Below are positions 1 through 64,000 of a stretch of 64,000 bases of DNA, one piece after another. The DNA lies in IMG/VR virus record IMGVR_UViG_3300022555_000015. The stretch is one strand, 5' to 3'. The notes beneath the pieces are model-generated. The model had not been told where the DNA came from, did no database searches, and saw only the letters and a list, made by a program, of their open reading frames with translations. Source of the DNA: a virus (lineage: Duplodnaviria; Heunggongvirae; Uroviricota; Caudoviricetes). Within the stretch, counting starts at the first letter, position 1; each line of letters opens with the position of its first letter. Both the position numbers and the translations under genes were made by a program.

Positions 1-537
1 AAGGATGCAAACCCTCCATTCACCCAGGATCATCTTCGGTTCGGCTACCTGGATGAGAGTGTCCGGTGTTGGCCCACCCTTGACACCTACAGAGCTTCCC
101 AGACGGAGCTTCCATTCCTGGTACTCACGAACGGCACCTATGACACTCTTGGTGTCATGGATAGGCCGAACGAAGAAGAGTTCATCCCCTAGGGACTCCC
201 ATGTCAGGAAGTCCTCCATGGTCACCACACGGCTGTCATGGTTGAGTAGATTCTCTCCATAATGCTTGAAAAGTGCAGGGAACGAAGAAGCCTCCAGGTC
301 TTGGAACACCCCAGGTTTCCACTTCCCTTCGGCCTGAACCCTACGAATCATGGATGTAGACCCGTAGAAGATCACGGGCCCGTCCCAGGGTTGAACCTCC
401 AGGGTGATATCATCGAAGACAGGGATCAGTAGAATCTCCTGGAAGGTAGTGCCCTGTGCCTCCAGGAAGCGTTTGAGCTTGTCCTCAGAAGTTTCACTGG
501 TGAGGTTGGACTGTAGTACCCAGAGTACGGGTTTCAT
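1..537 (-). CDS. hypothetical protein, N-terminal 179 aa (gene runs off window start); weak ATP-grasp-like resemblance (DELFFVRPIHDTKSVIGAV)
   Basis: manual minus-strand translation from ATG (plus 535-537) is stop-free to position 1; MKPVLWVLQSNLTSETSEDKLKRFLEAQG...; absent from ORF track only because it leaves the window. Confidence 0.45.
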   Translation of the reverse strand, partial: MKPVLWVLQSNLTSETSEDKLKRFLEAQGTTFQEILLIPVFDDITLEVQPWDGPVIFYGSTSMIRRVQAEGKWKPGVFQDLEASSFPALFKHYGENLLNHDSRVVTMEDFLTWESLGDELFFVRPIHDTKSVIGAVREYQEWKLRLGSSVGVKGGPTPDTLIQVAEPKMILGEWRVCIL

Positions 538-545
538 GGAGACTC

Positions 546-875
546 CTAGGGGCTTTCCCGAAGAGCTTCCAGGAAAGCATGAATTTCATCGTGGGTAGTG
601 AACTCTAGCCTCAGAACGCAACGGTAGATCCTACTCCAGATAGTCTCGGTATGTTTGGAGTTCTCACCCTTGGCATTCATCTTTGTGTAGACGGTCTCTA
701 CCGGCCACACTTTCTTCGGCTCGATGAACTCACACCAGAAGGCACCCTTCCCCCAGGGATAGGGCTCCTGGACGACTTCCCCCAGTAAGCGTAGAACCTT
801 TGCCTCTCGGTCAGGACTAGCCTTGATAACCTCTAAGATGCCCAGAGGAATTGTGAGTTGATCCTTGGGGATCAC
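546..875 (-). CDS. hypothetical protein (109 aa)
   Basis: ORF track; 4-nt overlap with next gene start (872..1720). Confidence 0.5.
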   Translation of the reverse strand: MIPKDQLTIPLGILEVIKASPDREAKVLRLLGEVVQEPYPWGKGAFWCEFIEPKKVWPVETVYTKMNAKGENSKHTETIWSRIYRCVLRLEFTTHDEIHAFLEALRESP

Positions 876-1720
876 AACTTGATTCCTGAGTCATTATAGT
901 AGACCATCTCGACCTCTCGGAAGTCAAAGGCCCCTTCATCACTCAGGAGAACGTGCAGGATGGGGTGACGAAGCACATCTCCGATAGGGTAGTCCACACC
1001 ATCAATTACAACAGTTTCCCCGATCAGCCGAACACCATGGCTGTAATCCACGTAGGTGTTGGAGTGATCAGTGTAGTTGAGTCCCTGGATGGGCTTGGAA
1101 TACCAAAACTCAGGGAGTCTAGTAGCATCAGTCTTGCCCTTGATCCTGACGTGCCACCCATAGATCGCAACGTGTCCTGGGTGGTTCTTGAGCTTCGGGG
1201 TGAGGACGATGTCCTTCTTGTGACCCGCAATGATCTTGGTTCTGTCATTGCCTAGAGCCTGTAGCTGGGCCTCTACCATCTGGTTGTGTTCCCAGAAGGC
1301 TCTAGGGCTGGTCATGGAGAAGTGATTCGCCAGGAAATAGCTCTGCCGAATGGGTTTCGGGGGAAGCTTGATTCCGGCCCCCTGATAGATCAGGTCAACG
1401 ATCTTCTTGGTGGGGAGGTAGAAACCATGGTCCTGAGCTAGCTTCTGAGCCGTGGAAGGCCACATGGGGACTCGGAAGTAGTCAGTACCACTGCCGAAGC
1501 CCAGGTAATCTGGGGACACCTGTAGGGTGACCGTGTGGTCTTGGCCCTGTGCGTCCTTGCCATGGAAGGTTAGTTCCTTGGGTTGCATCCACTCGGGAAT
1601 GTTCTGGTAGTCTTCCGTGTCTAAGGCATCCAGGATCGCTGTTTCCCGGTCATGCCCAGATAGAAGTTTGATGGATTGGTAGAATTCGGCAGGATTCATG
1701 GTACTGACTCCAAGTACCAT
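872..1720 (-). CDS. hypothetical protein (282 aa)
   Basis: long minus ORF in operon-like packing. Confidence 0.55.
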   Translation of the reverse strand: MVLGVSTMNPAEFYQSIKLLSGHDRETAILDALDTEDYQNIPEWMQPKELTFHGKDAQGQDHTVTLQVSPDYLGFGSGTDYFRVPMWPSTAQKLAQDHGFYLPTKKIVDLIYQGAGIKLPPKPIRQSYFLANHFSMTSPRAFWEHNQMVEAQLQALGNDRTKIIAGHKKDIVLTPKLKNHPGHVAIYGWHVRIKGKTDATRLPEFWYSKPIQGLNYTDHSNTYVDYSHGVRLIGETVVIDGVDYPIGDVLRHPILHVLLSDEGAFDFREVEMVYYNDSGIKL

Positions 1721-1766
1721 TACTCTTGAAGGGCACTAGTCTTCGGGAGGTACCTAGTCTCTGGGG

Positions 1767-2417
1767 TCAGAAAGTATCATCCCATTCAGACTCATCCGGG
1801 TACCTCTTATCCAGTTCAGTATGTGGGGGCTGGAAGTGGAGCTTCACGTTGGGGTCAGGGAAGAACCTCAACCGTCTAACGATGTAAGCCAGTCGGTCTC
1901 TCTTGTCCTGCGGGATTTCAAGTTCATCCAGGAGCCAGCACCCTTCAAGCAGGAGCCTCTGGCTCTCCTCGTATTCTCGACGGGCACTTAGAAGGTCATA
2001 CCAGTACTTCATGCAGTTATTGGAGTGAATTCCACACCGATACCCGTCCTGGACTTGAGTCAGAGTCCCATAGAGGCACCCCATCTCTCCCATCTCTCCA
2101 TACTTACTATGGATGCAGACGGTTTCCCCTAGATCAATGGCAATCTGGTGTTCCGCTGCATACGGGGGATTGAGCATCTCCCCACGGGCAAGACAGGTTA
2201 CAATCCATGCAGCCCCGTCTTCATTGAGGATGTCCCAAACCTCATCCTCAAAGGCAATCTTGAAGCCGCTCACTTCCCACATCACCCTTACAACCCTGTT
2301 GGTATCAGGGTAGGTAACGGATATGAGGTTGTCCAGGGTTTGAACCTGGATGGCAGGGTCCAGGTTCGTGAGCTTTTTGGCCCAGCCCTGAACCATGCAG
2401 GAGTTGATGGGGTACAT
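1767..2417 (-). CDS. hypothetical protein (216 aa)
   Basis: ORF 1767..2591 trimmed to internal ATG at 2415-2417 (MYPINSCMVQGW..), 1 nt after the pilin stop; longer start would overlap pilin gene by 170 nt. Confidence 0.5.
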   Translation of the reverse strand: MYPINSCMVQGWAKKLTNLDPAIQVQTLDNLISVTYPDTNRVVRVMWEVSGFKIAFEDEVWDILNEDGAAWIVTCLARGEMLNPPYAAEHQIAIDLGETVCIHSKYGEMGEMGCLYGTLTQVQDGYRCGIHSNNCMKYWYDLLSARREYEESQRLLLEGCWLLDELEIPQDKRDRLAYIVRRLRFFPDPNVKLHFQPPHTELDKRYPDESEWDDTF

Positions 2418-2418
2418 G

Positions 2419-2802
2419 TTACTCCTGGTTGCGGTAACGCACCTGGGGGCTGGGGGTCTGGCATCCATGGTTTCGGTCCATGTACACCCATGCCGAGCAC
2501 TCGATGGCATCGGGAGAGACTTCACGGACGGTTCCGCTTGGAAGAGTCTCACTAGCTCCAATGGTACATCTGACGTACCCGTTCTGGTCACTGTCCACTC
2601 CCTGACAGAGAACTCGCACGTTGGTCCAGGTGGGGTGCATCGTCTGGACGTATTCTCGTGCCTGAGTTACGGCATGTTGCCGAACGGTATCCGAAGTGTT
2701 ACATCCCTTGACGAAACCACCCAGGACAACCGACGCAAGGATGCCGATGATCACAACCACGATCATCAACTCAACCAGAGTGAAACCATTCTGACGCTTC
2801 AT
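2419..2802 (-). CDS. type IV pilin / pseudopilin-like protein (prepilin-type N-terminal cleavage-methylation domain)
   Basis: N-terminus MKRQNG-FTLVELMIVVVIIGILASVVL is the canonical prepilin peptidase site (G|FTLxE + hydrophobic helix); promoter-like motif 2862-2877 upstream. Confidence 0.7.
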   Translation of the reverse strand: MKRQNGFTLVELMIVVVIIGILASVVLGGFVKGCNTSDTVRQHAVTQAREYVQTMHPTWTNVRVLCQGVDSDQNGYVRCTIGASETLPSGTVREVSPDAIECSAWVYMDRNHGCQTPSPQVRYRNQE

Positions 2803-2861
2803 AGATGTTCCTTTGTTTGGGGGCGTTGCCCCTCTTTGCTTCCCTTACCCTAGAGGACGGG

Positions 2862-2877
2862 AATCTTAACTTCAAAA
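2862..2877 (-). promoter_or_regulatory. conserved upstream motif, candidate promoter (serves pilin-like gene)
   Basis: AATCTTAACTTCAAAA on plus strand. Confidence 0.4.
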
Positions 2878-3123
2878 ATTGGTTGCTTCCCCGATTACCC
2901 TGACCATTTCGAACAGGTCCATGATGGGTTTCCCATCCTTGGAGACGTGGATGCACTCTCCCTGGTCCTTCCCCGGAACCAAGATGAGGGTGTAGGTTCT
3001 GCCAGTGCCACTCTCTGCCTGAAGCATCCGGTTGAGGGCCCTGAGTTTCTCGTTGACTTCAGGGCTATGCGTGGGGTTCTCACACCAATCAGTCATGGGG
3101 ACAACCTCTCCTGGAGAGTCCAT
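2872..3123 (-). CDS. hypothetical protein (83 aa), paralog of 3143..3406
   Basis: shared block LILVPGKDQGECIHVSKDGKPI vs LILVPPVDSQECIHVSVGGKPL. Confidence 0.5.
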   Translation of the reverse strand: MDSPGEVVPMTDWCENPTHSPEVNEKLRALNRMLQAESGTGRTYTLILVPGKDQGECIHVSKDGKPIMDLFEMVRVIGEATNF

Positions 3124-3142
3124 AGAATTTCATGTGTCTTGC

Positions 3143-3406
3143 TTATCGGTGAAGTACTTCGTTCACATAGTCCTTGATGGACAGGATGATACCGTACAGG
3201 GTGCCGTGCATGACGTTGAGGGGTTTGCCCCCTACGGAGACGTGAATGCACTCCTGGGAATCCACGGGTGGAACCAAGATCAGGACAAACTCATGGTGCC
3301 TGTCCCGCTCTTCTGCTACCAGTAGGTCATTCAGGTGAAGTAGCGCATGGTTGATCTCATCCGAGAACGTGGGGGAGTTGGTTTGGTTGATCTCGATTTT
3401 CAGCAT
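3143..3406 (-). CDS. hypothetical protein (87 aa), paralog of 2872..3123
   Basis: ORF 3143..3493 trimmed to Met MLKIEINQ.. at 3406 to avoid 85-nt overlap with ligase gene; paralog similarity. Confidence 0.45.
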   Translation of the reverse strand: MLKIEINQTNSPTFSDEINHALLHLNDLLVAEERDRHHEFVLILVPPVDSQECIHVSVGGKPLNVMHGTLYGIILSIKDYVNEVLHR

Positions 3407-3407
3407 T

Positions 3408-4646
3408 TTAGTGACCGTCCTTCTCACCGGCACGGCAGAGGTACTCATCACTGACGTACTTGAGGATCTTTCGGTAGGTGGAGCCGTCATCATCCACCAC
3501 TCGGGCTTCGGGCTCGGAGGTCACAACCACACCCTCTCGGACGTGGGTACCCCCAGGAACCGTAGTCTTGCCGTCTCGAAGTCCCATGACTACCTGGGCA
3601 TTGAAGGGGCCCCGGTAGAGCACAGGGACCGTTTCCACACCGAAGAGTTCTGCAATCTTCTGGATGACATCCCACGGTTGGAAAACGTGGTCAATCTCCA
3701 CGTCGAAGATGCGAACCTTCCGTTCACCATTGGCACACCCGTAGGTCAAGTCCTGGACCTTGGACCCGTAGATTTCACCATGAATGATGAAGTGCTCAGT
3801 GAAGGGCCACTTCCCGTTGTCATTCTGGAAGACCTCTCGGACCTTGGCCTCCGGGAAGTACTTCTGGCCCATCAAAGCGTACAAGGTAGTCCCATCCGGC
3901 TTCTTGGCCGTAGTGTGGGAGCCTACGATGTACTCCGGGGTGTCCTTGCCATCGAAGACCATGCCCACCCTGAAATTTGTCCCATGGATCTTCTCGGTGA
4001 GACGAATTGCCTCACCCTCCGTGAACCAAGACGGATGGTTCTTGGAGTTTTCGATGTCCGTGTAGTGGACGAAGCTTCCAGGAGACCTGACCATCTCACC
4101 CCTCATGTCCACGGGGACAGGGGGCTCATACCGCTCGATGTGCAGAGCATGGCAGATGAGAAGGCTCTCCAGGTCCACCTTGGTTTCGGCCAGGAGGATC
4201 TCCTGGGCAAATGGGTTATCCTTGTAGACTTCGGCCAGAACCGTCTTGGCATTCACTGAGGTATCTGCAAGGCAGTCCAGAAGACCCTTGGGGGCAGAGA
4301 TCACCAATCCCTGGCTGATCTGGCCCCGGAGCCGAACGGTCTTGACCCTGTGACCGGGCCTTCCGTCCGGGAACTTCTTGGTTGCCTTGAGGAATGCGAA
4401 CTCCGGGACCGCAGGGTCCAGGAGAGCGTCCAGGTGGATGTAGATGCCCTTGTAGACGGGAGGGTAGCCCTCTTCCAGAAGGTACTCCAGTTCCCCATCC
4501 ACTACAGACTGATGGGGAGAGCCCACCCAGTCGGAAGTACGCACCACACACTGCCAGCCCATGCCCTGAATTTTGGCAAGGCTCAGGGTGTCAGCGTTGG
4601 GGTGTTGGTCCAGGATGAACGTGACCTGTCGAGCAAGGATTTTCAT
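3408..4646 (-). CDS. ATP-dependent RNA ligase (Rnl2/Rnl5-like nucleotidyltransferase with N-terminal extension)
   Basis: covalent nucleotidyltransferase motifs EKIHGTNF (motif I, KxHGxN as in Rnl2/REL1 family), HGEIYG, REGVVVT (IV), ILKYV (V); start set to ATG 4644-4646 (MKILARQ..), 35 nt downstream of motif 4683-4698; ORF-track start 4808 lies upstream of that motif. Confidence 0.75.
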   Translation of the reverse strand: MKILARQVTFILDQHPNADTLSLAKIQGMGWQCVVRTSDWVGSPHQSVVDGELEYLLEEGYPPVYKGIYIHLDALLDPAVPEFAFLKATKKFPDGRPGHRVKTVRLRGQISQGLVISAPKGLLDCLADTSVNAKTVLAEVYKDNPFAQEILLAETKVDLESLLICHALHIERYEPPVPVDMRGEMVRSPGSFVHYTDIENSKNHPSWFTEGEAIRLTEKIHGTNFRVGMVFDGKDTPEYIVGSHTTAKKPDGTTLYALMGQKYFPEAKVREVFQNDNGKWPFTEHFIIHGEIYGSKVQDLTYGCANGERKVRIFDVEIDHVFQPWDVIQKIAELFGVETVPVLYRGPFNAQVVMGLRDGKTTVPGGTHVREGVVVTSEPEARVVDDDGSTYRKILKYVSDEYLCRAGEKDGH

Positions 4647-4682
4647 TTGGATTCTCCACCCTCTCTTACTCCGAGAGGGGAG

Positions 4683-4698
4683 AATCTTAACTGAAATC
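4683..4698 (-). promoter_or_regulatory. conserved upstream motif (gene orientation GATTTCAGTTAAGATT), candidate promoter
   Basis: AATCTTAACTGAAATC on plus strand; instance of ~20-copy motif. Confidence 0.45.
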
Positions 4699-4749
4699 TT
4701 CGATGTGGTGTGTAGTAGTTGTATGTGGGTAAGTTGTGTAGGGTGGGGT

Positions 4750-5175
4750 TTATTCCCCCTGTTCAATGATCCGCAAAGTCTTTCGTTCGATAGCACCCAG
4801 TTTGGCAAGTTTTGCCCAATCTACGTTATCCAGAGCATCCTGCATTTCTTCCATGATGCTCTCATTTTTCTTATATTCCTCTTGTACTTCTTCTTCTTCT
4901 CCAGTGAGGGAGAGGATCTGATCCTCTAGTTCAGTAATCTGCTCCTGGAGTTTTTCTTTCTTCTGATTGATGCCGCTGATCTTTGTTGAAAGCTCATCAT
5001 TCTCATTCTTGATATCTTGAATGCTACTTTCTGCTTCACTACTTGCGTCACTTGCTGCATCCTCAAAACTCTTGCCTTTGCTAGTTTTCAGGGTTGCAAG
5101 TAGAAGGATACGTTCCTTCGAACCCTTGGGGAGAGTAGATGCTAGACGGATGATCTTAGACCGTAGAATGTCCAT
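4750..5175 (-). CDS. coiled-coil acidic protein with N-terminal LRSKIIRLAS leader (leader-family member 1)
   Basis: ORF-track start at 5184 is GTG; ATG at 5173-5175 gives MDILRSKIIRLASTLPKG.. matching leader of 13558, 13931 and 61677 genes; strongly coiled-coil C-terminus (E/K/Q-rich). Confidence 0.5.
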   Translation of the reverse strand: MDILRSKIIRLASTLPKGSKERILLLATLKTSKGKSFEDAASDASSEAESSIQDIKNENDELSTKISGINQKKEKLQEQITELEDQILSLTGEEEEVQEEYKKNESIMEEMQDALDNVDWAKLAKLGAIERKTLRIIEQGE

Positions 5176-5217
5176 GTGCTTCACCTATTCCAGTGAAGCT
5201 ATAGACGATACAACGAA

Positions 5218-5634
5218 CTACTTGAAGGGGGCAACCTTCACTGACTTGCAAACCTTGAGTCTGCGGATAGCTCTCTTGACTGTAACGGTTTCCCGTTCAA
5301 GCTTTCTAAGCTGGGATGTGAGGTACCTCTGCATGTACTTCACGGCAGCTTCAGGAGTCGCTCGGAGATCCGAAAGCTTGCACCATGCGGAACCCAAGTC
5401 TGATTTGAAGACGAAGACCTTGAATGTGCCAATCTCATTGATGGTGCCAACAATCTCTCTTACAGTGATGGAGTTCCCACGAATACGGTAAACCACATAC
5501 TTCTTCAAGAGCTTGGTGACAGTGGTAGTCGGTAAAGACTTCCCACCGTCAATGAGTTTGAATGCCGTCTTATCTTCCTTATCCTGAATGTCCTTCACGA
5601 CCTTCAGGTGCCGTTCTTTGGGGGTATCTGTCAT
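5218..5634 (-). CDS. hypothetical protein (138 aa)
   Basis: ORF track, basic protein, operon packing. Confidence 0.5.
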   Translation of the reverse strand: MTDTPKERHLKVVKDIQDKEDKTAFKLIDGGKSLPTTTVTKLLKKYVVYRIRGNSITVREIVGTINEIGTFKVFVFKSDLGSAWCKLSDLRATPEAAVKYMQRYLTSQLRKLERETVTVKRAIRRLKVCKSVKVAPFK

Positions 5635-5828
5635 TTCACTCTCACAACAAAGTAGGGATCGAGACTATAAACCCTGGTGAGTTTCTTCCAGTCCCAACCC
5701 TCCTTGTTGACAATACAGCATTCATCTTCGTCACTATCAACTACGGTAATCTTGTGCTCCGTCACGGGTCCTGATTCGGTCTCAACCGTGTCAGTGTAGA
5801 TCAGCACCCTTGGGCTACGGTTCTCCAT
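5631..5828 (-). CDS. hypothetical protein (65 aa)
   Basis: ATGA overlaps both neighbours. Confidence 0.4.
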   Translation of the reverse strand: MENRSPRVLIYTDTVETESGPVTEHKITVVDSDEDECCIVNKEGWDWKKLTRVYSLDPYFVVRVK

Positions 5829-6043
5829 CAGCCTTCTCCAGAGATGCTTGTTTCAAACGTAAGGGTCAGGTGTGTAGCTCTCGACAACCGGGTGATGTCC
5901 TTGAGAAGCCACTTATGTTCCTTGAGGATCTTAGCTTCATCCTCATCCCCTAGAGCTAGGATAATCGTGAACTCGTTCCCATCACGAATCTCTCCCATGA
6001 GATTTCGTTTGTGGACTATAACCCTGGGCTCATTGGGCTTCAA
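5828..6043 (-). CDS. hypothetical protein (71 aa)
   Basis: ORF track. Confidence 0.45.
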   Translation of the reverse strand: MKPNEPRVIVHKRNLMGEIRDGNEFTIILALGDEDEAKILKEHKWLLKDITRLSRATHLTLTFETSISGEG

Positions 6044-6272
6044 CGATATGCCCCTTTGTGAAGTGAAACTCGTAAGAGATCACCCTACCCAGGTTGCTTG
6101 GGATGGGGGGTCCAAGCCATACCTCAGTACCATCTGGAAATGTACCCATGAGCTTGTCCCAGGTACCCCCTCTGAGAGGGGACCCATGACTTACTAGGGT
6201 GCCTTCTTCCAGATGCCGACGAAGGTGGTAGAGGGAACCTACCAGCCAATCAGACATTCTTCCGGTATTCAT
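6030..6272 (-). CDS. hypothetical protein (80 aa)
   Basis: ATG 6270-6272 preceded by GAGG RBS that directly abuts the 3' end of the intron-containing tRNA. Confidence 0.45.
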   Translation of the reverse strand: MNTGRMSDWLVGSLYHLRRHLEEGTLVSHGSPLRGGTWDKLMGTFPDGTEVWLGPPIPSNLGRVISYEFHFTKGHIVEAQ

Positions 6273-6282
6273 ATTCCTCTAG

Positions 6283-6564
6283 TAGGCCCTCCGGGACTTG
6301 AACCCGGAACCTTTCGATTATCGTCCCACTCCTTGTTTCCAAGGCCGGTTTCCCGTTGTGGGCTGGACTATATCTTCACCATCTCAGGTGTACTGGTATC
6401 TAGTCTCTACGGTGCCCCACCTTTCGGCAGGTTCCCTCGGTGTTGTCTTCGGCATGACCCGTTCAGGTTTTCACCGATATCCCAGTATCCACTCACAAAG
6501 TTCCTATTCCCTTGTGAGGCTCTAATGAAAAAGTCGAAGGCTCTGACCATTGAGCTAAGGGCCT
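6283..6564 (-). tRNA. tRNA gene interrupted by a ~209-nt group I intron in the anticodon loop (exon1 6531-6564, intron 6322-6530, exon2 6283-6321); anticodon probably UAU (Ile) if splice is U34|A35 after omega-G, UUU (Lys) not excluded
   Basis: exons give AGGCCCT-TA-GCTC-AATGGTCA-GAGC-C-TTCGA-CTT / ATAA-TCGAA-AGGTT-CCGGG-TTCAAGT-CCCGG-AGGGCCT-A with perfect acceptor, D, anticodon and T stems; intervening sequence carries group I R-like GTAGAGACTAGATACC and the canonical S element AAGATATAGTCC (P7 GACTA/TAGTC). Confidence 0.7.
6322..6530 (-). ncRNA. group I (IC3-like) self-splicing intron within tRNA
   Basis: AAGATATAGTCC S element and GACTA/TAGTC P7 pairing; inserted after wobble U34 like bacterial tRNA-Leu(UAA) introns. 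Confidence 0.6.
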
Positions 6565-6577
6565 AAACAGTAACCAC

Positions 6578-6826
6578 CTACTCTACAGTGAATTTCATCA
6601 CTAGGGACTCAGGTATTCGACCTTGCTCTTTACACTTCTTTAGTTCCTGCCGAAAACCTTCATTGAGGGTGGCAGTCAACTGTTCTGCTAAAGAAACCAT
6701 GGTTCCCTTCTCAATGGCATCTCGCCATTCAGTAAGTAGAGCCTCGAATCTCCAGAAGGCATCCGGTCCATGATGCTTGGATCGAATCTCAAAGAGTTCC
6801 AATGTCATTTCCATAGGGGACTTCAT
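6578..6826 (-). CDS. hypothetical protein (82 aa) between the two tRNAs
   Basis: ORF 6578..7015 trimmed to ATG 6824-6826 (MKSPMEMTLELFEIRSKHHG..) with AAGGAA RBS; longer ORF would run through the tRNA-Val gene. Confidence 0.5.
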   Translation of the reverse strand: MKSPMEMTLELFEIRSKHHGPDAFWRFEALLTEWRDAIEKGTMVSLAEQLTATLNEGFRQELKKCKEQGRIPESLVMKFTVE

Positions 6827-6836
6827 GGTTCCTTCT

Positions 6837-6911
6837 TGGTGGGCCGTGCAAGATTTGAACTTGCGACCTCCTCCGTGTAAGAGAGGCAATCTGCCGCTGA
6901 TATAACGGCCC
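6837..6911 (-). tRNA. tRNA-Val (anticodon UAC), CCA encoded
   Basis: GGGCCGT..ACGGCCC acceptor, anticodon stem CCTCT/GGAGG with loop CTTACAC, T arm GCAAG-TTCAAAT-CTTGC, then ACCA; D stem only 3 bp. Confidence 0.6.
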
Positions 6912-6930
6912 ATGTATCTACTGAACTGAG

Positions 6931-7461
6931 CTAACCACCCATAGGTACAGGTTTCAATGATCCTCGGAGATACAAGGGATGTTTGGGTGTTCCTCCGGTA
7001 TTGAGTCCTAGACAACAGGTTTCTGTAAGAGGGGACACCAACCCTACCACGTACTTACCCCGTCCCGCAAGTTCTCCATGAGTCCCCCATGCGAAAACTG
7101 TTTTGCTGCATTCCTGGATGGTCTGAAGGATCATAGAGTCATTCATGGGGCCTACAACATCAACCCCACGTTGGGAAGCCTCAATCATGTTCTTCGGATC
7201 TGTAGCCCTGTAGGCGAACAGATTGACGACCTTGATTCCGCCGAAACCCCAGGAACGAGCATAGGCCATGCACTTCTCGATGGTAGGGTCATCCTCAAAA
7301 GCATCGGCTGTACTGGGATTCAGCATCACCCAGCATAGCAAGGGAAGGTTCTTATCCCAGATCCTCCAGAGACGGTATCTGTAGCAATCCACAATTTCGG
7401 CACCGGCATCCCAGCCATCTGTCATGCCGAGAAGGTCCAGTACGGTTGAATTTTCGGTCAT
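6931..7461 (-). CDS. DUF1643-family protein
   Basis: CWVMLNPSTADAFEDDPTIEKC ... VNLFAYRATDP matches DUF1643 signature (MLNPS..AD...DPT, NLFA.R). Confidence 0.6.
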   Translation of the reverse strand: MTENSTVLDLLGMTDGWDAGAEIVDCYRYRLWRIWDKNLPLLCWVMLNPSTADAFEDDPTIEKCMAYARSWGFGGIKVVNLFAYRATDPKNMIEASQRGVDVVGPMNDSMILQTIQECSKTVFAWGTHGELAGRGKYVVGLVSPLTETCCLGLNTGGTPKHPLYLRGSLKPVPMGG

Positions 7462-7597
7462 CGTTCAATCAACATTACTCTATGCCCTCACTATTCAACG
7501 TCAGGTCCGGGGGTAGTGTGGGACATTATATTACACTGTGGTTAGAATTCTTGTGCGTGTCTTCCTTGGGTAGAGTAACTAGCGAAGAGGTAGTTCC

Positions 7598-7924
7598 ATG
7601 AGCAAGTCTGTTCGATACACTCTCAGAGGCAAGTTCGGCGGTCAGTGGGTAGTCCTGGATCGCAACGGCACGAACCATCCCTACAGCACTCGGGACTTGG
7701 CCCGGCTGGCTGTTCACGAGGGCAACCTGGGCAGGCCCCTGCCCAAGAACGATCCGAAGCTGACTTCCAAGGTGGTCAAGGTGGGTGCTTCCAAGAAGAG
7801 TGCCCCCAAGGCCCAGTCTCCCCTTCAGGCACTCGTTCAGAGGTTCACGTCTGACCTCATGAGCGTGCTGTCCAATCATGTGGACAATGTCTGCAAGGAG
7901 ATGACTCTCTCCAAGGCATCCTGA
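7598..7924 (+). CDS. hypothetical basic protein (108 aa)
   Basis: plus ORF with AGAGGTAG RBS 7 nt upstream; antisense ORF 7526..7966 is low-complexity. Confidence 0.5.
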   Translation: MSKSVRYTLRGKFGGQWVVLDRNGTNHPYSTRDLARLAVHEGNLGRPLPKNDPKLTSKVVKVGASKKSAPKAQSPLQALVQRFTSDLMSVLSNHVDNVCKEMTLSKAS

Positions 7925-8028
7925 TTCTTCGTCTGTCGGTTCACACTTCCTTTCTCCTCTTAACAAGAGGAGCCCCCCGGACCCCCCAACACGGAGCCCT
8001 AGGGCTCTTCTATGCTAGGAGGTAGAAA

Positions 8029-8601
8029 GTGATTCTTAGTGATTCCGCAATACTCGCTGCTAGGTCTGCAAGCCAGATTGTCATTACACCGTTTGACGAG
8101 AAGTGTCTCGGGTCAAACAGTTATGACGTTCATCTCAGTGAACACCTAGCCATCTACAACTCGAATGCCGACCCGGAGCTCTGGGGTGAGGGGATCATTG
8201 ATCCCAAGGTTCCACCAGAGATTCGGAGGTTCAAGATTCCAGCTAGTGGTATGGTCCTTCGGCCTGGGACCTTGTACCTTGGGTCCACGGTGGAATACAC
8301 CGAGACTCATGGGTACATCCCTAACCTGAATGGTAAATCCAGTACAGGTAGGCTCGGCATCTTCATCCATGTAACGGCTGGACAGGGTGACGTTGGTTTC
8401 TGTGGGTACTGGACCCTGGAGATCATCGTGGCTCACTCCATCATTCTGTACCCTGGAATGGTAATCGGGCAGCTTTCCTACAGTGATGTCAAGGGAGTAG
8501 TCCTTGTACCGTATGGCAACAAGGCCAATGCGAAGTACCGTCAACAGGAAGCTTTGCCCCAGCCATCACAGATGTGGAAGAACTTCGGGGTGCAAAAATG
8601 A
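8029..8601 (+). CDS. dcd: dCTP deaminase / dUTPase-superfamily protein
   Basis: LGSNSYDVHL, GKSSTGRLGIFIHVTAGQGDVGFCGYWTLEI match the Dcd trimeric dUTPase-fold motifs. Confidence 0.75.
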   Translation: MILSDSAILAARSASQIVITPFDEKCLGSNSYDVHLSEHLAIYNSNADPELWGEGIIDPKVPPEIRRFKIPASGMVLRPGTLYLGSTVEYTETHGYIPNLNGKSSTGRLGIFIHVTAGQGDVGFCGYWTLEIIVAHSIILYPGMVIGQLSYSDVKGVVLVPYGNKANAKYRQQEALPQPSQMWKNFGVQK

Positions 8602-9104
8602 ACCCCGCTACACTTCGGCTCATAGCAGCCCTCACGTTCATGTGGCCCTCTCTACGGGGAAAGGTAGCTACTGAGTTCAACCAGATGGATCAGTACACAG
8701 CATCTAGGAATGTACCTAACTCCCTGGTGCTCGCTGTCTGTATGTTTGAATCCGGTGCTGGGTCTAACCAAAGAGCTCTGTACCTGTGTGGAGTACAGCC
8801 AAGGACACTCAGGGCTCTATGGCATGAGGGAGTGATTGTCCACCACGATAACAGGAACCTGGACCAACTGGATGGGGCAGCTTATGTCCTATGGAATGGA
8901 CATAGGCATTGCCACACCTGGGAAGGGGCAGCTAACTTCTTTCGTTCAGGGAGTTGTGGTTTGACAGGGACGAACTACGGGAGACGGGCAATTACACTTT
9001 CCCGTCAACTGGAACTTCGGGCTTCACAGGGTCAACCGGCTTCACCAAGTCCACTACAGGTTCCACCACGGGCTCGGGTTTCGTCTCGACGGGCTGAATT
9101 GTAG
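8598..9104 (+). CDS. hypothetical protein, possible lytic transglycosylase-like (LAVCMFESGAGSN); 3' extent uncertain
   Basis: ATGA overlap with dcd stop; C-terminal 110 nt overlaps convergent gene 8992..9429 on opposite strand, so true stop may lie earlier or there is a frameshift. Confidence 0.35.
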   Translation: MNPATLRLIAALTFMWPSLRGKVATEFNQMDQYTASRNVPNSLVLAVCMFESGAGSNQRALYLCGVQPRTLRALWHEGVIVHHDNRNLDQLDGAAYVLWNGHRHCHTWEGAANFFRSGSCGLTGTNYGRRAITLSRQLELRASQGQPASPSPLQVPPRARVSSRRAEL

Positions 9105-9429
9105 AACCATCAGCTTTGTCAGGACCGTAACTACCCGTTGCTACTGGCGGGTCAGGGATAGGGAACTTGCCTGTGAGTACCTGAACAATCCCTGCCCAAG
9201 CTTCTTCCCACACCCAAGCGAATGATTCCACGATCATCAGAAGCCCCTGGAGACGAGGGTACTTCTTCCCGATGGTTGTCCCAATGAGAACCTTCCATTC
9301 CTGAGCGGTGTGTTTCCTGACAATACTCAGGAGAATACCGGCAAGAATAGGCCACACTATCCCCTTGAGGGTGACAAACAGTGTGGGGTGAGCATGGAGG
9401 TAATTCAACACTGTAGACATGGACACCAA
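8992..9429 (-). CDS. membrane protein with Pro/Val-rich C-terminal linker (holin/spanin-like topology)
   Basis: two predicted TM segments (LFVTLKGIVWPILAGILLSIV) then PEPVVEPVVDLVKPVDPVKPEVP repeats. Confidence 0.45.
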   Translation of the reverse strand: MVSMSTVLNYLHAHPTLFVTLKGIVWPILAGILLSIVRKHTAQEWKVLIGTTIGKKYPRLQGLLMIVESFAWVWEEAWAGIVQVLTGKFPIPDPPVATGSYGPDKADGSTIQPVETKPEPVVEPVVDLVKPVDPVKPEVPVDGKV

Positions 9430-9433
9430 CCTT

Positions 9434-9751
9434 TCAACCTAGTACGTCAATGCACCGTCCACCGGGACGCATAGGTTCTTTGGTGCCACTTACAATCACT
9501 TTCCAGGTGAAGGGGTGAGTAGACCTGGAATTCACATCATAGAGTAACTTGTCTGCTTCAGCTTTAGAAGCAAGGTCACTCACACAGATGTCATAGAAGG
9601 GGACTTCATCATCGTGAGCTACGATGAGAATGATGTCACAACGGTAGTCCAGAGGGAGTAGGACGGACCTGACGAGAATGTCTAGGGGATTCACCCATGA
9701 CAATACCCTAGTTCTGATCTGGGTCTTGGTTCTTCTTGAGGCTGGCAGCAT
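9434..9751 (-). CDS. hypothetical protein
   Basis: ORF 9434..9883 trimmed to internal Met (MLPASRR..) to limit overlap with 9708..10460. Confidence 0.4.
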   Translation of the reverse strand: MLPASRRTKTQIRTRVLSWVNPLDILVRSVLLPLDYRCDIILIVAHDDEVPFYDICVSDLASKAEADKLLYDVNSRSTHPFTWKVIVSGTKEPMRPGGRCIDVLG

Positions 9752-10460
9752 AGCAGCCGTAGTGACTGCAACCCACCAATGCACACAGAGCTCCATGGGC
9801 ATTGGGAAGCATCTTAGGCTTCTCCATGTAGATGCGTGCCAGGAGACAGGCCATGCCGAAGGTATTCCCGGAGTGGCCTTCATCGAGGTCTGGGACCATC
9901 AACCGCTGGTCCTCATACTTCATGTCATAGAACCTCTTCAGGTCTGCCGGGTTCTTGACCCTTGCCACGATCTTGAGTGCTTCCAGGCAAGAGAAAAGCT
10001 CATACCCCCCAAACTCGGGTCCCCAGCCGGGCTTCAGAAGGAACCTGTCAATCCGGGCTTTGAACGGTTCCGGGAGGGCATCCACCTTGGCTCGGAATTC
10101 AGTGAAGCCCTCCTGGAACTTGGATTCCCGATTTGCTCTCTCCTTCTCCTGGTATGCCTTGAATGCAGCTTCTTCTTCGGCTGCTGTCTGGTAGCGGTAG
10201 ACCAGAACATTGAAGCCATCCACGAGAGCAATACCCCGGACGGTGTAGCCGAAGCCCTTGCCGTAGAACCTGACAATGTCATTGACCTTGGGGAAGTGTC
10301 CCACACCTTCCTGATCTTCTACGAAGAGACTACCAGCCTCAGTCGTGACACAACAGGACGGGTAGGGGTGCTCTCCATCCGGTGCCCTCACTTCGGACAC
10401 GTCTCGGACAGGGTACGTTTCGAACTGGTTATCCATTTGAAACATTGTGTTGTTATACAT
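9708..10460 (-). CDS. hypothetical protein (250 aa)
   Basis: long minus ORF. Confidence 0.55.
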   Translation of the reverse strand: MYNNTMFQMDNQFETYPVRDVSEVRAPDGEHPYPSCCVTTEAGSLFVEDQEGVGHFPKVNDIVRFYGKGFGYTVRGIALVDGFNVLVYRYQTAAEEEAAFKAYQEKERANRESKFQEGFTEFRAKVDALPEPFKARIDRFLLKPGWGPEFGGYELFSCLEALKIVARVKNPADLKRFYDMKYEDQRLMVPDLDEGHSGNTFGMACLLARIYMEKPKMLPNAHGALCALVGCSHYGCYAASLKKNQDPDQN

Positions 10461-10504
10461 GAGATGTACCTTTTGATGGCTGTTACCCGGACTATGGCCG
10501 GTTG

Positions 10505-10577
10505 CGTTCCCATGGGGAATCGGACCCCAAACTTACGGATTTGAAATCCGCTGCTCTGCCAATTGAGCTATGGGAAC
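10505..10577 (-). tRNA. tRNA-Trp-like with anticodon UCA (reads UGA; opal suppressor or code-4-type tRNA-Trp)
   Basis: GTTCCCA-TA-GCTC-AATTGGCA-GAGC-A-GCGGA-TTTCAAA-TCCGT-AAGTT-TGGGG-TCCGATT-CCCCA-TGGGAAC-G; D arm near-identical to bacterial tRNA-Trp (TAGCTCAATTGGCAGAGCA); loop UUUCAAA gives U33 and anticodon UCA. Confidence 0.65.
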
Positions 10578-10611
10578 AATCCTCACCCTAGTTACGGTAT
10601 TGAGGGTGGTT

Positions 10612-11088
10612 TTAACTCGCTTTCTTGGTTACCCGTTGATTTTTTGGGGCACGGTGCATGTGTTGGGTTTTGGCATGAGCACTGACGGTTCCCTTGACGG
10701 ACCCTGCCGCTGGAGAAAGGAAAGCCAAGATCACTCCGTCCACCACTCGACGGACAACCGCATTCCTCTTGTCCAGGGAACCCAGATACCTCATGGATTG
10801 GAGACACTTGATGAGGTCTCGGAACGGGACTGGGGACTTTCCAGGGATCTGAAGCTGGTAAGGGGGTGAGCCATCCCTAGGGTGGGGTGGCGGGGGAATG
10901 AATACAGGCTTCGTCGGGTTAGGACTCACCTTGGAGCGGTCATTCCCGAACTTGGGACCCCGCACCTGGGGCTGATTCTGGGGCTTTGGATGAACCTTAG
11001 CCTTGGGCTGAACCTTGGTCTTAGCCTTTGGCCGAACTTTAACCTTGGGCTGAACCTTGGATTTACGGGCCGGAAGCTTCTTGGTCAT
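10612..11088 (-). CDS. lysine-rich histone H1-like basic protein (KVQPKVKVRPKAKTKVQPKAKVHPKP repeats)
   Basis: ORF trimmed to ATG 11086-11088 (MTKKLPARKSK..) downstream of variant motif 11104-11116; tandem nucleotide repeats cttgggctgaacctt at 10960-11060. Confidence 0.55.
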   Translation of the reverse strand: MTKKLPARKSKVQPKVKVRPKAKTKVQPKAKVHPKPQNQPQVRGPKFGNDRSKVSPNPTKPVFIPPPPHPRDGSPPYQLQIPGKSPVPFRDLIKCLQSMRYLGSLDKRNAVVRRVVDGVILAFLSPAAGSVKGTVSAHAKTQHMHRAPKNQRVTKKAS

Positions 11089-11103
11089 GTGAGGGATATT
11101 ACC

Positions 11104-11116
11104 CCTAACCTGAATT
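11104..11116 (-). promoter_or_regulatory. variant upstream motif (gene orientation AATTCAGGTTAGG)
   Basis: CCTAACCTGAATT on plus strand 16 nt upstream of ATG 11088. Confidence 0.3.
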
Positions 11117-11132
11117 ATTGTCCAAGTTTGAA

Positions 11133-11453
11133 TCACTGGACAAGGTGAAGCTTCTGGACCAGATTCTTTGCGGAAGGGCAGGGTGCCAGGACAAGGGCCG
11201 TAGCATGGGCTTCCATGTCAGGCTCTCGGAAGATCGAACAGGGGATGTCCCGACCTTCGGCCCTCTCCCGAAGGAAAAGAAGGTGCTCTTCGTCCCGGAC
11301 GTGGAGGATTGCCAGGGTGTTGGACTCCTTCCTCCACTTGGAGAACTCCGCAGGGTGCCAGTACTCAAACTCATGCACTGCATGGATGGATTGAGAAATC
11401 TGTGCTCCCGGAGTGAGGTCTGCCCTGACCAGGACGAAGAGCTTCTCAGCCAT
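11133..11453 (-). CDS. peptidyl-tRNA hydrolase PTH2-like protein
   Basis: FVLVRADLTPGAQISQSIHAV matches the PTH2 N-terminal VxRxDLxMxxGKxxAQxxHA motif. Confidence 0.55.
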   Translation of the reverse strand: MAEKLFVLVRADLTPGAQISQSIHAVHEFEYWHPAEFSKWRKESNTLAILHVRDEEHLLFLRERAEGRDIPCSIFREPDMEAHATALVLAPCPSAKNLVQKLHLVQ

Positions 11454-11917
11454 TAGGCCACCTGTGCAGCCCGTTCCGCCTGAATCCGTGCCACGTACTC
11501 GACTCTGCGAGCGGCACGGAGCTCCTTGGCCTTGGCCTCTGCCGTCTCCCGCTTGACCCTGTGGGTCTCGGGCTCGGGTTCTGCCATCCAGGCATTGATG
11601 GTCTCTGCCGTGGCAGGCTTCCCGTGGATCGTGGAAAGGCCAGCGATGGCCTTCACGAACTCGGTGTAGGAGTGCCCGTAGTACTTGAAGAGATCGTGGG
11701 ACTTGGGCTCCATCACACGGTAGGGGATGCCCCGGATGAAGCCCAGGGTGAGCAGGGCCGCACGGTCCCTTCCAGAGAAGTACCTGGGCACACCCTGGAG
11801 GCTAAACAGGTAGCTTCCAAAGGTGGGACCCCCTGCCTTGAGAGCAGCCTTAAGGGGCTTGATGGTTTCGTTGAGGGTGGACTGGTTGCTGGACTGAGCG
11901 GTTTGTTCGATGGTCAT
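11453..11917 (-). CDS. hypothetical protein (154 aa)
   Basis: ORF track; motif 11972-11987 upstream. Confidence 0.5.
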   Translation of the reverse strand: MTIEQTAQSSNQSTLNETIKPLKAALKAGGPTFGSYLFSLQGVPRYFSGRDRAALLTLGFIRGIPYRVMEPKSHDLFKYYGHSYTEFVKAIAGLSTIHGKPATAETINAWMAEPEPETHRVKRETAEAKAKELRAARRVEYVARIQAERAAQVA

Positions 11918-11971
11918 GGTCTGTAACTCCTAAACTGTGCCTTTCCGTTGTCTTACCCCGACAGTCGCACT

Positions 11972-11987
11972 TCTTAACCTGAAAACT
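11972..11987 (-). promoter_or_regulatory. conserved upstream motif, candidate promoter
   Basis: TTCTTAACCTGAAAAC on plus strand. Confidence 0.4.
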
Positions 11988-12080
11988 TCAGGTGCCTGTG
12001 CTTTTTAGTCGGGGGGTGTTTGGGTGGAAAGGTCGCTCAGGAGGGGCCCGAATTCACCAAAAGTGCATCATAGGTCCATG

Positions 12081-13040
12081 TTACCCACGAGTTGGAGCTC
12101 TGTCAAGGGGTTTTCGATGGAGTCCGTTCCAAAGGGTGAGGGGGAGGGTAGCACCCCAGAAAATCCCGAAATACAGTAAAGTACCCTTCCAGGTATGAGG
12201 GAGGCCGAGGATAAGGGTACGGATATGGCTTCCGATGGGAATAACAATGAAGAATGCCAGGAACTTGTAAGCCCAGGGGTCCAGGTACCAGGACCCCTTA
12301 GATGTCTCTGGCCCAACTGGAACCGTCATCCAGTACCCATCCCGTAGGAGACAGAGGATGCCCGTGCCGAAGAAGGCGATGAAGAGTGTCATGGCATGAA
12401 TCATCGAGGCACCCACTTGGTAAGCCCAGACAACCCCTACGATCCCTAGAAGGTGTGCAAACACCAGGAGAGGTATCATTCTCTTGGCTCTAGGTGCCAA
12501 TTTCCAGACCTTCTTGGTAGCGGTCACCTGGAAGCTGGAGTCTCGGTAGCCACTACCTGGGGTTACCTGGATATCTAGGTTGGGTGTCTCCTCTGTTGGT
12601 GCCTCTACGGGTCTTCGGAAAGCCAGTAGGAACATCAGGAAAGCCCAGACCACATACACTAATAACATCCATTGGATGTGGTGGTGGTGGCCCCCGAAGA
12701 CCCATTCCCCTAGTATCATCAGGAGTGCCACGGTAGGATTGAACATTGCAGACAGGTAGGCACCCTGTTCCTTGGTGCCGTAAACCCAGCCCCAATCGGG
12801 TTTATTGTATTCATAGGGGTCAGGAATGTGCATCATAGGGTCAACCATTTTGTTTGTAGTTTGGGTGGCTTCGTGATAGCAGTCCCCGCAGAAGAAGTAA
12901 CCATCCAGGGTTACTCCAAGTGTAGTCCTGTCCCTGCCACACCTAGCACAGTTGAAGTCCCTAGAGGCAGGGATGCCCCCATGTAGATGCCTCTGCCGGT
13001 CTACAAGGCTCTTGATGAAAGCTAGGGAGTTCAGTTCCAT
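12081..13040 (-). CDS. polytopic membrane protein with N-terminal CxxC..CxxC zinc ribbon
   Basis: trimmed to MELNSLAF.. at 13040; NCARCGRD..CGDCYHE then at least 6 hydrophobic segments. Confidence 0.55.
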   Translation of the reverse strand: MELNSLAFIKSLVDRQRHLHGGIPASRDFNCARCGRDRTTLGVTLDGYFFCGDCYHEATQTTNKMVDPMMHIPDPYEYNKPDWGWVYGTKEQGAYLSAMFNPTVALLMILGEWVFGGHHHHIQWMLLVYVVWAFLMFLLAFRRPVEAPTEETPNLDIQVTPGSGYRDSSFQVTATKKVWKLAPRAKRMIPLLVFAHLLGIVGVVWAYQVGASMIHAMTLFIAFFGTGILCLLRDGYWMTVPVGPETSKGSWYLDPWAYKFLAFFIVIPIGSHIRTLILGLPHTWKGTLLYFGIFWGATLPLTLWNGLHRKPLDRAPTRG

Positions 13041-13044
13041 GGGC

Positions 13045-13518
13045 TTACTTGGGGATGATTCCTGCCAGCCTGAACTTTTCCTTGAGTTTCTCTTCCCCAA
13101 CCATGTTCAGAGTGCCATTCTCGGCCAGAGCTTCACCTGATGCCACAGCTTCCTCAAAGGCTGTAATAGTGACTGCTTGGTTCTTGGACTCGATGAACTT
13201 CTTCATCCATTCCATGATGTATTCCCGTGTCACTGAAGGATCACAACAGTTCATGAGGGAGTAGCCCCCTCCTCCCTTGGACACTACAAAAAAGTCCACC
13301 AGGGCTTGCATGGCCGAACGGTGGTAGTGCATCCACTCGGGGGTGATGGAGGCAATGACTTCGTTGTAGCCCGTACAGGTTTGGATCACATCCCCAGGCT
13401 TCAGGGTCAAACCCCAAAGGATGCCCTTGTCACTGTTGTCTCTCTTCTGTCGCCGAATGAACGACTTGGCATATCTGATCTTTCGGCTATTGATGGTTTT
13501 CATGGTGGTTTCCTTCAT
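13045..13518 (-). CDS. hypothetical protein A1 (157 aa), paralog of 14756..15226
   Basis: LWGLTLKPGDVIQTCTGYNEVIASITPEW vs LWGLTLKPGEVVYSYLGYNEKIEDLIPCW; ASGEALAENGTLN vs LTGEALNEDGTLN. Confidence 0.5.
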   Translation of the reverse strand: MKETTMKTINSRKIRYAKSFIRRQKRDNSDKGILWGLTLKPGDVIQTCTGYNEVIASITPEWMHYHRSAMQALVDFFVVSKGGGGYSLMNCCDPSVTREYIMEWMKKFIESKNQAVTITAFEEAVASGEALAENGTLNMVGEEKLKEKFRLAGIIPK

Positions 13519-13557
13519 GGGTACTTAGCCTATTCCTAGATAGAACAGGAGCAAAAT

Positions 13558-13914
13558 ATGCCTACCCTACGATCCAAGATCATCAAGCTTGCCCATACAC
13601 ACCCTGAGCTTCGGAAGGAACTTCTTCCGATCTTGACTGAGAAGACCGCAGCCTACAACCCTACTGAACTTCTTAGGGTAGCAAAAGCAGTTGCGGCCTT
13701 GAACCTTCATACGGCAGCAAGCTCTGAAGACGTAGAGGCACTTTCCCGTATGTTTGAAGTGATGGGTTCCCTCATGTACATCCTGAACCAGGGCAAGTTG
13801 AAAGGGAAGCTCACTCAGTTGATCTTGAGAAACAGGGTCATCAGTGACAACCTTTATGAAATTTGGGGTGAGATGTTCATGCCCGGTGAAGTGACTGACG
13901 GATCTGCTATCTGA
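13558..13914 (+). CDS. leader-family protein B1 (MPTLRSKIIKLAHTHPELRKELLPIL...)
   Basis: AGGAG RBS; paralog of 13931..14320 over full length (KLKGKLTQLILRNRVIS vs KLKGMLTQEIVRNQSIQ). Confidence 0.55.
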   Translation: MPTLRSKIIKLAHTHPELRKELLPILTEKTAAYNPTELLRVAKAVAALNLHTAASSEDVEALSRMFEVMGSLMYILNQGKLKGKLTQLILRNRVISDNLYEIWGEMFMPGEVTDGSAI

Positions 13915-13930
13915 ACTTTAGGAGACTCCC

Positions 13931-14320
13931 ATGCCCAACCTTCGTGCCGCAATCATCAAGCTTGCACATGCTCACCCTGAGTTTCGTAGTGCTCTTCTCC
14001 CGGTATTGACCAAGAAGAAGGCTGGGACATACAATGCTATGGTTCTTGTACAAGCTGTAAAGGGCTTGGTTGAGAATCTTCATGGGACTCGTGAGACTCT
14101 CCCTTACAATGAGATTGCAGTAAGACTTGTGGTTATCTATGAGCAACTGGGGTTCATTCTCAGGTTCCTGGGTAGGAACAAATTGAAGGGTATGTTGACA
14201 CAGGAGATTGTCAGGAATCAGTCTATTCAGTCTGCCCTTGGTGATCTTCTATCCCTCGACTTGGATACTATGGATAATGTCCATACCCTGATGGACTCCA
14301 GCGAACATCCCATTGTATAG
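13931..14320 (+). CDS. leader-family protein B2 (MPNLRAAIIKLAHAHPEFRSALLPVL...)
   Basis: AGGAG RBS; tandem paralog of B1. Confidence 0.55.
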   Translation: MPNLRAAIIKLAHAHPEFRSALLPVLTKKKAGTYNAMVLVQAVKGLVENLHGTRETLPYNEIAVRLVVIYEQLGFILRFLGRNKLKGMLTQEIVRNQSIQSALGDLLSLDLDTMDNVHTLMDSSEHPIV

Positions 14321-14321
14321 T

Positions 14322-14627
14322 TCAATCAAACGGTAGAATCTCTACCACCTTCCCGTAGACATTCTTGGTCCAACCGTTGTTGTGACCATGGTTATTACCA
14401 ATCAGGACTCCCTTGTCCGGGTTGGTGGCATGGACTAGGTGTGTGTAGTAGTTCCCGTGTACCTTGCTGTACACAATGTCCCCTACTACTACCTTATCCC
14501 AAGTCGTCGGAGCCAGTCTCACTGGTTGCCGAGACTTGAGGATGGGAGTCATCGAGTTCCCGGGTTCACGGGAGATGATGGTCTCCCCACGAAGTAGTGC
14601 CTGAACTTTGTAGTTGGGTACGCCCAT
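14322..14627 (-). CDS. S24/S26-type serine peptidase-like domain protein (UmuD'/LexA C-terminal domain-like)
   Basis: GNSMTPIL (GxSMxP Ser nucleophile context) and VVVGDIVYSKVHG (Lys general base context); 101 aa, no HTH. Confidence 0.4.
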   Translation of the reverse strand: MGVPNYKVQALLRGETIISREPGNSMTPILKSRQPVRLAPTTWDKVVVGDIVYSKVHGNYYTHLVHATNPDKGVLIGNNHGHNNGWTKNVYGKVVEILPFD

Positions 14628-14755
14628 GGTAATTCTTGGGGTTAGCGTGAGGGATCAGGTAGGGTGACCCCAGGAAGATGCAGATGTCAACAAGGATCAG
14701 GGAGACAAGGAGCCCTAGCATCACCTTGCCGAAGCGATCCCTTGGTCGGAAATCT

Positions 14756-15226
14756 TCACAGTGCAACATGCCGTCTCAGTTCCCGTCCCAAGGAGTTCAG
14801 GGTGCCATCCTCATTCAGAGCTTCTCCCGTGAGGATCGCTCTTGTGAGGGGCCTCATGCAGTCCAGGCCGATATGAGAGACAGCATCCTTCATAGTCTCG
14901 ATGATTTCAGCCTTGGTCTTGGGCTTGTCATAGCCTAGAGCAAAATGCCCCAACTGACCTTCGATCACAATGTCAATGTCCATCAGGATTCTACCCGTGC
15001 GGCGGATAGGCTCCCAACAGGGGATGAGGTCTTCGATCTTCTCATTGTAGCCGAGGTATGAATAGACAACCTCCCCAGGCTTCAGGGTCAACCCCCACAA
15101 GAGCCTTTGGAAGATGTAGGACTTCTTCATGTCCCGAAGCCAGGGCTTGGCATACCGAGACTTCCTGGTTTGAATGACCTTGTGCCACGGGACGGGGAAA
15201 TTCATGTGAGGGCCCTCAGCAACCAA
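14756..15226 (-). CDS. hypothetical protein A2, paralog of 13045..13518
   Basis: see A1. Confidence 0.5.
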   Translation of the reverse strand: MVAEGPHMNFPVPWHKVIQTRKSRYAKPWLRDMKKSYIFQRLLWGLTLKPGEVVYSYLGYNEKIEDLIPCWEPIRRTGRILMDIDIVIEGQLGHFALGYDKPKTKAEIIETMKDAVSHIGLDCMRPLTRAILTGEALNEDGTLNSLGRELRRHVAL

Positions 15227-15914
15227 CCTTTGTCATCTTCATTCTCAGGTCCGTCCTTGGAGGAACAACCACCCCGTAGGAACACAACCTCTTCGTGAGT
15301 CTTACCCCGTACACCATGTCCGTCCATGAGATGTTCGAAGGGTAGCCATTGGGCTCCTACTCCCTCACAGACAATCAGTTGGCCTTGCCGAGCAAGGCTC
15401 CATTGTGCCAAGGCAGGGTAGTCAATCTGGGAGCTTCCAAAGTGGTAGCCTGTACCGGGTTCACCCTGGTAGGGGGATCAATGAACCAAGTGGCGGGGAT
15501 GTCCGGTGCCTGTGTGTAGTCTCCCTCGATGATCTTCCAGTGCTTGACTTTGTGGACGTTCTTAGCCATCTGCCGTTTGCCGTACCACCATCCCTTAGCC
15601 ATCAGGGGTGTTACGGTGGCTTTATGGTAAGTGAATCCCATCTTGCTAGCCATGTAAAGGATATGCAAGAAGTTATCTGTCTGTTCTCCTACTACTAGAT
15701 CAGGCATGGCTAGGATCGACTCTCGGGTAGCCTCTTCGATCAGCCACTTCCAGAGAGCAATGATCCTGGGGTCTTTCTCGATCAGTAGAACAGCCCGCTT
15801 CCAATACCGCATGGCATAGGAGGCACTACCAGCAAACGGTTCTATGATTGTTGGATGTGCTGGTGGAGGGTACCACTCCACGAACTTCTTCTTTCGACCA
15901 TAATAGTAGAACAA
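15202..15914 (-). pseudogene. Dam-like N6-adenine DNA methyltransferase, interrupted by 1-nt frameshift in C5 tract inside DPPY motif
   Basis: N-terminal ORF (15375..15914) has YYYGRKKK and EPFAGSAS (motif I) and ends FIDPPT*; adding one C to CCCCC at 15473-15477 reads DPPYQGEPGTGYHFGSSQIDYPALAQWSLARQGQLIVCEG.. joining ORF 15202..15411. Confidence 0.6.
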
Positions 15915-15915
15915 G

Positions 15916-16230
15916 CTACAGACCTTGCAGGCTGGGAGTCTGCCGCTCGGGTGCTACATAGTGGTGAAGTCCAGCATCGAGTCCGGTGCATCTACAGCAT
16001 TCCAACCTGCATTCGAACTGTCCCTGAGCCACTCCCATCCTGAAGGTGAGCCTGAACAAGAAGGAACACAACAGGAAGATGAACAAGAGCCAAAGGATCT
16101 TGGCAAAGACCTTCAGGTACTTGTGCCTATCCCAGAATGAAGGCGGGGTTTCTTGGACACTCAATCCCAGTCCCCGGAGTGAAGGGTCTAGTCCAAGGAG
16201 TGTTTCTTCTTGGTCTTTGGGCTTAGTCAT
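15916..16230 (-). CDS. small membrane protein (104 aa)
   Basis: hydrophobic core ILWLLFIFLLCSFLF; fills gap between rSAM and MTase genes. Confidence 0.4.
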   Translation of the reverse strand: MTKPKDQEETLLGLDPSLRGLGLSVQETPPSFWDRHKYLKVFAKILWLLFIFLLCSFLFRLTFRMGVAQGQFECRLECCRCTGLDAGLHHYVAPERQTPSLQGL

Positions 16231-17225
16231 GCGTGAAGGCTTCTTTCTACGGCCCCTACATTACCCACGGTATTGTTGAACTGCCTACAGAAGTCCAGGC
16301 ACGAACCGGAACAGATGGGGTCCTGGTGTGTGTCATGTGTCTGGAACCAATTGAATCTCTCCAACCTTACTTCCCTCATGGTAGTCATCTCACCGATGGG
16401 TTTGCCCTGTTCCCTCATGTAGATGGGGCACGGGTAGTGGTTCCCACCAATGTAGGTCACTTCGTCCAGGACCAGGGGACAGCAATGGTTGTCAGTATCC
16501 CTTAATCCCCGAACCTCAACCTTAGCCTGGAGGTTCTTGATCCTGTACTTGAGGATTGGATGAGCATTGAGGATACCCTCCGGGATGCCCACGGCTTCCA
16601 TCGTTCGGCCACTCTGGGCAGCGGGAATGAGCCGGATGTCAGCCACCCCAAGATCATGGGCAAACTGAACGATCCCGGTTGCTTCCGGGAGATTTTTGTC
16701 AGTCAGGACCACACCTACGGTTGTGTAGACTCTGTGACTCAACCACCGAATGTTCTCGATGACCTTCTCCCACTGACCCTTCACACCGGCCATAGTGTTC
16801 CCGGTACTTGCACAGCAAGCATCCAGGGAGACACTGAAGTCATCCACCCCAGCCTGGATGAGTTCCTCATAGATTTCTCTCGGAGCGGACCCGTTGGTAG
16901 ACACAGCCACTCGGTCACAAGTGAGACTTGCGAGTCCTACCAGTAGTGGGAGCGACTTGTGGAGGGTCGGTTCACCACCAGAGAAGCGAATGTGCTTCAA
17001 TCCGTGGCTTTGCCACTCACTCAGGGTTCTGACGGCTTTTGCCAAGGGGAGGCTTCCTCGGTACTCAGGCTTGACCCCTCGGCAGTAGCCACATTTGAAG
17101 TTGCAGGCATCCGTGAGGATCATCTCGCATCGCCACAGGGGAGAGCAAGCACTGGTTTGGAGGGCCCTTGCGTCGGACAGGGTGTAGAAACCGATGTCAT
17201 CCAGTCTGGTCATGTGGGTACTCAT
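16227..17225 (-). CDS. radical SAM enzyme (MoaA/PqqE-like core with C-terminal Cys-rich auxiliary-cluster region)
   Basis: ILTDACNFKCGYC (CxxxCxxC), FSGGEPTLH; C-terminal CCPLV..NHYPCPIY..CSGSCLDFC; start set to MSTHM at 17225 downstream of motif 17246-17261. Confidence 0.7.
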   Translation of the reverse strand: MSTHMTRLDDIGFYTLSDARALQTSACSPLWRCEMILTDACNFKCGYCRGVKPEYRGSLPLAKAVRTLSEWQSHGLKHIRFSGGEPTLHKSLPLLVGLASLTCDRVAVSTNGSAPREIYEELIQAGVDDFSVSLDACCASTGNTMAGVKGQWEKVIENIRWLSHRVYTTVGVVLTDKNLPEATGIVQFAHDLGVADIRLIPAAQSGRTMEAVGIPEGILNAHPILKYRIKNLQAKVEVRGLRDTDNHCCPLVLDEVTYIGGNHYPCPIYMREQGKPIGEMTTMREVRLERFNWFQTHDTHQDPICSGSCLDFCRQFNNTVGNVGAVERSLHA

Positions 17226-17245
17226 ACTTACCACATCCAGGGGGA

Positions 17246-17261
17246 GACTTAACCTGGATTC
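17246..17261 (-). promoter_or_regulatory. conserved upstream motif, candidate promoter
   Basis: GACTTAACCTGGATTC on plus strand. Confidence 0.4.
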
Positions 17262-17575
17262 TTCTGTGTGAGTTTCAGGAGGGCTAGAGCAATGGTATGG
17301 ACCGGCTTGCAATTCTCACAGGGCCCGGGATGCCCATAGGTCGTTACTTCCTTGTCTGAGATACGGAAGTAGGCTCCACAGGTAGAGCAACTGAAGGCAA
17401 AGACAAGCTGCCAGAGAATCTCCAGGAAGCCCTTTCCTGTGTGTTCTTGGGCATGATCATGCTCCTTGCACACAAGGTAATCGAACAAGGAACGATGAGC
17501 TTTGCTATGACAGTGCAAGCAAGTTGGGAGTTCAACTTTTCTTAGCTCATAGAGAAACTCTGACAGGTCACTCAT
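17249..17575 (-). CDS. Cys/His-rich small protein (108 aa)
   Basis: CLHCHSKAH..CKEHDH..CSTCGAY..CENCKPVH. Confidence 0.45.
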   Translation of the reverse strand: MSDLSEFLYELRKVELPTCLHCHSKAHRSLFDYLVCKEHDHAQEHTGKGFLEILWQLVFAFSCSTCGAYFRISDKEVTTYGHPGPCENCKPVHTIALALLKLTQKNPG

Positions 17576-17940
17576 TGTCCATGTTCCTTGTAGAGAGGAT
17601 GGTTCTCAATGGTCTCGATATGGATGGCAACTAGCTTTGCGGGTCCAAGAATGGGTCCATAAACCCGTAGGTGCTGGTACACCTTCAGGGCTGGGTCTTC
17701 AATCTTACGGGCTTCACAGCAAGTCTCACAATCACAGACTTTGTAGTCCCTGATTCTATGTCCCTCTCCTACCCGTTTCTTATCACAGTACAGGCAGTAG
17801 AAACCATCTGGCATATCTACTTCCCCATCTTCAACCTTGACGAGAACCGTCTTGACTTGCCATAGATGGAAGCCGAACTGGCAACGGTGACGTACCCACC
17901 AGGAAGGAGACTTGGGTGTACTGAGAGTTCTGTAGGTCAT
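17572..17940 (-). CDS. Cys-rich small protein (122 aa)
   Basis: CLYCDKK..CDCETCCEARK; ATGA overlap with downstream gene. Confidence 0.45.
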   Translation of the reverse strand: MTYRTLSTPKSPSWWVRHRCQFGFHLWQVKTVLVKVEDGEVDMPDGFYCLYCDKKRVGEGHRIRDYKVCDCETCCEARKIEDPALKVYQHLRVYGPILGPAKLVAIHIETIENHPLYKEHGQ

Positions 17941-18041
17941 GCGTCAGACATCAACCCAAGCCTTTCGGCTTCCTCGTTGCCCATTCCGAGAATGACCATC
18001 TCTTCGTATGTGCCCGCCAAACTGGCGTGCCCTGAAGCTTG

Positions 18042-18566
18042 TCAATCGAACCCAGTATAATCGCACCCAGCCGAAACGAAGGCAAATCTCCCGTCCCGGA
18101 GCTTCACGGCTGCAAGCCAGTTGGCTTCATCCCTCTCACCATCATCCTTGGCAAAGACCTCTGCCACATCGAACATGGAGAAGCCCTTGGTGTCCCCTGT
18201 ATAGCCAGGGATGGGGTTGACGTTGGAGTCACAGAAGGCAAAGACCTCGTTCCACTCGTAATCGTGGAACTCCTTGAGGCCCAGATAGCCGTTACTGTAA
18301 GCAATTACAATGGACTCCGAAATTACACGGAGAAGCTCATTCTTATCCATCATCCCGGACGCAAAGCTAGGTGCCCACTCGCTTCGCTGCAAACCCTTGT
18401 CTGGGTACCAGTACCCCGTCATAATCTCAGGAGGGTCCCATCCCTTCGGGTCCAGAGACACCTGGACATCGAAGTTAGACCCATTGAACTCCACCTTAAC
18501 GAATAGGGTTTCCCCATAGGCGTTAGTCTGGATGTTTCGAACAGGATTGGGACCGTTGTGAGCCAT
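18042..18566 (-). CDS. hypothetical protein
   Basis: trimmed to MAHNGPNPV at 18566 to abut stop of upstream gene. Confidence 0.5.
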   Translation of the reverse strand: MAHNGPNPVRNIQTNAYGETLFVKVEFNGSNFDVQVSLDPKGWDPPEIMTGYWYPDKGLQRSEWAPSFASGMMDKNELLRVISESIVIAYSNGYLGLKEFHDYEWNEVFAFCDSNVNPIPGYTGDTKGFSMFDVAEVFAKDDGERDEANWLAAVKLRDGRFAFVSAGCDYTGFD

Positions 18567-19132
18567 CAGGGCTTCTCGATGACCTTGGCTGTGTAGACCC
18601 ACACCCAGGGGTTGTTCCCGGCTTCGCAGGTGCCCTTCATCCAGGTCTTGAGTTCTCCGTCCCAGTACTTGTAGTAGTGTTCTCGGCTCAACCAGCCCAT
18701 CCCGTTGACCTCATCCTTGGTCAAGTCCAGGATCTTGGTGAGCCGGATGCTGGTGATCTCGATGAAGTGCCGAGCATCCTGAGCCTTGAGGGTGTTGGCC
18801 CGGTTCCAGCCCTGGGCCCTCACAGCCGTTGTGTCATAGTCAGACTTGTAGATGACCTTCCCACCCTGATCGTGGGACCATGCTTCCTGGATGAAGAGCT
18901 TGGAGCCCGTCTTGAACCGGGGCCGAACCTCAGTGGTTCCCGACCCACAGCCCCCAGTGACGGTATGGAAGACAGCCACCTTGCCATCGAACTTGGGGGT
19001 GATGGCAGGCTCGATGCCTTGCCAGGACCGGCAGAGCATGACGAAGTTGATCTGCCCTACCTCCAGTTCAGCCATTGTGAACGGGGGAAGCTCGGTCTTG
19101 TCTCGGAGCTTGAGTGTAGCAAAACCAGTCAT
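18566..19132 (-). CDS. hypothetical protein (188 aa)
   Basis: ORF track; motif 19169-19186 upstream. Confidence 0.5.
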   Translation of the reverse strand: MTGFATLKLRDKTELPPFTMAELEVGQINFVMLCRSWQGIEPAITPKFDGKVAVFHTVTGGCGSGTTEVRPRFKTGSKLFIQEAWSHDQGGKVIYKSDYDTTAVRAQGWNRANTLKAQDARHFIEITSIRLTKILDLTKDEVNGMGWLSREHYYKYWDGELKTWMKGTCEAGNNPWVWVYTAKVIEKP

Positions 19133-19168
19133 ATTATCCTCTTACACCCCTCTTACCGTGGGATGGGG

Positions 19169-19186
19169 GATTCTTAACCTGGATTC
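19169..19186 (-). promoter_or_regulatory. conserved upstream motif, candidate promoter
   Basis: GATTCTTAACCTGGATTC on plus strand. Confidence 0.4.
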
Positions 19187-19389
19187 GTAGGCTTTCCCCA
19201 CGTTCTTGCACCGGGTAGGTTCTTCCAGGCCAGGGCATCAATGGCTTCAATCACATCTTCTCGGGCAAACCACTCTCCCCGGATGATGTCCAGGATGGTA
19301 TTCACGAACACGTTGGGTTCCAAGGGGTTAGGCCACTTGGCTTCCACCAGTGCCGTGACTCTGTTCCTATGTTCTTCCGGGGTTTCCAT
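19174..19389 (-). CDS. hypothetical protein (71 aa)
   Basis: trimmed to METPEEHRNR.. at 19389 (ATGA overlap with 19389..19676). Confidence 0.4.
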   Translation of the reverse strand: METPEEHRNRVTALVEAKWPNPLEPNVFVNTILDIIRGEWFAREDVIEAIDALAWKNLPGARTWGKPTNPG

Positions 19390-19676
19390 CAGGCATTCTT
19401 TGGGTGTTTGGCTTCCCAATGGAGCCCACTGAAGGTTACTCCCCCAGGGACAAAAGACATGGCAGCTAGGGCACTTGCCAGGACATTGAAAGCCTTGGCA
19501 GTCTCGCCCTTCTTGGGGCTCTTGTACATGATGATGTCTCCCTGTGAGACAAGTACATCTGCCCACTCCGGGAGTTTACGGGCGATCTCATCCCAGGGGA
19601 TTCGTTGGAGATCTGCGATCCTGAGAGGGACCGCAACCTCCAGAGTCATTTTCAGGAGTTCAGTGCCAGTGTCCAT
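19389..19676 (-). CDS. hypothetical protein (95 aa)
   Basis: ORF track; motif 19701-19717 upstream. Confidence 0.5.
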   Translation of the reverse strand: MDTGTELLKMTLEVAVPLRIADLQRIPWDEIARKLPEWADVLVSQGDIIMYKSPKKGETAKAFNVLASALAAMSFVPGGVTFSGLHWEAKHPKNA

Positions 19677-19700
19677 GTCCCTCTTACCTTGGACTGGCCG

Positions 19701-19717
19701 AAACTTAACCTGGAATT
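19701..19717 (-). promoter_or_regulatory. conserved upstream motif, candidate promoter
   Basis: AAACTTAACCTGGAATT on plus strand. Confidence 0.4.
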
Positions 19718-19730
19718 GGTGTAGGTGTGA

Positions 19731-19973
19731 CTAATACCTGAGAATCTCTTCGGCCCCCAGAGCAATCACGATGCTTCGGGCGTAGGCCAAGAGTCTCTCT
19801 CGGTCCTGGAGGTAGGTCTCCATTGCCGGGTCGGTGTCCCTGGTGTTCCTGGGGGGCTGATGGAGTCCCCCAGCAATGTTGCAGGCTTCAGTGACCTGTA
19901 GCTGGAGTCGTGCCCTATCGGACATGGTTCCAATGGGGTCTCCGAGGAAAATGGAATGTGTGAAGAGCTTCAT
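19731..19973 (-). CDS. hypothetical protein (80 aa)
   Basis: ORF track, first of 8 tightly packed small genes. Confidence 0.4.
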   Translation of the reverse strand: MKLFTHSIFLGDPIGTMSDRARLQLQVTEACNIAGGLHQPPRNTRDTDPAMETYLQDRERLLAYARSIVIALGAEEILRY

Positions 19974-19975
19974 TC

Positions 19976-20446
19976 TTACCTGTCAGGTGGGAAGCACAGG
20001 GTCACGGTCTTCAGGTAAGACAGGACTCTGGCTACCCCTCTCATTGGAACTTCGTGACCCCCGTAGAGAATCCTTGGAAGGGCCAGAAGGGCTTGTGTAA
20101 GGGAATCAAAAGTGACTTCTCCCGCAACCTTCTCTCGAAGGTCGGTCTCATAGGTGACCAACCGCCACTTGGAGGGTTGACGGAACTTATCCCTACCCAT
20201 CCATTGGAGTTCAACACCCTGGATAGTGAATACCGAAGCAGTTGAAGCCAGGAAGTACAGGGCATCCCGTTGCTGGACAAGAGAGCTTACCACGAGTCTG
20301 ATACTATCCATCCTGTGCTGGATAGGTCGTTCAAGCTCCTGCTGAAGGCTACTCAGGTATTCTCGCACCAGGGCATAGGGCTGCTTGTGCTCCTTCTCCC
20401 TGGTTTCCTCTACCATAGCATATCCATCACTGATGCCGTCGCTCAT
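19976..20446 (-). CDS. hypothetical protein (156 aa)
   Basis: ORF track. Confidence 0.5.
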   Translation of the reverse strand: MSDGISDGYAMVEETREKEHKQPYALVREYLSSLQQELERPIQHRMDSIRLVVSSLVQQRDALYFLASTASVFTIQGVELQWMGRDKFRQPSKWRLVTYETDLREKVAGEVTFDSLTQALLALPRILYGGHEVPMRGVARVLSYLKTVTLCFPPDR

Positions 20447-20640
20447 GGTGTACCTACAACCCTGGTGTAGTTGCCTTGTTCCAGGAACTTACAGAAGTCA
20501 TCTCGGTTCATGTCGGGAGCCCTACATGAATCCAAGATATATCTCCACTTCACCGTTGGGGTATTCTTTACCTCACCTTCCACCACTAGCAGAGGGGGCT
20601 CATGGCTAAAGGAAACATACATACCGTTTCTGATGTCCAT
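20443..20640 (-). CDS. hypothetical protein (65 aa)
   Basis: ATGA overlap. Confidence 0.4.
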   Translation of the reverse strand: MDIRNGMYVSFSHEPPLLVVEGEVKNTPTVKWRYILDSCRAPDMNRDDFCKFLEQGNYTRVVGTP

Positions 20641-20641
20641 G

Positions 20642-20989
20642 CTACTCTCTTTTGGTAGAAGGAAAAGCTTCCCTCAATGCTTTGATCAGTGCCTCTTGAG
20701 CCGCAAGGTTGAACTGCAAGGGTGCTAGAGACAGAGGAAGGTTGTCAGTGTGGATTACTCTATCGTAGAGAACTACGGTGGGGTAAACTCTATATTCCCT
20801 GGAGACAACGGTGAGCATCAGTAGGTGGTCTCCTAGTGTGAAGACAAACCCCCCAGCCTTTTGTGCTCCCATGCTGAGAGGGACAATTACCACCGTAGCT
20901 AAGTTACGGGTATTCCCGTCCAAGTCTCCAGTCAGGTTGATGTAGAGAATACGGGTGTAGAGCCTGGAGTCGATATCATACGTTGTCAT
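20642..20989 (-). CDS. hypothetical protein (115 aa)
   Basis: ORF track. Confidence 0.45.
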   Translation of the reverse strand: MTTYDIDSRLYTRILYINLTGDLDGNTRNLATVVIVPLSMGAQKAGGFVFTLGDHLLMLTVVSREYRVYPTVVLYDRVIHTDNLPLSLAPLQFNLAAQEALIKALREAFPSTKRE

Positions 20990-21209
20990 GCTTGTGCTTC
21001 TCCATGAACTCCAGGACTCTGGCTTCGAAGTAGTCCACTCCTGATTGGTTTCCTTGTACCAGGGGTCCTGACTTGATCTTCTCCGAAGCCCTGCATTTCA
21101 TACAGGCCAAGCTGTGCTCCCCTATGTTGTAGAAAATCCAGGCAGGAACACCCGGAAACTCATCCATCAGAGGAACCATCATTGGGTCTGACATTGGACT
21201 TAACCTCAT
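20976..21209 (-). CDS. hypothetical protein (77 aa)
   Basis: ORF track. Confidence 0.4.
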   Translation of the reverse strand: MRLSPMSDPMMVPLMDEFPGVPAWIFYNIGEHSLACMKCRASEKIKSGPLVQGNQSGVDYFEARVLEFMEKHKHDNV

Positions 21210-21411
21210 CCCAGAGTGTGATAATATCTTTGAAGATATCCACTTTGACTTCCATGCTACATAGCGGACAGGTAATAAAGGTATAGGAGTAGTCTCTCCC
21301 CTGATATTCTACAACCCCTGTCAACACGTCTTCCCGGTGATATTCCAAAATAGAGTTGCAGCAACAGGTTCTCAGGACTCGTCTGAGGTTGGTTCCTACT
21401 ACCTTTATCAT
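21160..21411 (-). CDS. zinc-ribbon protein (83 aa)
   Basis: CCCNS..CPLC pairs. Confidence 0.4.
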   Translation of the reverse strand: MIKVVGTNLRRVLRTCCCNSILEYHREDVLTGVVEYQGRDYSYTFITCPLCSMEVKVDIFKDIITLWDEVKSNVRPNDGSSDG

Positions 21412-21620
21412 GCTACCTCTATGCCTAGGCGTTTGAGGGCTTCCAGTGCGACTTCCAAATGCTTATTCAACTCTGTGCGTGAAGGCATGGAAGCCTGACG
21501 TATTTCAATGAGGACTTTCTCAGGCATCTCGGCTAGGTGCCATGTTTTAGGTGCCAGAAGCTTACCGTTCCAATCGAAGGTAGCTTCGGTGCCATCCTCA
21601 AAGGTAGCGATGTACTTCAT
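21408..21620 (-). CDS. hypothetical protein (70 aa)
   Basis: ATGA overlaps. Confidence 0.4.
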   Translation of the reverse strand: MKYIATFEDGTEATFDWNGKLLAPKTWHLAEMPEKVLIEIRQASMPSRTELNKHLEVALEALKRLGIEVA

Positions 21621-21952
21621 GGTTTACCCTGCACTACCAGGATGTTTGTCCCATCCTTGGCCTTGTAGGTAGTCACGACCATTGCAGAGGGTCCTACCAT
21701 GGTGGCTGTACCACACTTGGGGCACCGAACAAACTTTCGGGGATCATCTTGACTGAGGATGAAGGTGTCCACAGTATAGAGAAAGGAAATGAGATTATGA
21801 CAGTTATTACACTTCACGCAATGACGGACACTCTCAGCATTGCCCGTGAGCTCCAAATAGAACGTGACAGGGGTCTTTGCTTCAGGTCCGGTGAGGAGTT
21901 CAACCATAGTCCCTCTATTACCCCCGTAGAACGTGCCTAACCTTACTCCCAA
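21617..21952 (-). CDS. zinc-ribbon protein (111 aa)
   Basis: CVKCNNCHN...CPKCG. Confidence 0.45.
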   Translation of the reverse strand: MGVRLGTFYGGNRGTMVELLTGPEAKTPVTFYLELTGNAESVRHCVKCNNCHNLISFLYTVDTFILSQDDPRKFVRCPKCGTATMVGPSAMVVTTYKAKDGTNILVVQGKP

Positions 21953-22442
21953 CGGCCGAACCGATGAATTTACTCGGCACCCGTACTTTGCTTACGGGTC
22001 CAACATGGACACAGAGTTGATGCTAGCTGCTGTGCCTGATGCAGAATTGATAGGTACAGGAAGCTTGCTGGGCTACATCCTGGAGTTCAAAGGTCATTCC
22101 AGGCACCATACAGGGCATGGGGTTTGTACGATTGAAGTCAACCGTGGGCTAGTCCCAGGTGTTCTTTGGAAGGTACATGACCATAGGGCACTGGACACCA
22201 AGGAGGGTGTCCCTACGGCTTATACCATACACTTCTTGGATGCCAAGACACCAAAGGGCATGGTTCGATGCTGGACCTACCGGCATTTACCGGCAGAGTA
22301 CAACATCCCTGACATGGGTTACTATCGGTCAGTGCTGGAAGGGTGCAATGAACACGGGCTAACACAAAGCTGTGTCCGAGAAGCTCTTCAGAGGGTCTTA
22401 TTTCAGGTTGGCAGGAGAACTTTGGGGAACCGTCGCCCATAG
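21933..22442 (+). CDS. gamma-glutamyl cyclotransferase (GGCT/AIG2-like) family protein
   Basis: N-terminal YFAYGSNM motif (YxxYGSNL of GGCT fold); lone plus-strand gene overlapping minus genes at both ends. Confidence 0.5.
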   Translation: MPNLTPNGRTDEFTRHPYFAYGSNMDTELMLAAVPDAELIGTGSLLGYILEFKGHSRHHTGHGVCTIEVNRGLVPGVLWKVHDHRALDTKEGVPTAYTIHFLDAKTPKGMVRCWTYRHLPAEYNIPDMGYYRSVLEGCNEHGLTQSCVREALQRVLFQVGRRTLGNRRP

Positions 22443-22814
22443 CTGTTCACCACCGTTGTAGTGGTGAACTTCATCTCTATCAAACACAACCGTCAGTGGC
22501 TTTCCCGACTTGTCAGCAAGTCTGATAGAATACTCGGTCCCTTTACTTCGGCCATCCCAAAATGCCACTACCCATTCACTGTTTTCAATGATGTATTCAT
22601 TACGGACAAAGCCCGCAGCCCGACCTTGCTTCTGCCAATTTGCTCTGTAGATAAGCTTCTGGAGACCATTCTCGTTGGCTCTGACTTCGGCTAGGGTATC
22701 TACACCCCTAGCACCCCCAGAGACAAGGATGGTGTCTGTCGGGAGACGGTCCATGAACTCAAGGACCAATTCCCAATACTGGTAGTCCCTGGAACCGATG
22801 ACCCCTATCTTCAT
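22398..22814 (-). CDS. SLOG/DprA-like Rossmann-fold protein (DUF2493-like)
   Basis: KIGVIGSRDY..VSGGARGVDTLAEVRA resembles DprA/SLOG GxARGxDxxAH motif. Confidence 0.5.
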   Translation of the reverse strand: MKIGVIGSRDYQYWELVLEFMDRLPTDTILVSGGARGVDTLAEVRANENGLQKLIYRANWQKQGRAAGFVRNEYIIENSEWVVAFWDGRSKGTEYSIRLADKSGKPLTVVFDRDEVHHYNGGEQLWATVPQSSPANLK

Positions 22815-23020
22815 TTGTCCAGCTTCACGATGTCATCCCAGAGTTCTTTGGTGAGGTACATGACATCCCTTCTTAGGGGTTGCTTGTACATACGGTCCAA
22901 GACCACCTGGAGAGGCTCCCGTGCTGGAGGCAGAAGAATCTTGTCCAGTTCCGCAAGGAACCTCTCATCTTCAGCTTTCTGAAGCTCTTCCAGATAAAAT
23001 GGTGGGTACTTCGGGCTCAT
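22811..23020 (-). CDS. hypothetical protein (69 aa)
   Basis: ATGA overlap. Confidence 0.4.
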   Translation of the reverse strand: MSPKYPPFYLEELQKAEDERFLAELDKILLPPAREPLQVVLDRMYKQPLRRDVMYLTKELWDDIVKLDK

Positions 23021-23049
23021 ACCTTCGGCTTAGGATAGGCAATCAATAC

Positions 23050-23613
23050 CTAGAACCCCAGGTACTTGAGTTCATCGTAGGAAAGCTGATGCTGGACACC
23101 TGGGTCGATATTCCGAGCGATCAGGTTCAGCTTCTCAAGCTGATTCTTCTCGGATTCGATCAGGCTGGACTCCTGTCCAATCTCAGCAATCTTGCCAGCC
23201 GGGATGTCAGCACGGAACTTGGGGCCTTCATCCTCGCTCCCATCACTCAGTACCGTGCTCTTGTATTCGATCCTGCCACGGTTTCCAGCATACATCTGGG
23301 CCAGAGCGAACAGGTCCGCTGGGGTGATGTTGTACTTCTCACAGACTGTAGAGATTCGTACCTGACGTTCCTTGATCTTGGCTGAAACCTGAACTGCCTT
23401 GGCCTCTGCCTTGGCCTTGATCTCAGAACCAAGCTTGGTGAACTTCAACTGGCCGAACATGTGCTCGATGTGAATGCCTTCCATGGGGTCCTCTCTGTAG
23501 TGGTCAATGAGACTGTACCGACGTTTACTGATGTCATCAAGGCTGATGACAGGTGAAGACAACCCTTGCCAAACAGGGGGGAGTACTTCACCCGGATCTA
23601 GGTAACTTTGCAT
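23050..23613 (-). CDS. hypothetical protein (187 aa)
   Basis: ORF track. Confidence 0.5.
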   Translation of the reverse strand: MQSYLDPGEVLPPVWQGLSSPVISLDDISKRRYSLIDHYREDPMEGIHIEHMFGQLKFTKLGSEIKAKAEAKAVQVSAKIKERQVRISTVCEKYNITPADLFALAQMYAGNRGRIEYKSTVLSDGSEDEGPKFRADIPAGKIAEIGQESSLIESEKNQLEKLNLIARNIDPGVQHQLSYDELKYLGF

Positions 23614-23839
23614 GGGAACTCAAAGGAGAGCACAGGTAGATGGTCTGTCAGAGGGAGTAGGGAGTCTAAGCCAAACCTCCCCATGCCTATCGGAACCTTC
23701 CGGTCTGACGAGGGTATCCACTAAGGGAGCGACCCGTTGTAGATAAACTCCTAACCACCCAATCGTGGCTTTCGAGGGCATCTTTCAACACCGTTTCTCG
23801 ATTGCCTGTGCTCTCCTTTGAATCTCCATGTGGGGGACT

Positions 23840-24400
23840 CAATCAAGTACACGGGGTAAACGGTGAGGGTGAGAAGGGGTACGGGAATGCCGAACCCGCC
23901 TAATCCGACCCACACCAAGAGATGGGTTGCCGTAGCGAGCAGCGCACCCACCTTAACCCTGTCCCGTCCGGTTGCGGCTTCCATGAACTGGGATAACCAG
24001 TCTGTAACAACCGCCCCATGTACTTGATTGAATCCCCTATCAGAACATCAACCTCAAAACTCTTCTCAAGGATCGAGTACACCATGCCGTGAACTCATCA
24101 CAGTCACACTTGATGCACCCGTGCAAAGGAAAGTGATGCACCCGTGCAAAGGAAAGTGATACATGAAGCTGTGTCTACAACGACTGCAATCACCTACCAT
24201 TGTCCTTCTCCTGTCAAGACTCTCAAAGGAACTCACGAGGTAAACGGTTAGGGGAAGAAGCTGTGAAGATTTGCTGATCTCCCGTGGGCCTCTTGCACTC
24301 CAAAGATCCTCTGGGGTATGAATCCCAGATTCCCTCTGTCCCGTCCAGTTGCAGCAATCGTAGCCCGTTAGAACTACTAATCAACCGCCCCATGAGCTCC
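23840..24400. repeat. two diverged direct copies (~170 bp each, ~60-70 percent identical; about 23840-24010 and 24215-24400) of a non-coding element
   Basis: shared blocks acgGgtaaacggtNaggg..gaag, cTgtcccgtccRgttgcRgc, caaccgccccatg in same order and orientation; protein frames not conserved between copies. Confidence 0.5.
24115..24160. repeat. perfect 2 x 23-bp tandem direct repeat gcacccgtgcaaaggaaagtgat (iteron-like) between the two diverged copies
   Basis: exact duplication read directly. Confidence 0.85.
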
Positions 24401-24418
24401 TTTGAGAGCCTTGAGTGA

Positions 24419-24569
24419 AAGAGATTGAAGGAACCGAGAGGCAGACCCTCTGTGATCGAACCGTGGACTAATGTTCGTCATACCCAAGGGGGATAGGTAG
24501 GACGTATTTCATCCTTGGACGTGATCCTCGGGCGTTCCTTGGAACGTCCTCTCGGCTCCTTCAATCTCT
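24419..24569. repeat. 22-bp inverted repeat (1 mismatch) agagattgaaggaaccgagagg / cctctcggctccttcaatctct with 106-nt spacer containing nested near-palindrome gggcgttcc-tt-ggaacgtcc
   Basis: read directly; could form a long stem-loop or cruciform. Confidence 0.7.
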
Positions 24570-24715
24570 CTCACACCTAACATCTTACTCCCATCCCCAG
24601 GAATTTTACCCGCATCATACACTCGGCTGATACGATTCCAATGGTTCATCCGGTCTAGCCAGCGATGATGCTCGTCAAGAGCTTCCTGAACACCGTAGGG
24701 CATCGTTACCTCCAA
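24509..24715 (-). CDS. possible small protein (68 aa)
   Basis: protein-like sequence (HRWLDRMNHWNRISRVYDAG) immediately downstream of HD gene, but overlaps inverted-repeat arm. Confidence 0.3.
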   Translation of the reverse strand: MEVTMPYGVQEALDEHHRWLDRMNHWNRISRVYDAGKIPGDGSKMLGVREIEGAERTFQGTPEDHVQG

Positions 24716-24738
24716 TGGACTCGGGTATAGCAGACCTA

Positions 24739-25503
24739 TTAGAAGGGAATGTTATCTTCCATGGAGGAAGGGTCATTGTTGTAGACAGGGTAGGGTTCAT
24801 ACGATGGGGTGTTACCCTCTACCATCTGCAACAAATCATGGAAGAGTTTGGGTTCAGTAAGCTCATAGAGCTTGCGAGCTAGTCTCAGATAGTGGTAATA
24901 GGCACTACACCTGACTTCATAGGGGTCCATCGCCCTGAGCCGAAAGTTCTTGACCGTAGGGTAGGCTTCAAGGTCAGGAAGGTGCCAGTTCTTCGGGTTA
25001 CCACACAGGTCCCTAGCCTCCAGGGCTAGAGCAAGGTTGTCTGCATGATGGACAATCGGGTGAAGGTTCCTGAGCTTGTCACCCAGTCCCAACCGGACAC
25101 CAATGGCATCAGCCACCTTGAGTTCAGCTTCCTTGTAGGCAGGCATGTGCCTCTTCAGGGGCCGAACCAAGTCACTCATGTAGGTTTCAGTGGCATCGTG
25201 AAAGAGTCCCTGGAACTGGAGTTCCTCTACATGGGGGAAGCTTTCCCATCCTGGGAGGGACTGGATAACTTCTGGTTGCCGGATGATGTCCATGACCAAC
25301 AGGCTGTGTTGAAGTACGCTGTACATCCAATCACAGTGTCCAGCAAACCGGCATTGCTGAGACAGTGCCCAGAAGATGTCTCTAACATCAACGTCTTCAG
25401 GTCTGGGGTCCAAGGGATAGAACTGCTTGTTGGTGTGGGTCCAGCACCAGTCACCTACTCGGGTGCTGTCCCCCTTCTCACCAATGCCAGTATTGTCAAT
25501 CAT
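24739..25503 (-). CDS. HD-domain phosphohydrolase
   Basis: H..HSLLV ... HDATETYMSD (H..H...HDxxE spacing of HD superfamily). Confidence 0.55.
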   Translation of the reverse strand: MIDNTGIGEKGDSTRVGDWCWTHTNKQFYPLDPRPEDVDVRDIFWALSQQCRFAGHCDWMYSVLQHSLLVMDIIRQPEVIQSLPGWESFPHVEELQFQGLFHDATETYMSDLVRPLKRHMPAYKEAELKVADAIGVRLGLGDKLRNLHPIVHHADNLALALEARDLCGNPKNWHLPDLEAYPTVKNFRLRAMDPYEVRCSAYYHYLRLARKLYELTEPKLFHDLLQMVEGNTPSYEPYPVYNNDPSSMEDNIPF

Positions 25504-25512
25504 TGATATTAC

Positions 25513-26217
25513 CTATGCCTTGAGACTTTCCAGGAATCTCTTGTACTTGGACTTGGTTGTGGGGGTAGCCGAAGGCCACTTCTCTTGTAGTTTTCTGACT
25601 ACAGCCTTGATCGTTTCGGCACTGTCATGTTCCACTTCCAGGAGGAAGAACTCCTGGTTGGAGTCAGGGAGGATACTGTGGTCCAGACAAACCTCAATCC
25701 CGAAGAATTCCAGGAAGAACCGTTGAGTGTAGAGGCTCCCTAACTTCTCAACCGAAGTGATCCCCAAGGCTTTCAGGGGTGTGTACACGTTCGGCCAAAG
25801 GAACTCCTTGAACTCAAAGGTATCAGGGATCTGGACTCTGGTGCCGTCATCAACATCAAAACCATCCGAGAGTTCTACACAGGTACGGATACCGTCCTTG
25901 AAAGAGGCTGGACCCTTGAAGGTGATTTCCCAACTTAGAATCTGGTTAGGGACAGGTTCTCTGGATTGAAGGGTAAAACCATCTGGGGACAGGTAATGTC
26001 CAGGACCCTTGGTAACTTCGGCTATGTGAAGTGTTTCCCGGAACCGAAGCATACTGTAACTGTTGGTGATGACCCCGTTGTGATCGTAATAGTGGTTGCC
26101 CTGTTCTTCATATCTATAGGTAGTACCCACGGGTACAGATGCCTGAATGGCATCATAGATCATAAAATCCAGTTCAAGAATTGCTTCTTGTTCTTGTCCT
26201 TCGGTCATGGTTACCAA
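25513..26217 (-). CDS. hypothetical protein (234 aa), weak CYTH-like features
   Basis: ExE-rich beta-strands (ILELDF, FFLLEVEHD); low confidence on family. Confidence 0.5.
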   Translation of the reverse strand: MVTMTEGQEQEAILELDFMIYDAIQASVPVGTTYRYEEQGNHYYDHNGVITNSYSMLRFRETLHIAEVTKGPGHYLSPDGFTLQSREPVPNQILSWEITFKGPASFKDGIRTCVELSDGFDVDDGTRVQIPDTFEFKEFLWPNVYTPLKALGITSVEKLGSLYTQRFFLEFFGIEVCLDHSILPDSNQEFFLLEVEHDSAETIKAVVRKLQEKWPSATPTTKSKYKRFLESLKA

Positions 26218-26669
26218 GACTCTTTCTCATCCCTAGGGACTATCTTGTTGCAAGTGACACAGAAGATGTTCCGGGTCCCATCGTTTCGAACGACCATATT
26301 GGCCTTGCCACATTCCTTGTGCCTACCGTGACAGGTATGTGTGATGTAATGGTCCACCACATAGATATCTTCACCCATGAAGGCTGCTTCTTCGGCTAGG
26401 AGATGAACACCCTTTAAGTATTGTGCCGGGGTTGTGAGCCAAAGAACTTTGCGGAAAGCCCTGAGAAACCATCTTTCGGTCTTGGTCCGGTCTTCGAAGT
26501 TGTAGTCCCAGTGATAGAACAGTACAGCAATCTCGGTCCAGACCCTCAAGTACTCTTCCTCAGAGGTTTCCCAAGCCTGCCGAAGTTGAAGGACGTAGGG
26601 GTGAAGTTGATTGTATAGGTCTTTGTTGGGTCTACCAGAGTTTCGATGGAAGTGAATCATACGCTCCAC
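26211..26669 (-). CDS. hypothetical protein (152 aa)
   Basis: ORF track. Confidence 0.5.
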   Translation of the reverse strand: MERMIHFHRNSGRPNKDLYNQLHPYVLQLRQAWETSEEEYLRVWTEIAVLFYHWDYNFEDRTKTERWFLRAFRKVLWLTTPAQYLKGVHLLAEEAAFMGEDIYVVDHYITHTCHGRHKECGKANMVVRNDGTRNIFCVTCNKIVPRDEKESW

Positions 26670-26851
26670 TTGACAGTCGTGATGGAATTACAGTGAGGGC
26701 ACTTACGGTCATCAGTAACACCGTCAGGGTAGTCCTTCACAGCGATGGAGTCATGGGCTTGAATCCATTGCTTGCACCCTAGACAGATATACATGGCAGA
26801 AAAGAATGTACCACTGAAGGGTGTGAACTTGTCGGGAGGTCTAGGCATCAT
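26657..26851 (-). CDS. zinc-ribbon protein (64 aa)
   Basis: CLGCKQW...CPHC. Confidence 0.4.
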   Translation of the reverse strand: MMPRPPDKFTPFSGTFFSAMYICLGCKQWIQAHDSIAVKDYPDGVTDDRKCPHCNSITTVKWSV

Positions 26852-27336
26852 TCCTCTGGAGTGTCTTGGACCATGTAGCCATGGTCATAAAGAATACACA
26901 CAGCCTCCTGCCAAGGCACCTTGAGTTCTGCCGATGTGGACCAGTAGGTTCCTACACTCGATGCACCATGCACCCCAATGTGACCCTTATCAGCATTCTT
27001 GAAAGAAAGTCTTGTGACACCCATCCACACTTTAGCCGGATAGGGCTCTGTAGTGATCTTCTTCAGTGCTTGGATCAGTAGAACACCGGCATGTTCAGAG
27101 GCACGAACGGCAAGGTAGAGTGCCTTCTTGGCTGTCTCTTCCCACTGAATCTTCTCTAGCGTCCGTTCTACTAACAGGACTGACAGGGTTTTTATCCTTC
27201 GTTCCAAATAAGCAATGTACTCCTCATCCGTCCCGATAGGTATAGATGTGAAGGAGAAGAAGGGTGCTGGGGGTGCCTTAGCCTTGTCCCGGATACGGTC
27301 CAGACATTCCTCAACCGGGTAGTCCATGGTATCCAT
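26848..27336 (-). CDS. hypothetical protein (162 aa)
   Basis: ORF track. Confidence 0.5.
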   Translation of the reverse strand: MDTMDYPVEECLDRIRDKAKAPPAPFFSFTSIPIGTDEEYIAYLERRIKTLSVLLVERTLEKIQWEETAKKALYLAVRASEHAGVLLIQALKKITTEPYPAKVWMGVTRLSFKNADKGHIGVHGASSVGTYWSTSAELKVPWQEAVCILYDHGYMVQDTPEE

Positions 27337-27605
27337 CAGAAACCTTCATCTTTCCAGACGGTAGGCATCTCATCCTTCTCTACAGCTTCCTGGATGTGGT
27401 TTCCAGCCTCACAAATCTGATCGAAGATGTCATGGATGGTATCAAAGAGACCTGGGTAGAGGTCCAGGTAGTCTGTCAGGTTGCTGTCAATGTAGGCTTT
27501 CGCCATCTTGTCCAGGACAGCCTGGGAAGCTTCCAGAGCCTTCTTGTCTTCAGGACTAAGCATCTCTACTAGCCTCCAAGGTGAAGGTAGCGAAGGAGCC
27601 TCCAT
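27336..27605 (-). CDS. hypothetical protein (89 aa)
   Basis: ATGA overlap. Confidence 0.45.
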   Translation of the reverse strand: MEAPSLPSPWRLVEMLSPEDKKALEASQAVLDKMAKAYIDSNLTDYLDLYPGLFDTIHDIFDQICEAGNHIQEAVEKDEMPTVWKDEGF

Positions 27606-27942
27606 TTGCCTTGTGCCTACGAAGGGCAGCGGCTACATGGTGTCCCTCATCTGTCAGCTTGTAGACACGGTTGAGACTAGTACCCGTGTTAATCAGGAGA
27701 CCCACTGCTTCGGCATCCTCAAGGCAAGACCAATCATCGTGATTAGGAACTTCCCCCTCACGAAGACGAGTAGGGTATGTCCTTCCCGAACTACCCTCAT
27801 GTGCTAGAAGCGGGTGGAGCTTGGGATCACACCGCATGTGATGGTTGTCAGGGATGCCCTTGAAGTCTACGATTCGGATTTCAATGTACCCGAAAGTAGA
27901 CCAGTGATCTCGGCCCCAGTCATAGATTGGAATGTTCATCAC
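27556..27942 (-). CDS. hypothetical protein (128 aa)
   Basis: ORF track. Confidence 0.45.
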   Translation of the reverse strand: MMNIPIYDWGRDHWSTFGYIEIRIVDFKGIPDNHHMRCDPKLHPLLAHEGSSGRTYPTRLREGEVPNHDDWSCLEDAEAVGLLINTGTSLNRVYKLTDEGHHVAAALRRHKANGGSFATFTLEASRDA

Positions 27943-27961
27943 TAACCCCTTGTAGGGTTAG

Positions 27962-28318
27962 TTACTCCAATGCCCGCATGATCTTGGCTACCAGGGCAGG
28001 AAATTGGTTCAGGTCTACGCCTTCCCTGAACTTCTCAAAAGCCCCACAGTAGGCTCGACCGTCGAGAACGGAGACCTGAACACCTGGAAGTCTATTCCAG
28101 AAGTACCGTGTGACGTAGGATTCTTGGAGAGTATCGTAGGAAGTACTGGCACGGTCTGGGGGTACACCCCCCTGGACGAAGAACATCTGTGCCCTACAGG
28201 GCCGAAGGTACAGGTTCACAGTTCCTCGACGGACACCACCTGAATGTTGGTATCCTTGAGACGGTCTTTCATGGATTCCACGGCTTCCCGTGGGCCATCC
28301 TTGTGCCAGATTCGGCAA
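27962..28318 (-). CDS. hypothetical protein (118 aa)
   Basis: ORF track. Confidence 0.45.
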   Translation of the reverse strand: MPNLAQGWPTGSRGIHERPSQGYQHSGGVRRGTVNLYLRPCRAQMFFVQGGVPPDRASTSYDTLQESYVTRYFWNRLPGVQVSVLDGRAYCGAFEKFREGVDLNQFPALVAKIMRALE

Positions 28319-28671
28319 GACAGGTGGTAGTCAATGAAATTGTGGATAAGCTCCAGGAGGTCAAGGATAGGCTTCTCCAATTCCTTGATCCCTTCAGCAT
28401 CCCTACGTTCAGAGCTAACACTGGAACTCTTGACAATAACAAACAAGAACTCCAACCCTAAAACCTCTGCGTTCGTAGGATCTGAGAAGTAGGCAACCTT
28501 CACGGCTACAGACCTACCATCCCTGGGATTGCTTGCTGGAATTTCGGCTGGTGGCTTAGTGATAAGCCCTTCAATTCTCTTCATCTTTGAAGATAGAAGG
28601 GAGTACCCCCCTACAACCACTAGGCTGTAAAGGATACCAGCAATAACTAGAACAATGAGGTATGGGGGCAT
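28216..28671 (-). CDS. membrane-anchored protein (151 aa)
   Basis: N-terminal TM MPPYLIVLVIAGILYSLVVVGGYSLL. Confidence 0.45.
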   Translation of the reverse strand: MPPYLIVLVIAGILYSLVVVGGYSLLSSKMKRIEGLITKPPAEIPASNPRDGRSVAVKVAYFSDPTNAEVLGLEFLFVIVKSSSVSSERRDAEGIKELEKPILDLLELIHNFIDYHLSCRIWHKDGPREAVESMKDRLKDTNIQVVSVEEL

Positions 28672-28723
28672 GGGCTACTCCTACTAGTACCTTAGCCCAG
28701 GTATAGGCAAATGTGTAGTAGAA

Positions 28724-29293
28724 TCAACCCCCTTGGGGCCGTCTTCCATAGATGGTCCGACGCTGTGCCGGGGGCTTGACACCAGGGTCAGGGGTGTAGG
28801 ACTTGGGGCCTCCTGCATTGTTCTCTCTCAGAGCCCCAATCATAATGTAGGCAATCTTGGACCACTCCCCACCGAACTCCCGAAGGGCATCCAGGAATCG
28901 GAATCGAGTGTCATCCAGGTAGTCCTGGGGGTACTCGATGGGAGCATTGGGATCTTCCGTAGCGAACTCATCGAGGTCGAAAGATGCCGTGTTGACGGAG
29001 CCATCCTGATTGAATACCGGGCCCTTGCTCCGGTAATGGATCTTGGCTCCCGCAGGGTCACTGTCATCAATGCAGAGCACCCAGCGCCCACGCTCCGTGT
29101 ATTCAATGAACACGGGACAGTCAGGGATGTCAATGACACCTGCAAGGCTGATCAGCTTGTTGAAAGCATGAGCCTTGGTGAAGTCAGACCGGGGACCCTG
29201 ACGGGGCCTTCCACGTTCCTGATAGGCACCAGGAGTGCTTGCGTTGGTACCAGCATTGCCGTAGTTGTCATCTGTTTCGTCATGGTCAGTCAT
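28724..29293 (-). CDS. hypothetical protein (189 aa)
   Basis: ORF track. Confidence 0.5.
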   Translation of the reverse strand: MTDHDETDDNYGNAGTNASTPGAYQERGRPRQGPRSDFTKAHAFNKLISLAGVIDIPDCPVFIEYTERGRWVLCIDDSDPAGAKIHYRSKGPVFNQDGSVNTASFDLDEFATEDPNAPIEYPQDYLDDTRFRFLDALREFGGEWSKIAYIMIGALRENNAGGPKSYTPDPGVKPPAQRRTIYGRRPQGG

Positions 29294-29649
29294 TGCGATA
29301 CTCCATTGTCAGGTTCATTTTCAAGTAAGGTTGCAATCTCATTCCAACGTCCCCCCAGGAGCTTCAGTGCTTCCAGAAGGGAAAAGTGAGTCTGTTCTGA
29401 GTCACCGGAATAATCAAACGTCCCGATGACCTTATTACCCTCATGCAAGGGACCACAAGCCTTATTGTAATAACCTCTAGGCTCCTCATACAGAGTGTAT
29501 TCGGAATCTGAATAGGCTGAGATCACCCAGTAACCTTCAGGTCTCTTACGGAGGGTGACATTCAAGTACTTTCCCGTCTGAAAGTCCCTGAACTCCCCAA
29601 CGATGTCAAGTCTGGTGGTGACTTTCAGGAATGCCAGTAGAGGGTTCAC
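29290..29649 (-). CDS. hypothetical protein (119 aa)
   Basis: ATGA overlap. Confidence 0.5.
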   Translation of the reverse strand: MNPLLAFLKVTTRLDIVGEFRDFQTGKYLNVTLRKRPEGYWVISAYSDSEYTLYEEPRGYYNKACGPLHEGNKVIGTFDYSGDSEQTHFSLLEALKLLGGRWNEIATLLENEPDNGVSQ

Positions 29650-29674
29650 AGGGGATGTTACCCCAACTGGGTGC

Positions 29675-30043
29675 CTACTCGGTGAGGATTAGGGTCTTGT
29701 CTCGCAGAATCATGGAAGCTGCGTCCATTCCTGCAAGTTCATTGATCTGTTCGGCCACTTTGGGCTCCTTGAAGAGCTTGGCCGAAAGCCGTGCCTTATA
29801 GGGTAGGTCAATCTCAGTCCCAAGATACCTATGGCCTGCGGGCTTGAATCGAAGAGAAGGGGGGGAGTATTTCTGGAGACCTCTACCACCCCAACACATC
29901 TTGCCAGGAATCCAGAACAGTTCCCATTCCAGGTTCCCTGTCGTGTACTTGCGAATGAAACAAGGCCGATCCTTGTCCCAATCCACACCATGTTCATGCC
30001 GTGGGAGACTCATGCGAGGGATGTACTGGAACTCCATGTTCAA
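29675..30043 (-). CDS. hypothetical protein (122 aa)
   Basis: ORF track. Confidence 0.5.
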   Translation of the reverse strand: MNMEFQYIPRMSLPRHEHGVDWDKDRPCFIRKYTTGNLEWELFWIPGKMCWGGRGLQKYSPPSLRFKPAGHRYLGTEIDLPYKARLSAKLFKEPKVAEQINELAGMDAASMILRDKTLILTE

Positions 30044-30402
30044 CCATTGTCTCGCTGGTATTCTTCACAGGACACAGCACTGATGTTGAGGAGGTAGCCT
30101 AGAGCTTCTGCCAGGACCACAGCATCCGAGACGGAGCCAAGCCCCAGCTTTCCCTTCACCCAGGTCCAGTGGAGGGTGCCCGTGAACACGGGAATTGCCA
30201 TGTTGCGGTCATCATAGAGGACCATCCAACCACCCTCGGCAGGGAGCCCGTGAGTGCCCGGTGGAAGTTGCAGACCCCGAAGATCGGTGATGAAGAGTTC
30301 GTACCGGGTTGAATTGCCCGGTTCCACCGTGACAATACGGACGTTGCCAAGACGGGTGTCTCTGACAATGCTATCGCTGAGTGGCCGTGTTCGAAGACTC
30401 AT
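30040..30402 (-). CDS. hypothetical protein (120 aa)
   Basis: ATGA overlap. Confidence 0.5.
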   Translation of the reverse strand: MSLRTRPLSDSIVRDTRLGNVRIVTVEPGNSTRYELFITDLRGLQLPPGTHGLPAEGGWMVLYDDRNMAIPVFTGTLHWTWVKGKLGLGSVSDAVVLAEALGYLLNISAVSCEEYQRDNG

Positions 30403-30505
30403 TGGATGCCCTCTTGTGAGAACGGATGATCGGAACCATGATTCCTACATAGGTGATGATGAGGGCTAGTGTGGCAGAGAACAGGAATTCGTACAGTGTG
30501 TCCAT
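30372..30505 (-). CDS. possible 44-aa hydrophobic peptide (MDTLYEFLFSATLALIITYVGIMVPIIRSHKRASNESSNTATQR)
   Basis: manual translation; GGAGG RBS 6 nt upstream; 30 nt downstream of motif 30537-30555; below ORF-track size cutoff. Confidence 0.3.
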
Positions 30506-30536
30506 GGTTGCCTCCCCACCATTACCACTCTGCATT

Positions 30537-30555
30537 GAAATCTTAACTGGAAATC
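30537..30555 (-). promoter_or_regulatory. conserved upstream motif, candidate promoter
   Basis: GAAATCTTAACTGGAAATC on plus strand. Confidence 0.4.
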
Positions 30556-30558
30556 ATT

Positions 30559-30768
30559 CTAGGCAGAGGCTTTCCAGACTCCACCCAGGAGAACGGACTT
30601 GTCCACGTTCTCGGATTGGGTTGGGAGTGCATGGTCGTGACATAGATGCACTTGGGCTACGATCACCCCATTCTTGAGTGTTACCCGGGTGAACTTGGCA
30701 TGATCCCTACAGGACGTAGGGTGTTCACAAAGCACCGGGTCACGGTAGCGGGAGAACTTGAGGCTCAT
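30559..30768 (-). CDS. hypothetical protein (69 aa)
   Basis: ORF track. Confidence 0.4.
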   Translation of the reverse strand: MSLKFSRYRDPVLCEHPTSCRDHAKFTRVTLKNGVIVAQVHLCHDHALPTQSENVDKSVLLGGVWKASA

Positions 30769-31016
30769 AGCTTGGATGCCGGAAGGGGTTTGATATCAAC
30801 ACCGAAGCTCTGCCAGCGGGCCACTGTCCAGGCCGAAGGCCCCTTCTGTTCCGAGACCTTGCCGACCTTGATTATCCAGGTTTCGTAGGTGTGGTAGGTC
30901 CGGGAGATTGTCCCTGAATCCTCTTCCGACTCCGGGAAGGCCCGGTCGTACCGGAGCATGTCCAGAGGAAAATCACCCCTACCCGAAATCACTGCCATGT
31001 GCCTGTACTGTGCCAT
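30765..31016 (-). CDS. hypothetical protein (83 aa)
   Basis: motif 31052-31067 upstream. Confidence 0.45.
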   Translation of the reverse strand: MAQYRHMAVISGRGDFPLDMLRYDRAFPESEEDSGTISRTYHTYETWIIKVGKVSEQKGPSAWTVARWQSFGVDIKPLPASKL

Positions 31017-31030
31017 TGTCTACCTCACCC

Positions 31031-31225
31031 CTACTTACCGCAGACGAGACGAATCTTAACCTGAAAACAACCTGGGGTATTCCTGATCTGGGACACCTTC
31101 TTGGGGGCCTCGACAACCCACACACCACCCGGACGCTTGGTGACCTTGAAGGTGGTGTCTTCTCCACGCTCTACACGGAGACGAAGAAGCTCACTCATGG
31201 CCGTTCGGCACATGATGTTGGTCAC
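31031..31225 (-). CDS. hypothetical protein (64 aa)
   Basis: ORF track. Confidence 0.4.
   Translation of the reverse strand: MTNIMCRTAMSELLRLRVERGEDTTFKVTKRPGGVWVVEAPKKVSQIRNTPGCFQVKIRLVCGK
31052..31067 (-). promoter_or_regulatory. conserved upstream motif, candidate promoter
   Basis: AATCTTAACCTGAAAA on plus strand. Confidence 0.4.
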
Positions 31226-31321
31226 TTACCGTTGCCATTCCAGACGGATGATCCAGAGGGTCAGGAGCACGAAGATGACAGTGTTCATAGCAACCTCGCT
31301 ATACTTACTGTAACCGTCGGC

Positions 31322-31338
31322 AATCTTAACCTGAAATC
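31322..31338 (-). promoter_or_regulatory. conserved upstream motif, candidate promoter
   Basis: AATCTTAACCTGAAATC on plus strand, abutting stop of 31337..31456. Confidence 0.4.
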
Positions 31339-31456
31339 AACGTCGGCCACAGCCCAGGATAGAGAGCCCTAGGCCGACGGCTCCAAGTACAACCACGACG
31401 GTTGTAACGACTATGATTCTCAGGACTAGGTTGGGCTTGAAGGGGGGTATTGCCAT
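31337..31456 (-). CDS. possible 39-aa single-pass membrane peptide (MAIPPFKPNLVLRIIVVTTVVVVLGAVGLGLSILGCGRR)
   Basis: internal Met of ORF 31337..31555 with AAGG RBS, directly after SPFH gene. Confidence 0.3.
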   Translation of the reverse strand: MAIPPFKPNLVLRIIVVTTVVVVLGAVGLGLSILGCGRR

Positions 31457-31481
31457 GCAATACCTTACCCCATTGAAGAGA

Positions 31482-32504
31482 CTAGTGGGAGGGATGAGCA
31501 GTAACAGGAGCCGACGGTGTAGCTGTAGGGGTCGTAGTGTCCGAAGGGATGGCATTCATAAGCTGGAGAAGCCGTACATGCCGTGACCCGTCCTGAGCCT
31601 CTGCCGGGGGAACGTCCAGTGCCAAGATGTTCTGTGAACCCCCCTGGACAGTCGGGAGCACACCGTTCCAACGCTGGATGGCACGGTACCGAAGAACTCT
31701 GGCCGTAGTGGAAAGCTCGATGATCTCATTGGCCTGTGCCTCTGCCGAAGCCATGAGAATCCGATTGCGGGCATCTGCCTGAGTACGGATCATCAGGGAG
31801 TTTGCAGCCCCCCGTGCCTCTGCTTCCGCTGCACGGGCAGTACCCTCGGCAGTAGCCGTGGCACTCCTAGCCTGAGCCTCTGCCTGGGCAAGCCTCTGGT
31901 TGGCTTCCATCGAAGCATTGATGGCTTGCTGGACGTTGGGAGGGAACCTGGGTGCATTCACGAAGGTGAGATTGTCCACGAGAATTCCACGGGGACCAAG
32001 CCGTGCAATGATGTCTGCCTTGGCTGTCTCCAGGAGAGTGTTCCGACCATTCCCCAAGAGGTCTTGAACCTGCATGTTGCAAGCGGCATGTGCCAAAGCA
32101 TCCCGGACAACATTCCTGAGTTCACCATCCGAGAACTGCTTCATTTCAGTGAAGTGGTACATGATGTACAGGTCTGCTGCATGATTGGGGTCCACTCGAT
32201 AAGTGATACCCACGTCTGCATTGACCGAAACACCCCCTGAAGCTGCAAACGTGAGGGACTCATCAGTGGGATTGCCCTCACCAATGTCCTTGGTCCAGAC
32301 CACATTCTGACGGGTGATGGGGAAGACCACTACTTCCTGTCCATACCCGGCATAGACCCGACCCACCTGGGGGTGATGGTCTACACCCCTACCGGACCCG
32401 AACTTCGTGACCACGATGCCCACGAATCCAGGCTCCACGTCAGTGTAGCAACCGATCATGGACAAGAGACACATCGCCAACACACACATGATGAGACTAC
32501 GCAT
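31482..32504 (-). CDS. SPFH/band-7 (stomatin/HflK-C-like) domain lipoprotein
   Basis: signal + lipobox LLSMIGC; SPFH core (GFVGIVVTKFG ... YRVDPNHAADLY ... ) followed by Ala/Gln/Glu-rich coiled coil QAINASMEANQRLAQAEAQA. Confidence 0.7.
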   Translation of the reverse strand: MRSLIMCVLAMCLLSMIGCYTDVEPGFVGIVVTKFGSGRGVDHHPQVGRVYAGYGQEVVVFPITRQNVVWTKDIGEGNPTDESLTFAASGGVSVNADVGITYRVDPNHAADLYIMYHFTEMKQFSDGELRNVVRDALAHAACNMQVQDLLGNGRNTLLETAKADIIARLGPRGILVDNLTFVNAPRFPPNVQQAINASMEANQRLAQAEAQARSATATAEGTARAAEAEARGAANSLMIRTQADARNRILMASAEAQANEIIELSTTARVLRYRAIQRWNGVLPTVQGGSQNILALDVPPAEAQDGSRHVRLLQLMNAIPSDTTTPTATPSAPVTAHPSH

Positions 32505-32516
32505 ACTGTGACCTTT

Positions 32517-32966
32517 CTACTTACGATTGAGAATGACCTTCTTGACAAACACAGGTGAGAGAAGATTCATGCCTACCAGGGCCAGGAAGGAGAGCATACC
32601 CAGAGTGTGGCCGATATCACTCGGGGAATTCAACAGGTGGAGTCCCACCATGTAGAACACCACGTTCAGGATCAATACAGCAAGGCACGTTACCCCAACC
32701 AGGACAGATTTCCAGAAGAGTCCAAGTTCCATCTTGTGATGGTGCTTTGCCTCAATCTTGTGGAAAGCTTCCTCCATCTCGGCCTTGGAAACCCCCATGA
32801 CTCCAGCCGTTTCCAGGACATCAGCCACCCGAACCTTGCCTTCATGCTGGGCATGGATTCGTAGAGCTTCCTCCACAACTTCGGCTACCTCTTCCCGAAC
32901 AATACCGTCTTCAGTTTCGGCAGGTTCTTTGTTAGGGGATTCGGACATGTAGAAGTTATTTGGCAT
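32517..32966 (-). CDS. membrane protein partner of SPFH gene (acidic N-terminus, 3 C-terminal TM segments)
   Basis: ORF track; hydrophobic LFWKSVLVGVTCLAVLILNVVFYMVGL. Confidence 0.5.
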   Translation of the reverse strand: MPNNFYMSESPNKEPAETEDGIVREEVAEVVEEALRIHAQHEGKVRVADVLETAGVMGVSKAEMEEAFHKIEAKHHHKMELGLFWKSVLVGVTCLAVLILNVVFYMVGLHLLNSPSDIGHTLGMLSFLALVGMNLLSPVFVKKVILNRK

Positions 32967-33150
32967 AACCTCTCCTACTTATGAGGGTAGTTCGGCGGAA
33001 TCAAACGGAGCCTACCCCGACTAGAGTGCTTCCTGATCCATTCGACGCAATCCATCATCTTGGAGGATGCGTACAGGTCTTTGTTACCCAGTTTCACCCG
33101 GTACTTGGAGATTGCCGAACGGCCCCTACCGCCATGTACATCACTGGGCA

Positions 33151-33411
33151 TTACTTACCCGCTGCCTTGTGGAGACACACCCAGCACAGGGCATACACCG
33201 GGATTGCACAGGAACTCTGGTACTCTGCTTCAGGGTATATTCTGGCATCTGAGAAGTCCTTGCCAACCAAAGGCTTCCCCTGAAGCCCACAGGAGTTCAC
33301 TTCAGTCCCAGCGGGGAAGATAGCACCTTTGACTATGATCCCGTCCAGGGCACTGTGAAGTTCCTGGTTGCAGCATTCACAGAGGGGGGTGTTGATGACT
33401 TTGGTTTTCAT
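33151..33411 (-). CDS. small Cys-containing protein (86 aa), paralog of 33408..33650
   Basis: ALCWVCLHKAAGK vs ALCWDCLFRMLKAPVGK. Confidence 0.45.
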   Translation of the reverse strand: MKTKVINTPLCECCNQELHSALDGIIVKGAIFPAGTEVNSCGLQGKPLVGKDFSDARIYPEAEYQSSCAIPVYALCWVCLHKAAGK

Positions 33412-33650
33412 GGTTCGATCTTACCCACAGGTGCCTTGAGCATTCGAAAGAGACAGTCCCAGCACAGAGCCTTGGGTTGAACGTCCTTGATGGGGGTGTT
33501 GTCATTAGTTTGTGATCTACCCACCAAGACCTGAACCTTCTCGATTTCATTCGTAGAAGGGTCAAAGGGGTGTACCTCAAGGATAGAGCCCTTGATGATC
33601 ACACCCTCTCCGGGATGAAGAACCTTCCCGCAAGGTTCCTCTTCTCTCAT
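33408..33650 (-). CDS. small Cys-containing protein (80 aa), paralog
   Basis: ATGA overlap, paralog similarity. Confidence 0.45.
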   Translation of the reverse strand: MREEEPCGKVLHPGEGVIIKGSILEVHPFDPSTNEIEKVQVLVGRSQTNDNTPIKDVQPKALCWDCLFRMLKAPVGKIEP

Positions 33651-33713
33651 CCTGTCAGATACGTTCCAGCCTTCACAGAGAGGGCAAAAGTCTGTACCTT
33701 TGCGAACTTCATA

Positions 33714-35027
33714 TCAGTCCTCACCCTTGATGACGGCAACGGGCTTGAGCTTCAACGTGACGGCTGCAAGACCCGCCATCTCAACCGTATCCAGGACGGC
33801 ATCCAGGTTCTTGTAACAGGGCCCCGACTCATCGAGGGGGATTTCACGGGTATTCACGAGGATGTCGAGTTCCTCCATCCTCCGATTGATGTACTCCTGG
33901 TCAAGCTTCTTCTTGGCCTGATTCCGACCCAGCCTTCGGCCCGCACCATGATTGACAGAGTAGGCAGACTCCTTGGCCCCAGCCAGGGGAAAGAGCACCG
34001 CAGCCCCTTCCTCCATAGACCCAGGGATCAAGATGGGGTGACCCGTCTCTTCCCACTTGGAGCCCATCAGGAGAGGGTGCTGTCCAGGGAATGCTCTGGT
34101 GGCACCCTTCCGATGAACGAACCGATCACCCTCCCGCTGAATGAGATTGTGGGAAATCTCATAGTAGAGTTCGGCCGTGCCACCGAAGACACTCTTGAGA
34201 GCCCCAATGACTTCCTTTGCAATCACCAGTCGGTTAGCGATTGCAAAGTTTGCTGCCCTGTTGTGATCATTCCAATAGAGCTTGCCGAGCTCGGAGTCAG
34301 CCTCCATGCACACCAAGTCCTCATCCTTCTTGGCAAGGCCCTGGGCAATGCACCCTCGGGAGAAGTAGTGCTGTGCCGTGACATAGCCCAGACCCCTGGA
34401 CCCCGTGTGGAGCATGATCCATACTTTGTCGTCATCTCCTACCTGCATCTCACAGAAATGGTTTCCTGACCCAAGAGATCCAAGTTGATTCCCCTTCATC
34501 ATTGCCATAGGAAGGGGGGGTGCCAAGTCAGGATCAACGGGAAGGCAATCTCTTTCAGAGTTCCCCCTGGACTCACCAAAAGCCAAGGCACCCCTATTGA
34601 TAATGTCAATGAGATCCTCTTTGGATATATCCTGAGAGCCTGCATGACCGAGACCAACACCAATGCGACTCTCTACCTTCTTCATCCAACGACGACGTAG
34701 GTCTTTGCTCTTAACATCTTCCCTTGTTAGAGATGTGCTGATTAAAACCATACCGCAAGATATGTCATACCCTGCTGCTGTAGGCAAAAGAGTACCTTCG
34801 GTTTCAATTACACAACCAATAGGTACACCGTAACCTGTGTGTACATCAGGTGTAATAACTACCTTCTTGACTCCTGGCAGTCCAGCGGCTCTTTCAATCT
34901 GAGCCCAGGCATTCTCTTCTGATGCCTGAAAGAGAAGATCACTGAGAAAGACACTCACTGGACAGGGGAGTCCCTCGACAACCCAATGTCCCTCAGAAAC
35001 CTTCGTTGCTCTGTCCTTGAGACTCAT
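33714..35027 (-). CDS. rtcB: RtcB-family 3'-phosphate/2',3'-cyclic phosphate RNA ligase
   Basis: ITPDVHTGYGVPIG, GSGNHFCEMQ, LHTGSRGLG, VNHGAGR: hallmark metal and GTP-binding motifs of RtcB. Confidence 0.8.
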   Translation of the reverse strand: MSLKDRATKVSEGHWVVEGLPCPVSVFLSDLLFQASEENAWAQIERAAGLPGVKKVVITPDVHTGYGVPIGCVIETEGTLLPTAAGYDISCGMVLISTSLTREDVKSKDLRRRWMKKVESRIGVGLGHAGSQDISKEDLIDIINRGALAFGESRGNSERDCLPVDPDLAPPLPMAMMKGNQLGSLGSGNHFCEMQVGDDDKVWIMLHTGSRGLGYVTAQHYFSRGCIAQGLAKKDEDLVCMEADSELGKLYWNDHNRAANFAIANRLVIAKEVIGALKSVFGGTAELYYEISHNLIQREGDRFVHRKGATRAFPGQHPLLMGSKWEETGHPILIPGSMEEGAAVLFPLAGAKESAYSVNHGAGRRLGRNQAKKKLDQEYINRRMEELDILVNTREIPLDESGPCYKNLDAVLDTVEMAGLAAVTLKLKPVAVIKGED

Positions 35028-35400
35028 AGGAATTCCTGAAGCTTTCCAGAACCCTGTTCATGGATTCTCTTAGGTCCTTGATGGACCTCCGTCCAAAATT
35101 CTTCTTGTGTAGGGCGTTATCCTTATGTGTGAGTAGCTTTCGAACATCCCTTAGAGTCTCAAATCCATTACACTCCAGGAAATGCTTTGCCCTGAATGGG
35201 AGATCCATTAGATGATTTTGCCAGGGTTGTTCCAGGAAGCACCCGAAGCCATAGAAAGAAGAACTCCAGGCTTCTCCTAGCTTCTCCCGTGCTTGGAGAA
35301 TGTCCCCCAAAGGTACTTCCTGGAGATAGGGATTCCGTGCCACGGCTTCTCCAAGTTCCAAGCCGAACAGGGACCAGTCAACGATAGGGTGTCCTTCCAT
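34993..35400 (-). CDS. RNA polymerase alpha C-terminal domain-like (HhH) protein
   Basis: DLPFRAKHFLECNGFETLRDVRKLLTHKDNALHKKNFGRRSIKDL resembles alphaCTD (LELSVRSxNCLKxxGIxTxGDL...NFGxKSLxEI). Confidence 0.45.
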   Translation of the reverse strand: MEGHPIVDWSLFGLELGEAVARNPYLQEVPLGDILQAREKLGEAWSSSFYGFGCFLEQPWQNHLMDLPFRAKHFLECNGFETLRDVRKLLTHKDNALHKKNFGRRSIKDLRESMNRVLESFRNSYESQGQSNEGF

Positions 35401-35423
35401 GCCCTACTTACTGTCCCGACCCT

Positions 35424-35441
35424 GAATCTTAACTCGAAATC
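35424..35441 (-). promoter_or_regulatory. conserved upstream motif, candidate promoter
   Basis: GAATCTTAACTCGAAATC on plus strand. Confidence 0.4.
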
Positions 35442-35917
35442 ATCTCAAAAGGCTTGTGAGGGATAAGTTCATGTGTCTTGACAAACTTCCTGAGAGATTT
35501 CAGGCAGTTCTGGTAGCCTGTCTCGCTGTTTTTGCAGTCCTGTCCCCAGATGTAGATTACATATCCAGGTTTACCGTTGTTTCCTGATCTAGTCAGTTTG
35601 ATTGCCACAGTGTTGTTGGTATGGGGGCAAGGGCTTAAGGTCCCGACAACATGGGGGTAGTTCCATCGGTAGAGGGCACCATCTCCAGCGGCAGTAATCA
35701 GAGTCTTCTCAGGTCCCAGAATCTTGACCAGTGCCCGGTGGAGCCTTTCCAGGGCATCCAGGAACCGAACTTCCCGTTGGGCATTCGTGACTGCTAGGTA
35801 GTGGCACGCTCGGGCATAATCCAAGGTGTAGGCCCTGTAAAGGAGGTCTGACTTCTTGAGCCTGGGGAGAAGTTTACGGATCATGGCATCTCTTACCCTA
35901 TTCAAGAAATCGTACAC
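35429..35917 (-). CDS. hypothetical protein (162 aa)
   Basis: ORF track. Confidence 0.5.
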   Translation of the reverse strand: MYDFLNRVRDAMIRKLLPRLKKSDLLYRAYTLDYARACHYLAVTNAQREVRFLDALERLHRALVKILGPEKTLITAAGDGALYRWNYPHVVGTLSPCPHTNNTVAIKLTRSGNNGKPGYVIYIWGQDCKNSETGYQNCLKSLRKFVKTHELIPHKPFEMISS

Positions 35918-36252
35918 AGACCCTTGACAGCCGAACCTACACCACCTACACTGTAGGTATGATAGACATTCATTGTGATGGAAGCTGGAAGAGTACGGAT
36001 GGGGTCACCTGTACAAACCCCGTGGCCTATGTCTGTACCTGCCGACGGTGTACAGCCGAAGGGGATGATGCGTTCCATGCCTGTGCAGACCCTAATCACA
36101 GGGACGAAGCGGCCAGGAAGCACTACAGGGTCTACGATAGATTTGCTGAGTTGACGGAGCTTTAGAACAGGGACATTGATAGGACAGGCACTACAGGGTC
36201 CTGGTTGGTCACATTCCGGCCACCATGCCCAACAGTAGGGATAACCCTTCAT
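35902..36252 (-). CDS. Cys-rich protein (116 aa)
   Basis: CWAWWPECDQPGPCSACP. Confidence 0.4.
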   Translation of the reverse strand: MKGYPYCWAWWPECDQPGPCSACPINVPVLKLRQLSKSIVDPVVLPGRFVPVIRVCTGMERIIPFGCTPSAGTDIGHGVCTGDPIRTLPASITMNVYHTYSVGGVGSAVKGLCTIS

Positions 36253-36746
36253 TTCTTGGGTTCTACAGGTTCCTCGGAGACCCTTCGAACGGCACCCAAC
36301 ATCTGTCCCATCCTACGTCCAGGGAGTCTCTTGGACATGGGAACACAGGGTTCAGAGTCTCTCGGCTTCTGGGGGTTCTCACCTTCTGGATTTGAAGGCT
36401 CATTGGGCAGAACACCTACGGGACCTGGACGGGAAACAACTTCACTCAAGAAAGACAGGGGAGGGAGGCTATCCAGAGATTTCAGTACGGACTGAGGAAA
36501 TCCATAGGCTTCCCTGAAGCCCTTCTTTTGTCTCTCAATGAACTCCTTGCGTTCCTTGTACTCTTCGGAGTCTGAATCTACGAAGTGGTGCCCGCAAGAC
36601 AGGCAGGCATGTGTTGGGTCTTCTGCATGTTCTAGTGAACTCCCCAGGACAGCCTCTCCACGTATGACTTTCGCCCAAGAGGTTTGCGACAGTCTACTAT
36701 AGAGGACAGGGATGTTCTTTTCACTCTCACAAATGGGACATTTCAT
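36249..36746 (-). CDS. zinc-ribbon protein (165 aa)
   Basis: MKCPICES..CLSCGHH. Confidence 0.45.
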   Translation of the reverse strand: MKCPICESEKNIPVLYSRLSQTSWAKVIRGEAVLGSSLEHAEDPTHACLSCGHHFVDSDSEEYKERKEFIERQKKGFREAYGFPQSVLKSLDSLPPLSFLSEVVSRPGPVGVLPNEPSNPEGENPQKPRDSEPCVPMSKRLPGRRMGQMLGAVRRVSEEPVEPKK

Positions 36747-37771
36747 GTCTTCACCGTGCGGTACAGTTCCATATCCATCACTTGAAGTGTATCAAACAAT
36801 TCCAAACCGGGTAGGAATTGAATCAGGGCTTCCAGGCCGAAGAAGGCACCCAGGAAGGCTCCTGCTACGGCTGCTCTGGAGTCAGTGTCACCACCACCCA
36901 TGATAGCAACCTCATAGGTTCCTCTGGCAACACCATCAGCGTGTTCCAATACATTGTCCCCGGCCATCTTCAATCGAGACAGGAAACAATAGAAAGCCAT
37001 GGGGACCAGTTCCCACACCTTGCCTGAGTTCCCCAGGATTGTGTAAGCTTCCTTCCAATAGAGACTTTTCTCCAGCATTAGCTGGACAAGTCGTAGACCC
37101 TTGAAGGTCATTGTGTCCTTATAGCCATGCTCTTCCAGTGTCTTGATGACGGAAGAAAGCATGATATCGTAGGGCACAGTTCCTTTAGGCATCTTCCGGC
37201 AGTAATAGGTCATCAGAGCTACGGCAATGGACCCAGCCCTACCTTCGGGATGTTTGTGAGTCAGGTTGGCATCGAGTTCAGCAAACTGAAGGATATTCTC
37301 CTTGTCATAGACAACCCCAAGGGGGGCTACCCTCATAGCAGAACCACAACCAATGATATCTCCTACCTTGAAGTCCCTACTGGCAGTTCTCCAATTTCCC
37401 AGATCACTGACAAGCTTGTCCATGGCATAGCGGACGGTACTCCCCGTCCCTCTACAGGCACCACTAGGCCCCTTGCCCTGATACCAGTTCCGGTAAGCTT
37501 CGGCTACAACCACGGGGTTGTAAGCATGATGGCTGATGATGCACTGGGCGAGAGCCAGGGTCATCTGTGTGTCATCTGTCCAGGCACCGGCTTTTAGACC
37601 CGCTTCCCCTAGGTTCTTGAACCCACCAGAGAGATAGGTATGTCCATCCCAGTTTACCAGGGGAGGGTACTCTGCATCCTTGTTCTCAAAGGTTTTGCCT
37701 AGGGCATCCCCAATAGCAGTTCCGAGAACAACGTAAGGAACTACACCGTTCATTAGTCCAGGGCTCCCCAT
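36743..37771 (-). CDS. ADP-ribosylglycohydrolase (ARH/DraG family)
   Basis: GTAIGDALG...WTDDTQMTLALA and GGDTDSRAAVAGAFLGA: both Mg-binding motifs of ARH fold. Confidence 0.7.
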   Translation of the reverse strand: MGSPGLMNGVVPYVVLGTAIGDALGKTFENKDAEYPPLVNWDGHTYLSGGFKNLGEAGLKAGAWTDDTQMTLALAQCIISHHAYNPVVVAEAYRNWYQGKGPSGACRGTGSTVRYAMDKLVSDLGNWRTASRDFKVGDIIGCGSAMRVAPLGVVYDKENILQFAELDANLTHKHPEGRAGSIAVALMTYYCRKMPKGTVPYDIMLSSVIKTLEEHGYKDTMTFKGLRLVQLMLEKSLYWKEAYTILGNSGKVWELVPMAFYCFLSRLKMAGDNVLEHADGVARGTYEVAIMGGGDTDSRAAVAGAFLGAFFGLEALIQFLPGLELFDTLQVMDMELYRTVKT

Positions 37772-38304
37772 CGTCTGTCTACGATGGCTTTCAATCTCTT
37801 ACGTTTATCCAGGTCTTCAACCATGATGAAAGGTTTGGTCTTAGGCCAGTTACAGGTACGATACATCCACTCTACGAGTTCGATGTCATTGTGGGGGCAA
37901 GTTACCTTGCGTTTCTTGCAGTCATCACAGATCCCCATGTCATAGACCATGAGCTTCGTGACTTGATTCCCAGCTATGAACATCTTGGCAAGGCCCAGGT
38001 CATTGATCCAAAGGTAGTCATTCTTCTGTGTTGGTGATGGGTGAACTTTGCCAACACAGAGGGAGATTATTTCTACCTTGGCACCCTCGGGTTGATTGAA
38101 GATCGGAGAGGACATGATTGCCTTATTCTTGAGGGCATCATTCCTAATTAGTTCCTTGATAGCCTTAACAAGGTCCAATGTCCATTGAATACACTTGTAG
38201 ATACCCAACAGGATGACTGCCAGGAGGAGTGCTTCCTGGAGGAGCCCGAAGGTAAGATCACCCAACTGAAGGTTAGCCAGGATCACGGATGGGTTTCTTT
38301 CCAA
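37753..38304 (-). CDS. membrane-anchored Cys-motif protein, paralog 1 of 3
   Basis: N-terminal TM; WINDLGLAK...GICDDCKKRKVTCPHNDIELVEWM...WPKTKP. Confidence 0.5.
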   Translation of the reverse strand: MERNPSVILANLQLGDLTFGLLQEALLLAVILLGIYKCIQWTLDLVKAIKELIRNDALKNKAIMSSPIFNQPEGAKVEIISLCVGKVHPSPTQKNDYLWINDLGLAKMFIAGNQVTKLMVYDMGICDDCKKRKVTCPHNDIELVEWMYRTCNWPKTKPFIMVEDLDKRKRLKAIVDRRWGALD

Positions 38305-38732
38305 CGAAGGTCCACGAGTTCCTGGAGGTCATACTGATCCCGCTTTGCAACCTCTACACAGATAGGCTTCTCCTGGGGCCAGTGTGTGGAGTTATCAATA
38401 TACTTTGACCCCTTCATCCAATCCACGAGGTCAGTACCATCGTGATTGCACTTATCCCCCAAGTCTTTGCACTTGATACAGATACCGAGAGCCTTGGTGA
38501 AATACAGTTTACGGACAACACCCTTTTCGATCAGGGCCTTGGCGCTATCCAAGTCATTGACCCAGATGGGGATGTCAGACCCGCAACAGTCGGGGACTCG
38601 GGTGCCTACCCACAGGTCGATTGTCCTGACCCTCTTGGTCTTGGCATGGGCAAACATGTCCAGTACCCAGGCCAGGAAGATGAAGGGGCAAACGGATGCC
38701 AGTGCTACGATGAGAGCCATTTGCCAGGGCAT
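38283..38732 (-). CDS. membrane-anchored Cys-motif protein, paralog 2 of 3
   Basis: WVNDLDSAK...GICIKCKDLGDKCNHDGTDLVDWM...WPQEKP. Confidence 0.5.
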   Translation of the reverse strand: MPWQMALIVALASVCPFIFLAWVLDMFAHAKTKRVRTIDLWVGTRVPDCCGSDIPIWVNDLDSAKALIEKGVVRKLYFTKALGICIKCKDLGDKCNHDGTDLVDWMKGSKYIDNSTHWPQEKPICVEVAKRDQYDLQELVDLRWKETHP

Positions 38733-38738
38733 GATTTC

Positions 38739-39182
38739 TTATTCCTCTACTTCCGGTGCTTCCGGGAAGTAGCGGTTGATGAAGGATACCATTCGCTCCC
38801 GACCTACGGGGTTCATGGAATGAACTTCGGGCTTAGTCTTGGGCCAGAGGTCTCGGTCTGCCATTTCCTTCAGGAGCCAGTAGCCATCATGGTTACAGGA
38901 CTGAGTCTTATCTTTCAGACAGTCTGCACAGATGCCCAGATCATGGTCCATACTTATCTCATTGACTTGGTAAGTCAGGAGATAGGAGAGTGCTTCCCGT
39001 GCATTCTTGGCCCAATACCAACCTTCAGGGGCAGGACGTTCATCGTCCAACCACAGGTTGTAGGGTGCCTTGATAGACAGGGTGAGATAGGTCATCCCCC
39101 CAACACTCAGGATCATCAGGACAGAACCAACGATGATGACAGTAAGCATGGTATTTCCTAGGTGAATTCTCGTACCTTCCAA
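38739..39182 (-). CDS. membrane-anchored Cys-motif protein, paralog 3 of 3
   Basis: LWLDDERPA...GICADCLKDKTQSCNHDGYWLLKEM...WPKTKP. Confidence 0.5.
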   Translation of the reverse strand: MEGTRIHLGNTMLTVIIVGSVLMILSVGGMTYLTLSIKAPYNLWLDDERPAPEGWYWAKNAREALSYLLTYQVNEISMDHDLGICADCLKDKTQSCNHDGYWLLKEMADRDLWPKTKPEVHSMNPVGRERMVSFINRYFPEAPEVEE

Positions 39183-39538
39183 CTCTCCAGGAAGTCCTTG
39201 AAGGTCTTGACCAGAGGACTACCTTCCTGGACAAACTCCCAATCACTCAGGAGATCCTCCGGTTCAATCTGCCCACGGAGGGCAACGAAGTTTCCATCGT
39301 AATCAACCTCGATCACATGGAAGACTTCCCGGTCATTCCTCTTGGCACACAGGGGCTTGGACTCACACTTCTTACAGGGGTCCTTGTCTCGGGGATGTGC
39401 CTTACTGCATCCCCGTTCGGCAAAGATCGAACAGGTCTTGATGCCCAGGACATAGTGGCCCGTTGTCCGTCCATCTGGGATAGGCTGGGTGAGCAACCGA
39501 CCCTTGCAGAGATATGCAACTGCTTCGTGAAGTTTCAT
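39158..39538 (-). CDS. Cys-rich protein (126 aa)
   Basis: ORF track. Confidence 0.45.
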   Translation of the reverse strand: MKLHEAVAYLCKGRLLTQPIPDGRTTGHYVLGIKTCSIFAERGCSKAHPRDKDPCKKCESKPLCAKRNDREVFHVIEVDYDGNFVALRGQIEPEDLLSDWEFVQEGSPLVKTFKDFLESWKVREFT

Positions 39539-39556
39539 GGTTTCAACTTACCCCTC

Positions 39557-40114
39557 TCACGGGGTTACCCGATGCTTCAATCCCTTGACACACTGGTTCT
39601 CATAGTTCTTCATGTGCTTCGGATCGTTGTCGAGCCGAACAGGGGGCCGTGTGGGGGTGACAGCATACAGAGGGAGACCCAGGTGTACTGAGTCATGGAA
39701 GGCATGGGCACCGTCCCTGATTGGAAAGTTGTCCCTTTCGTAGGGAGGGGGCTCATTTTCCATGTCCCCATACCTTCCACCCTGAATAGTTGTCTTCCCC
39801 AGGGGGATGATGACTTCATGGTTACACAGATGAGTCATCACCATTCGATACTCAACCGTGTAGTCCCCCCAGCCAAATTCCGGGTCAGGATTCCAGCAGA
39901 TTTCCAGACGGGGGGAAGGCAGGTTGGACTTTTCCTTGGAGTCTCGATGGTAGTACCACCCCAACTTTATTCCTTGGATTCTCTCTTCCAGGTCTTGAAT
40001 GCCCTGGAGATGTTCCTCCCGCTCCGTATCGAGTTCCTCGATCTTGGCCCGCTGCATGGAAACGAGGTCCAGGAGGGCACTTACGGTCTTGGGGTCATCC
40101 GTTTCATCACTCAT
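39557..40114 (-). CDS. hypothetical protein with N-terminal coiled coil (185 aa)
   Basis: ORF track. Confidence 0.5.
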   Translation of the reverse strand: MSDETDDPKTVSALLDLVSMQRAKIEELDTEREEHLQGIQDLEERIQGIKLGWYYHRDSKEKSNLPSPRLEICWNPDPEFGWGDYTVEYRMVMTHLCNHEVIIPLGKTTIQGGRYGDMENEPPPYERDNFPIRDGAHAFHDSVHLGLPLYAVTPTRPPVRLDNDPKHMKNYENQCVKGLKHRVTP

Positions 40115-40491
40115 GGCATATCCTTGGGGGGCATACGAGAGGGGTACCAGCCGAAGATTCCGGTGTTTTCACAAACACAGAAGTAAGCACAGTTGTGTGC
40201 CCAGTTAGCTTCCGGTTCCAGGTCAATGAACCAGACGTGGACTTTATAGGACGGGCAGGTAGGCATCACGGGTCGGTACAAAGTATCAAGCAATGTATCG
40301 TGGGGAGAGGTAATCACCCCCAGGTCATGGACCATCGCTGGGGCAAGGGATGTCTGTGAGAGAGCGAGTAGGGTGTCAGCGAACGCTGCCCCAAACTTGA
40401 GCCTGAATTCTTGAAGGTCACTCATTTGTAAGTTCCAGAGTCCATTCCACCGATTGCAGGAGGTCATCCTTGGCAAAGCAGGACTTCTCAC
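40111..40491 (-). CDS. hypothetical protein (126 aa)
   Basis: ATGA overlap. Confidence 0.45.
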   Translation of the reverse strand: MRSPALPRMTSCNRWNGLWNLQMSDLQEFRLKFGAAFADTLLALSQTSLAPAMVHDLGVITSPHDTLLDTLYRPVMPTCPSYKVHVWFIDLEPEANWAHNCAYFCVCENTGIFGWYPSRMPPKDMP

Positions 40492-40806
40492 TGTTCCGGT
40501 ATCTCATACCAGCCGTATAGTCAGGACGAGGCACCCATGTAGAAGAGTGCATGATGACCGGGATAGTACGGAGAGAATCATCCTCGGCCATCTTGGAGAC
40601 CATCTCGGAGCCGGTCATGCCGGGCATCCGGTTGTCGGTCACCACCAAGTCAGGTCGCTCCGTTCGCATGTACTCCAGGGCATCCTCCCCGTTCATGGAC
40701 GTATTCACCCGGTAGCCAGCATCCCGGAACAGCTTGGAGTTCCTCTCCAGGACTTCCTCTCCAGGACTTCCACTTCATCATCCATCAGTAGAATCAAGGG
40801 GCTCAT
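40418..40806 (-). pseudogene. CheY-like response-regulator receiver domain gene disrupted by 14-bp tandem duplication (cctctccaggactt x2 at 40742-40769)
   Basis: ATG 40804-40806 gives MSPLILLMDDEVEVLER then frameshift; removing one 14-bp copy yields continuous MSPLILLMDDEVEVLERNSKLFRDAGYRVNTSMNGEDALEYMRTERPDLVVTDNRMPGMTGSEMVS...IPVIMHSS (DD pocket, phospho-Asp in VVTD, receiver fold). Confidence 0.6.
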
Positions 40807-40830
40807 GGTTCTCTTACCCTGGGGTCAACC

Positions 40831-40847
40831 AATCTTAACCAATAATC
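40831..40847 (-). promoter_or_regulatory. conserved upstream motif, candidate promoter
   Basis: AATCTTAACCAATAATC on plus strand. Confidence 0.4.
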
Positions 40848-41497
40848 TTCACCAATCGGGGAACATCATGTCCGTACACTGGAGCTGGTGTGGTCCTCTG
40901 TAGGTCCAGGAACTCTTCGGAAGACATCCACTGACCATGTTCCAGGGAGAGTACCTCCGGGAAGGCACGGATGATTTCCGGGTTATGAACGGCCAGGAGA
41001 ACTTGACTGTCCTTCTCTACATTGGTCTGAAGGTCGTGGATGAGGTCATACAGGCTCCTGGGGGACAGAGCCATGTCGGGTTCATCCATGGAGATAACGT
41101 GGGGGCCTAGAGGCTTCTTGAACATGTTCAGGAGGGCCCTGGAGGTCTGCCCATGGGAAGAGAACATGGCCGAGACCTGGAAGTCCATATCATAGCGATC
41201 ATCCATGCCGAAGGCTGGCTGGGTCCTGGGATTGCCCTTCTCGAAATCGAAGTGCCCGTACTTTCCCGGAGGGCCATCCCAATGAAGGTCTACAGCACCC
41301 TCAAAGTCATGGTGGACGTATCTCTTAGGACCCTCTCCCTTACCTTTGCTAGCGGCATAACCGTCAATGGCATCCAGGAGAGTGCTCTTCCCACAACCCT
41401 GGTCCCCCACGATGAGGTTCACTCCAGGGTGGAAGAGAATGATACTACCCTCTTTGAAGCATCGAACGGTCTTGCGGAAGATACAGACTTGGAACAT
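40835..41497 (-). CDS. P-loop ATPase (AAA_21/ABC-like)
   Basis: Walker A GDQGCGKST, Walker B-like VISMDEPDMALSP; trimmed to MFQVCIF.. at 41497. Confidence 0.6.
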   Translation of the reverse strand: MFQVCIFRKTVRCFKEGSIILFHPGVNLIVGDQGCGKSTLLDAIDGYAASKGKGEGPKRYVHHDFEGAVDLHWDGPPGKYGHFDFEKGNPRTQPAFGMDDRYDMDFQVSAMFSSHGQTSRALLNMFKKPLGPHVISMDEPDMALSPRSLYDLIHDLQTNVEKDSQVLLAVHNPEIIRAFPEVLSLEHGQWMSSEEFLDLQRTTPAPVYGHDVPRLVKIIG

Positions 41498-41511
41498 GGC
41501 TATACCCTGTG

Positions 41512-42036
41512 TTAGAGCGTGGGGTCCAGGGCCAGAACGATCTGCCAGAAGATTGCGTAGAGATCGTAGTCCCCACCACAAGAGAAAGCGAACCGTCGCT
41601 TGTTCTTCTTGTACGGAACCTCGATGCACCAATCCTTGGGGAACCCTTCGAAGAAGCAGTAGCTAGTACTCTCTGAATCGAAGAGGAGCTTGGGGTTGAT
41701 GATGATGTCCCGGTCGGAGTCGAGGGTCACGTTCCAGTTGTAGAGGTTGTTCCTGAGCACGGCCCGGAAGCCCAGTCTGGGGTGGTTCACACCGAAGACC
41801 ACAAGGTCAATGCTCTTGGAGTGGTGCATCCCCACCACTCTTGCATTCGGCCCTTCCACGAAAGTCTTGTATTCTTCCAGGGAATTGGACCAGATGGTCG
41901 GGAGGGTGTCACGGATGAAGAATACCTGATTCCAGCGGGTGTCCTCTCCACGCTGGCCCTTGCGTTCCGGCTGTGACCGGCACCAATCAATGAGAGCATT
42001 ACCCATGGGGAGAATGAGATTAGGAATGACTGACAT
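41512..42036 (-). CDS. hypothetical protein (174 aa)
   Basis: ORF track. Confidence 0.5.
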   Translation of the reverse strand: MSVIPNLILPMGNALIDWCRSQPERKGQRGEDTRWNQVFFIRDTLPTIWSNSLEEYKTFVEGPNARVVGMHHSKSIDLVVFGVNHPRLGFRAVLRNNLYNWNVTLDSDRDIIINPKLLFDSESTSYCFFEGFPKDWCIEVPYKKNKRRFAFSCGGDYDLYAIFWQIVLALDPTL

Positions 42037-42040
42037 TAGC

Positions 42041-42289
42041 TCAAACCTCGGTGTCCAGGAGTTCCGGGAGTTGGCCGAACCCGGTCATGTTCTGGTCAAG
42101 AGCAGCCAGAACCTTGAGGAAAGCATTTGCCAAGAAAATCTTCTCCTGGGCAAAGCTCGTATCGTAGAAACCCTTGGGATACCTTGCCCGGTAGTCATGG
42201 ATTTCCTTGCACTCCAGGAGTGCTTCCGCTCGAAGGTCGTCCAGGTGCCCTCTCAGGGACAGGGTTTCACTGGTTGTGAGTGTGGACAT
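42041..42289 (-). CDS. hypothetical protein (82 aa)
   Basis: motif 42328-42345 upstream. Confidence 0.4.
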   Translation of the reverse strand: MSTLTTSETLSLRGHLDDLRAEALLECKEIHDYRARYPKGFYDTSFAQEKIFLANAFLKVLAALDQNMTGFGQLPELLDTEV

Positions 42290-42327
42290 CTTGTGCCTCT
42301 TACCCCTCTCTTACCGAAGGGGGTGGT

Positions 42328-42345
42328 AATCTTAACCTAAATTCG
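42328..42345 (-). promoter_or_regulatory. conserved upstream motif, candidate promoter
   Basis: TAATCTTAACCTAAATTC on plus strand. Confidence 0.4.
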
Positions 42346-42346
42346 T

Positions 42347-43948
42347 TCAGTAGCAGGAACCTGCCCTGCAAGTACCCCCACAACGATGCCCACAAGTCCC
42401 ACAATTGTCGTTGTCAAAACCCATGTTGATACAGGTCCCGTGACAAAGCCCAAGGCCCACAGGACACTGACAGGCAAAGGTTGAGGTACAAAGTTGGCCC
42501 CCACCACAACCATGACCACAAACACCACAGTTGGTGGTGGTGTTCAGGGCTGCACAGACCCCAGAGCAACATCCTTGACCCGTTGCACAGCTTCGGCCAC
42601 AAGCCCCGCAGTTGAGGGCATCCTCCATGATGTTCGTGCAGTAGCTACCACAGAGGGTCTGTCTGACAGGGCAGGTACAGGTCCCACTGACACAGGTCTG
42701 TCCAGTACCGCAAGTGTGCCCACAGGCACCACAATTGATGGGGCTTGTGTTGAGGCTCGCTTCGCAACCATCCGAAGGGTTGCCGTTGCAATCGGCATAG
42801 AGAGGGAGGCAAGAGAAGGCACAGGTACTTGCCGAACACCTGGGTGCCGTTGCGTTGGCTGGGGTTGAGCACACCCTCCCACACGTCCCACAGTTGTTGG
42901 TGTCAGTAGTGGTGTCCACGCACATCCCGGAGCAATTGAGGGTCCCACCAGAACAGGAGAGGGTACAAGCCCCAGCCGAGCAGACATAGCCAGTCGTGCA
43001 ATAGTGCCCACAGGCTCCACAGTTGAAGTTGCTGATCTGGAGGTTGGTCTCACATCCGTTGGAAGTGGTGATCCCTAGGTCACCATCACAATCAGTGAGT
43101 CCAGCGTTGCAAACCCAGCCTCCACAGGTCCCAGCGGTACAGGTCCCGTGGGCACCGACCCTAGAGCACACGTTCCCGCAAGCCCCACAAGACATTGAAC
43201 TGTTGAGGTCTGCTTCACAGCCGTCTGTCATGGAACCGTTACAGTTGGCCCAGCCTGGGGCACAGACGGTTCCACAAGTCCCGGAGGTACAGGTAGGGGT
43301 GGTATTGGGTTGGGTAGGGCATCCATACCCACAGGTTCCGCAGTTGTTCAGGTCCGTTGAGAGGGTTACTTCACAGCCGTTGGTCACAATCCCATCACAG
43401 TTATCCTGGCCCGACGAGCACCGGAAGATGCACGTCCCTGACTCACAGATGGCTGGGGCACCTGAACGGATGGGACACACGTTCCCGCAGACCCCACAGT
43501 TGGAGGTCATGGTCTGGAGGTCCACGCATGAGGTCCCGCAACGGGTCTGCCCGTAGGGGCACGTCCCCGTGTCCGTTCCAGTGTCTCGGGTTCCCGTGTC
43601 CGTCCCGGTTCCCGTGTCTCGGGTTCCGGTATCCGTCCCGGTATCCTGGATTCCTGAGTCAGTTCCCGTGTCTTGGGCAATCCAGGTATCCGTCCTCGAA
43701 TCCGTCCCGGTGTCTTGGGCAATCCAGGTGTCCGTCCCGGTGTCTGGGGCAACCCAGGTGTCCGTTCCAGTTCCCGTGTCGGGATTGGAAGTCTCGGAAG
43801 TGCTGGAATCCTGAGTCTCGGAAGCTCGGGAGTCCTGAACCTCGGCATCCGTGTCACCGTCAGGGCCCGGAATTGCGGCAGGTTCCCGCCACTGACGGAT
43901 ATCCCAGCATCCCATGACGAACAAACACAGCAGGAAGATTCGACTCAT
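42347..43948 (-). CDS. secreted/lipoprotein Cys-rich repeat protein (533 aa; ~20 NCGxCGxxC-type repeats; N-terminal TGTDTW Thr/Asp-rich tandem repeats)
   Basis: signal peptide with lipobox-like LFVMGC; repeats NCGVCGNVC, NCGTCGYGC, SCGACGNVC, NCGACGHYC etc.; AAAGGG RBS; motif 43991-44007 upstream. Confidence 0.6.
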   Translation of the reverse strand: MSRIFLLCLFVMGCWDIRQWREPAAIPGPDGDTDAEVQDSRASETQDSSTSETSNPDTGTGTDTWVAPDTGTDTWIAQDTGTDSRTDTWIAQDTGTDSGIQDTGTDTGTRDTGTGTDTGTRDTGTDTGTCPYGQTRCGTSCVDLQTMTSNCGVCGNVCPIRSGAPAICESGTCIFRCSSGQDNCDGIVTNGCEVTLSTDLNNCGTCGYGCPTQPNTTPTCTSGTCGTVCAPGWANCNGSMTDGCEADLNSSMSCGACGNVCSRVGAHGTCTAGTCGGWVCNAGLTDCDGDLGITTSNGCETNLQISNFNCGACGHYCTTGYVCSAGACTLSCSGGTLNCSGMCVDTTTDTNNCGTCGRVCSTPANATAPRCSASTCAFSCLPLYADCNGNPSDGCEASLNTSPINCGACGHTCGTGQTCVSGTCTCPVRQTLCGSYCTNIMEDALNCGACGRSCATGQGCCSGVCAALNTTTNCGVCGHGCGGGQLCTSTFACQCPVGLGLCHGTCINMGFDNDNCGTCGHRCGGTCRAGSCY

Positions 43949-43990
43949 ACGGCACCAGGGCCTTTCAGACCCTTTACCGTGGGAAAGCCG

Positions 43991-44007
43991 AATCTTAACT
44001 AGAAATC
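43991..44007 (-). promoter_or_regulatory. conserved upstream motif, candidate promoter
   Basis: AATCTTAACTAGAAATC on plus strand. Confidence 0.4.
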
Positions 44008-44022
44008 GGTATTGTAGAAATC

Positions 44023-44415
44023 TTAGGGCTTCTGTCCGTAGTCACAGACGGTAAGGAACCATCCGGCATTCCCCTCGACTTCCAGGTCCAGGGCTTCCAG
44101 AGCTTCCTGGAGAATCTCCGACCGATTCTCGGGAAGTACCGGGAGGTTACAGGGAGTGACCCCCTTGTCCTTCTCCAGAAGTGACCAAACCTCCACCCCG
44201 GACTCCACCAAGGCCAGAGCGAAGCCCGTACCGTTGTCACTGACCCCTGGTTCCCCGTGGAGGATGAGGGCCACCTTGTACTTCTGGATGAGGGTATTCA
44301 GGACCCCGGTCATATCCTCTTTGGGAAGGCCCAGCTTCTCAGCGAGGTAGTAGATGACGTTGGTAGGCTTCGGGTTGATCCTGACGCCCCAGAAGAAACA
44401 GGCAGAAGCGGACAT
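44023..44415 (-). CDS. hypothetical protein, weak nucleoside 2-deoxyribosyltransferase-like pattern
   Basis: VALILHGEPGVSDNGTGFALALVESG loosely resembles NDT/Rcl D.GTxFExG motif but catalytic Glu not conserved. Confidence 0.4.
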   Translation of the reverse strand: MSASACFFWGVRINPKPTNVIYYLAEKLGLPKEDMTGVLNTLIQKYKVALILHGEPGVSDNGTGFALALVESGVEVWSLLEKDKGVTPCNLPVLPENRSEILQEALEALDLEVEGNAGWFLTVCDYGQKP

Positions 44416-44424
44416 TGGGGACTC

Positions 44425-44778
44425 CTACATGATCCGGGTGAGGGTGCTGGGTTTTCCGTTGAGCAGCTTGATCCATACCGTGGTCCCCGGCTCGATGTTC
44501 CCCAGGGGAAGGTCGATACGGCTCTTGGGGAGGGGGTCCACGAGACAGCAGGAGGTTTCCACGGGGAGAACCAGGGGGAGCTTGCTGGGGTCCTCCAGGT
44601 TGGACACCAACTGGTGCGATCCGTCCCTCACGCTGTCCACTTCGGCATCCGTGTACTGGTGGCCCAGCATGAAGTCCACGAGGTCTGCCCGGTGGAGGGC
44701 ATCCAGGAACTTCTCCTGTGCCTCGGTGTAGCAGAGGGTACGATGGCAGGCGAGGTACTGATCCCGAAGGTTTCCCAT
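44425..44778 (-). CDS. hypothetical protein (117 aa)
   Basis: motif 44802-44819 and GGTAAGAGAGG RBS upstream. Confidence 0.45.
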   Translation of the reverse strand: MGNLRDQYLACHRTLCYTEAQEKFLDALHRADLVDFMLGHQYTDAEVDSVRDGSHQLVSNLEDPSKLPLVLPVETSCCLVDPLPKSRIDLPLGNIEPGTTVWIKLLNGKPSTLTRIM

Positions 44779-44801
44779 GCCTCTCTTACCGCACGGGAGG
44801 G

Positions 44802-44819
44802 GAATCTTAACCTGGAATC
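44802..44819 (-). promoter_or_regulatory. conserved upstream motif, candidate promoter
   Basis: GAATCTTAACCTGGAATC on plus strand. Confidence 0.4.
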
Positions 44820-44820
44820 A

Positions 44821-45090
44821 TCAAGTTACAGAAAACCTTTGATTTTCATCAATCCAGTTGGTCAACATCTGAAAGACCACACTCAGGTACTTCTTGGCCT
44901 CTGCCCTGTCCGAATCCTTCTCCTTCTCAGAGAGGTATTCATAGGGGGTGTCCATCTGTCGCTTCCAGCGAGCGATGTGTTCCTCCCGTTCAGGGCTGTC
45001 CAGGCACTTCAGCATGTACCGGGTCCAACCTGCCCAGGATTCGTGTGCGAGAGCCGCAAACGTCTCCAGGATGGTCTTGTTCATGCTCAC
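44821..45090 (-). CDS. hypothetical protein (89 aa)
   Basis: ORF track. Confidence 0.4.
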   Translation of the reverse strand: MSMNKTILETFAALAHESWAGWTRYMLKCLDSPEREEHIARWKRQMDTPYEYLSEKEKDSDRAEAKKYLSVVFQMLTNWIDENQRFSVT

Positions 45091-45866
45091 GTCAGGTCTC
45101 CTGCAAACATCTGATCCATGAACACGCCCGAACAGTTCCTACAGCACTCCTTGATTTCAGGAGACTTCTCAGTCTTGCTGGGGTCCCGGAAGACACGTCC
45201 GCAGAGAGAGTGGTTGTCCTTGTCAATGAGATGCCGCACCCTCTTGGAGCCCACAACGTAGCCCCACTTGTAGCCGTTGATACCCACGGTGGGTGCCGGG
45301 GTAGCGAAGGGATAGGGGGAAGCCGGTGCCTGTACGGGAGTCTCTTCAGGAAGCACTACCGAAGGAAGTGCCTCAACAGCCTCTCGTCTCTTGGCACGAT
45401 CCTCTTCACGAATCTTCTCTTCACGAATCTTCTCTACCGTCGCATACAGTTCAGCCCACCGCTTCTTGTCCTTCTCAGTAGTGCCACCGAAATACGGCTG
45501 GAGATTCTTCCTGGTACTGAGGGTCCTTCCCCCAATCATGGTAGGAGAGAGAAGTTCTACGGTGTTCTCATCAATGGCATACCTGCCACCATAGGTATGC
45601 GTGATGTCGATAGAGACTCCCCTGAACTCCATCCCAGCGTGCAGGTACATGGGAAAGTCCACACTCTGTACCGAGAGGACTACCGCACAGTCATTCTCCC
45701 CACGAATACCGAACCTGTGGATGTTCACGCTCTTGCTGTCAACACCGAGATAGAAGCCGGTGATGTTGACAGTCTCCCCCATGGGAATCTTGTCCAGAGC
45801 GAAAATCTCTACGTTTGTCTTGATGATGGTATCCTGCCACATGGGGTGCCTCGGCTTCCTGGACAC
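45087..45866 (-). CDS. hypothetical protein with C-terminal zinc ribbon (259 aa)
   Basis: ORF track; CGRVF...ECCRNC. Confidence 0.5.
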   Translation of the reverse strand: MSRKPRHPMWQDTIIKTNVEIFALDKIPMGETVNITGFYLGVDSKSVNIHRFGIRGENDCAVVLSVQSVDFPMYLHAGMEFRGVSIDITHTYGGRYAIDENTVELLSPTMIGGRTLSTRKNLQPYFGGTTEKDKKRWAELYATVEKIREEKIREEDRAKRREAVEALPSVVLPEETPVQAPASPYPFATPAPTVGINGYKWGYVVGSKRVRHLIDKDNHSLCGRVFRDPSKTEKSPEIKECCRNCSGVFMDQMFAGDLT

Positions 45867-45928
45867 GACTTGTGTCCCGTGAACCTTACCCCATAGAGGT
45901 TTCGTGCTCCATCGAGCACGAAACTTTC

Positions 45929-46180
45929 CTAGCCTTTGGTCTCAGGCCGAATCTGGTAATGGGACTTGCCAAGTTCTATGATATCATCCCTTCCAGAGAG
46001 GATAGCTCTGATAATGTTACCGTCAGGGGGTGTGTTGATTCCAGCTAGCTTGGCAAACTCCTGTGCGAAGCCTGCATTGTTGAAGATGACACCGACAGAA
46101 TCCCCATTGTAGGCTCGGACAGCCCGTTCTATTGCGAGATGTACTAGGTCACTCATGGTTATCTTATCTGTGTGACACAA
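45929..46180 (-). CDS. hypothetical protein (83 aa)
   Basis: ORF track. Confidence 0.4.
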   Translation of the reverse strand: MCHTDKITMSDLVHLAIERAVRAYNGDSVGVIFNNAGFAQEFAKLAGINTPPDGNIIRAILSGRDDIIELGKSHYQIRPETKG

Positions 46181-46416
46181 TCACTAGTGTCAATCCCGAA
46201 CTGTTCTGCCATCTTGCAGATATCGTAGCAGATTGCCCGTGCGGTTACATGGACAGCAAGGTCACATTGACCTTGAACTACACTCCTGTTGGTATCAGGG
46301 GGCCCTGGGTTTCTCATGTAAGCCCTGGGGTTAGCTTCAACAGCCAAACGGTCAGCTAGCTTCGCAGCCGACTTGAGGGCTTCCTTGAGCTTGGCATTCT
46401 CTTCTAGTAGGTCCAC
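46159..46416 (-). CDS. coiled-coil protein (85 aa)
   Basis: ORF track. Confidence 0.4.
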   Translation of the reverse strand: MDLLEENAKLKEALKSAAKLADRLAVEANPRAYMRNPGPPDTNRSVVQGQCDLAVHVTARAICYDICKMAEQFGIDTSDCVTQIR

Positions 46417-46422
46417 ATTACC

Positions 46423-46773
46423 TCAGTAGGGCCGGTCGGTTGCTAGGTCAGGCTCGGGGTCGATAACGAACTGCCGAACAGGGATGGTCCGTTCCCCCTG
46501 GAGGATGGATTTAGCTACTCGATGATAGCCGTCCATGACTTCTCCCGTGCTGGAGACAATCACCGGGTACTGGAGTTCTGCATCCCTTGTCCGTGTTGGC
46601 TCATACGTCTTGAGCATCTCGACCATGAAGATCGACACACCCAGGGACCTCGGATCATGGTTAGTGATAGGTAGGTCGGCAGAGGCTAACCACAGAGTCT
46701 CATCCTTCCAGTAGTACCTCTTGGTGTCAAAATCCCGGAAGTAGGGAGAGAATAAGTTGGTCATTCCTGCCAC
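46423..46773 (-). CDS. ParB/Srx-like nuclease domain protein
   Basis: PVIVSSTGEVMDGYHRVAKSILQGERTIPV matches ParB N-terminal DGHHR box. Confidence 0.5.
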   Translation of the reverse strand: MAGMTNLFSPYFRDFDTKRYYWKDETLWLASADLPITNHDPRSLGVSIFMVEMLKTYEPTRTRDAELQYPVIVSSTGEVMDGYHRVAKSILQGERTIPVRQFVIDPEPDLATDRPY

Positions 46774-46979
46774 GTACCTTTCTTCAGATTTCTCTGGATA
46801 GCCTCGGAACAGTCAGGGCAAGCTAGAAGTCTGCCTCCTTTGAGACCATTGAGGGCTGCATGAGTCGCATCCTGGAAGTACCAACCCACCAAAGGTTTTC
46901 CACACCATGAGTGGGAATCATGGGCAACCCCCGTTGCAACACAATGAACATAATCAGGTCTATCACTCATGTCCACCAC
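46761..46979 (-). CDS. Cys/His-rich small protein (72 aa)
   Basis: ORF track. Confidence 0.4.
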   Translation of the reverse strand: MVDMSDRPDYVHCVATGVAHDSHSWCGKPLVGWYFQDATHAALNGLKGGRLLACPDCSEAIQRNLKKGTWQE

Positions 46980-47393
46980 CTAAGCCTTGATGTACTTGAT
47001 CCCCAGGTAAGCTTCAGTAGCATCTGAACAATTCTTGTTGCAGAAGTTAGGGGCATAGGGGTTATCATTCCCTAACCGATCTTTCCTGAAGACATCCTCA
47101 CCACAGTCCATGCACTTCCCTACGGGACGGTTCTCTTCGGCTAACTCTTCGTAGTCACCATCTTGGGAGGGGAATTGACATGCCGTGGGGTCTACAATGT
47201 CACCCTCGGGGGATACACACCACCAGTGTTGCTGCTTCCCCCAGTAGGGGCAATAGTAATATCCAGCTACTAGCCTTAGCTCTGGGAACACCTTCTTTAT
47301 GGCACGAGAGAGTTTCCCACAATCACCCCTGCCCTTACCGGGTTTGTTGGCAGGGGAATGAGCATCTAACCATGCTTGATACTTACTCAGCAT
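46980..47393 (-). CDS. Cys-rich protein (137 aa)
   Basis: ORF track. Confidence 0.45.
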   Translation of the reverse strand: MLSKYQAWLDAHSPANKPGKGRGDCGKLSRAIKKVFPELRLVAGYYYCPYWGKQQHWWCVSPEGDIVDPTACQFPSQDGDYEELAEENRPVGKCMDCGEDVFRKDRLGNDNPYAPNFCNKNCSDATEAYLGIKYIKA

Positions 47394-49089
47394 ACCAACC
47401 CTTACCGTACAGGCTTAGGATCTGATCGAAGTATTGCTGGTATTGTGGTGCTACGGCATCAATGGTGAAGTTGTTCATAGCCCACATCAGACAACTTGCG
47501 GGGTTGATACTGTCAATGTTCCTGACTGCTTCCAGGAATTCCTTGAAGTTTCGGCAACGGTAACCCGTTCTGCCATGGACTACTGTCTCAGGGAAGGCAC
47601 CGAAGTCTGTAGTGATAACTGGAGTTCCTGAGAAAGCTGCTTCCAGGGCAACGTAGCCGAAGGGTTCCAGGTAGGTAGTGGGCATGAAGACAGCTTTAGC
47701 CCGACTCAGGAGTTCCCGACGCTTCTCCTTCCCAGCGAAGCCCACATACTCAACACAGGGGTCTTGCGTGACTTCTCTGAATACTTCATCTCCATGGCCG
47801 AAACCGGCAACAATGAGCTTTTTGCCTAGCCTCTTGCAGACATCCTTAGCAATCAGGATGCCCTTACCGGAAATGATCCTGCCAATGAACAGGAAGTAGT
47901 CATCCTTATCCCCGGAGTAAGTGAAGTCTCTGGGATCGAAGAAGCCAGGGATCACTGTGTCATAGAAGTTCCCGTCCCCCTTCCTCTCGGCCCCGTAGGT
48001 CCAGTTCATGTGAGCATGGCTCTCAAAGATACGGAATCGGGCAAAGGAACCTGTGTACCCTATCCCTATCTCAACCGTATCCTTGATGTCCACGGCATCC
48101 GCAATGGGCTTCTGGTACACCCCAAAGGAACAGAGTAGGAAGTCCCCGAAGAGTTTCCGACTATTGATTTCTCGGATGGCATTCTCATTGAAGGTCTTGT
48201 GAGCTAGGTTGTCCTCACCCTCACCGTAGACCTTGGTCTTGTCCCACTTGCCATAACATTCCTCCAGGATTGCCTTGGTGGACACCTGGACGAACTCATC
48301 GGCATTTGTTTTCGACCCCTCTACACCGTACAGGATGACATGGTGCCCTAGCTTCTTGAGCACCTGGACCATGCGAACACACTTTGATGCAAAGGCGTTT
48401 CCTAACCCTTCATCCTCCAGGGTTACCGGGGCATTGAAGGGACCTAAGAGATGGATTCTGAGAGGTTCCTTGACCGGAACTACATCCTGATTCTTGACCA
48501 AGATACGGTTACCGTAAGCTCGGTCAGTCGTGACCAGCTTGAAACCGTAAGTGTCAACCAACCAGTCTGTAGTCTTGTTGTACCAATCCTCCAGGATGAT
48601 TGTCAGCGGACGGTGGGTTTGGAGAACTCTCTCCATACCTTGAAGTGCCTGCTTCTCATGCCCTTCGATGTCCAGCTTGATCATATCCGGGTCAGGAATG
48701 CCCAGGTCATCAAAGGGCAGGGCCCGTACACTCACGGACTCCCCAGTGCCCAGTAGGCTATGCTCCCCTGAAGTCTTGCCTTTGAACAGGTTTGCTTCCC
48801 TGGCCGAATTGGAAAGGGCATAGTCAAAGACCATCACCCTCATACCCTGGACGTTCCGCAAGAGGTACTCACGGTTCATGGGGCTGGGTTCAAAGGCATA
48901 GACCTTGGCACCCAGGGAAGCTGCTAGCGTTGAGTAGTAGCCTACTTGTGCCCCTACGTCTAAGAACACTTGACCGGGCTTCAGGTGACTTTGGACATAC
49001 TCAGTAGTCCTATTCTCCCAAACCCCATAGCGTTCCATATCACGCTTGACGTAATCGAATCCTTCGGGGAACTCCAGGGTCTTCATCAT
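47383..49089 (-). CDS. bifunctional FkbM-family methyltransferase / GT4 (GT-B) glycosyltransferase
   Basis: N-terminus VFLDVGAQVGYYS...VYAFEPSP (FkbM SAM-MTase motifs); C-terminus PTTYLEPFGYVALEAAFSGTPVITTDFGAFPETVVHGRTGY (GT1/GT4 E-x7-E region). Confidence 0.7.
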   Translation of the reverse strand: MMKTLEFPEGFDYVKRDMERYGVWENRTTEYVQSHLKPGQVFLDVGAQVGYYSTLAASLGAKVYAFEPSPMNREYLLRNVQGMRVMVFDYALSNSAREANLFKGKTSGEHSLLGTGESVSVRALPFDDLGIPDPDMIKLDIEGHEKQALQGMERVLQTHRPLTIILEDWYNKTTDWLVDTYGFKLVTTDRAYGNRILVKNQDVVPVKEPLRIHLLGPFNAPVTLEDEGLGNAFASKCVRMVQVLKKLGHHVILYGVEGSKTNADEFVQVSTKAILEECYGKWDKTKVYGEGEDNLAHKTFNENAIREINSRKLFGDFLLCSFGVYQKPIADAVDIKDTVEIGIGYTGSFARFRIFESHAHMNWTYGAERKGDGNFYDTVIPGFFDPRDFTYSGDKDDYFLFIGRIISGKGILIAKDVCKRLGKKLIVAGFGHGDEVFREVTQDPCVEYVGFAGKEKRRELLSRAKAVFMPTTYLEPFGYVALEAAFSGTPVITTDFGAFPETVVHGRTGYRCRNFKEFLEAVRNIDSINPASCLMWAMNNFTIDAVAPQYQQYFDQILSLYGKGWYAE

Positions 49090-49190
49090 GCACCTTCAGT
49101 CAGTATCCCACTTCACTATGGCATAGATCAAAGCCCCAAAGCATAAAAGTAGGACAGCAATCTGTGGTAATTCAGCAAGAGTAGGCATGG

Positions 49191-49568
49191 TTACTTGGGG
49201 AATTTCTTGGTCCAGGGTAGGAAGTTCTTGACGAACTCCATGGACGGGAATGATCCCGAAAAGTGAAATCCACGGTCATCAATGTAGAGCCGGGCCGTTG
49301 GTTTATTCACGGGGAAGGTGATTCTACTGAGGGCACGCTCAGACAACCCATACCTTCTGAACCAAGCCGTAGCTGCCAGCCAGAATTGCTTGTCACTACA
49401 ACGGGTGGAGTTGATAGCAACGTAGTAATTCTTGGTGAGTTCCTCCAACCACTCGATAGCTCCCGGAACTGGGGGATCAGAGATGATCGTGGGCTCACTG
49501 AAGGCAGTTCGATAAGAATGGAGCACACCGTCAAAGTCAACGGCAATGGTATCTCTTGCACTAGGCAT
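49191..49568 (-). CDS. HAD-superfamily phosphatase-like protein
   Basis: IAVDFDGVLH (DxDG motif I) and YIDDRG (motif IV-like); size and motifs compatible with polynucleotide 3'-phosphatase-type HAD. Confidence 0.45.
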   Translation of the reverse strand: MPSARDTIAVDFDGVLHSYRTAFSEPTIISDPPVPGAIEWLEELTKNYYVAINSTRCSDKQFWLAATAWFRRYGLSERALSRITFPVNKPTARLYIDDRGFHFSGSFPSMEFVKNFLPWTKKFPK

Positions 49569-49702
49569 TCTGAATCCTCCAGGTAGATGTTACCCCTTAC
49601 AGACCTCTTTTGATTGGTTTTCCCATCCTCATGTCAGCCATAATTTTTCCGATCAAGTCCTCTGGGGGTGGGGGCTCGGGAGTCCTACCATCAACTATAG
49701 GT

Positions 49703-50143
49703 TCAGAAAGGGGAAGAGGTAGAATAGAGACGAAGGGGGTCTTCTTCATTGATTGGCTCATCCTCGGTGTCCTCTGAATATGGTAGTTGGGTCTTGTAGG
49801 TGATCTTGGTGCCGCAACTACAGGTTACCGTATGGATACCGGGACTACAGTCCCAAGAAATGTGCTCATGCCTACATTTCTTGGCCTTTTGGATCTTCTC
49901 TTCCTTTAGCTTTGCAGCCATCTCTGGAGGAAGCTCTACCGTTGCAATCTCTCGGAACCTGGGGTTATCAATTCCCCACTCTTCCATGTGTTGTGTGCAG
50001 TAGTAGAATTTACGACCATCACTCTCGATCCCTACCCAATCGGCAGGTTGAGAGCAGATGATAGAATCCATGTAACCTAAATCAACATCACACTTGGGGA
50101 CTCGGATGGTTCCGTCAGTGTTTCGGATAAAAGCTTCATCCAT
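49703..50143 (-). CDS. Cys-motif protein, paralog 1 of 4
   Basis: FIRNTDGTIRVPKCDV...YYCTQH. Confidence 0.5.
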   Translation of the reverse strand: MDEAFIRNTDGTIRVPKCDVDLGYMDSIICSQPADWVGIESDGRKFYYCTQHMEEWGIDNPRFREIATVELPPEMAAKLKEEKIQKAKKCRHEHISWDCSPGIHTVTCSCGTKITYKTQLPYSEDTEDEPINEEDPLRLYSTSSPF

Positions 50144-50326
50144 ACTTGTATTACCCCTACAGCTTCACCAATCGACCATCACAGAGCCGATGGAGCCAAG
50201 GATACTTTCGACCCGTACCATCTTCGGTGAGATACCGTTGATCCCCTAGGTGTCTCCAATAAGGCTTACCGCAGACTTCACAGATGCAGTCCCCGGCAGC
50301 ATAAGTGAAGTCAGGGTAGCTGTCCG

Positions 50327-50626
50327 TCATACATCCTCGGGAAGATTCACGTTGTCCAGGTCCAAGATGTTCTTATACTTGGATGCTTGTAAGTGTGCAG
50401 AACAGAAGTAATACCGTGTAGCATTATTCATGGTGACAACCCATACCGCACAGTTATTACAGAAATCATCCCCTACATCAACATCACATTCAGGGGCACG
50501 AATCCTCCCATCTGGGAATCGAAGGAAAGGCTCGACTGCAAAGTGCCGAAATTTACAACGAGTTACAATTGCACCCCTGCGTATGGCCCTTACCTTCTTG
50601 TCTTCAAGGAAGTTCAGGTGAATCAA
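50327..50626 (-). CDS. Cys-motif protein, paralog 2 of 4
   Basis: FPDGRIRAPECDV...YYFCSAHL...LDLDNV. Confidence 0.45.
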   Translation of the reverse strand: MIHLNFLEDKKVRAIRRGAIVTRCKFRHFAVEPFLRFPDGRIRAPECDVDVGDDFCNNCAVWVVTMNNATRYYFCSAHLQASKYKNILDLDNVNLPEDV

Positions 50627-50631
50627 GGTAT

Positions 50632-50865
50632 CTACCCGTCATTGGTAACAAAGATCCTCACGTTGTCCAGGTCAGTAATCTCTTCGTAGCCCCATTGCTG
50701 TAGATGGTGGGAGCACATGTAGCTCCTTACTCCCGTATTGAATGTCACAACCCACTCGGCCGTTCTACCACAAGGGATTTCCCAACCTGTATGGACAGCA
50801 TCCAAAACCGAACAGACCGGCTTCAGGATCTTACCTTCAGTATCCCTGAGAAACGACTCATTCAT
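50632..50865 (-). CDS. Cys-motif protein, paralog 3 of 4
   Basis: FLRDTEGKILKPVCSV...YMCSHHL...DLDNV. Confidence 0.45.
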   Translation of the reverse strand: MNESFLRDTEGKILKPVCSVLDAVHTGWEIPCGRTAEWVVTFNTGVRSYMCSHHLQQWGYEEITDLDNVRIFVTNDG

Positions 50866-51199
50866 GGTCCTCGGGTATGAGTATCCACTCTTCCTCTTCA
50901 GTATCCCAGAGGACTCGCACGTTGTTTATATCAACGATGCCTTTGTAGCCATCATTTCGGGTTCTTAGGTGCATGGCACACAGGTAGATGCACCTACCCT
51001 CTTCTAACTCAACCACAAAATCCGCTGGCTCTTTACATAGATGGGGTGGACGTTCGGCCCAGTTGATGACCAGACCACACTTAGGAGGTTTGATTGTACC
51101 ATCTGGGTTGTAGATGCAAGGCCCGGCCATGGTAAGAGTTACCCACTCACCTGGAGAACTAGGATAGGTGGTGGTTTCCCATCCCATGCTGTCTCCCAA
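50858..51199 (-). CDS. Cys-motif protein, paralog 4 of 4
   Basis: NPDGTIKPPKCGLV...YLCAMHL...DINNV. Confidence 0.45.
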   Translation of the reverse strand: MGDSMGWETTTYPSSPGEWVTLTMAGPCIYNPDGTIKPPKCGLVINWAERPPHLCKEPADFVVELEEGRCIYLCAMHLRTRNDGYKGIVDINNVRVLWDTEEEEWILIPEDHE

Positions 51200-51579
51200 C
51201 CCTTCGGGTCCTTGCGTGTTTCTTCACGGGCTCTAACCAGAGCTTGGACCCCAGCTTCTTCCCTCACCACAAGTACACGGTCATCTACCAGCCAGATCAG
51301 GTGTTTGTTCCAGAGATAGGCAACGGGGCCCTCTCTTTCGGCCCCAGGTATCGGAATCTTCTTGGTTCCTGGAGAGTTCTCAGGGAACCAATCATCCACG
51401 GCACCTTTGGGGTTTCCACCTGTGTAGTAGGAAGGTTGACCCTCTACTGCTGGGTTTACGGGACACCAATCAGGGCACGTCCACCAACCCTCAGAGGGTC
51501 GCAACCGCTGGAGGGGTGCCCCACAGGCTGGACAGGTCCAGAAGTGCGGTGTGAACACCTTAGCCTTCCTTGCAGACAC
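51139..51579 (-). CDS. zinc-ribbon protein (146 aa)
   Basis: WTCPACG...WTCPDWC. Confidence 0.45.
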   Translation of the reverse strand: MSARKAKVFTPHFWTCPACGAPLQRLRPSEGWWTCPDWCPVNPAVEGQPSYYTGGNPKGAVDDWFPENSPGTKKIPIPGAEREGPVAYLWNKHLIWLVDDRVLVVREEAGVQALVRAREETRKDPKGWETAWDGKPPPILVLQVSG

Positions 51580-52294
51580 AATGAGCTAGAATCTTTTCAA
51601 TGGACTCATCCGACAAGCGGTAGTTTGTCTCACCCCCTCTTGGGCCATACAGGAGCTTCCCATAGGAAGCCAAGTGCCAGAGGTAGAACGTACACTCATG
51701 GATAGTCAGGGCAACCCATCCATCAGTGTAGATCAGGGCATGTGTCTCATCCCCGTACTCATCTTCATGTCCCTTGGGGGGTGTCCCAATGTACTGTGCT
51801 GTCACTGGGAAGATGTAAGTAGGATGGTCCCCGTGCTCACACTCCAACATCAGGCCCTCACCTGTGAGACACTTGATCGGTAGCCCGTTCGGCAGATGTT
51901 CCTTGGCTCCTGTAGCTCTCCAGGCTGCTACCTGACAGTCCCAGTCACAGTAGTTGCAGGCAAAGGACGTAGGTTTCCCACAATGGGCACAGACACCCTT
52001 CCAGTTCTTGACCCTATCCTCATAGGTCTCACCCTCGGTCTTGGGGGTGCCATGCTGAAGGTCACAACTTGTACAGTTGTGACCACAGTGACCCTCATGG
52101 TGTTCAACCACCTTTCCAGGGATAGTGTCACAAGCACAACACGTCTCAGGAGCTTCGGCACCCTTACAGGGGGGACGTTGATGACGGTCTGGGGTACAGA
52201 TCCAGCAACCATCATCATCGGCACCGTCACAGCCGCAGCCGATACGTTCCAATTCACAGACAGAACAGTCAGGGAGTTTACAGTGTTCAGTCAT
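51560..52294 (-). CDS. Cys/His-rich metal-binding protein (244 aa, ~30 Cys)
   Basis: ORF track. Confidence 0.5.
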   Translation of the reverse strand: MTEHCKLPDCSVCELERIGCGCDGADDDGCWICTPDRHQRPPCKGAEAPETCCACDTIPGKVVEHHEGHCGHNCTSCDLQHGTPKTEGETYEDRVKNWKGVCAHCGKPTSFACNYCDWDCQVAAWRATGAKEHLPNGLPIKCLTGEGLMLECEHGDHPTYIFPVTAQYIGTPPKGHEDEYGDETHALIYTDGWVALTIHECTFYLWHLASYGKLLYGPRGGETNYRLSDESIEKILAHCVCKEG

Positions 52295-52299
52295 TGGTT

Positions 52300-52893
52300 T
52301 TAGCCCTCTCTATCCACGTCTAGTCTATCAACTATATCTCTTTCAACCCTTGGTACGGAAGGTCTGGATTTCCCCTCGATCTTACTTCCCCTTAGCACTT
52401 CTTCTTCTGCATCCTTCACTGAAGGATTATCTCCGCTTAGACCCGTAGCTGCACAGAGAATCTTGGAATAGTCGTGCCAACCGGGTCTATCCACCCCAAA
52501 CTCACCTATAGCCTTCATTGCGGCCTCAAGAGCATACTTCAAAGACAAGGTGCCCTCCTTATCCATGACATACACTTGAGTTCCAAAGGTGATACCATGT
52601 AGGACGTAGAGAACTGGACATTTCCCAACTCGGGTCATTGCCAGGGTATGCAAGCCATCCCCGGAGCTACCTGTGAAGCCGAAGTATGCCCTATCAGTCC
52701 CACCAATGTCGATATGAACCTTCAAGTTGCTTTTGGTGACAATGACACTCCCTGTGAAGGGGGGTTCTGAATTAGGACCCATAAGATTGATGCTCTCTGG
52801 ATGCCACTCCAGATGAACTCCGTTGATTTCAATGGTCTTCAACAGGGAACGGGTGAGTACCCCTCGGCTCTCAAAACAATAGATCAAACTCAT
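52300..52893 (-). CDS. hypothetical protein
   Basis: trimmed to MSLIYCF.. (ATG 52891-52893) with GAGG RBS. Confidence 0.5.
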   Translation of the reverse strand: MSLIYCFESRGVLTRSLLKTIEINGVHLEWHPESINLMGPNSEPPFTGSVIVTKSNLKVHIDIGGTDRAYFGFTGSSGDGLHTLAMTRVGKCPVLYVLHGITFGTQVYVMDKEGTLSLKYALEAAMKAIGEFGVDRPGWHDYSKILCAATGLSGDNPSVKDAEEEVLRGSKIEGKSRPSVPRVERDIVDRLDVDREG

Positions 52894-53103
52894 ATTACCT
52901 CGGAGGTTCTTACCCCCAAATAGGCGAATGCCTATGGGATGCACTCACATAGGCATTCTTGTAGGCTTTCTAGGTCACTGGTCACTGGTCAGGTTCGGCG
53001 GTGATGGTCTGGGCAGGCTTGATTATACAATCATCGCCTACAGCGTGCCTAGACGAGCATCCACTATCTTGACCGTAACAGGCCCCGGAGTAACTTCTCG
53101 GGG

Positions 53104-53769
53104 CTAGGGCTTGCCGATGACCTTATTGGGGTCTTCAAAGAAGTCACCCTTGGCTTGACCCTTGGAGGTACGTTTCCTGAGACTCTGCGTACCCTTGGAG
53201 AGCTCCTTGTAGGACTCTCCCACACCAGCAGAGTCAGCGATGTAGTTCATGGAACAGGTGCCATCAACACCCAGGTCTCCACCGACCTTCTTGGCATCAA
53301 TGTTAGCACCCATGAACACAAAGGACCAGTTGTACTTCTCTGTCTGGTGCTTGACCATCTCCCGGATAGCAGAAGTCCCCTTCGGTCCAGGGTACTTCTT
53401 GGAAGAGTTCTCCAGGCCGTCCGTCATTGCCAGCACGATCACCAGTCCAGGACGCTCTTCTTCGGGCTTCGCAGCCAAGGACTCTCCCGTGGACTGGATA
53501 CCTTCGGCCAGAGCATCGTTCATGGCAGTCCAGCCTCCAGCCTCGTAGACTTTGGAGGTCAGATCAGGAACGTCCTTGAGGTCCACGGCATTGTGGACAA
53601 CCTTGGATTCCTCATTGAAGAGGATCAGGGTGAACGTGACACTTCCAGGGAGTGCCTTCTGCTCATTCTTGTACTTGTTGAAGCCTCCGATTGTATCAGA
53701 GGTCAGTTCGGCCATAGACCCGCTACAGTCGAGGATAGCTGTGATGTGCGTGCGATTAGGGTCAGTCAT
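53104..53769 (-). CDS. von Willebrand factor type A (vWA) domain protein
   Basis: MIDAS DxSGS in AILDCSGSM, TAMNDAL, LAMTDGLEN. Confidence 0.7.
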   Translation of the reverse strand: MTDPNRTHITAILDCSGSMAELTSDTIGGFNKYKNEQKALPGSVTFTLILFNEESKVVHNAVDLKDVPDLTSKVYEAGGWTAMNDALAEGIQSTGESLAAKPEEERPGLVIVLAMTDGLENSSKKYPGPKGTSAIREMVKHQTEKYNWSFVFMGANIDAKKVGGDLGVDGTCSMNYIADSAGVGESYKELSKGTQSLRKRTSKGQAKGDFFEDPNKVIGKP

Positions 53770-53850
53770 TGGTGAATCCTTCCTTGTATGTGCCTTACTC
53801 TATCTCTGAGTTTCGGCTGTACAAGAACCTATACCCCTAAATAAGCGAGA

Positions 53851-53875
53851 GCCCGGAAAGTATCCTTTTCCGGGC
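53851..53875 (-). terminator. GC-rich hairpin gcccggaaag-tatc-cttttccgggc; possible intrinsic terminator on minus strand (followed by UCUCGCUUAUUU)
   Basis: read directly; U-tract imperfect. Confidence 0.35.
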
Positions 53876-54001
53876 CCTCTAACGGTTGTAGAAGAACTCA
53901 ACCTTGGTAGGGTTGCTCTTTCCTACTGGCAGGCATCATCAACCACCGACGTTTAATCTACTCGCTCAGTCTACAACCACCATGCCTTACGATTAGGCGA
54001 C

Positions 54002-54047
54002 AGGCTCTCAATACCCGCAACACCGGGTTTGTGGGCATTGAGAGCCT
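54002..54047. repeat. long imperfect palindrome / hairpin (19-bp arms, aggctctcaatacccgcaa ... ttgtgggcattgagagcct)
   Basis: read directly; in 575-bp non-coding region. Confidence 0.6.
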
Positions 54048-54253
54048 AGTCGGAATTGCACCAACATCTGGCAGATAATCTTGGCAAGTAGAGTTCGATG
54101 TGGCTGAAGTCCCTCCTTACTAATGCTGTGTGCAGACAAATTTGAGCTTGAATGCCTGCTCTTATGCCTCTAGCCAGTTGGGCTACTCCCTCTTGGGACC
54201 AAGCACTTTCGTACTTGGTCTGGGCCTACAGAGTCGGGGAAACCCTGTTGGCC

Positions 54254-54290
54254 GGTGAGGGAGGATGGATTCGAACCATCACTTTTCAGA
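54254..54290 (-). other. tRNA-like 3' fragment (canonical T arm GATGG-TTCGAAT-CCATC plus CTCCCTC-A-CC) without matching 5' half
   Basis: no complementary 5' acceptor strand found within 500 nt upstream; possible tRNA remnant, att-like core or tRNA-like structure. Confidence 0.35.
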
Positions 54291-54345
54291 GCTACGCATC
54301 ACACTGAGCTTCACACTGAGTCTGGCACAACCTCTTCCACGGTCC

Positions 54346-54528
54346 CTATCGAACAGGAACCGAAGTTTGGACGTTATCTTCACTGGTTGCCTTAGCATCT
54401 CTGGCATTTGCTTCGGCAATCAGAACAGCCTTGAGGAGCCCATGGACTACCAAGGGTTTGCCCGCTTCATCCAAGGCTCGGATCAACTCCTTAGCCTTGT
54501 CAAAGTACGGCCTACCCTTGGTATCCAC
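54346..54528 (-). CDS. possible small protein (60 aa)
   Basis: ORF track; KELIRALDEAGKPLVVHGLLKAVLIAE protein-like. Confidence 0.35.
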   Translation of the reverse strand: MDTKGRPYFDKAKELIRALDEAGKPLVVHGLLKAVLIAEANARDAKATSEDNVQTSVPVR

Positions 54529-54536
54529 AACTATCT

Positions 54537-55271
54537 CTACTTGTTGAAGAGATAGTTGAGTACCGCACTACCCATCTTGTGCTGCTCGTCTACCACGATG
54601 GTGTTGGCACCTTCTCTTGCGATCTTGACTGCCGAGCGAAGCTTGGCAACACGGTCCTTGAGCGCAGCCTTGCGTTCAGCAGGAAGGGCTCCACTGAACT
54701 TGACCGTGGACCAGTAGCCCACAACCACGTCTTCGTGGAACACTTCCACCTGGGCCGGGTGTTTATCCGTTGCCGGGGACTTCTCGATCACCTTCGGCAG
54801 CTTCTTGGTACGGTGGGTCTCCACAGGCTTCGTGGCCCAGCAGTTCTGTGAAGAGTCCTTCTCCCACTGTTCGCTGGGGTCCAGGACCGGAAGCTTGTCC
54901 ACGAAGGTTGCAAGATCCGTTACCTGCTTCTCCAGGAAGAGAAGGGCACAGACCGGGACATCCTTCAGGAGAGGCACACCCTCCACGGTCACATCGGCCC
55001 TGGCACCCTGGTTGGCCGTCTCCTTCTGGAGGGTGAGGTCAAACAGCTTGCCCAGGAGCCCGCTGATCTCCGGGAAGGTGTCTTCCACCCGAAGCTGAAC
55101 GAGAGTGCTCTCGGGAGGAAGGGCTTCCCCACCGTCCTGCATGGGACGGTAGCGACGGGAGATACCCGACAGGATCGGAGACTTCTCGATCCGATGGTAG
55201 GCTTCCGTGAGGCCCTTGAGAGCGGCAGACTTGGTATCCTTCTCGACCGTGAGTAGCTGATGAAGACGCAT
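54537..55271 (-). CDS. hypothetical protein (244 aa)
   Basis: ORF track. Confidence 0.55.
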   Translation of the reverse strand: MRLHQLLTVEKDTKSAALKGLTEAYHRIEKSPILSGISRRYRPMQDGGEALPPESTLVQLRVEDTFPEISGLLGKLFDLTLQKETANQGARADVTVEGVPLLKDVPVCALLFLEKQVTDLATFVDKLPVLDPSEQWEKDSSQNCWATKPVETHRTKKLPKVIEKSPATDKHPAQVEVFHEDVVVGYWSTVKFSGALPAERKAALKDRVAKLRSAVKIAREGANTIVVDEQHKMGSAVLNYLFNK

Positions 55272-55371
55272 GATGTTCGGCCTTTCCTCTTTGGGGATGC
55301 TCGATGGTTGCCTGACCTGTTACGCTTCCACTTGGGGTCTTGTCGGAAATCTTTTGTGCCGAATGATTTTC

Positions 55372-55755
55372 CTAGGGGGCGGGGATGAGCTTGTTCATCT
55401 CTTCCTGCCAGGGTCGGAGAAGGAACTCACGATCCCCGTCCACCCTGGGAAGCCTCAACCCGATGATGTCCCCACTCGGGGTCTCCCGGAGGGCAATGAT
55501 GTATCGGTTCTTGATTTGATACAGGTCTTGAACGCCGAAGAGGTCCAGGAGCCGACACACTAGATCAGTCCCAGCCAGCGTCCCCCGCTGCTTGTATCTG
55601 TGATCCGGGAGTACTTCACTCCGGGAGAGGATCATGCCCCCGAAGCCCTGACCACTTCCCCCGAAGTCCAGATGAAGGAATAGCGTGAGGATGCCATGAT
55701 CCTCATAGCCGAACATGATGCTTTTAACCTTGCCCAGTTCTTCCAGGAGCTTCAT
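55372..55755 (-). CDS. hypothetical protein (127 aa)
   Basis: ORF track. Confidence 0.5.
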   Translation of the reverse strand: MKLLEELGKVKSIMFGYEDHGILTLFLHLDFGGSGQGFGGMILSRSEVLPDHRYKQRGTLAGTDLVCRLLDLFGVQDLYQIKNRYIIALRETPSGDIIGLRLPRVDGDREFLLRPWQEEMNKLIPAP

Positions 55756-55776
55756 GCCCCCAGTTACACTCTGGGT

Positions 55777-56046
55777 TCAGTCTTCATCTTCGGGATCAAC
55801 ATTGGGTACGTCCATCTCCTTCGTACCGTTGGAACTCACGGGGTAGCCGAAATCCTGCTCGGACTCCCCAGGGAAGAGGCTCCCCACCTTGGGGTCCCGG
55901 TCGTAGCCTTCGCACCCGCCAGTCTCTCCAGGGAACCTGGGGTGGCAGTAGCCACTCGACGTTTCCATGGACACGGAACGGCCCCAAGGTGCCTTGGTTC
56001 GGCCACAGACAGCACACTCTACTCGGATGCCAACTTTCATTATCAT
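55777..56046 (-). CDS. zinc-ribbon protein (89 aa)
   Basis: trimmed to MIMKVGIRVECAVCGR.. (ATG 56044-56046, GGAGAAGC RBS) downstream of motif 56071-56086. Confidence 0.5.
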   Translation of the reverse strand: MIMKVGIRVECAVCGRTKAPWGRSVSMETSSGYCHPRFPGETGGCEGYDRDPKVGSLFPGESEQDFGYPVSSNGTKEMDVPNVDPEDED

Positions 56047-56070
56047 GCTTCTCCTACCGTAGCCGGGGTC

Positions 56071-56086
56071 AATCTTAACCCCGAAA
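56071..56086 (-). promoter_or_regulatory. conserved upstream motif (minus-oriented half of back-to-back pair)
   Basis: AATCTTAACCCCGAAA on plus strand. Confidence 0.45.
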
Positions 56087-56092
56087 GTGGAT

Positions 56093-56107
56093 TTTAGGTT
56101 AAGATTG
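56093..56107 (+). promoter_or_regulatory. conserved upstream motif (plus-oriented half of back-to-back pair)
   Basis: TTTTAGGTTAAGATT 26 nt upstream of ATG 56133. Confidence 0.45.
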
Positions 56108-56132
56108 GGACCGGAGATAGTAAGTAGGGTAC

Positions 56133-56552
56133 ATGGCCTGCATTGAACAAATCCTGTCCATCGAGTACCACGAAAACGGGGTGGGTGGGGAACACTTCTT
56201 TGTCGTCCTCTTCGAACCGACACAACACTCTGTAGGTAGTGAACCTACCAACACCCCTATGGTAGCCATTGTGTTCCCGTCTGAAGGGACCGATCTTTGC
56301 CATACAGCCGTGATGGCTCTCCCCAAGCTAGCCGCTGGGCACATAAGTCATGAGAATAGCTGGATGGGTGACTTCTACGATGCAGAGCTTCGGGAAGCTA
56401 TCCGGTTGTGGGAGGCTGAAAGAGTAGCAGCATCCAAACCTAGGGTTGAAAGAGTAGCAACAGACAATCCATCCTGGAGTGATAAAGCTATCCGAGATAA
56501 CCAGGGTAGGAACTGGCTAACAGGAAACATTGACCCCACACCTAACAAGTGA
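56133..56552 (+). CDS. hypothetical protein (139 aa)
   Basis: first gene of plus-strand block. Confidence 0.5.
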   Translation: MACIEQILSIEYHENGVGGEHFFVVLFEPTQHSVGSEPTNTPMVAIVFPSEGTDLCHTAVMALPKLAAGHISHENSWMGDFYDAELREAIRLWEAERVAASKPRVERVATDNPSWSDKAIRDNQGRNWLTGNIDPTPNK

Positions 56553-56555
56553 GCC

Positions 56556-56738
56556 ATGGAATCAAAAGAAGAAAAGTCCACTCGTATGCACAACCTTCAT
56601 GGGCGTAAACCCATGTCTGTGGAAATGAAGAAGATCCTGACTTCAGGGATTCTTTGTGCCTACAACAACAGCGAGATCACGGGGGAGCAATACTCCCGTG
56701 CCTGGGATTTCCTGGCAAGCATCGAGACGGAAGGGTAA
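56556..56738 (+). CDS. hypothetical protein (60 aa)
   Basis: ORF track. Confidence 0.4.
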   Translation: MESKEEKSTRMHNLHGRKPMSVEMKKILTSGILCAYNNSEITGEQYSRAWDFLASIETEG

Positions 56739-56747
56739 CTAGAGCCA

Positions 56748-57016
56748 TGCCTAACCCCATTCGAAATTTCAACCCTGACTCTTCCCTGTCCACAGTCCTG
56801 GACTGTGTCTACCGTGTCGAGAGGGCTCTGGAAGCCGCAGAGACGGCAGGCATTGACCCTAGCTGCCCTAACCCGGAAGATATAAGGGAAGCAACAGAAC
56901 AGGCCCTCAAGGACTCCGAGGGTGATATTCGGGTGATTGTCCGTGCCTTCCGGGAGCTTGATACTTGGCTGGCCGAAGGGAATCGGGTGCCGAATCGCTG
57001 GTCAGGGAGGACATAA
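56748..57016 (+). CDS. hypothetical protein (89 aa)
   Basis: ORF 56654..57016 trimmed to ATG 56748 (MPNPIRNF..). Confidence 0.45.
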
Positions 57017-57234
57017 TGCCAGCACATAAGAACGATCACATCTGGGTTACTCACGGTCTGAGACTCAAGGGTATGGACCTAGCAGACCTAGCTCTGCCTG
57101 TGATGATGGAAGCGGTCAAGAGGTTGGCTAGCCCTGAGTTTGCCAGCATAGTGTTCAAGGAAGCCCTGTTCCAAGTGTATGAACTCCCGAAACTGACCCC
57201 TGAAGCTAGATCCCGCCTGGAATGGAAGAAGTAA
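57016..57234 (+). CDS. hypothetical protein (72 aa)
   Basis: ATG overlaps preceding TAA (TAATG). Confidence 0.45.
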   Translation: MPAHKNDHIWVTHGLRLKGMDLADLALPVMMEAVKRLASPEFASIVFKEALFQVYELPKLTPEARSRLEWKK

Positions 57235-57674
57235 TGAAGACCCTCTGCCTATGCCTTTTGATGGGGTGTTCCCAGCTATCTCCTGAAGATCGGGAAGCAC
57301 CGGCACCTGTGCATATCCCTGTGCATACCTCACCGGCACCTAGCCCTGTCCCTGTCCCTGCATCACCGGCACCTGTACCTGCCACAACGGATATCACCAA
57401 CGCTCGGTCGGCTGCAATCCATGAGGTCTGGAACATCTCGCAGAGGTCTCCAGCCGCAGAACGGGGACAGATTGTAGTGACGTGCAGGGCAGTTACAGCG
57501 ATGAATGCCATCTGCACGGCTAACTACCTCCAACTCCCCACCCTGAGAATGGAGTGCGAGAACGGCCCCTACCCTTACAACGGTGGGTGCGTGATTCTGG
57601 GGGATGCCAACCCTCCAACGGATGAACTCACGGCATGGGACCGACACTTCATCCCAGGTTTGATCGTTCACTAG
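57234..57674 (+). CDS. lipoprotein with Pro-rich linker, paralog of 58480..58887
   Basis: MKTLCLCLLMGCS lipobox; LRMECENGPYPYNGGCVILGD vs LTLMCHNGPYPYNHGCVIPLY. Confidence 0.5.
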   Translation: MKTLCLCLLMGCSQLSPEDREAPAPVHIPVHTSPAPSPVPVPASPAPVPATTDITNARSAAIHEVWNISQRSPAAERGQIVVTCRAVTAMNAICTANYLQLPTLRMECENGPYPYNGGCVILGDANPPTDELTAWDRHFIPGLIVH

Positions 57675-57682
57675 AGGTAACT

Positions 57683-58483
57683 ATGCTTGTTCACGTCATT
57701 GGTACTGGGGATGCCTTCTCCAAGACTCGCTTCGGGTCATCTCTACTGGTCCAAGCTGAAGGTGGGGCTATTCTCATTGATACACCCCCGGCACTGAGCC
57801 ATGCCCTCCGAAGCTACCATTCCACAATGGGTCTGGATGACATCACAACGGTGTTGATCACACACCTTCACTCCGATCATGTCGGAGGGTTGGAGCAACT
57901 GCTCTTCCACCAGAGACTCGTCAGGGGTCAGAAGATCAGGATTCTCGGGGCACCGGAAGTCCTGGAGAACCTGTGGGGTCACACCCTCAAGGGAGGGATG
58001 GGACAGATTACTAGCCCTCTCACGGGTAAGCCTCTGGCAATGCAGATGGATGACTACGCAACCCTGGTTCCAATCAAGCCTGGGGAGAGATTTCAGGCTA
58101 CTGACAACCTGGAAGTACAGCTTCATCTCACGAAGCATCACATCCCGACAACTGCGGTCAAGATCACCGAGACTGGTGAAAAGACCTTTGCTTACAGTTC
58201 CGACACGGCTTTCAGTCCAGAAATCATCGAATGGATGGATGCCTATGTGATGGTCCATGAAGTCGGAGCCGGGAATGGCTGGGGGGCTATCGAAGCAACC
58301 CATACGTCCCTAACCAAGCTCATGGAGTTGCCAGCTAGTGTCAGGGAGAAGATGTACCTGACGCACTACTGCGATGCTTTCCCGATTGAGGTCTGTCCTA
58401 TCCCATGTCTCAGGGACGGTAACTGCCTGACTATCAACTTGAGGGAATTCCCTGCGGGTCATCCTTCCACAAGGGACACATGA
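57683..58483 (+). CDS. metallo-beta-lactamase-fold hydrolase, RNase Z/ElaC-like
   Basis: HxHxDH in ITHLHSDHVGG; N-terminal VIGTGDAFSKTRFGSSLL resembles RNase Z LGTGxGxPSxxRNVSS motif; trimmed to MLVHVIG at 57683. Confidence 0.6.
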   Translation: MLVHVIGTGDAFSKTRFGSSLLVQAEGGAILIDTPPALSHALRSYHSTMGLDDITTVLITHLHSDHVGGLEQLLFHQRLVRGQKIRILGAPEVLENLWGHTLKGGMGQITSPLTGKPLAMQMDDYATLVPIKPGERFQATDNLEVQLHLTKHHIPTTAVKITETGEKTFAYSSDTAFSPEIIEWMDAYVMVHEVGAGNGWGAIEATHTSLTKLMELPASVREKMYLTHYCDAFPIEVCPIPCLRDGNCLTINLREFPAGHPSTRDT

Positions 58484-58887
58484 AGAAGCTCCTATTGGCA
58501 CTGTGTCTAGTCCCATGTCTTGTCCAAGCTCAACAGAGCCGTGAAGGTGAACGGGCTGCGACTGAAGCAAGGGCACAGGGTTGCGGGAATGCCCATGATG
58601 CTGCTCGGCACACGGTATGGGTGATGGCTCATACCGAAGTTGCCGGGCTGGTCATCGCTTGTCCTTGCACACCGATAGCACCCCCGGACCCGGTTTACCC
58701 CAGTCCTTTCCAGACCCGGTGTGTTGCGATGGAACGGACCCGCCCACCCTTAACCCTCATGTGTCACAACGGGCCCTACCCCTACAACCATGGTTGTGTC
58801 ATCCCTCTGTATGTGACAAACGAGATCATGGCTCGATGGAGAGGTCACAGTAATCCCCCACCCCTTCCACCACTTCCCCCTAGGTGA
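58480..58887 (+). CDS. secreted protein with C-terminal PPLPPLPP, paralog of 57234..57674
   Basis: signal peptide MKKLLLALCLVPCLVQA. Confidence 0.5.
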   Translation: MKKLLLALCLVPCLVQAQQSREGERAATEARAQGCGNAHDAARHTVWVMAHTEVAGLVIACPCTPIAPPDPVYPSPFQTRCVAMERTRPPLTLMCHNGPYPYNHGCVIPLYVTNEIMARWRGHSNPPPLPPLPPR

Positions 58888-59258
58888 AACCAATGCTAGT
58901 AGCTGATGCTGCCCAAAGAATCGCTGAAAGAGACCTGTTCCCTGTCTACCGGAAGGCACTGGGTAGAAGTGCTGACTGGAAAAACCTGGATGATTGGGAG
59001 CAAACTTATCTCATTCAGTGTGTCATGGCTGTTTCCGATGCTGTGGATGCTATCCATGAAACCGAGACCGATTATGACCAGTCTCCAGATTATGAGATTC
59101 GGCTCCTGAAGGCTCTTCACAGGAACTCTATCCTACAAGCTGCAACCGTGGGAGACCCGGAGGAAGCCAAGAGGCACCTTCGGGTAGCTCGGGAAGCTCA
59201 CAATGGGCTCCTTGCCCTCAAGGGTGAAACTTCTACACCCAATAGCCTTTGGCTCTAA
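58884..59258 (+). CDS. hypothetical protein (124 aa)
   Basis: ORF track. Confidence 0.45.
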   Translation: MKPMLVADAAQRIAERDLFPVYRKALGRSADWKNLDDWEQTYLIQCVMAVSDAVDAIHETETDYDQSPDYEIRLLKALHRNSILQAATVGDPEEAKRHLRVAREAHNGLLALKGETSTPNSLWL

Positions 59259-59264
59259 CCCTCA

Positions 59265-59669
59265 ATGGATGAGCACATGACTGAACCACTCATTGATTCC
59301 AGCAAGGTCCACGAAGCATTCATGGACTGTCTCTTCCGGGATGAGGAAGACCACAAGCTCTACACGGAAGCCCACGGGCTTACCTGCAATGTAGGCTTCC
59401 ATCCTGAACGTCTGGAAAGTCACAGGGCGGAAGTGGTTGGCTACCTGTCCAACCTACCCAACAGTTTCAAGAAAACTGGGGGAGGGGGGATGTCCTTCCT
59501 CAATGCCTGCAATGACAAGAATGGTACTCAGTGGACGGACTTCCACAAGATCATGGAGGAACTCTTCCTCCTGGGATCTGGGCTCAAGATTGTGAGCTTC
59601 CCAATACCCCGTGAGTTGTGGGATGTACTCCCAGGTGGAATGCCCTACGTTACGGTGGACGTTCCATGA
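59265..59669 (+). CDS. hypothetical protein (134 aa)
   Basis: ORF track. Confidence 0.45.
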   Translation: MDEHMTEPLIDSSKVHEAFMDCLFRDEEDHKLYTEAHGLTCNVGFHPERLESHRAEVVGYLSNLPNSFKKTGGGGMSFLNACNDKNGTQWTDFHKIMEELFLLGSGLKIVSFPIPRELWDVLPGGMPYVTVDVP

Positions 59670-59679
59670 GGTAGCCTCT

Positions 59680-59949
59680 ATGGTGCCCCCGAAGCTTGAC
59701 CCAACACTGTTCACTTGGCAGATATGGAGAGCGGGGTCACCCCATACTCTCGGGCTTGCTTGCCGAGAGTGTGATCTAATCTCAGCCCGTGGCAAGACCC
59801 TCCTACGGGAACATATCGTTGGCTGGTGTTTGGCTAACGAGCTACAGTGCCGTCCCAAGGGGGATCATGTAGCTGTGATGTGCTACCTGGACGGGGAACA
59901 CTTCTGGTTCCATCTCACTACTCGTGAGTTCCAGGCACTCTGGGGCTGA
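59680..59949 (+). CDS. hypothetical protein (89 aa)
   Basis: trimmed to ATG 59680 with GAGGTAG RBS. Confidence 0.4.
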   Translation: MVPPKLDPTLFTWQIWRAGSPHTLGLACRECDLISARGKTLLREHIVGWCLANELQCRPKGDHVAVMCYLDGEHFWFHLTTREFQALWG

Positions 59950-60469
59950 ACCAATCGGTATCTTCAGTTACGAAGATTGCCAGGGCAATTGCCTTGTCGA
60001 GCGGGATACCCTTGGCTAGGCACCAAGCCAAGCTGAATGAAAGAGGCTCCATCTCCTCAATGTCTTCTTCTTGCTTGAGACTCTTGATGACAGTCCTCAT
60101 AGCCTTCAGAGTATTGTAAGACACTAATCCGAATTGTTTCTTGATACCCTCTAGTTCATCCTTGCCAAGACTAGCTAGAGCTTTCTTGGACACAGCCAAG
60201 CGTTGCTTGTCCGTATACCAAATGAACATGTTGGGGCCGGGGCATACAAAACGATTGGCACCCATGTCAATGTTCAAATCGGCTGAAGACTTGCCCTCCA
60301 GGACTACCTGGGTAGCTTTGCCCTCTGGGGTGAGCAAAGCCGTCAGGGTCATCTTCTCAGCCAGTGCTCGACGGAAGACACCGAGGATCTTGAAAGGGAT
60401 CGTGGCATCCACCAAGTCACTGATCTTCTTGACCAGAATCGTCTTGGAGAACTCGGCAGGGTCACTCAC
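59918..60469 (-). CDS. hypothetical protein (183 aa)
   Basis: ORF track. Confidence 0.5.
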   Translation of the reverse strand: MSDPAEFSKTILVKKISDLVDATIPFKILGVFRRALAEKMTLTALLTPEGKATQVVLEGKSSADLNIDMGANRFVCPGPNMFIWYTDKQRLAVSKKALASLGKDELEGIKKQFGLVSYNTLKAMRTVIKSLKQEEDIEEMEPLSFSLAWCLAKGIPLDKAIALAIFVTEDTDWFSPRVPGTHE

Positions 60470-60846
60470 TTCACACCCCAGTTAGCTACGAACTCAACCC
60501 ACTCAACATCAGCCATATCTTTAACAGCTTCCATGGTATCATAAACGAAGTCTGCCTGGACAAGCTCCCATTCAATCCTCAGAAGGTTACAGGGCACGGT
60601 AAGCTTTCGGAAACTCTCGTACCATTTATGAACATGAATGGAGAAATTCTCATGGTCTACGATCCTATCCTGTTCCACAGCCTTTCGGCAGAAATCCACG
60701 CCCTTCAGATATCCCCAGTGCATACCCTCAGACATGGACTCCATGCTAGGGTCCCGCTTGTAGCCGTGTTCCATCAGGTCACAGAGAGTGAGCAATCGGC
60801 TCTGATAGGTGTTCATGGCTTGTTTCCATAGGTGATGATGGACCAT
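60466..60846 (-). CDS. hypothetical protein (126 aa)
   Basis: ATGA overlap. Confidence 0.5.
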   Translation of the reverse strand: MVHHHLWKQAMNTYQSRLLTLCDLMEHGYKRDPSMESMSEGMHWGYLKGVDFCRKAVEQDRIVDHENFSIHVHKWYESFRKLTVPCNLLRIEWELVQADFVYDTMEAVKDMADVEWVEFVANWGVK

Positions 60847-61211
60847 ACTTTGATAAAGACTCTGGCAACATCAGCCGGGAAGTACTTCAGGTCACGCTTC
60901 CCCATCAGGGTACGCATGAACTCACAAATGAATTCTACTTGTTTGATTGAAGCATCGTAATTCCAGTAACTAAGCCCTGACCTACATTTTGCCCGCTTCC
61001 CCTTCAGGTCATTTAGGTAGGACTCCAAGGTCTCCAGGTTAGCTGCCTTGCGGCAAAGCTTGATACCTTTGAGTGCCCAGTCCTTGCGTTCCACTACATC
61101 TGGGTTCTGTTCTCGGTAGTCACAGACGACTATGAGCCAGAGAGCAAAGTCAGGTGTAGGTGTAAGAGTCTTGGGGTGAGGGGTCAGAGTCTTGGGGTGA
61201 GGGGTCATCAT
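60813..61211 (-). CDS. hypothetical protein with in-frame 21-bp tandem duplication (TPHPKTL x2) at N-terminus
   Basis: agagtcttggggtgaggggtc repeated at 61173-61214. Confidence 0.45.
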   Translation of the reverse strand: MMTPHPKTLTPHPKTLTPTPDFALWLIVVCDYREQNPDVVERKDWALKGIKLCRKAANLETLESYLNDLKGKRAKCRSGLSYWNYDASIKQVEFICEFMRTLMGKRDLKYFPADVARVFIKVWSIITYGNKP

Positions 61212-61442
61212 TTATACCTCTGTGTTGAACTTGCACTTGGTACATCGCCATTCTTGGCTGTAATCTGTACGGTGACCATCATAGCTCTCCGACTCATACT
61301 CTTCCCATTCGTGAGTACACCGTGCCCATTGAAGCCATACCTTGATCTGTGCCCGTGCTTCTTGAAGGATAGCTTTGGCCTTGTTCCGCAGGAAGGCATT
61401 GAGAACCTTGGTGTTAGGGCAGAGCTTCTTGTAGTGTGCCAT
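61212..61442 (-). CDS. zinc-finger-like small protein (76 aa)
   Basis: ORF track. Confidence 0.4.
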   Translation of the reverse strand: MAHYKKLCPNTKVLNAFLRNKAKAILQEARAQIKVWLQWARCTHEWEEYESESYDGHRTDYSQEWRCTKCKFNTEV

Positions 61443-61642
61443 CAGGGTCTCTTTGATCTATCAAGCTTGGGGTCTTCATGGATAGCACAGATAGGGCAGG
61501 CTTCCTGATCCCCTACCCTGGGGGCACCACCAAACCTGCGGGTACGCAAGGTATGTCCACAATCATAGGTGATGTCCCAGTCATGGGTGGTGCCACTATC
61601 CGAGAACTGACAAAAGGGACTGTGTGTTAGGTGTGCAATCAT
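61442..61642 (-). CDS. Cys/His small protein
   Basis: trimmed to ATG 61640-61642 (MIAHLTHSPFCQF..) to clear divergent plus gene. Confidence 0.4.
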   Translation of the reverse strand: MIAHLTHSPFCQFSDSGTTHDWDITYDCGHTLRTRRFGGAPRVGDQEACPICAIHEDPKLDRSKRP

Positions 61643-61676
61643 TGTGTCCCTAGTTACTCTATAGGTGTGGTTCGGT

Positions 61677-62096
61677 ATGGACAATCTACGTTCCAAAATC
61701 ATCAAGTTAGCCCATTCTAAACCGGAACTTCGACCTTACCTACTTCCGATCCTGAAGCAAGCCACGGACTTCCCTACCCAGGAAGCCCTGGACAAGTACC
61801 TCAAGGACCATCCAGGAGCCGACAAGTCCAAGCACAAGGTTACGGATTCGGACAAGGGGAAGGAACTTTCGGACAAGGCAGAGCAGTCTAGTGCAGAAGC
61901 AAATCGAACTAGAGACTGGCGTCAATCTAGTGAAGCTCATGCCCAAGCCATGCACGACCAGTCTGTAGCAGCTAAACACCATGAGGGACAGGGAAACACA
62001 GAAAAGGCCAAATACCATCGAGAAAAGGTCAAGAAGCATAAGAGTAGAACGGATGCAAAGACTTACAAGAGTGTTGTTGGTGAGGGCTGGGAATAG
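61677..62096 (+). CDS. leader-family protein (MDNLRSKIIKLAHSKPELRPYLLPIL...), highly charged/disordered remainder
   Basis: ORF-track start 61665 is GTG; ATG at 61677 gives the conserved leader. Confidence 0.5.
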   Translation: MDNLRSKIIKLAHSKPELRPYLLPILKQATDFPTQEALDKYLKDHPGADKSKHKVTDSDKGKELSDKAEQSSAEANRTRDWRQSSEAHAQAMHDQSVAAKHHEGQGNTEKAKYHREKVKKHKSRTDAKTYKSVVGEGWE

Positions 62097-62354
62097 GCAC
62101 CCCTCATTCTTTCTCCCGTAGAACGGTTCCTACTGGAACCATCCCATCCACGGCAAATCCCCACTGATTCGGGCCCTCCTTCATTCGGAAGTGAGCGAGC
62201 CCCTGGAAGCGGACTTCTACCCCGTCTCCTACCAAGATGGTCCCTCTAGGTATAGACCTACCCTCAGAGTCTCCCATCAGGACCTATTGTGATCCTTTCG
62301 GGTAGCCTTCGAAGCACTCCCTGACCATAATCTGGAACGGCTCTGGTGTAGGCA

Positions 62355-62663
62355 TCAAGGTCTCCTGGACCTCTCCTTACGCCTATCCGTCGAGACCTTA
62401 CCCCCGGTTTGTTTGGAGATGAACTTCACGGTCTTGACAAACGTGGGGTGGGCTAAGAGAGCCTCAACCGTATTGTATTCGGCTTCAAGCTCCCGATTGC
62501 TGAACGTCGCATGGATAGCTCTGTGGCAGTCTGTACAGATAGGGAGTGTGTCCTTCCCACCCCGGCTACGGGGGACTAGGTGGTGGTCACTGAGCCGAAG
62601 CCACGGGTAGGCACGGTCACATAGGGGGCACTGTGGGATAATCTGATCTGGGTAGCACGGCAT
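62355..62663 (-). CDS. HNH endonuclease
   Basis: CPLCDR...DHHLVPRSRGG...CTDCHRAIH (HNH with flanking CxxC zinc knuckles). Confidence 0.65.
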   Translation of the reverse strand: MPCYPDQIIPQCPLCDRAYPWLRLSDHHLVPRSRGGKDTLPICTDCHRAIHATFSNRELEAEYNTVEALLAHPTFVKTVKFISKQTGGKVSTDRRKERSRRP

Positions 62664-62664
62664 G

Positions 62665-62680
62665 TTTTCAGGTTAAGATT
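62665..62680 (+). promoter_or_regulatory. conserved upstream motif, candidate promoter
   Basis: TTTTCAGGTTAAGATT then ccc..GTAAAGGGG RBS, ATG 62705. Confidence 0.45.
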
Positions 62681-62704
62681 ACCCCATCCCATAGTAAAGG
62701 GGAC

Positions 62705-62935
62705 ATGGGAACAAGGCAATACGTCGATCTCAAGGAAGGCAACCGAGTCATCTGCCAGGGTACTGAGCGGAAGTTCAAGGGCCTGACTGGCACGGTCTAC
62801 ACCATCTGGACCAAGGACTACGAGAGAGGCCCTTACTGCGTGAAGTTCGGCAACAGCCCGTGCATGTGCTGGGACTTCAAGCGGGAAGAACTCCGTAAGC
62901 TGACCCCTAGAACCTCCCGGTCGATTTCAAGTTAA
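62705..62935 (+). CDS. small KOW-like protein, cassette copy 1
   Basis: NRVICQGTERKFKGLTGTVY...EELRKLTPRTSRSISS; paralog of 62964..63173. Confidence 0.5.
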   Translation: MGTRQYVDLKEGNRVICQGTERKFKGLTGTVYTIWTKDYERGPYCVKFGNSPCMCWDFKREELRKLTPRTSRSISS

Positions 62936-62938
62936 GTT
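62923..62938 (+). promoter_or_regulatory. conserved upstream motif (variant GATTTCAAGTTAAGTT)
   Basis: overlaps 3' end of upstream gene; GTAAGGGGG RBS follows. Confidence 0.4.
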
Positions 62939-62963
62939 ACCCCACCATCAAGGTAAGGGGGAT

Positions 62964-63173
62964 ATGGAAAACATGAAGCTCAAGATGAATGATCGGGTGA
63001 TCTGCCAGGACAGTGATGTGCCCTTCTACGGCATGGCAGGCACGGTCCAGGGCATCCAGACCCAGGGCTACGAGCAGGGGCTCTGCATCGTGACCCTGGA
63101 CAAGTACCCCGGCAGGGAGTTCCAGTTCGAACGGTCAGACCTCCGTAAGCTTTCCGGGTCGATTTCAGGTTAA
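62964..63173 (+). CDS. small KOW-like protein, cassette copy 2
   Basis: DRVICQDSDVPFYGMAGTVQ...SDLRKLSGSISG. Confidence 0.5.
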   Translation: MENMKLKMNDRVICQDSDVPFYGMAGTVQGIQTQGYEQGLCIVTLDKYPGREFQFERSDLRKLSGSISG

Positions 63174-63177
63174 GATT
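63161..63177 (+). promoter_or_regulatory. conserved upstream motif, candidate promoter
   Basis: GATTTCAGGTTAAGATT overlapping 3' end of cassette copy 2; GTAAGGGGAGGG RBS. Confidence 0.45.
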
Positions 63178-63216
63178 CACCCCGTCTACAGTAAGGGGAG
63201 GGAAAGCAGGGACACC

Positions 63217-63780
63217 ATGAACCGAGCCGAACGTCGTCAGAGCAAGATCACGGATTCCAGGGTCGAGATGAGCCAGGGACGGATGTACGAGTTCACCGAG
63301 AGAACTACCCCCAACAGACGCCCTGCCATGGACAGTACCACCTTCCCGATGGATGCCCTGGTGGCACGTCTCCGGGACACCAACCGTCGGCTGATGGTGG
63401 AGTGCTCTGACGTGGAGTTCTTCCCGGAGTTCGTTCGGGTGTCGGACTACTTCTTCACCCTCCTCAAGAAGTATCCCGTTCAGATGAACGTCAAGGATTT
63501 CCTCCTGACCTGGGGAGATGCCCTTCTGGAATGCAGTAGCGGGGTGGATGACAATGGGAAGCCCGTTCAGGCTCCCAAGATCAGCCATGCAAAGGCCCTG
63601 TTCCTGGACCACTTCTTCAAGCAGACATACTGCAAGTACCTGCCCCCGGTCATTCGGGATCGCATTCCTGGGGCTCTGGCCGACATCCTGGACGAAGACA
63701 TCGAGATGGAGCCCGCTCTCAAGGGCTACACCAACACCCACGGACCTCTGGGCTACGGCCCTTCCAAAAACCTGAGCTAA
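63217..63780 (+). CDS. hypothetical protein (187 aa)
   Basis: ORF track. Confidence 0.5.
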   Translation: MNRAERRQSKITDSRVEMSQGRMYEFTERTTPNRRPAMDSTTFPMDALVARLRDTNRRLMVECSDVEFFPEFVRVSDYFFTLLKKYPVQMNVKDFLLTWGDALLECSSGVDDNGKPVQAPKISHAKALFLDHFFKQTYCKYLPPVIRDRIPGALADILDEDIEMEPALKGYTNTHGPLGYGPSKNLS

Positions 63781-63791
63781 GGGAACATACC

Positions 63792-64000
63792 ATGTACGAA
63801 GATTACGAAGACCGTATCCGGGCCCGCAACGCAAGCCGAAGCACGGTTCGGGCATTCTTCCGATGGATCGGGGCCCTCTTCATCAAGGCTGTGAAGATCA
63901 CGGTCCTGACTGCCATCAACTTCACCATGGCAGCGTTCGTGGCCTTCATCCTGGCCTACCCCCTGATGTGGCTCTGGAACTTCACGGTTCCCTACGTCAT
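63792..64000 (+). CDS. membrane protein, N-terminal fragment (runs off window end)
   Basis: ATG 63792; hydrophobic ALFIKAVKITVLTAINFTMAAFVAFILAYPLMWLW. Confidence 0.45.
   Translation, partial: MYEDYEDRIRARNASRSTVRAFFRWIGALFIKAVKITVLTAINFTMAAFVAFILAYPLMWLWNFTVPYV

Follow-up and report, generated by a model that had tools for sequence, protein, structure and literature searches.

The minus strand of the 64-kb stretch of viral DNA analysed here (the window) raises, at positions 6283–6564, the question of whether a phage tRNA gene may be split in its anticodon loop by a group I intron and, if so, which anticodon the mature tRNA would carry. The reading that we favour, with a probability of roughly 85%, is that this locus encodes a tRNA-Ile with the anticodon UAU, cut between U34 and A35 by a 209-nt group I intron that has no ORF and that would be removed by splicing, and that the replicon is most likely a large phage. 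An earlier note on this DNA had placed a split tRNA gene at exactly these positions, and we found it there.

The 5′ exon (6531–6564, minus strand; AGGCCCTTAGCTCAATGGTCAGAGCCTTCGACTT) provides the 5′ strand of the acceptor stem, the D arm, the 5′ strand of the anticodon stem and the loop residues C32, U33 and U34, the last of which, at position 6531, is U(-1) of the 5′ splice site. The 3′ exon (6283–6321, minus strand; ATAATCGAAAGGTTCCGGGTTCAAGTCCCGGAGGGCCTA) provides the loop residues A35, U36, A37 and A38, the 3′ strand of the anticodon stem, a 5-nt variable loop, the T arm, the 3′ strand of the acceptor stem and the discriminator A73; CCA is not encoded and would be added post-transcriptionally. 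Between the exons lies the intron (6322–6530, minus strand), 209 nt of the group I IC3 tRNA type with no ORF and with omega-G at 6322. As had been claimed, the two halves rebuild a cloverleaf: joined, they give a 73-nt molecule that ARAGORN in its standard mode called as tRNA-Ile(tat), as it did for three relatives described below, and with introns allowed the program reported the gene as split, at c[6282,6564], by an intron of 209 nt. Searches of the whole window with default ARAGORN and with the Rfam tRNA model both missed the gene.

The 282-nt precursor was 100% identical in four independent assemblies, which excludes an assembly artefact. No intron-less allele was found in the same phage; all the listed contigs with both flanking genes keep a spacing of 305 nt, and the four of them that have DNA carry the identical precursor. 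The gene sits in a same-strand array between the gene for tRNA-Val(UAC) (6837–6911, minus strand), which is its upstream neighbour, and small ORFs, and the two tRNAs are probably on one transcript. In LR745208, the genome of a 485-kb phage, a Val(UAC) gene likewise lies upstream of a split Ile gene.

The earlier note had taken the insert for a group I intron of about 209 nt, of the cyanobacterial tRNA-Leu(UAA) type, and had proposed an Infernal search with the Rfam Intron_gpI model (RF00028) as a check. The default search of the whole window returned nothing at the gathering score of 50, and a relaxed search of 1 kb gave a full-length match of 22.3 bits (E = 0.003), below that cut-off, but a family covariance model (R1) matched 6313–6538 on the minus strand over its full length with 116.5 bits (E = 2e-29), well outside what chance would give. 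Model R1 was built from related tRNA-Leu(UAA) and tRNA(UCA) introns, the window and its three closest (Ile-type) relatives being left out, and it had no other match in the window. Two relatives, L004 and L005, exceed the Rfam cut-off, at 62.1 and 57.3 bits, respectively, and a threshold of 20 bits has been used for Intron_gpI matches inside split tRNA calls (Williams 2020, 10.1101/2020.01.27.920355).

The family alignment agrees with model R1 on the intron type. Helices were defined on the window and then counted over 18 aligned sequences: 89.2% of the cells were paired, compared with 32–43% when the partners were slid, 36 of the 58 pairs change on both sides, and the observed values were reached in none of 500 shuffles. 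A full group I fold, from P1 to P9, is supported by the alignment, with P3 and P7 in the canonical pseudoknot order, and the intron aligns with tRNA-Leu(UAA) introns over its whole length, junctions included. Comparison at the sequence level thus supports homology with the bacterial and plastid tRNA-Leu(UAA) intron of class ‘Leu.3Ug’, and the subgroup label IC3 is taken from that class (Williams 2020). In strict Leu.3Ug, the host gene is tRNA-Leu(UAA), whereas here it is a class I tRNA with the anticodon UAU on an Ile-type body, and we therefore assign the intron to a sister class, ‘Ile(UAU).3Ug’.

The helices, all on the minus strand, begin with P1 (6520–6533), in which exon residues C32-U33-U34 and the first intron base (6533–6530) face the internal guide AGAG (6523–6520), U6531 pairing with G6522 as a U-G wobble; across the whole family, 75% of the P1 cells are paired. 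The 9-bp P2 hairpin (6518–6510 with 6500–6492) shows changes on both sides in all nine pairs, and P3 (6487–6482 with 6396–6391) in all six. Between the two strands of P3 lie the P4–P6 domain and the 5′ strand of P7, an order that creates the pseudoknot of group I introns. P4 (6477–6472 with 6442–6437) is paired in 100% of cells, five of its pairs being invariant and one varying only between G-U and G-C, and inside it lie P5 (6466–6465 with 6448–6447) and P5a (6461–6459 with 6452–6450). The P6 hairpin, closed by a GAAA tetraloop (6431–6426 with 6421–6416), aligns poorly across the whole family, with 54% of cells paired, and is conserved among the four Ile-type introns. The guanosine-binding helix P7 (GACUA at 6405–6401 with UAGUC at 6370–6366) is invariant in 18 of 18 sequences; it lies within the R element (GTAGAGACTAGATACC, 6410–6395) and the S element (AAGATATAGTCC, 6376–6365) and encloses the 3′ strand of P3 together with P8 (6390–6387 with 6380–6377), three of whose four pairs change on both sides. 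The verbatim S element, the R-like element and the P7 pairing GACTA/TAGTC that had been noticed before are all present at these positions. At the 3′ end, P9 (6362–6358 with 6329–6325; both-side changes in two of five pairs) carries P9a (6355–6353 with 6348–6346) and P9b (6344–6340 with 6335–6331; both-side changes in five of five pairs), each with a GAAA loop.

Core helices that are all intact, with P7 and the R and S elements invariant, are not what would be expected of a decayed relic intron that no longer splices and has left a tRNA pseudogene. Such a relic would fit the weak Rfam score, the absence of a homing endonuclease from the intron and the rarity of AUA in the window, through which loss of the tRNA might be tolerated. 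However, the locus scores highly against the family model and does not vary between several independent assemblies. At four loci whose exons have diverged to 64–77% identity, moreover, the intron and the tRNA stems both show compensatory changes, and we regard decay as very unlikely.

If the intron is intact, the position of its junctions decides the anticodon. All 18 aligned sequences have the U(-1)-G wobble, and the terminal omega-G column, occupied by G6322 in the window, is invariant; 34/35 is the only loop position that gives both. The splice would therefore fall after the wobble residue U34 and the mature loop would be CUU|AUAA, with the anticodon UAU, as had been anticipated; the body is of the Ile type, and the E. 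coli tRNA that matches it best is tRNA-Ile2, which reads AUA. Junctions giving UUU (Lys), which the earlier note had named as evidence that would speak against its reading, were rejected, since the intron would end in A or U. One base upstream, at 33/34, the intron would leave an ordinary tRNA-Ile(GAU), and this is the placement that ARAGORN reports in its intron mode, as tRNA-Ile(gat). A product with GAU can likewise be folded into a valid tRNA-Ile, and GAU is the standard Ile anticodon of bacteria. With this placement, however, the last intron base would be C in the window and A, A and U, respectively, in the three relatives, rather than the invariant G, and the P1 partner of G is U34 in all 18 family members. 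Moreover, the independent model R1 places both junctions at 34/35, aligned with those of the UCA and Leu(UAA) introns, and ARAGORN itself called UAU for the relatives L001 and L016. Group I splice-site rules are not modelled by ARAGORN, for which reason its calls were re-mapped by the U(-1)/omega-G rule in the study of Williams (2020). A mature tRNA-Ile(GAU) is thus highly improbable.

Splicing to the UAU product would probably start from a precursor cut out of a longer transcript, because the gene lies in a same-strand array. In P1, exon residues C32-U33-U34 would pair with the guide GAG, which would put U34 in the U-G wobble; exogenous guanosine would attack after U6531, the terminal G6322 would then take the P7 guanosine site, and the freed 3′-OH of U34 would attack after G6322, joining the exons with the loop CUUAUAA. 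The window intron would, by this scheme, be self-splicing. Removal of the insert by proteins, namely cutting by an endonuclease and then joining by the RtcB or Rnl-type ligases of the same window, might be suggested by the genes for RtcB (33714–35027) and an RNA ligase (3408–4808) encoded nearby and, in the relative L045, by an RNA ligase approximately 5 kb from the split tRNA gene; yet the group I fold of the insert is complete, U(-1) and omega-G included, and for many of the relatives that carry the intron no ligase was seen in the flanking DNA examined. In addition, 34/35 differs from the canonical site of protein-spliced tRNA introns, which is one base 3′ of the anticodon (PMC4090602), and phage RtcB and Rnl are generally read as repairing tRNAs cut by host defence (Al-Shayeb 2020). 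Protein splicing therefore appears exceedingly improbable, and we retain the ribozyme scheme.

The spliced product best matches annotated tRNA-Ile genes and has matches in all 5426 E. coli genomes; the listed matches cover up to 97% of the query at 78–80% identity, and the one from K-12 is tRNA-Ile2, with the anticodon CAT (CAU). The window tRNA has A73, C4-G69, U12-A23 and C29-G41, all of which are IleRS identity elements that were reportedly established by Nureki and colleagues in 1994. The 73-nt product would resemble the minor AUA-reading tRNA-Ile2 with U34 replacing C34 and, because U34 stands in place of C34, it would be expected to read AUA without lysidine synthesis by TilS. In the predicted genes of the window, which are crude gene calls, AUA is rare, at 48 of the 886 Ile codons, and the window itself shows no evident need for a tRNA that reads it. 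The suggestion that a tRNA-Ile(UAU) is unusual holds for bacteria but not for viral contigs, since those in IMG/VR contain at least 116 uninterrupted tRNA-Ile(UAU) genes with the same CUUAUAA loop. These genes have the same Ile-type D arm and no intron, and those listed reach 80% identity to the spliced product of the window and 83% to that of L001. The anticodon is therefore not the surprising part, a tRNA-Ile(UAU) being in itself ordinary for phages.

The intron, rather than the tRNA, sets the locus apart, and it has relatives. Three other distinct split tRNA-Ile(UAU) genes, L001 (in LR745208), L016 and L045, share the CUU|AUAA junction, and compensatory changes, read from the sequences, separate the acceptor, anticodon and T stems of the four. 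Introns of this type are also found in opal-suppressor (UCA) and Leu(UAA) tRNAs of phages, and phage DnaB and NrdD genes are interrupted by the same intron family (L053 and L054). Intron-containing tRNAs recur, unannotated, in viral contigs and in deposited jumbo-phage genomes; the split tRNA genes of the cultured jumbo phage Atu_ph07, for instance, are absent from its annotation. The lineage occupies the C32-U33-U34 anticodon loops of phage tRNAs of three kinds, Ile-UAU, opal-suppressor UCA and Leu-UAA, a range of targets that the shortness of the P1 guide would explain. The short guide also suggests that the intron may have spread by reverse splicing or recombination rather than with a homing endonuclease. 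Synteny between the window and the relatives was confined to the RNA ligase, common to L045. Among the candidates set aside, the ARAGORN intron-mode calls L007 (Lys), L010 (Pyl), L012 (Gln), L023 (Tyr), L037 (Leu) and L177 (Phe) were discarded as spurious; in L177 the intron is genuine (109.5 bits) and the 3′ junction motif is there, but no convincing tRNA exons accompany them.

Compared with the cyanobacterial and plastid tRNA-Leu(UAA) intron, the window intron occupies the same site (U34/A35, after C32-U33-U34), uses the same P1 guide (GAG with CUU, including the U-G wobble) and has the same R and S core and the same P1–P9 architecture; in both, the anticodon stem holds the exons and an ORF is absent. 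The host, however, is here a class I tRNA-Ile(UAU), in what is probably a huge phage, rather than a class II tRNA-Leu in a cyanobacterium or plastid, and the peripheral helices of the window intron are different, with a longer P5a and, at P9, a three-way junction that has two GAAA loops. The Azoarcus tRNA-Ile2(CAU) intron (‘Ile2.5Ug’, IC3) is similar in being approximately 200 nt long, ORF-less and located in the anticodon loop of an AUA-reading tRNA-Ile, and we take the core motif GUAGAGACUAGA to be common to both. The Azoarcus intron is bacterial, whereas that of the window is probably from a phage, and the Azoarcus tRNA keeps C34 and depends on lysidine, whereas the window tRNA has U34. They differ also in position, the Azoarcus intron being inserted after five loop bases (Williams 2020) and the window intron at 34/35. 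The introns of T4 td, nrdB and nrdD and of Twort, SPO1, Bastille, crAss-like and Jug phages are self-splicing group I introns and likewise phage-borne, but they interrupt ORFs, often with homing endonucleases, whereas the target in the window is a tRNA anticodon loop, and the classical phage ORF introns belong to other subgroups.

Several lines of evidence point to a large phage (> 200 kb) as the most likely replicon. The closest relatives are found in IMG/VR contigs and huge phages, including LR745208, and the carrier contigs reach the 0.2–1 Mb class. The window itself is a dense, ORFan-rich array with nearly all genes on one strand, and it encodes an RNA ligase, RtcB, an Apyc1-like (anti-Pycsar-like) protein and a PHROG dNMP phosphatase. 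The assignment is indirect, because no capsid, terminase or tail gene was recognised among the 20 window proteins scanned. Comparison of ORF lengths under codes 4 and 15 (UGA/UAG recoding) was uninformative at 52% GC. These scanned proteins, together with the finding that, in 50,697 deposited phage records and with protein searches included, the window had no close relative beyond the tRNA and intron, would be compatible with a real element in cellular DNA, whether a bacterial chromosome, a plasmid or a prophage remnant. Against such an origin, which we think very improbable, stand the nearest relatives and the phage-like content (PHROG matches, the anti-Pycsar-like protein and one-strand ORFans), and also the result of a search for the Ile-type intron pattern in 185,579 representative bacterial and archaeal genomes, which gave no true match: one of the two patterns used found nothing, and the lone match of the second (L176, in an archaeal MAG) was rejected by the family model and is attributable to chance. 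A large phage remains the preferred replicon.

The mechanism is an ordinary one; what had not previously been described is group I introns in phage tRNA genes, and the window is one of a recurring family of them. According to a review of group I introns in bacteria published in 2014, the phage introns seen until then all lay in protein-coding genes, although phages have many tRNA genes (PMC3984707). We found no report of them in the searchable literature, coverage of which is incomplete and leaves their absence unproven; introns are unmentioned in the paper on huge phages that covers 485-kb and 735-kb phages (Al-Shayeb 2020), and the supplementary tables of a 2026 bacterial survey, in the part available, contain Ile2 (CAT) cases and no ‘TAT’ among the entries listed. 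To call intron-containing phage tRNAs uncommon, as the earlier note did, understates both the literature, in which none was known (PMC3984707), and their occurrence, which is recurrent but unannotated. The gap in the literature is in part an annotation artefact, because standard tRNA finders and the default Rfam threshold miss split genes.

A further idea, unlikely as we judge it, is that a single mobile IC3 lineage has specialised on the CUU loops of phage decoding tRNAs and is not a neutral selfish insertion. It would be kept because splicing gates the maturation of code-altering tRNAs during infection, either as a ribozyme checkpoint on translation or code switching or by shielding the gene, or the precursor's anticodon loop, from nucleases of the host or of rival phages. 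The family raises the questions of how an ORF-less intron moves among the CUU-loop tRNAs of phages and whether splicing regulates the supply of special decoders. In practice, the tRNA inventories of large phages are undercounted, and some of the missed genes are opal suppressors, which are relevant to calling the genetic code of a phage.

Read on the minus strand, the split tRNA gene consists of a 5′ exon at 6564-6531 (AGGCCCTTAGCTCAATGGTCAGAGCCTTCGACTT), which supplies an acceptor strand, the D arm, one strand of the anticodon stem and the loop bases C-U-U, and a 3′ exon at 6321-6283 (ATAATCGAAAGGTTCCGGGTTCAAGTCCCGGAGGGCCTA), which supplies the remaining four bases of the loop, the strand that completes the anticodon stem, a variable loop of 5 nt, the T arm (TTCAAGT), the other acceptor strand and a discriminator A; CCA is not encoded at its 3′ end. 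The 209-nt intervening sequence (6530-6322, minus strand) carries the R element GTAGAGACTAGATACC at 6410-6395 and the S element AAGATATAGTCC at 6376-6365, both on the minus strand, and the coordinates and motifs reported in the earlier note all proved correct in this reading. Neither default ARAGORN nor the Rfam tRNA model detected the split gene in the 64-kb window, where they reported only a tRNA-Val(UAC) at 6837-6911 (minus strand) and an uninterrupted UCA-anticodon tRNA. With introns allowed, ARAGORN did return the gene, at c[6282,6564], and gave its intron a length of 209 nt; in ordinary mode it called the exon halves, joined in silico, as tRNA-Ile(tat).

The Rfam generic group I model, the check suggested in the earlier note, gave no match in the window at the gathering score but reached 22.3 bits (E = 0.003) in a relaxed 1-kb search, with the full model length aligned. 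Because this model was weak on the window intron, relatives were sought; 43 viral contigs of IMG/VR contain the R...S pattern, as does the uncultured phage LR745208 (485 kb). Two of the relatives, L004 and L005, are tRNA-Leu(UAA) introns that lie above the Rfam cut-off, at 62.1 and 57.3 bits, and thereby tie the family of the window intron to the curated one. We aligned 18 short family members with their anticodon stems and wrote the helices seen in the window onto this alignment; their order – P1, P2, P3, P4, P5/P5a, P4′, P6, P7, P3′, P8, P7′ and P9/P9a/P9b – matches the canonical group I topology and contains the P3/P7 pseudoknot. Standard pairs filled 89.2% of cells, compared with 32-43% in a slid control with partners moved by 1-3 columns; 36 of the 58 pairs showed changes on both sides, and none of 500 shuffles attained any of the observed measures. 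Covariation was seen in every pair of P2 (9/9), P3 (6/6) and P9b (5/5) and in three of the four pairs of P8, while in the catalytic core P7 was invariant and P4 was 100% paired, one of its pairs varying between G-U and G-C. An independent test of the window came from R1, a covariance model built from 14 Leu- and UCA-type sequences only (alignment A2), which gave a single, full-length match in the 64 kb at 6313-6538 on the minus strand (116.5 bits, E = 2e-29). This score and the covarying canonical fold bear out the earlier proposal of a group I intron, an identification that we regard as secure; the putative IC3 label was assigned by homology to the classical class of Leu introns (Williams 2020, 10.1101/2020.01.27.920355) rather than by a subgroup model.

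Eight junctions are conceivable in the 7-nt anticodon loop, and in CUU|AUAA alone is the 5′ site preceded by U and the last intron base a G. The U concerned (U6531) pairs with G6522 in P1, a U-G pair found in 18 of the 18 aligned introns; the terminal G (6322) forms an invariant column of the same alignment, and R1 aligns the window junctions with those of the Leu and UCA introns. As no other junction satisfies both rules, the mature loop is predicted to be CUUAUAA, with the anticodon UAU, in agreement with the splice after U34 that had been proposed. ARAGORN placed the junction at 33/34, giving the anticodon GAU, but the intron would then end in C in the window and, in its three closest relatives, in A, A and U; splice-site rules are absent from ARAGORN's modelling, for which reason the tFind pipeline of Williams re-maps its calls using the U(−1)/ωG rule (10.1101/2020.01.27.920355). 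Junctions giving the anticodon UUU, the contrary outcome named in the earlier note, were also rejected, as the intron would have to end in A or U.

Each of the 5426 complete E. coli genomes contains a match to the spliced window sequence; the matches listed are annotated tRNA-Ile genes, 78-80% identical to it along as much as 97% of its length. An example from K-12 has the anticodon CAT and is the minor, lysidine-dependent, AUA-reading tRNA-Ile2. The window tRNA also has A73, C4-G69, U12-A23 and C29-G41, which are reported to be E. coli IleRS identity elements (Nureki et al. 1994). Uninterrupted tRNAs that share its Ile-type D arm and CUUAUAA loop account for at least 116 ARAGORN tRNA-Ile(tat) calls in viral contigs and, among the matches listed, are up to 80% identical to the spliced product of the window and up to 83% identical to that of L001, a split gene in LR745208. 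Such abundance makes the tRNA ordinary for phages, although unusual for bacteria; the intron, not the tRNA-Ile(UAU) itself, is the unusual part.

Three further distinct split tRNA-Ile(UAU) genes were found: L001 (the same sequence as L028, L047 and L048), L016 (the same as L046) and L045. All four have the CUU|AUAA junction, and the gene in LR745208 also comes after a tRNA-Val(UAC). Compensatory substitutions separate their acceptor, anticodon and T stems, so that the ability of the exons to fold is preserved. Identity is 78-83% among the introns but 64-77% among the exons, which hints either that the intron has been moving between tRNA-Ile(UAU) genes or that the ribozyme is more tightly constrained than the tRNA hosting it. 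Proteins encoded in the flanks are unrelated among the four loci, except for an RNA ligase common to the window and L045. Two scans of 185,579 representative bacterial and archaeal genomes gave no true match to the Ile-type intron; one was blank, and the single match from the other is rejected by R1 and was judged to be due to chance.

Crude, codon-usage-based calls gave 113 genes in the window, 95 of them on the minus strand. The split gene lies between two small minus-strand ORFs with no family match, at 6578-6826 (82 aa) and 6030-6272 (80 aa), the start codon of the latter (6272) being 10 nt past the tRNA discriminator, with GAGG between. No convincing promoter or terminator flanks the split tRNA and, given the nearby ORF start, the tRNA is probably cut from a longer transcript. 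Contigs of many samples, ranging up to the 0.2-1 Mb size class, carry both ORFs, and the window is, on indirect evidence, probably part of a huge phage; a scan of 20 of its proteins showed neither a capsid nor a terminase gene. All four other assemblies read at this locus carry the 282-nt precursor with 100% identity, and no intron-less allele was seen. AUA is rare, at 48 of the 886 Ile codons in the crude calls, and a need for AUA decoding is not apparent within the window.

An Rnl-type RNA ligase with a PHA02142 OB domain (3408-4808, minus strand) and RtcB (33714-35027, minus strand; Pfam 325 bits) resemble a tRNA-repair pair near tRNA genes; the homologous ligase of L045 (31% identity) lies approximately 5 kb from its split tRNA-Ile. 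A hydrolase of metallo-β-lactamase fold (57635-58483, plus strand) scores 76.5 bits (cut-off 50) for the Apyc1 anti-Pycsar family, making it a candidate for phage anti-defence, and the other scanned proteins include a radical-SAM protein, an ADP-ribosylglycohydrolase, a PHROG dNMP phosphatase, DUF1643, DUF7873 and many ORFans. The UCA-anticodon tRNA (10504-10577, minus strand; discriminator G; Rfam tRNA 66.8 bits), labelled SeC by ARAGORN, shows partial likeness to Vibrio-phage tRNA-Trp genes; despite its presence, TGA is the commonest stop (53 of the 113 crude calls), and any use of this tRNA as a UGA suppressor may lie elsewhere in the genome. Rfam 'Plastid-ycf2 5′UTR' matches on the plus strand, antisense to tRNA-Val in the window (6839-6911) and to Rfam tRNA matches in L028 (1192-1264) and L016 (699-773), were sub-threshold (23.6-48.2 bits against 65.7) and look like a model artefact.

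The same junction analysis, run on 43 viral loci, placed the intron at 34/35 in at least 16 opal-suppressor-type tRNA(UCA) genes, with CUU|CAAA or CUU|CAAC (L002, L012, L013, L018, L019, L025, L030, L032, L036, L037, L038 and others, on IMG/VR contigs), and in 10 tRNA-Leu(UAA) genes; the intron also interrupts several protein-coding genes. Some of the split tRNA(UCA) genes have long variable arms, and some of their introns carry inserts of 300-600 nt. Searching deposited genomes with R1 and ARAGORN revealed two unannotated split tRNA-Leu(UAA) genes, one in the cultured 490-kb Agrobacterium phage Atu_ph07 (MF403008.1, about 112890-113251; L051 953-1314; 278-nt intron, R1 128 bits), whose record has no tRNA feature in the region and a short 'hypothetical protein' CDS overlapping part of it, and one in the metagenomic 735-kb phage LR756501.1 (L052 1097-1387; 205-nt intron, R1 139 bits). 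A related intron (R1 74 bits) lies in the DnaB-type helicase gene of the crAss-like Kolpuevirus OQ198718.1 (L053), adjoined by a GIY endonuclease gene, and another apparently in NrdD of Pseudaeromonas phage KLEP7 (OM654377.1; L054), where a blastn match without an R1 match falls between two annotated NrdD fragments; in phages, the lineage thus moves between targets of both kinds, tRNA and protein-coding. C32-U33-U34, the bases paired by the P1 guide, are common to all tRNA hosts, and a guide target this short would plausibly account for the range of hosts.

Sequence analysis shows the fold, the bases at the splice sites and Ile-type exons that remain able to fold; the steps of splicing and maturation are inferred from the established chemistry of the family. 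Guanosine would attack after U6531, ωG6322 would dock in P7 and the exons would be ligated to give CUUAUAA; after RNase P and 3′ processing and CCA addition, the spliced tRNA would be charged by IleRS and would read AUA without TilS. Both the mechanism and the place of insertion belong to a known class. What is novel, as far as the searchable literature goes, is the tRNA species that hosts the intron and its setting in a phage; coverage of that literature is incomplete, so that an earlier description is possible. All phage introns known to Hausner et al. 2014 (PMC3984707) were in protein genes, the huge-phage paper (Al-Shayeb 2020) used tRNAscan-SE for tRNAs and does not mention introns, and bacterial surveys, including Williams 2020 (10.1101/2020.01.27.920355), give Leu, Arg, fMet, Ile2(CAU) and others as intron hosts. 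Split opal suppressors would escape default tRNA finders, which matters for calling the genetic code of a phage, and the most useful consequence of the finding is that the tRNA inventories of large phages, suppressor tRNAs included, are undercounted.

What the first reader, a model, noticed from the sequence alone, without database searches (positions are those of the whole stretch)
10505..10577. tRNA-Trp-like gene with a UCA anticodon, a UGA decoder
The cloverleaf is standard and the D arm is nearly identical to bacterial tRNA-Trp, but the anticodon loop UUUCAAA gives U33 and anticodon UCA. This would read UGA, and by wobble UGG. Every long ORF in this window is intact in the standard code, so the window itself is not recoded. 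The tRNA could suppress opal stops in late genes elsewhere, as in the stop-codon recoding reported in some large phages. It could also adapt the phage to a UGA=Trp (code 4) host, or rescue host translation.
Basis: seen in the sequence. Interest (0 to 1): 0.6.

Follow-up and report, generated by a model that had tools for sequence, protein, structure and literature searches.

The report
Phage UGA-reading tRNA in hydrolase cassette
A large freshwater phage carries a real tryptophan-type tRNA that reads the stop codon UGA, and it sits in a gene cassette with a small peptidyl-tRNA hydrolase that recurs beside stop-codon-reading tRNAs in many big phages, cultured ones included, pointing to a dedicated stop-codon device rather than a rewritten genetic code.

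Summary
A 73-nt cloverleaf tRNA with anticodon UCA lies on the minus strand at 10505-10577 (ARAGORN; Rfam 66.8 bits) and is identical in an independent assembly. Its D and anticodon arms match tRNA-Trp(CCA) of bacteria and phages except for C34>U, and it has G73. It is not tRNA-Sec.

The recoding idea found no support. TGA is the commonest stop here (about 46%, often in ATGA overlaps). About 97 kb of this phage genome (at least 215 kb in all) tiles densely in code 11. At least 118 kb stayed out of reach.

The new result is a cassette. The tRNA follows an operon encoding a 154-aa protein, a 106-aa Pth2-like peptidyl-tRNA hydrolase and a 174-aa ORF. All 21 IMG/VR loci encoding this Pth2-like family carry a stop-codon-reading tRNA within 4 kb (19 CUA, 2 UCA), against 3 of 126 tRNA-rich control loci. 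So do 7 of 10 GenBank phages checked, including cultured, conventionally annotated phages such as a Bixzunavirus. One has UUA.

Most likely this is a Trp-inserting opal suppressor whose side products the hydrolase clears. Its biological purpose is unknown. I found no paper describing the linkage.

The parts
10505..10577 (-). tRNA with anticodon UCA. The scaffold is tRNA-Trp type with G73 and A36-A37-A38. C55 sits in the T loop and no CCA is encoded.
   Evidence: ARAGORN. Rfam RF00005 at 66.8 bits. Cloverleaf fold, z = -5.1. Alignment with tRNA-Trp(CCA) genes. Identical in JGI 3300025162.
10612..11136 (-). 174-aa ORF of unknown function between the Pth2-like gene and the tRNA. Its GTG start overlaps the TGA stop of the Pth2-like gene, and it ends 35 nt before the tRNA.
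   Evidence: ORF list. Called as a 174-aa gene in public assemblies. No Pfam or PHROG match. No relative in the other cassette loci. The GTGA overlap is shown.
11133..11453 (-). 106-aa Pth2-like peptidyl-tRNA hydrolase, the cassette's marker gene.
   Evidence: Pfam PF01981 at 34.2 bits against a cut-off of 23. A family profile matches solved Pth2 structures, 2zv3 at E=4e-8. Relatives lie next to stop-codon-reading tRNAs in 21 of 21 IMG/VR loci and 7 of 10 GenBank phages checked.
11453..11917 (-). 154-aa protein of unknown function, translationally coupled to the Pth2-like gene. It is a third, less widespread cassette component.
   Evidence: Relatives lie just upstream of the Pth2-like gene in L269-L273 and directly upstream of the tRNA(UCA) in L011. 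No Pfam, PHROG or PDB match. The structure model was unusable, pLDDT 51.

Best explanation
The gene is a functional, phage-borne derivative of tRNA-Trp whose wobble base changed from C34 to U34. It pairs with UGA and, by U-G wobble, with UGG.

It keeps the features bacterial TrpRS is known to use (G73, C35, A36) and the A36-A37-A38 motif for i6A37 modification. The host enzyme therefore most likely charges it with tryptophan, after the host CCA-adding enzyme completes its 3' end. In the infected cell it competes with release factor 2 and inserts Trp at a fraction of UGA stops.

It is not a lone oddity. It is the opal version of a conserved cassette of large phages: a stop-codon-reading tRNA (mostly CUA, sometimes UCA, once UUA) linked to a small Pth2-like peptidyl-tRNA hydrolase, here with a 154-aa partner, all in one minus-strand operon.

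My reading is that the hydrolase is co-selected to release tRNAs trapped as peptidyl-tRNA when read-through ribosomes run into untranslatable sequence and drop off. That keeps suppression affordable.

Shown: the tRNA, its Trp-type scaffold, the standard code of about 97 kb of the genome, and the cassette linkage.
Inferred: charging with Trp, actual read-through, the clean-up role of the hydrolase, and the benefit to the phage. Candidate benefits are extended protein isoforms, buffering of nonsense mutations in a very large genome, or disturbance of host termination.
For: - Real tRNA with anticodon UCA, fixed across independent assemblies.
- Trp scaffold. The 25-mer GGCAGAGCAGCGGATTYCAAATCCG occurs 122 times in the bacterial genome loci returned, always with C. 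Six of seven IMG/VR hits are tRNA-Trp(CCA). Most annotated blastn hits in GenBank phages are tRNA-Trp. G73 is invariant across the aligned set.
- Rarity. 8 viral contigs match a Trp-type D arm followed by a TTCAAA anticodon-loop motif, and ARAGORN calls a UCA tRNA in 7 of them.
- Operon structure. p154, the Pth2-like gene and p174 have overlapping stops and starts, and the tRNA starts 35 nt after p174.
- Cassette. All 21 loci encoding the Pth2-like family have a CUA or UCA tRNA within 4 kb, 20 of 21 on the same strand. In 13 loci it is the only kind of tRNA present. Rfam confirms a tRNA at the same coordinates in 20 loci.
- Background. Such a tRNA occurs in 3 of 126 tRNA-rich control loci holding 742 tRNAs, Fisher p = 1e-22. 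The hydrolase occurs in 0 of 126.
- The same linkage appears in cultured phages: Bixzunavirus IkeLoa, Acinetobacter ME3, Salmonella Arash, Cronobacter GAP32 and Tenacibaculum pT24. It also appears in the uncultured huge phages LR745208.1 (anticodon UUA) and LR756500.1.
- Cassette tRNAs have unrelated scaffolds: Trp-like, Gln-like and long-arm. What they share is stop-codon reading. This argues against hydrolase recognition of one tRNA body and for a physiological link.
- Published precedents. Agrobacterium phage Atu_ph07 has a UCA suppressor while UGA is an abundant stop in phage and host (PMC6102473). XacN1 has CUA suppressors with no targets found (PMC5852040).
- That UCA derivatives of tRNA-Trp are charged with Trp rests on Borges et al. 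citing E. coli work and on my own knowledge of TrpRS identity rules.
Against: - No expression, charging or read-through data exist.
- TGA ends about 46% of this phage's own genes, including the Pth2-like gene itself. There is no enrichment of nearby back-up stops after TGA: median 22 codons to the next stop, against 8 after TAA and 19.5 after TAG. An efficient suppressor would therefore extend many phage proteins.
- The tRNA has C55 and no encoded CCA, which could reduce its activity.
- The Pth2-like family lacks the Gly-Lys loop of solved Pth2 enzymes and has Glu-Pro-Asp where they have Asp-Ala-Gly. Hydrolase activity is therefore not assured.
- 3 of 10 GenBank phages with the hydrolase have no stop-codon tRNA within 4 kb.
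- 3 control loci have such tRNAs without the hydrolase.
- At least 118 kb of the genome is unseen.
Confidence: 0.45

Rival explanations
1. Code switch for late genes. The tRNA reassigns UGA to Trp for structural or lysis genes lying outside the window, as in the TGA-recoded gut phages of Borges et al. The window would be the standard-code part that carries the code-change machinery.
For: - Suppressor tRNAs are strongly associated with recoded phages, and their code-change operons are themselves written in standard code.
- Jumbo phages can confine recoding to hallmark genes.
- At least 118 kb of this genome of at least 215 kb was not seen.
- No clear structural module was reached.
Against: - About 97 kb, from -15.9 to +81.3 kb, tiles densely in code 11. 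It includes a 1130-aa SNF2 helicase and a putative peptidoglycan-binding lysin.
- TGA is the commonest stop in the window and is also used as a stop in both flanks.
- GC is 52%, not low. The reported route to recoding starts from low GC and rare TGA.
- No RF1 or TrpRS gene turned up in the regions that have Pfam tables.
- The same cassette sits in cultured phages whose GenBank records are annotated under the standard code. For XacN1 no read-through targets were found.
Confidence: 0.17
2. Nuclease-proof replacement for tRNA-Trp. A host anticodon nuclease that recognises CCA depletes tRNA-Trp on infection. The phage supplies a UCA variant that escapes cleavage and still reads UGG by wobble. UGA read-through would be a tolerated side effect.
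For: - Phage tRNAs that escape tRNA-targeting defences through anticodon-loop changes are documented (PMC10264068; other titles).
- The window is rich in tRNA-repair and counter-defence genes: RNA ligase, RtcB, Apyc1, ADP-ribosylglycohydrolase, and an AAA_33 kinase just outside.
- No ordinary tRNA-Trp(CCA) gene was seen in about 86 kb of this genome's DNA scanned with ARAGORN.
- TGG makes up 1.85% of codons.
Against: - It does not explain the cassette. The partners of the Pth2-like gene are tRNAs with CUA, UCA and UUA anticodons on unrelated scaffolds, so the shared feature is stop-codon reading, not Trp.
- The documented escape variants keep their anticodon, and the paper notes that phages avoid encoding tRNAs that are targeted in the anticodon itself.
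- The host and its nucleases are unknown.
Confidence: 0.1
3. Release-factor-independent termination or ribosome rescue. The tRNA acts as the stop-codon reader and the Pth2-like enzyme frees the peptide. Phage translation could then finish at that stop codon even if the host release factor is limiting or disabled.
For: - There is tight and ancient linkage of a hydrolase that cuts the peptide-tRNA bond with tRNAs for all three stop codons.
- The cognate stop is still used as a stop around the cassettes: TAG ends 18% of local ORFs in CUA loci and TGA about 46% here.
- tmRNA genes lie beside the stop-codon tRNAs in L143, L144, L275 and Bixzunavirus, which gives a ribosome-rescue neighbourhood.
Against: - This is pure inference.
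- Known Pth2 enzymes act on free peptidyl-tRNA, not on ribosome-bound peptidyl-tRNA (my own knowledge).
- The tRNAs look like ordinary chargeable elongator tRNAs.
- The family has lost the canonical Gly-Lys loop.
Confidence: 0.1
4. Decaying or neutral gene. A tRNA-Trp copy picked up a C34>T mutation and is on its way to loss, with no function.
For: The unusual C55 and the missing CCA. A single transition separates it from a normal tRNA-Trp.
Against: - All stems are intact and the Rfam score is high.
- It is identical across independent samples.
- It has a conserved cassette context across GC 0.32-0.65.
- C55 recurs in 3 of 29 cassette tRNAs against 4 of 742 controls, p = 0.0015, which suggests a selected trait.
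Confidence: 0.05
5. Selenocysteine tRNA, as ARAGORN's label says.
For: Only the anticodon UCA and G73.
Against: - The architecture is 7/5, 73 nt, with a 4-bp D stem and a 5-nt variable loop.
- Bacterial tRNA-Sec has an 8/5 architecture, a 6-bp D stem and a long extra arm (my own knowledge).
- No selA, selB or selD genes appear in the Pfam tables.
Confidence: 0.01

Closest known systems
Suppressor tRNAs of stop-codon-recoded phages (TGA>Trp 'code 4' Agate and Jade phages; TAG>Gln crAss-like and Lak phages; Borges et al., bioRxiv 10.1101/2021.08.26.457843)
   Same: A phage-encoded tRNA with anticodon UCA, presumed to be charged by host TrpRS. It is encoded in a standard-code stretch of a large phage.
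   Different: No in-frame TGA in about 97 kb. TGA is the most used stop and GC is 52%. No RF1 or TrpRS gene was seen. The cassette partner, a Pth2-like hydrolase, is not mentioned in that work: 'peptidyl-tRNA hydrolase' occurs 0 times in it.
Opal suppressor tRNA(UCA) of Agrobacterium jumbo phage Atu_ph07 and amber suppressors of Xanthomonas jumbo phage XacN1 (PMC6102473, PMC5852040)
   Same: Jumbo phages annotated in the standard code that carry stop-codon-reading tRNAs of unknown purpose while the cognate stop stays in use. Both papers also list peptidyl-tRNA hydrolase genes.
   Different: Those papers treat the tRNA and the hydrolase as separate items. In XacN1 the Pth2-like domain is not within 4 kb of the suppressors. 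I did not check the layout in Atu_ph07.
'Peptidyl tRNA hydrolase' gene followed by 'tRNA-Pyl(cta)' in Bixzunavirus (cluster C mycobacteriophages such as Bxz1 and IkeLoa). Similar pairs occur in Acinetobacter ME3, Salmonella Arash, Cronobacter GAP32 and Tenacibaculum pT24.
   Same: A homologous Pth2-like protein (about 40% identity in Bixzunavirus) within 0.3-2.8 kb and on the same strand as a stop-codon-reading tRNA.
   Different: Those tRNAs read UAG, not UGA, and have other scaffolds. In Bixzunavirus and Arash the pair lies inside a big tRNA array, whereas here the tRNA stands alone. The 154-aa partner was not detected in them.
tRNA-Trp(UCA) of Mycoplasma, Spiroplasma and mitochondria (genetic code 4)
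   Same: A Trp tRNA with U34 that reads UGA and UGG.
   Different: Those genomes do not use TGA as a stop. This one does so in nearly half of its genes.
Nuclease-evading phage tRNAs (van den Berg et al., PMC10264068)
   Same: A phage tRNA that differs from cellular counterparts in the anticodon loop, in a genome stocked with tRNA-repair enzymes.
   Different: The change here is in the anticodon itself and alters decoding. The cassette links it to other stop-codon readers rather than to tRNA-Trp.

Membership tests
Elongator tRNA (Rfam RF00005) | Cloverleaf that scores above the family's gathering threshold over the whole model | tested here: met
   66.8 bits against 29, model positions 1-71 of 71. 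ARAGORN agrees. The MFE fold is a cloverleaf.
Elongator tRNA (Rfam RF00005) | Conserved T loop U54-U55-C56 and a 3' CCA, encoded or added | tested here: inconclusive
   The T loop is U54-C55-C56 and CCA is not encoded. CCA addition by a host enzyme is plausible but was not tested.
Bacterial-type tRNA-Trp | Discriminator G73 | tested here: met
   G73 is present, and it is invariant in the ten aligned Trp-type tRNAs.
Bacterial-type tRNA-Trp | Anticodon CCA | tested here: not met
   The anticodon is UCA. C35 and A36 are kept and C34 is replaced by U.
Bacterial-type tRNA-Trp | Body sequence of the Trp family (D arm and anticodon stem) | tested here: met
   The 25-nt stretch is identical apart from position 34 to tRNA-Trp of Vibrio phages, six IMG/VR contigs and 122 matches in the bacterial genome loci returned. 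Most annotated blastn hits are tRNA-Trp.
Bacterial-type tRNA-Trp | A1-U72 first base pair (minor identity element in E. coli) | tested here: not met
   G1-C72 here. Bacterial examples have A1-U72, but several phage tRNA-Trp(CCA) genes also have G1-C72.
Bacterial-type tRNA-Trp | Aminoacylation by TrpRS with tryptophan | not testable with these tools
   Inferred from the identity elements and from reports that UCA derivatives of tRNA-Trp are tryptophanylated in E. coli (cited).
tRNA-Sec (bacterial) | 8-bp acceptor plus 5-bp T stem, 6-bp D stem, long variable arm, about 90-100 nt | tested here: not met
   7/5 architecture, 4-bp D stem, 5-nt variable loop, 73 nt.
Code-change suppressor tRNA of a recoded phage (Borges type) | In-frame cognate stop codons in the phage's own genes | tested here: not met
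   None in the window or in flanks from -15.9 to +81.3 kb. Gene calls tile densely in code 11. At least 118 kb remains untested.
Code-change suppressor tRNA of a recoded phage (Borges type) | Cognate stop codon rare or absent as a terminator, and low GC | tested here: not met
   TGA ends 37 of 81 curated genes and 44 of 95 scored ORFs. GC is 0.50-0.56.
Code-change suppressor tRNA of a recoded phage (Borges type) | Companion RF1 or TrpRS genes (present in some members only) | tested here: not met
   Absent from the Pfam tables of the regions inspected.
Stop-codon tRNA / Pth2-like hydrolase cassette of large phages (defined here) | A Pth2-family gene within 4 kb and on the same strand as a tRNA with anticodon CUA, UCA or UUA | tested here: met
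   The Pth2-like gene at 11133-11453(-) ends 555 nt upstream of the tRNA. The family rule holds in 21 of 21 IMG/VR loci and 7 of 10 GenBank phages.
Stop-codon tRNA / Pth2-like hydrolase cassette of large phages (defined here) | A p154-like gene directly upstream of the Pth2-like gene (subset of members) | tested here: met
   Window 11453-11917(-). Relatives are in L269-L273, and in L011 next to its tRNA(UCA).
Stop-codon tRNA / Pth2-like hydrolase cassette of large phages (defined here) | Peptidyl-tRNA hydrolase activity of the protein | not testable with these tools
   Sequence homology to Pth2 only. The canonical Gly-Lys loop is absent. The AlphaFold single-sequence model was unusable, pLDDT 46.
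Nuclease-evading phage tRNA | Anticodon-loop difference from the host tRNA at a known cleavage or recognition site, with decoding retained | not testable with these tools
   The host and its nucleases are unknown. UGG decoding by wobble is plausible but untested.

The most novel reading that the evidence does not exclude
The so-called suppressor tRNAs of large standard-code phages are not relics or code-change tools. They would be one half of a dedicated, horizontally spreading stop-codon device: a tRNA reading UAG, UGA or UAA plus a specialised Pth2-like hydrolase, sometimes with a p154-like protein and a tmRNA nearby. With it the phage would take control of what happens at a chosen stop codon in the infected cell, through regulated read-through or release-factor-independent termination or rescue. 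The window's tRNA(UCA) would be its opal form.
Probability: 0.3. Interest if true: 0.8.

Novelty: new variant of a known kind. Interest (0 to 1): 0.6.

Why it matters
Stop-codon-reading tRNAs turn up repeatedly in jumbo phages that use the standard code, and nobody knows what they are for. The XacN1 and Atu_ph07 papers say so explicitly.

A specific small hydrolase travels with them. This holds across phages of GC 0.32-0.65, across hosts from Mycobacterium to Acinetobacter, Salmonella and Tenacibaculum, and for all three stop codons. The puzzle thereby becomes a defined two-gene (sometimes three-gene) unit.

The unit can be knocked out in cultured phages that already have genetic tools, for example Bixzunavirus in M. 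smegmatis.

The result also warns against reading every phage tRNA(UCA) or tRNA(CUA) as evidence of genome recoding. If the hydrolase makes strong suppression tolerable, it could also be useful for genetic-code-expansion work.

Tried and rejected
- Walking out to the structural genes. Exact-protein look-ups failed for two end genes. One returned only contigs shorter than 10 kb. Two steps through homology searches reached -15.9 kb (gene table only, no DNA) and +81.3 kb without meeting a recognisable structural module.
- The phage is not in IMG/VR and has no close relative among GenBank phages.
- The single metagenome scan, with the downstream 250-aa protein, found one 43%-identical relative and no tRNA nearby. 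It could not test conservation of the anticodon in relatives.
- ORF lengths under codes 4 and 15 rise for any stop that is removed, so they were not informative.
- A possible TGA read-through fusion, 46423-46773 plus 46159-46416, looks like two genes. A GAGG motif precedes the in-frame GTG.
- L011, the other G73 Trp-like tRNA(UCA), lies in a standard-code DNA-modification region and gave no recoding signal.
- Promoter, terminator and inverted-repeat scans around the tRNA showed nothing specific.
Single-sequence models of p154 and the Pth2-like protein had pLDDT 51 and 46 and were discarded, so no fold search was run.
- A p154 profile was too weakly conserved for a collection scan. A narrower one found only two known loci.
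- Four literature searches found no paper linking Pth2 or peptidyl-tRNA hydrolase with phage suppressor tRNAs. The library lacks most subscription journals.
Full report
**1. The observation**

ARAGORN finds two tRNA genes in the window. One is tRNA-Val(UAC) at 6837-6911(-). The other is a tRNA with anticodon tca at 10504-10577(-), which ARAGORN names 'SeC' from the anticodon alone.

Rfam's tRNA model matches 10505-10577(-) over its whole length at 66.8 bits, against a gathering score of 29. The RNA has a 7-bp acceptor stem, a 4-bp D stem with the loop AAUUGGCA, and a 5-bp anticodon stem. The anticodon loop is UUUCAAA, giving U33, U34-C35-A36 and A37. The variable loop is 5 nt, the T stem 5 bp, and the discriminator is G73. 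It folds into the cloverleaf on its own at -31.2 kcal/mol, z = -5.1.

An independent JGI assembly has the identical 201 nt around it. The neighbouring gene occurs in 46 blocks of public assemblies. The gene is therefore real and fixed in a widespread phage population.

It departs from the textbook in two ways. Position 55 is C, and CCA is not encoded.

**2. What kind of tRNA it is**

A 25-nt stretch spanning the D-loop GG, the 3' half of the D stem and the anticodon stem-loop is identical, except for C34>U, to several tRNA-Trp(CCA) sets:
- Vibrio phages BA6 and KIT05;
- six IMG/VR contigs;
- 122 matches in the bacterial genome loci returned, all of them with C34.

Most annotated blastn hits among GenBank phages are tRNA-Trp. 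A36-A37-A38 fits the i6A37 modification typical of tRNAs that read U-starting codons (my own knowledge).

The 7/5 architecture and short variable loop exclude tRNA-Sec.

The variant is rare. A pattern for a Trp-type D arm followed by a TTCAAA anticodon-loop motif finds 8 viral contigs, and ARAGORN calls a UCA tRNA in 7 of them.

**3. The genome and its code**

The window is an accessory region of a freshwater (humic lake) phage. Overlapping public contigs extend it by 77 kb to the left and 41 kb to the right. The longest contig carrying its genes is 215,642 bp.

Its genes include:
- an RNA ligase, RtcB and the anti-Pycsar nuclease Apyc1;
- an ADP-ribosylglycohydrolase;
- a radical SAM enzyme;
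- a glycosyltransferase/methyltransferase fusion.

The standard code fits.
- TGA ends 44 of 95 ORFs with positive coding score and 37 of 81 curated genes.
- 19 of these TGA stops sit in ATGA start/stop overlaps.
- RtcB, the ADP-ribosylglycohydrolase and others reach the end of their Pfam models just before a TGA.
- Sequence downstream of TGA stops has negative coding scores.

Public gene calls for the flanks also tile densely in code 11 and use TGA as a stop. They cover -15.9 kb, with a 1130-aa SNF2 helicase, to +81.3 kb.

A code-4 host is therefore excluded. Recoded late genes are unsupported in about 97 kb. They are not excluded for the remaining 118 kb or more, which the tools could not reach.

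This phage also lacks the preconditions described for recoding, namely low GC and a rare cognate stop.

**4. The cassette**

The tRNA lies 35 nt downstream of three translationally coupled minus-strand genes:
- p154, at 11453-11917;
- a 106-aa protein at 11133-11453;
- p174, at 10612-11136.

The 106-aa protein matches Pfam PTH2 at 34.2 bits against a cut-off of 23.

While comparing the other viral contigs that carry a Trp-like tRNA(UCA), I found homologues of this Pth2-like protein beside the tRNA in two of them. I found none in 126 control loci around tRNA-Trp(CCA), 1.09 Mb in all.

The reciprocal test was decisive. A scan of IMG/VR with the three-sequence alignment returned 21 loci, with GC 0.32-0.65 and mostly on contigs of 100-512 kb.
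- Every one holds a tRNA with a stop-codon anticodon within 4 kb: 19 CUA and 2 UCA.
- The tRNA is on the same strand in 20 of 21 loci, at a median distance of about 0.5 kb.
- In 13 loci it is the only kind of tRNA present.
- Infernal confirms a tRNA at the same coordinates in 20 loci.

In the tRNA-rich controls only 3 of 126 loci, or 3 of 742 tRNAs, have such an anticodon. Fisher's exact test gives p = 1e-22. Some of the 21 loci are close relatives of one another, so the number of independent lineages is nearer 15.

**5. The cassette in known phages**

The family has homologues in 219 GenBank phage records with the window's protein as query, and in 37 more with the L142 protein. Of ten records inspected, seven have a stop-codon tRNA within 4 kb on the same strand:

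| Phage | tRNA | Position relative to the Pth2-like gene |
|---|---|---|
| Mycobacterium phage IkeLoa (Bixzunavirus) | annotated 'tRNA-Pyl(cta)' | 0.3 kb after the annotated 'peptidyl tRNA hydrolase' |
| Acinetobacter ME3 | CUA | 0.4 kb |
| Salmonella Arash | CUA | 1 kb |
| Cronobacter GAP32 | annotated 'Sup-tRNA' (ARAGORN: cta) | 2.8 kb |
| Tenacibaculum pT24 | annotated 'tRNA-Sup' (ARAGORN: cta) | 2.5 kb |
| LR756500.1 (uncultured huge phage) | CUA | 0.8 kb |
| LR745208.1 (uncultured huge phage) | UUA (ochre) | 0.1 kb |

XacN1, RaK2 and RAS14 have none within 4 kb. XacN1 has two CUA tRNAs elsewhere in its genome.

LR745208.1 is also the nearest relative of the window's phage by its RNA ligase, at 50% identity.

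The cultured members are annotated conventionally in the standard code. The cassette is therefore not a marker of genome recoding.

**6. Further cassette features**

- p154-like genes precede the Pth2-like gene in L269-L273. One also directly precedes the tRNA(UCA) of L011, which lacks the hydrolase. The family has no Pfam, PHROG or PDB relative.
- The cassette tRNAs have unrelated bodies: Trp-like, Gln-like, and one with a long extra arm. The common denominator is the stop-codon anticodon.
- C55 recurs in 3 of 29 cassette tRNAs against 4 of 742 control tRNAs, p = 0.0015.
- tmRNA genes adjoin several of these tRNAs.
- The cognate stop is still used locally. TAG ends 18% of ORFs in the CUA loci. 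The Pth2-like genes themselves do not avoid it, and the window's copy ends in TGA.
- A profile of the family matches solved Pth2 enzymes, 2zv3 at E=4e-8. The family lacks their Gly-Lys loop and has Glu-Pro-Asp where they have Asp-Ala-Gly.

**7. Mechanism**

The best-supported reading is a chargeable Trp-type tRNA that decodes UGA, and UGG by wobble, and so causes some read-through of UGA.

The hydrolase would be co-selected because it relieves a cost of suppression. The most plausible cost is tRNA locked up as peptidyl-tRNA when read-through ribosomes stall and drop off. The diversity of tRNA bodies favours such a physiological link over specific protein-tRNA recognition.

What the phage gains remains open. 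Against an efficient suppressor stand the high use of TGA by the phage itself and the lack of nearby back-up stops.

The rivals, in order of weight, are:
- recoded late genes in the unseen part of the genome;
- a nuclease-proof Trp tRNA, which fits the tRNA-repair genes of the window but not the cassette;
- a release-factor-independent termination or rescue device;
- decay.

**8. Comparison with what is known, and novelty**

Phage suppressor tRNAs are well known. They occur in recoded gut phages, in recoded jumbo phages, and as unexplained items in standard-code jumbo phages. Atu_ph07 has a UCA tRNA while UGA is abundant as a stop, and XacN1 has CUA tRNAs with no targets found. As a tRNA, the finding is a new member of that kind.

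The linkage to a Pth2-like hydrolase and a p154-like protein is not mentioned in any paper I could search. The library is incomplete, so I cannot rule out a prior description.

I rate the whole as a new variant of a known kind, with moderate-to-high interest, because it makes an old puzzle testable in cultured phages.

Noticed in passing
window 6296-6492 (also 6342-6537, minus strand): A gene-free stretch beside tRNA-Val(UAC) is 81% identical in DNA to LR745208.1, a 485-kb uncultured phage. There it also lies beside a tRNA-Val(UAC) inside a large tRNA field. Rfam gives only a sub-threshold group I intron match (22 bits against 50, E=0.017). It may be a conserved structured RNA.
   Followed up: partly
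window 3408-4808(-), 33714-35027(-), 36743-37771(-), 57635-58483(+); L015 1134-1820: A concentration of RNA-repair and counter-defence genes: a PHA02142-type RNA ligase, RtcB, an ADP-ribosylglycohydrolase, the anti-Pycsar nuclease Apyc1, and an AAA_33 (polynucleotide-kinase-like) gene just right of the window. This suggests the host attacks tRNA or uses cyclic-nucleotide signalling.
   Followed up: partly
window 6839 and 27797-29590; 62355-62663: Several independent public assemblies of this phage break at the tRNA-Val gene and at about 28-29.6 kb. The 102-aa gene at 62355-62663 is found only on contigs shorter than 10 kb. These look like strain-variable spots or repeats.
   Followed up: no
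window 46159-46773 (minus strand): Two ORFs (116 aa and 85 aa) are in one frame, separated only by TGA and two codons. A GAGG motif precedes the in-frame GTG, so they are probably separate genes. With a UGA-reading tRNA present a fused product is conceivable.
   Followed up: partly
window 10521-10527 (T loop of the tRNA); L274 4811-4886; L286/L287 4772-4845: C at tRNA position 55, normally an invariant U (pseudouridine), recurs in 3 of 29 distinct cassette stop-codon tRNAs against 4 of 742 ordinary phage tRNAs (p = 0.0015).
   Followed up: partly
L143 5798-6324; L144 353-862; L275 1690-3174; L290 (IkeLoa) 10253 onward: tmRNA genes lie next to or near the stop-codon-reading tRNAs in several unrelated phage contigs. 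This gives a ribosome-rescue flavour to the neighbourhood.
   Followed up: no
L299 (LR745208.1) 4405-4481: A tRNA with the ochre anticodon UUA sits about 100 nt downstream of the Pth2-like gene in a 485-kb uncultured phage. An ochre reader next to the same hydrolase is hard to square with simple codon reassignment.
   Followed up: no
L286/L287 4522-4597; L282 4905-4978: ARAGORN reports tRNAs with irregular anticodon loops (a four-base 'gcaa' and a two-base 'ac') right beside the cassette's CUA tRNAs. They may be frameshift-type or otherwise atypical tRNAs.
   Followed up: no
L011 2139-6125: The other phage contig with a G73 Trp-like tRNA(UCA) encodes thymidine hypermodification genes: an amino acid:DNA transferase, a 5-hmdU DNA kinase and a thymidylate-synthase-like gene.
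   Followed up: no
window 38739-39182(-) and 40418-40708(-), approximate, mapped from the gene table: Stand-alone receiver-domain proteins (Response_reg and cREC_REC) are encoded by the phage, next to an AAA_23/SMC_N-like ATPase.
   Followed up: no
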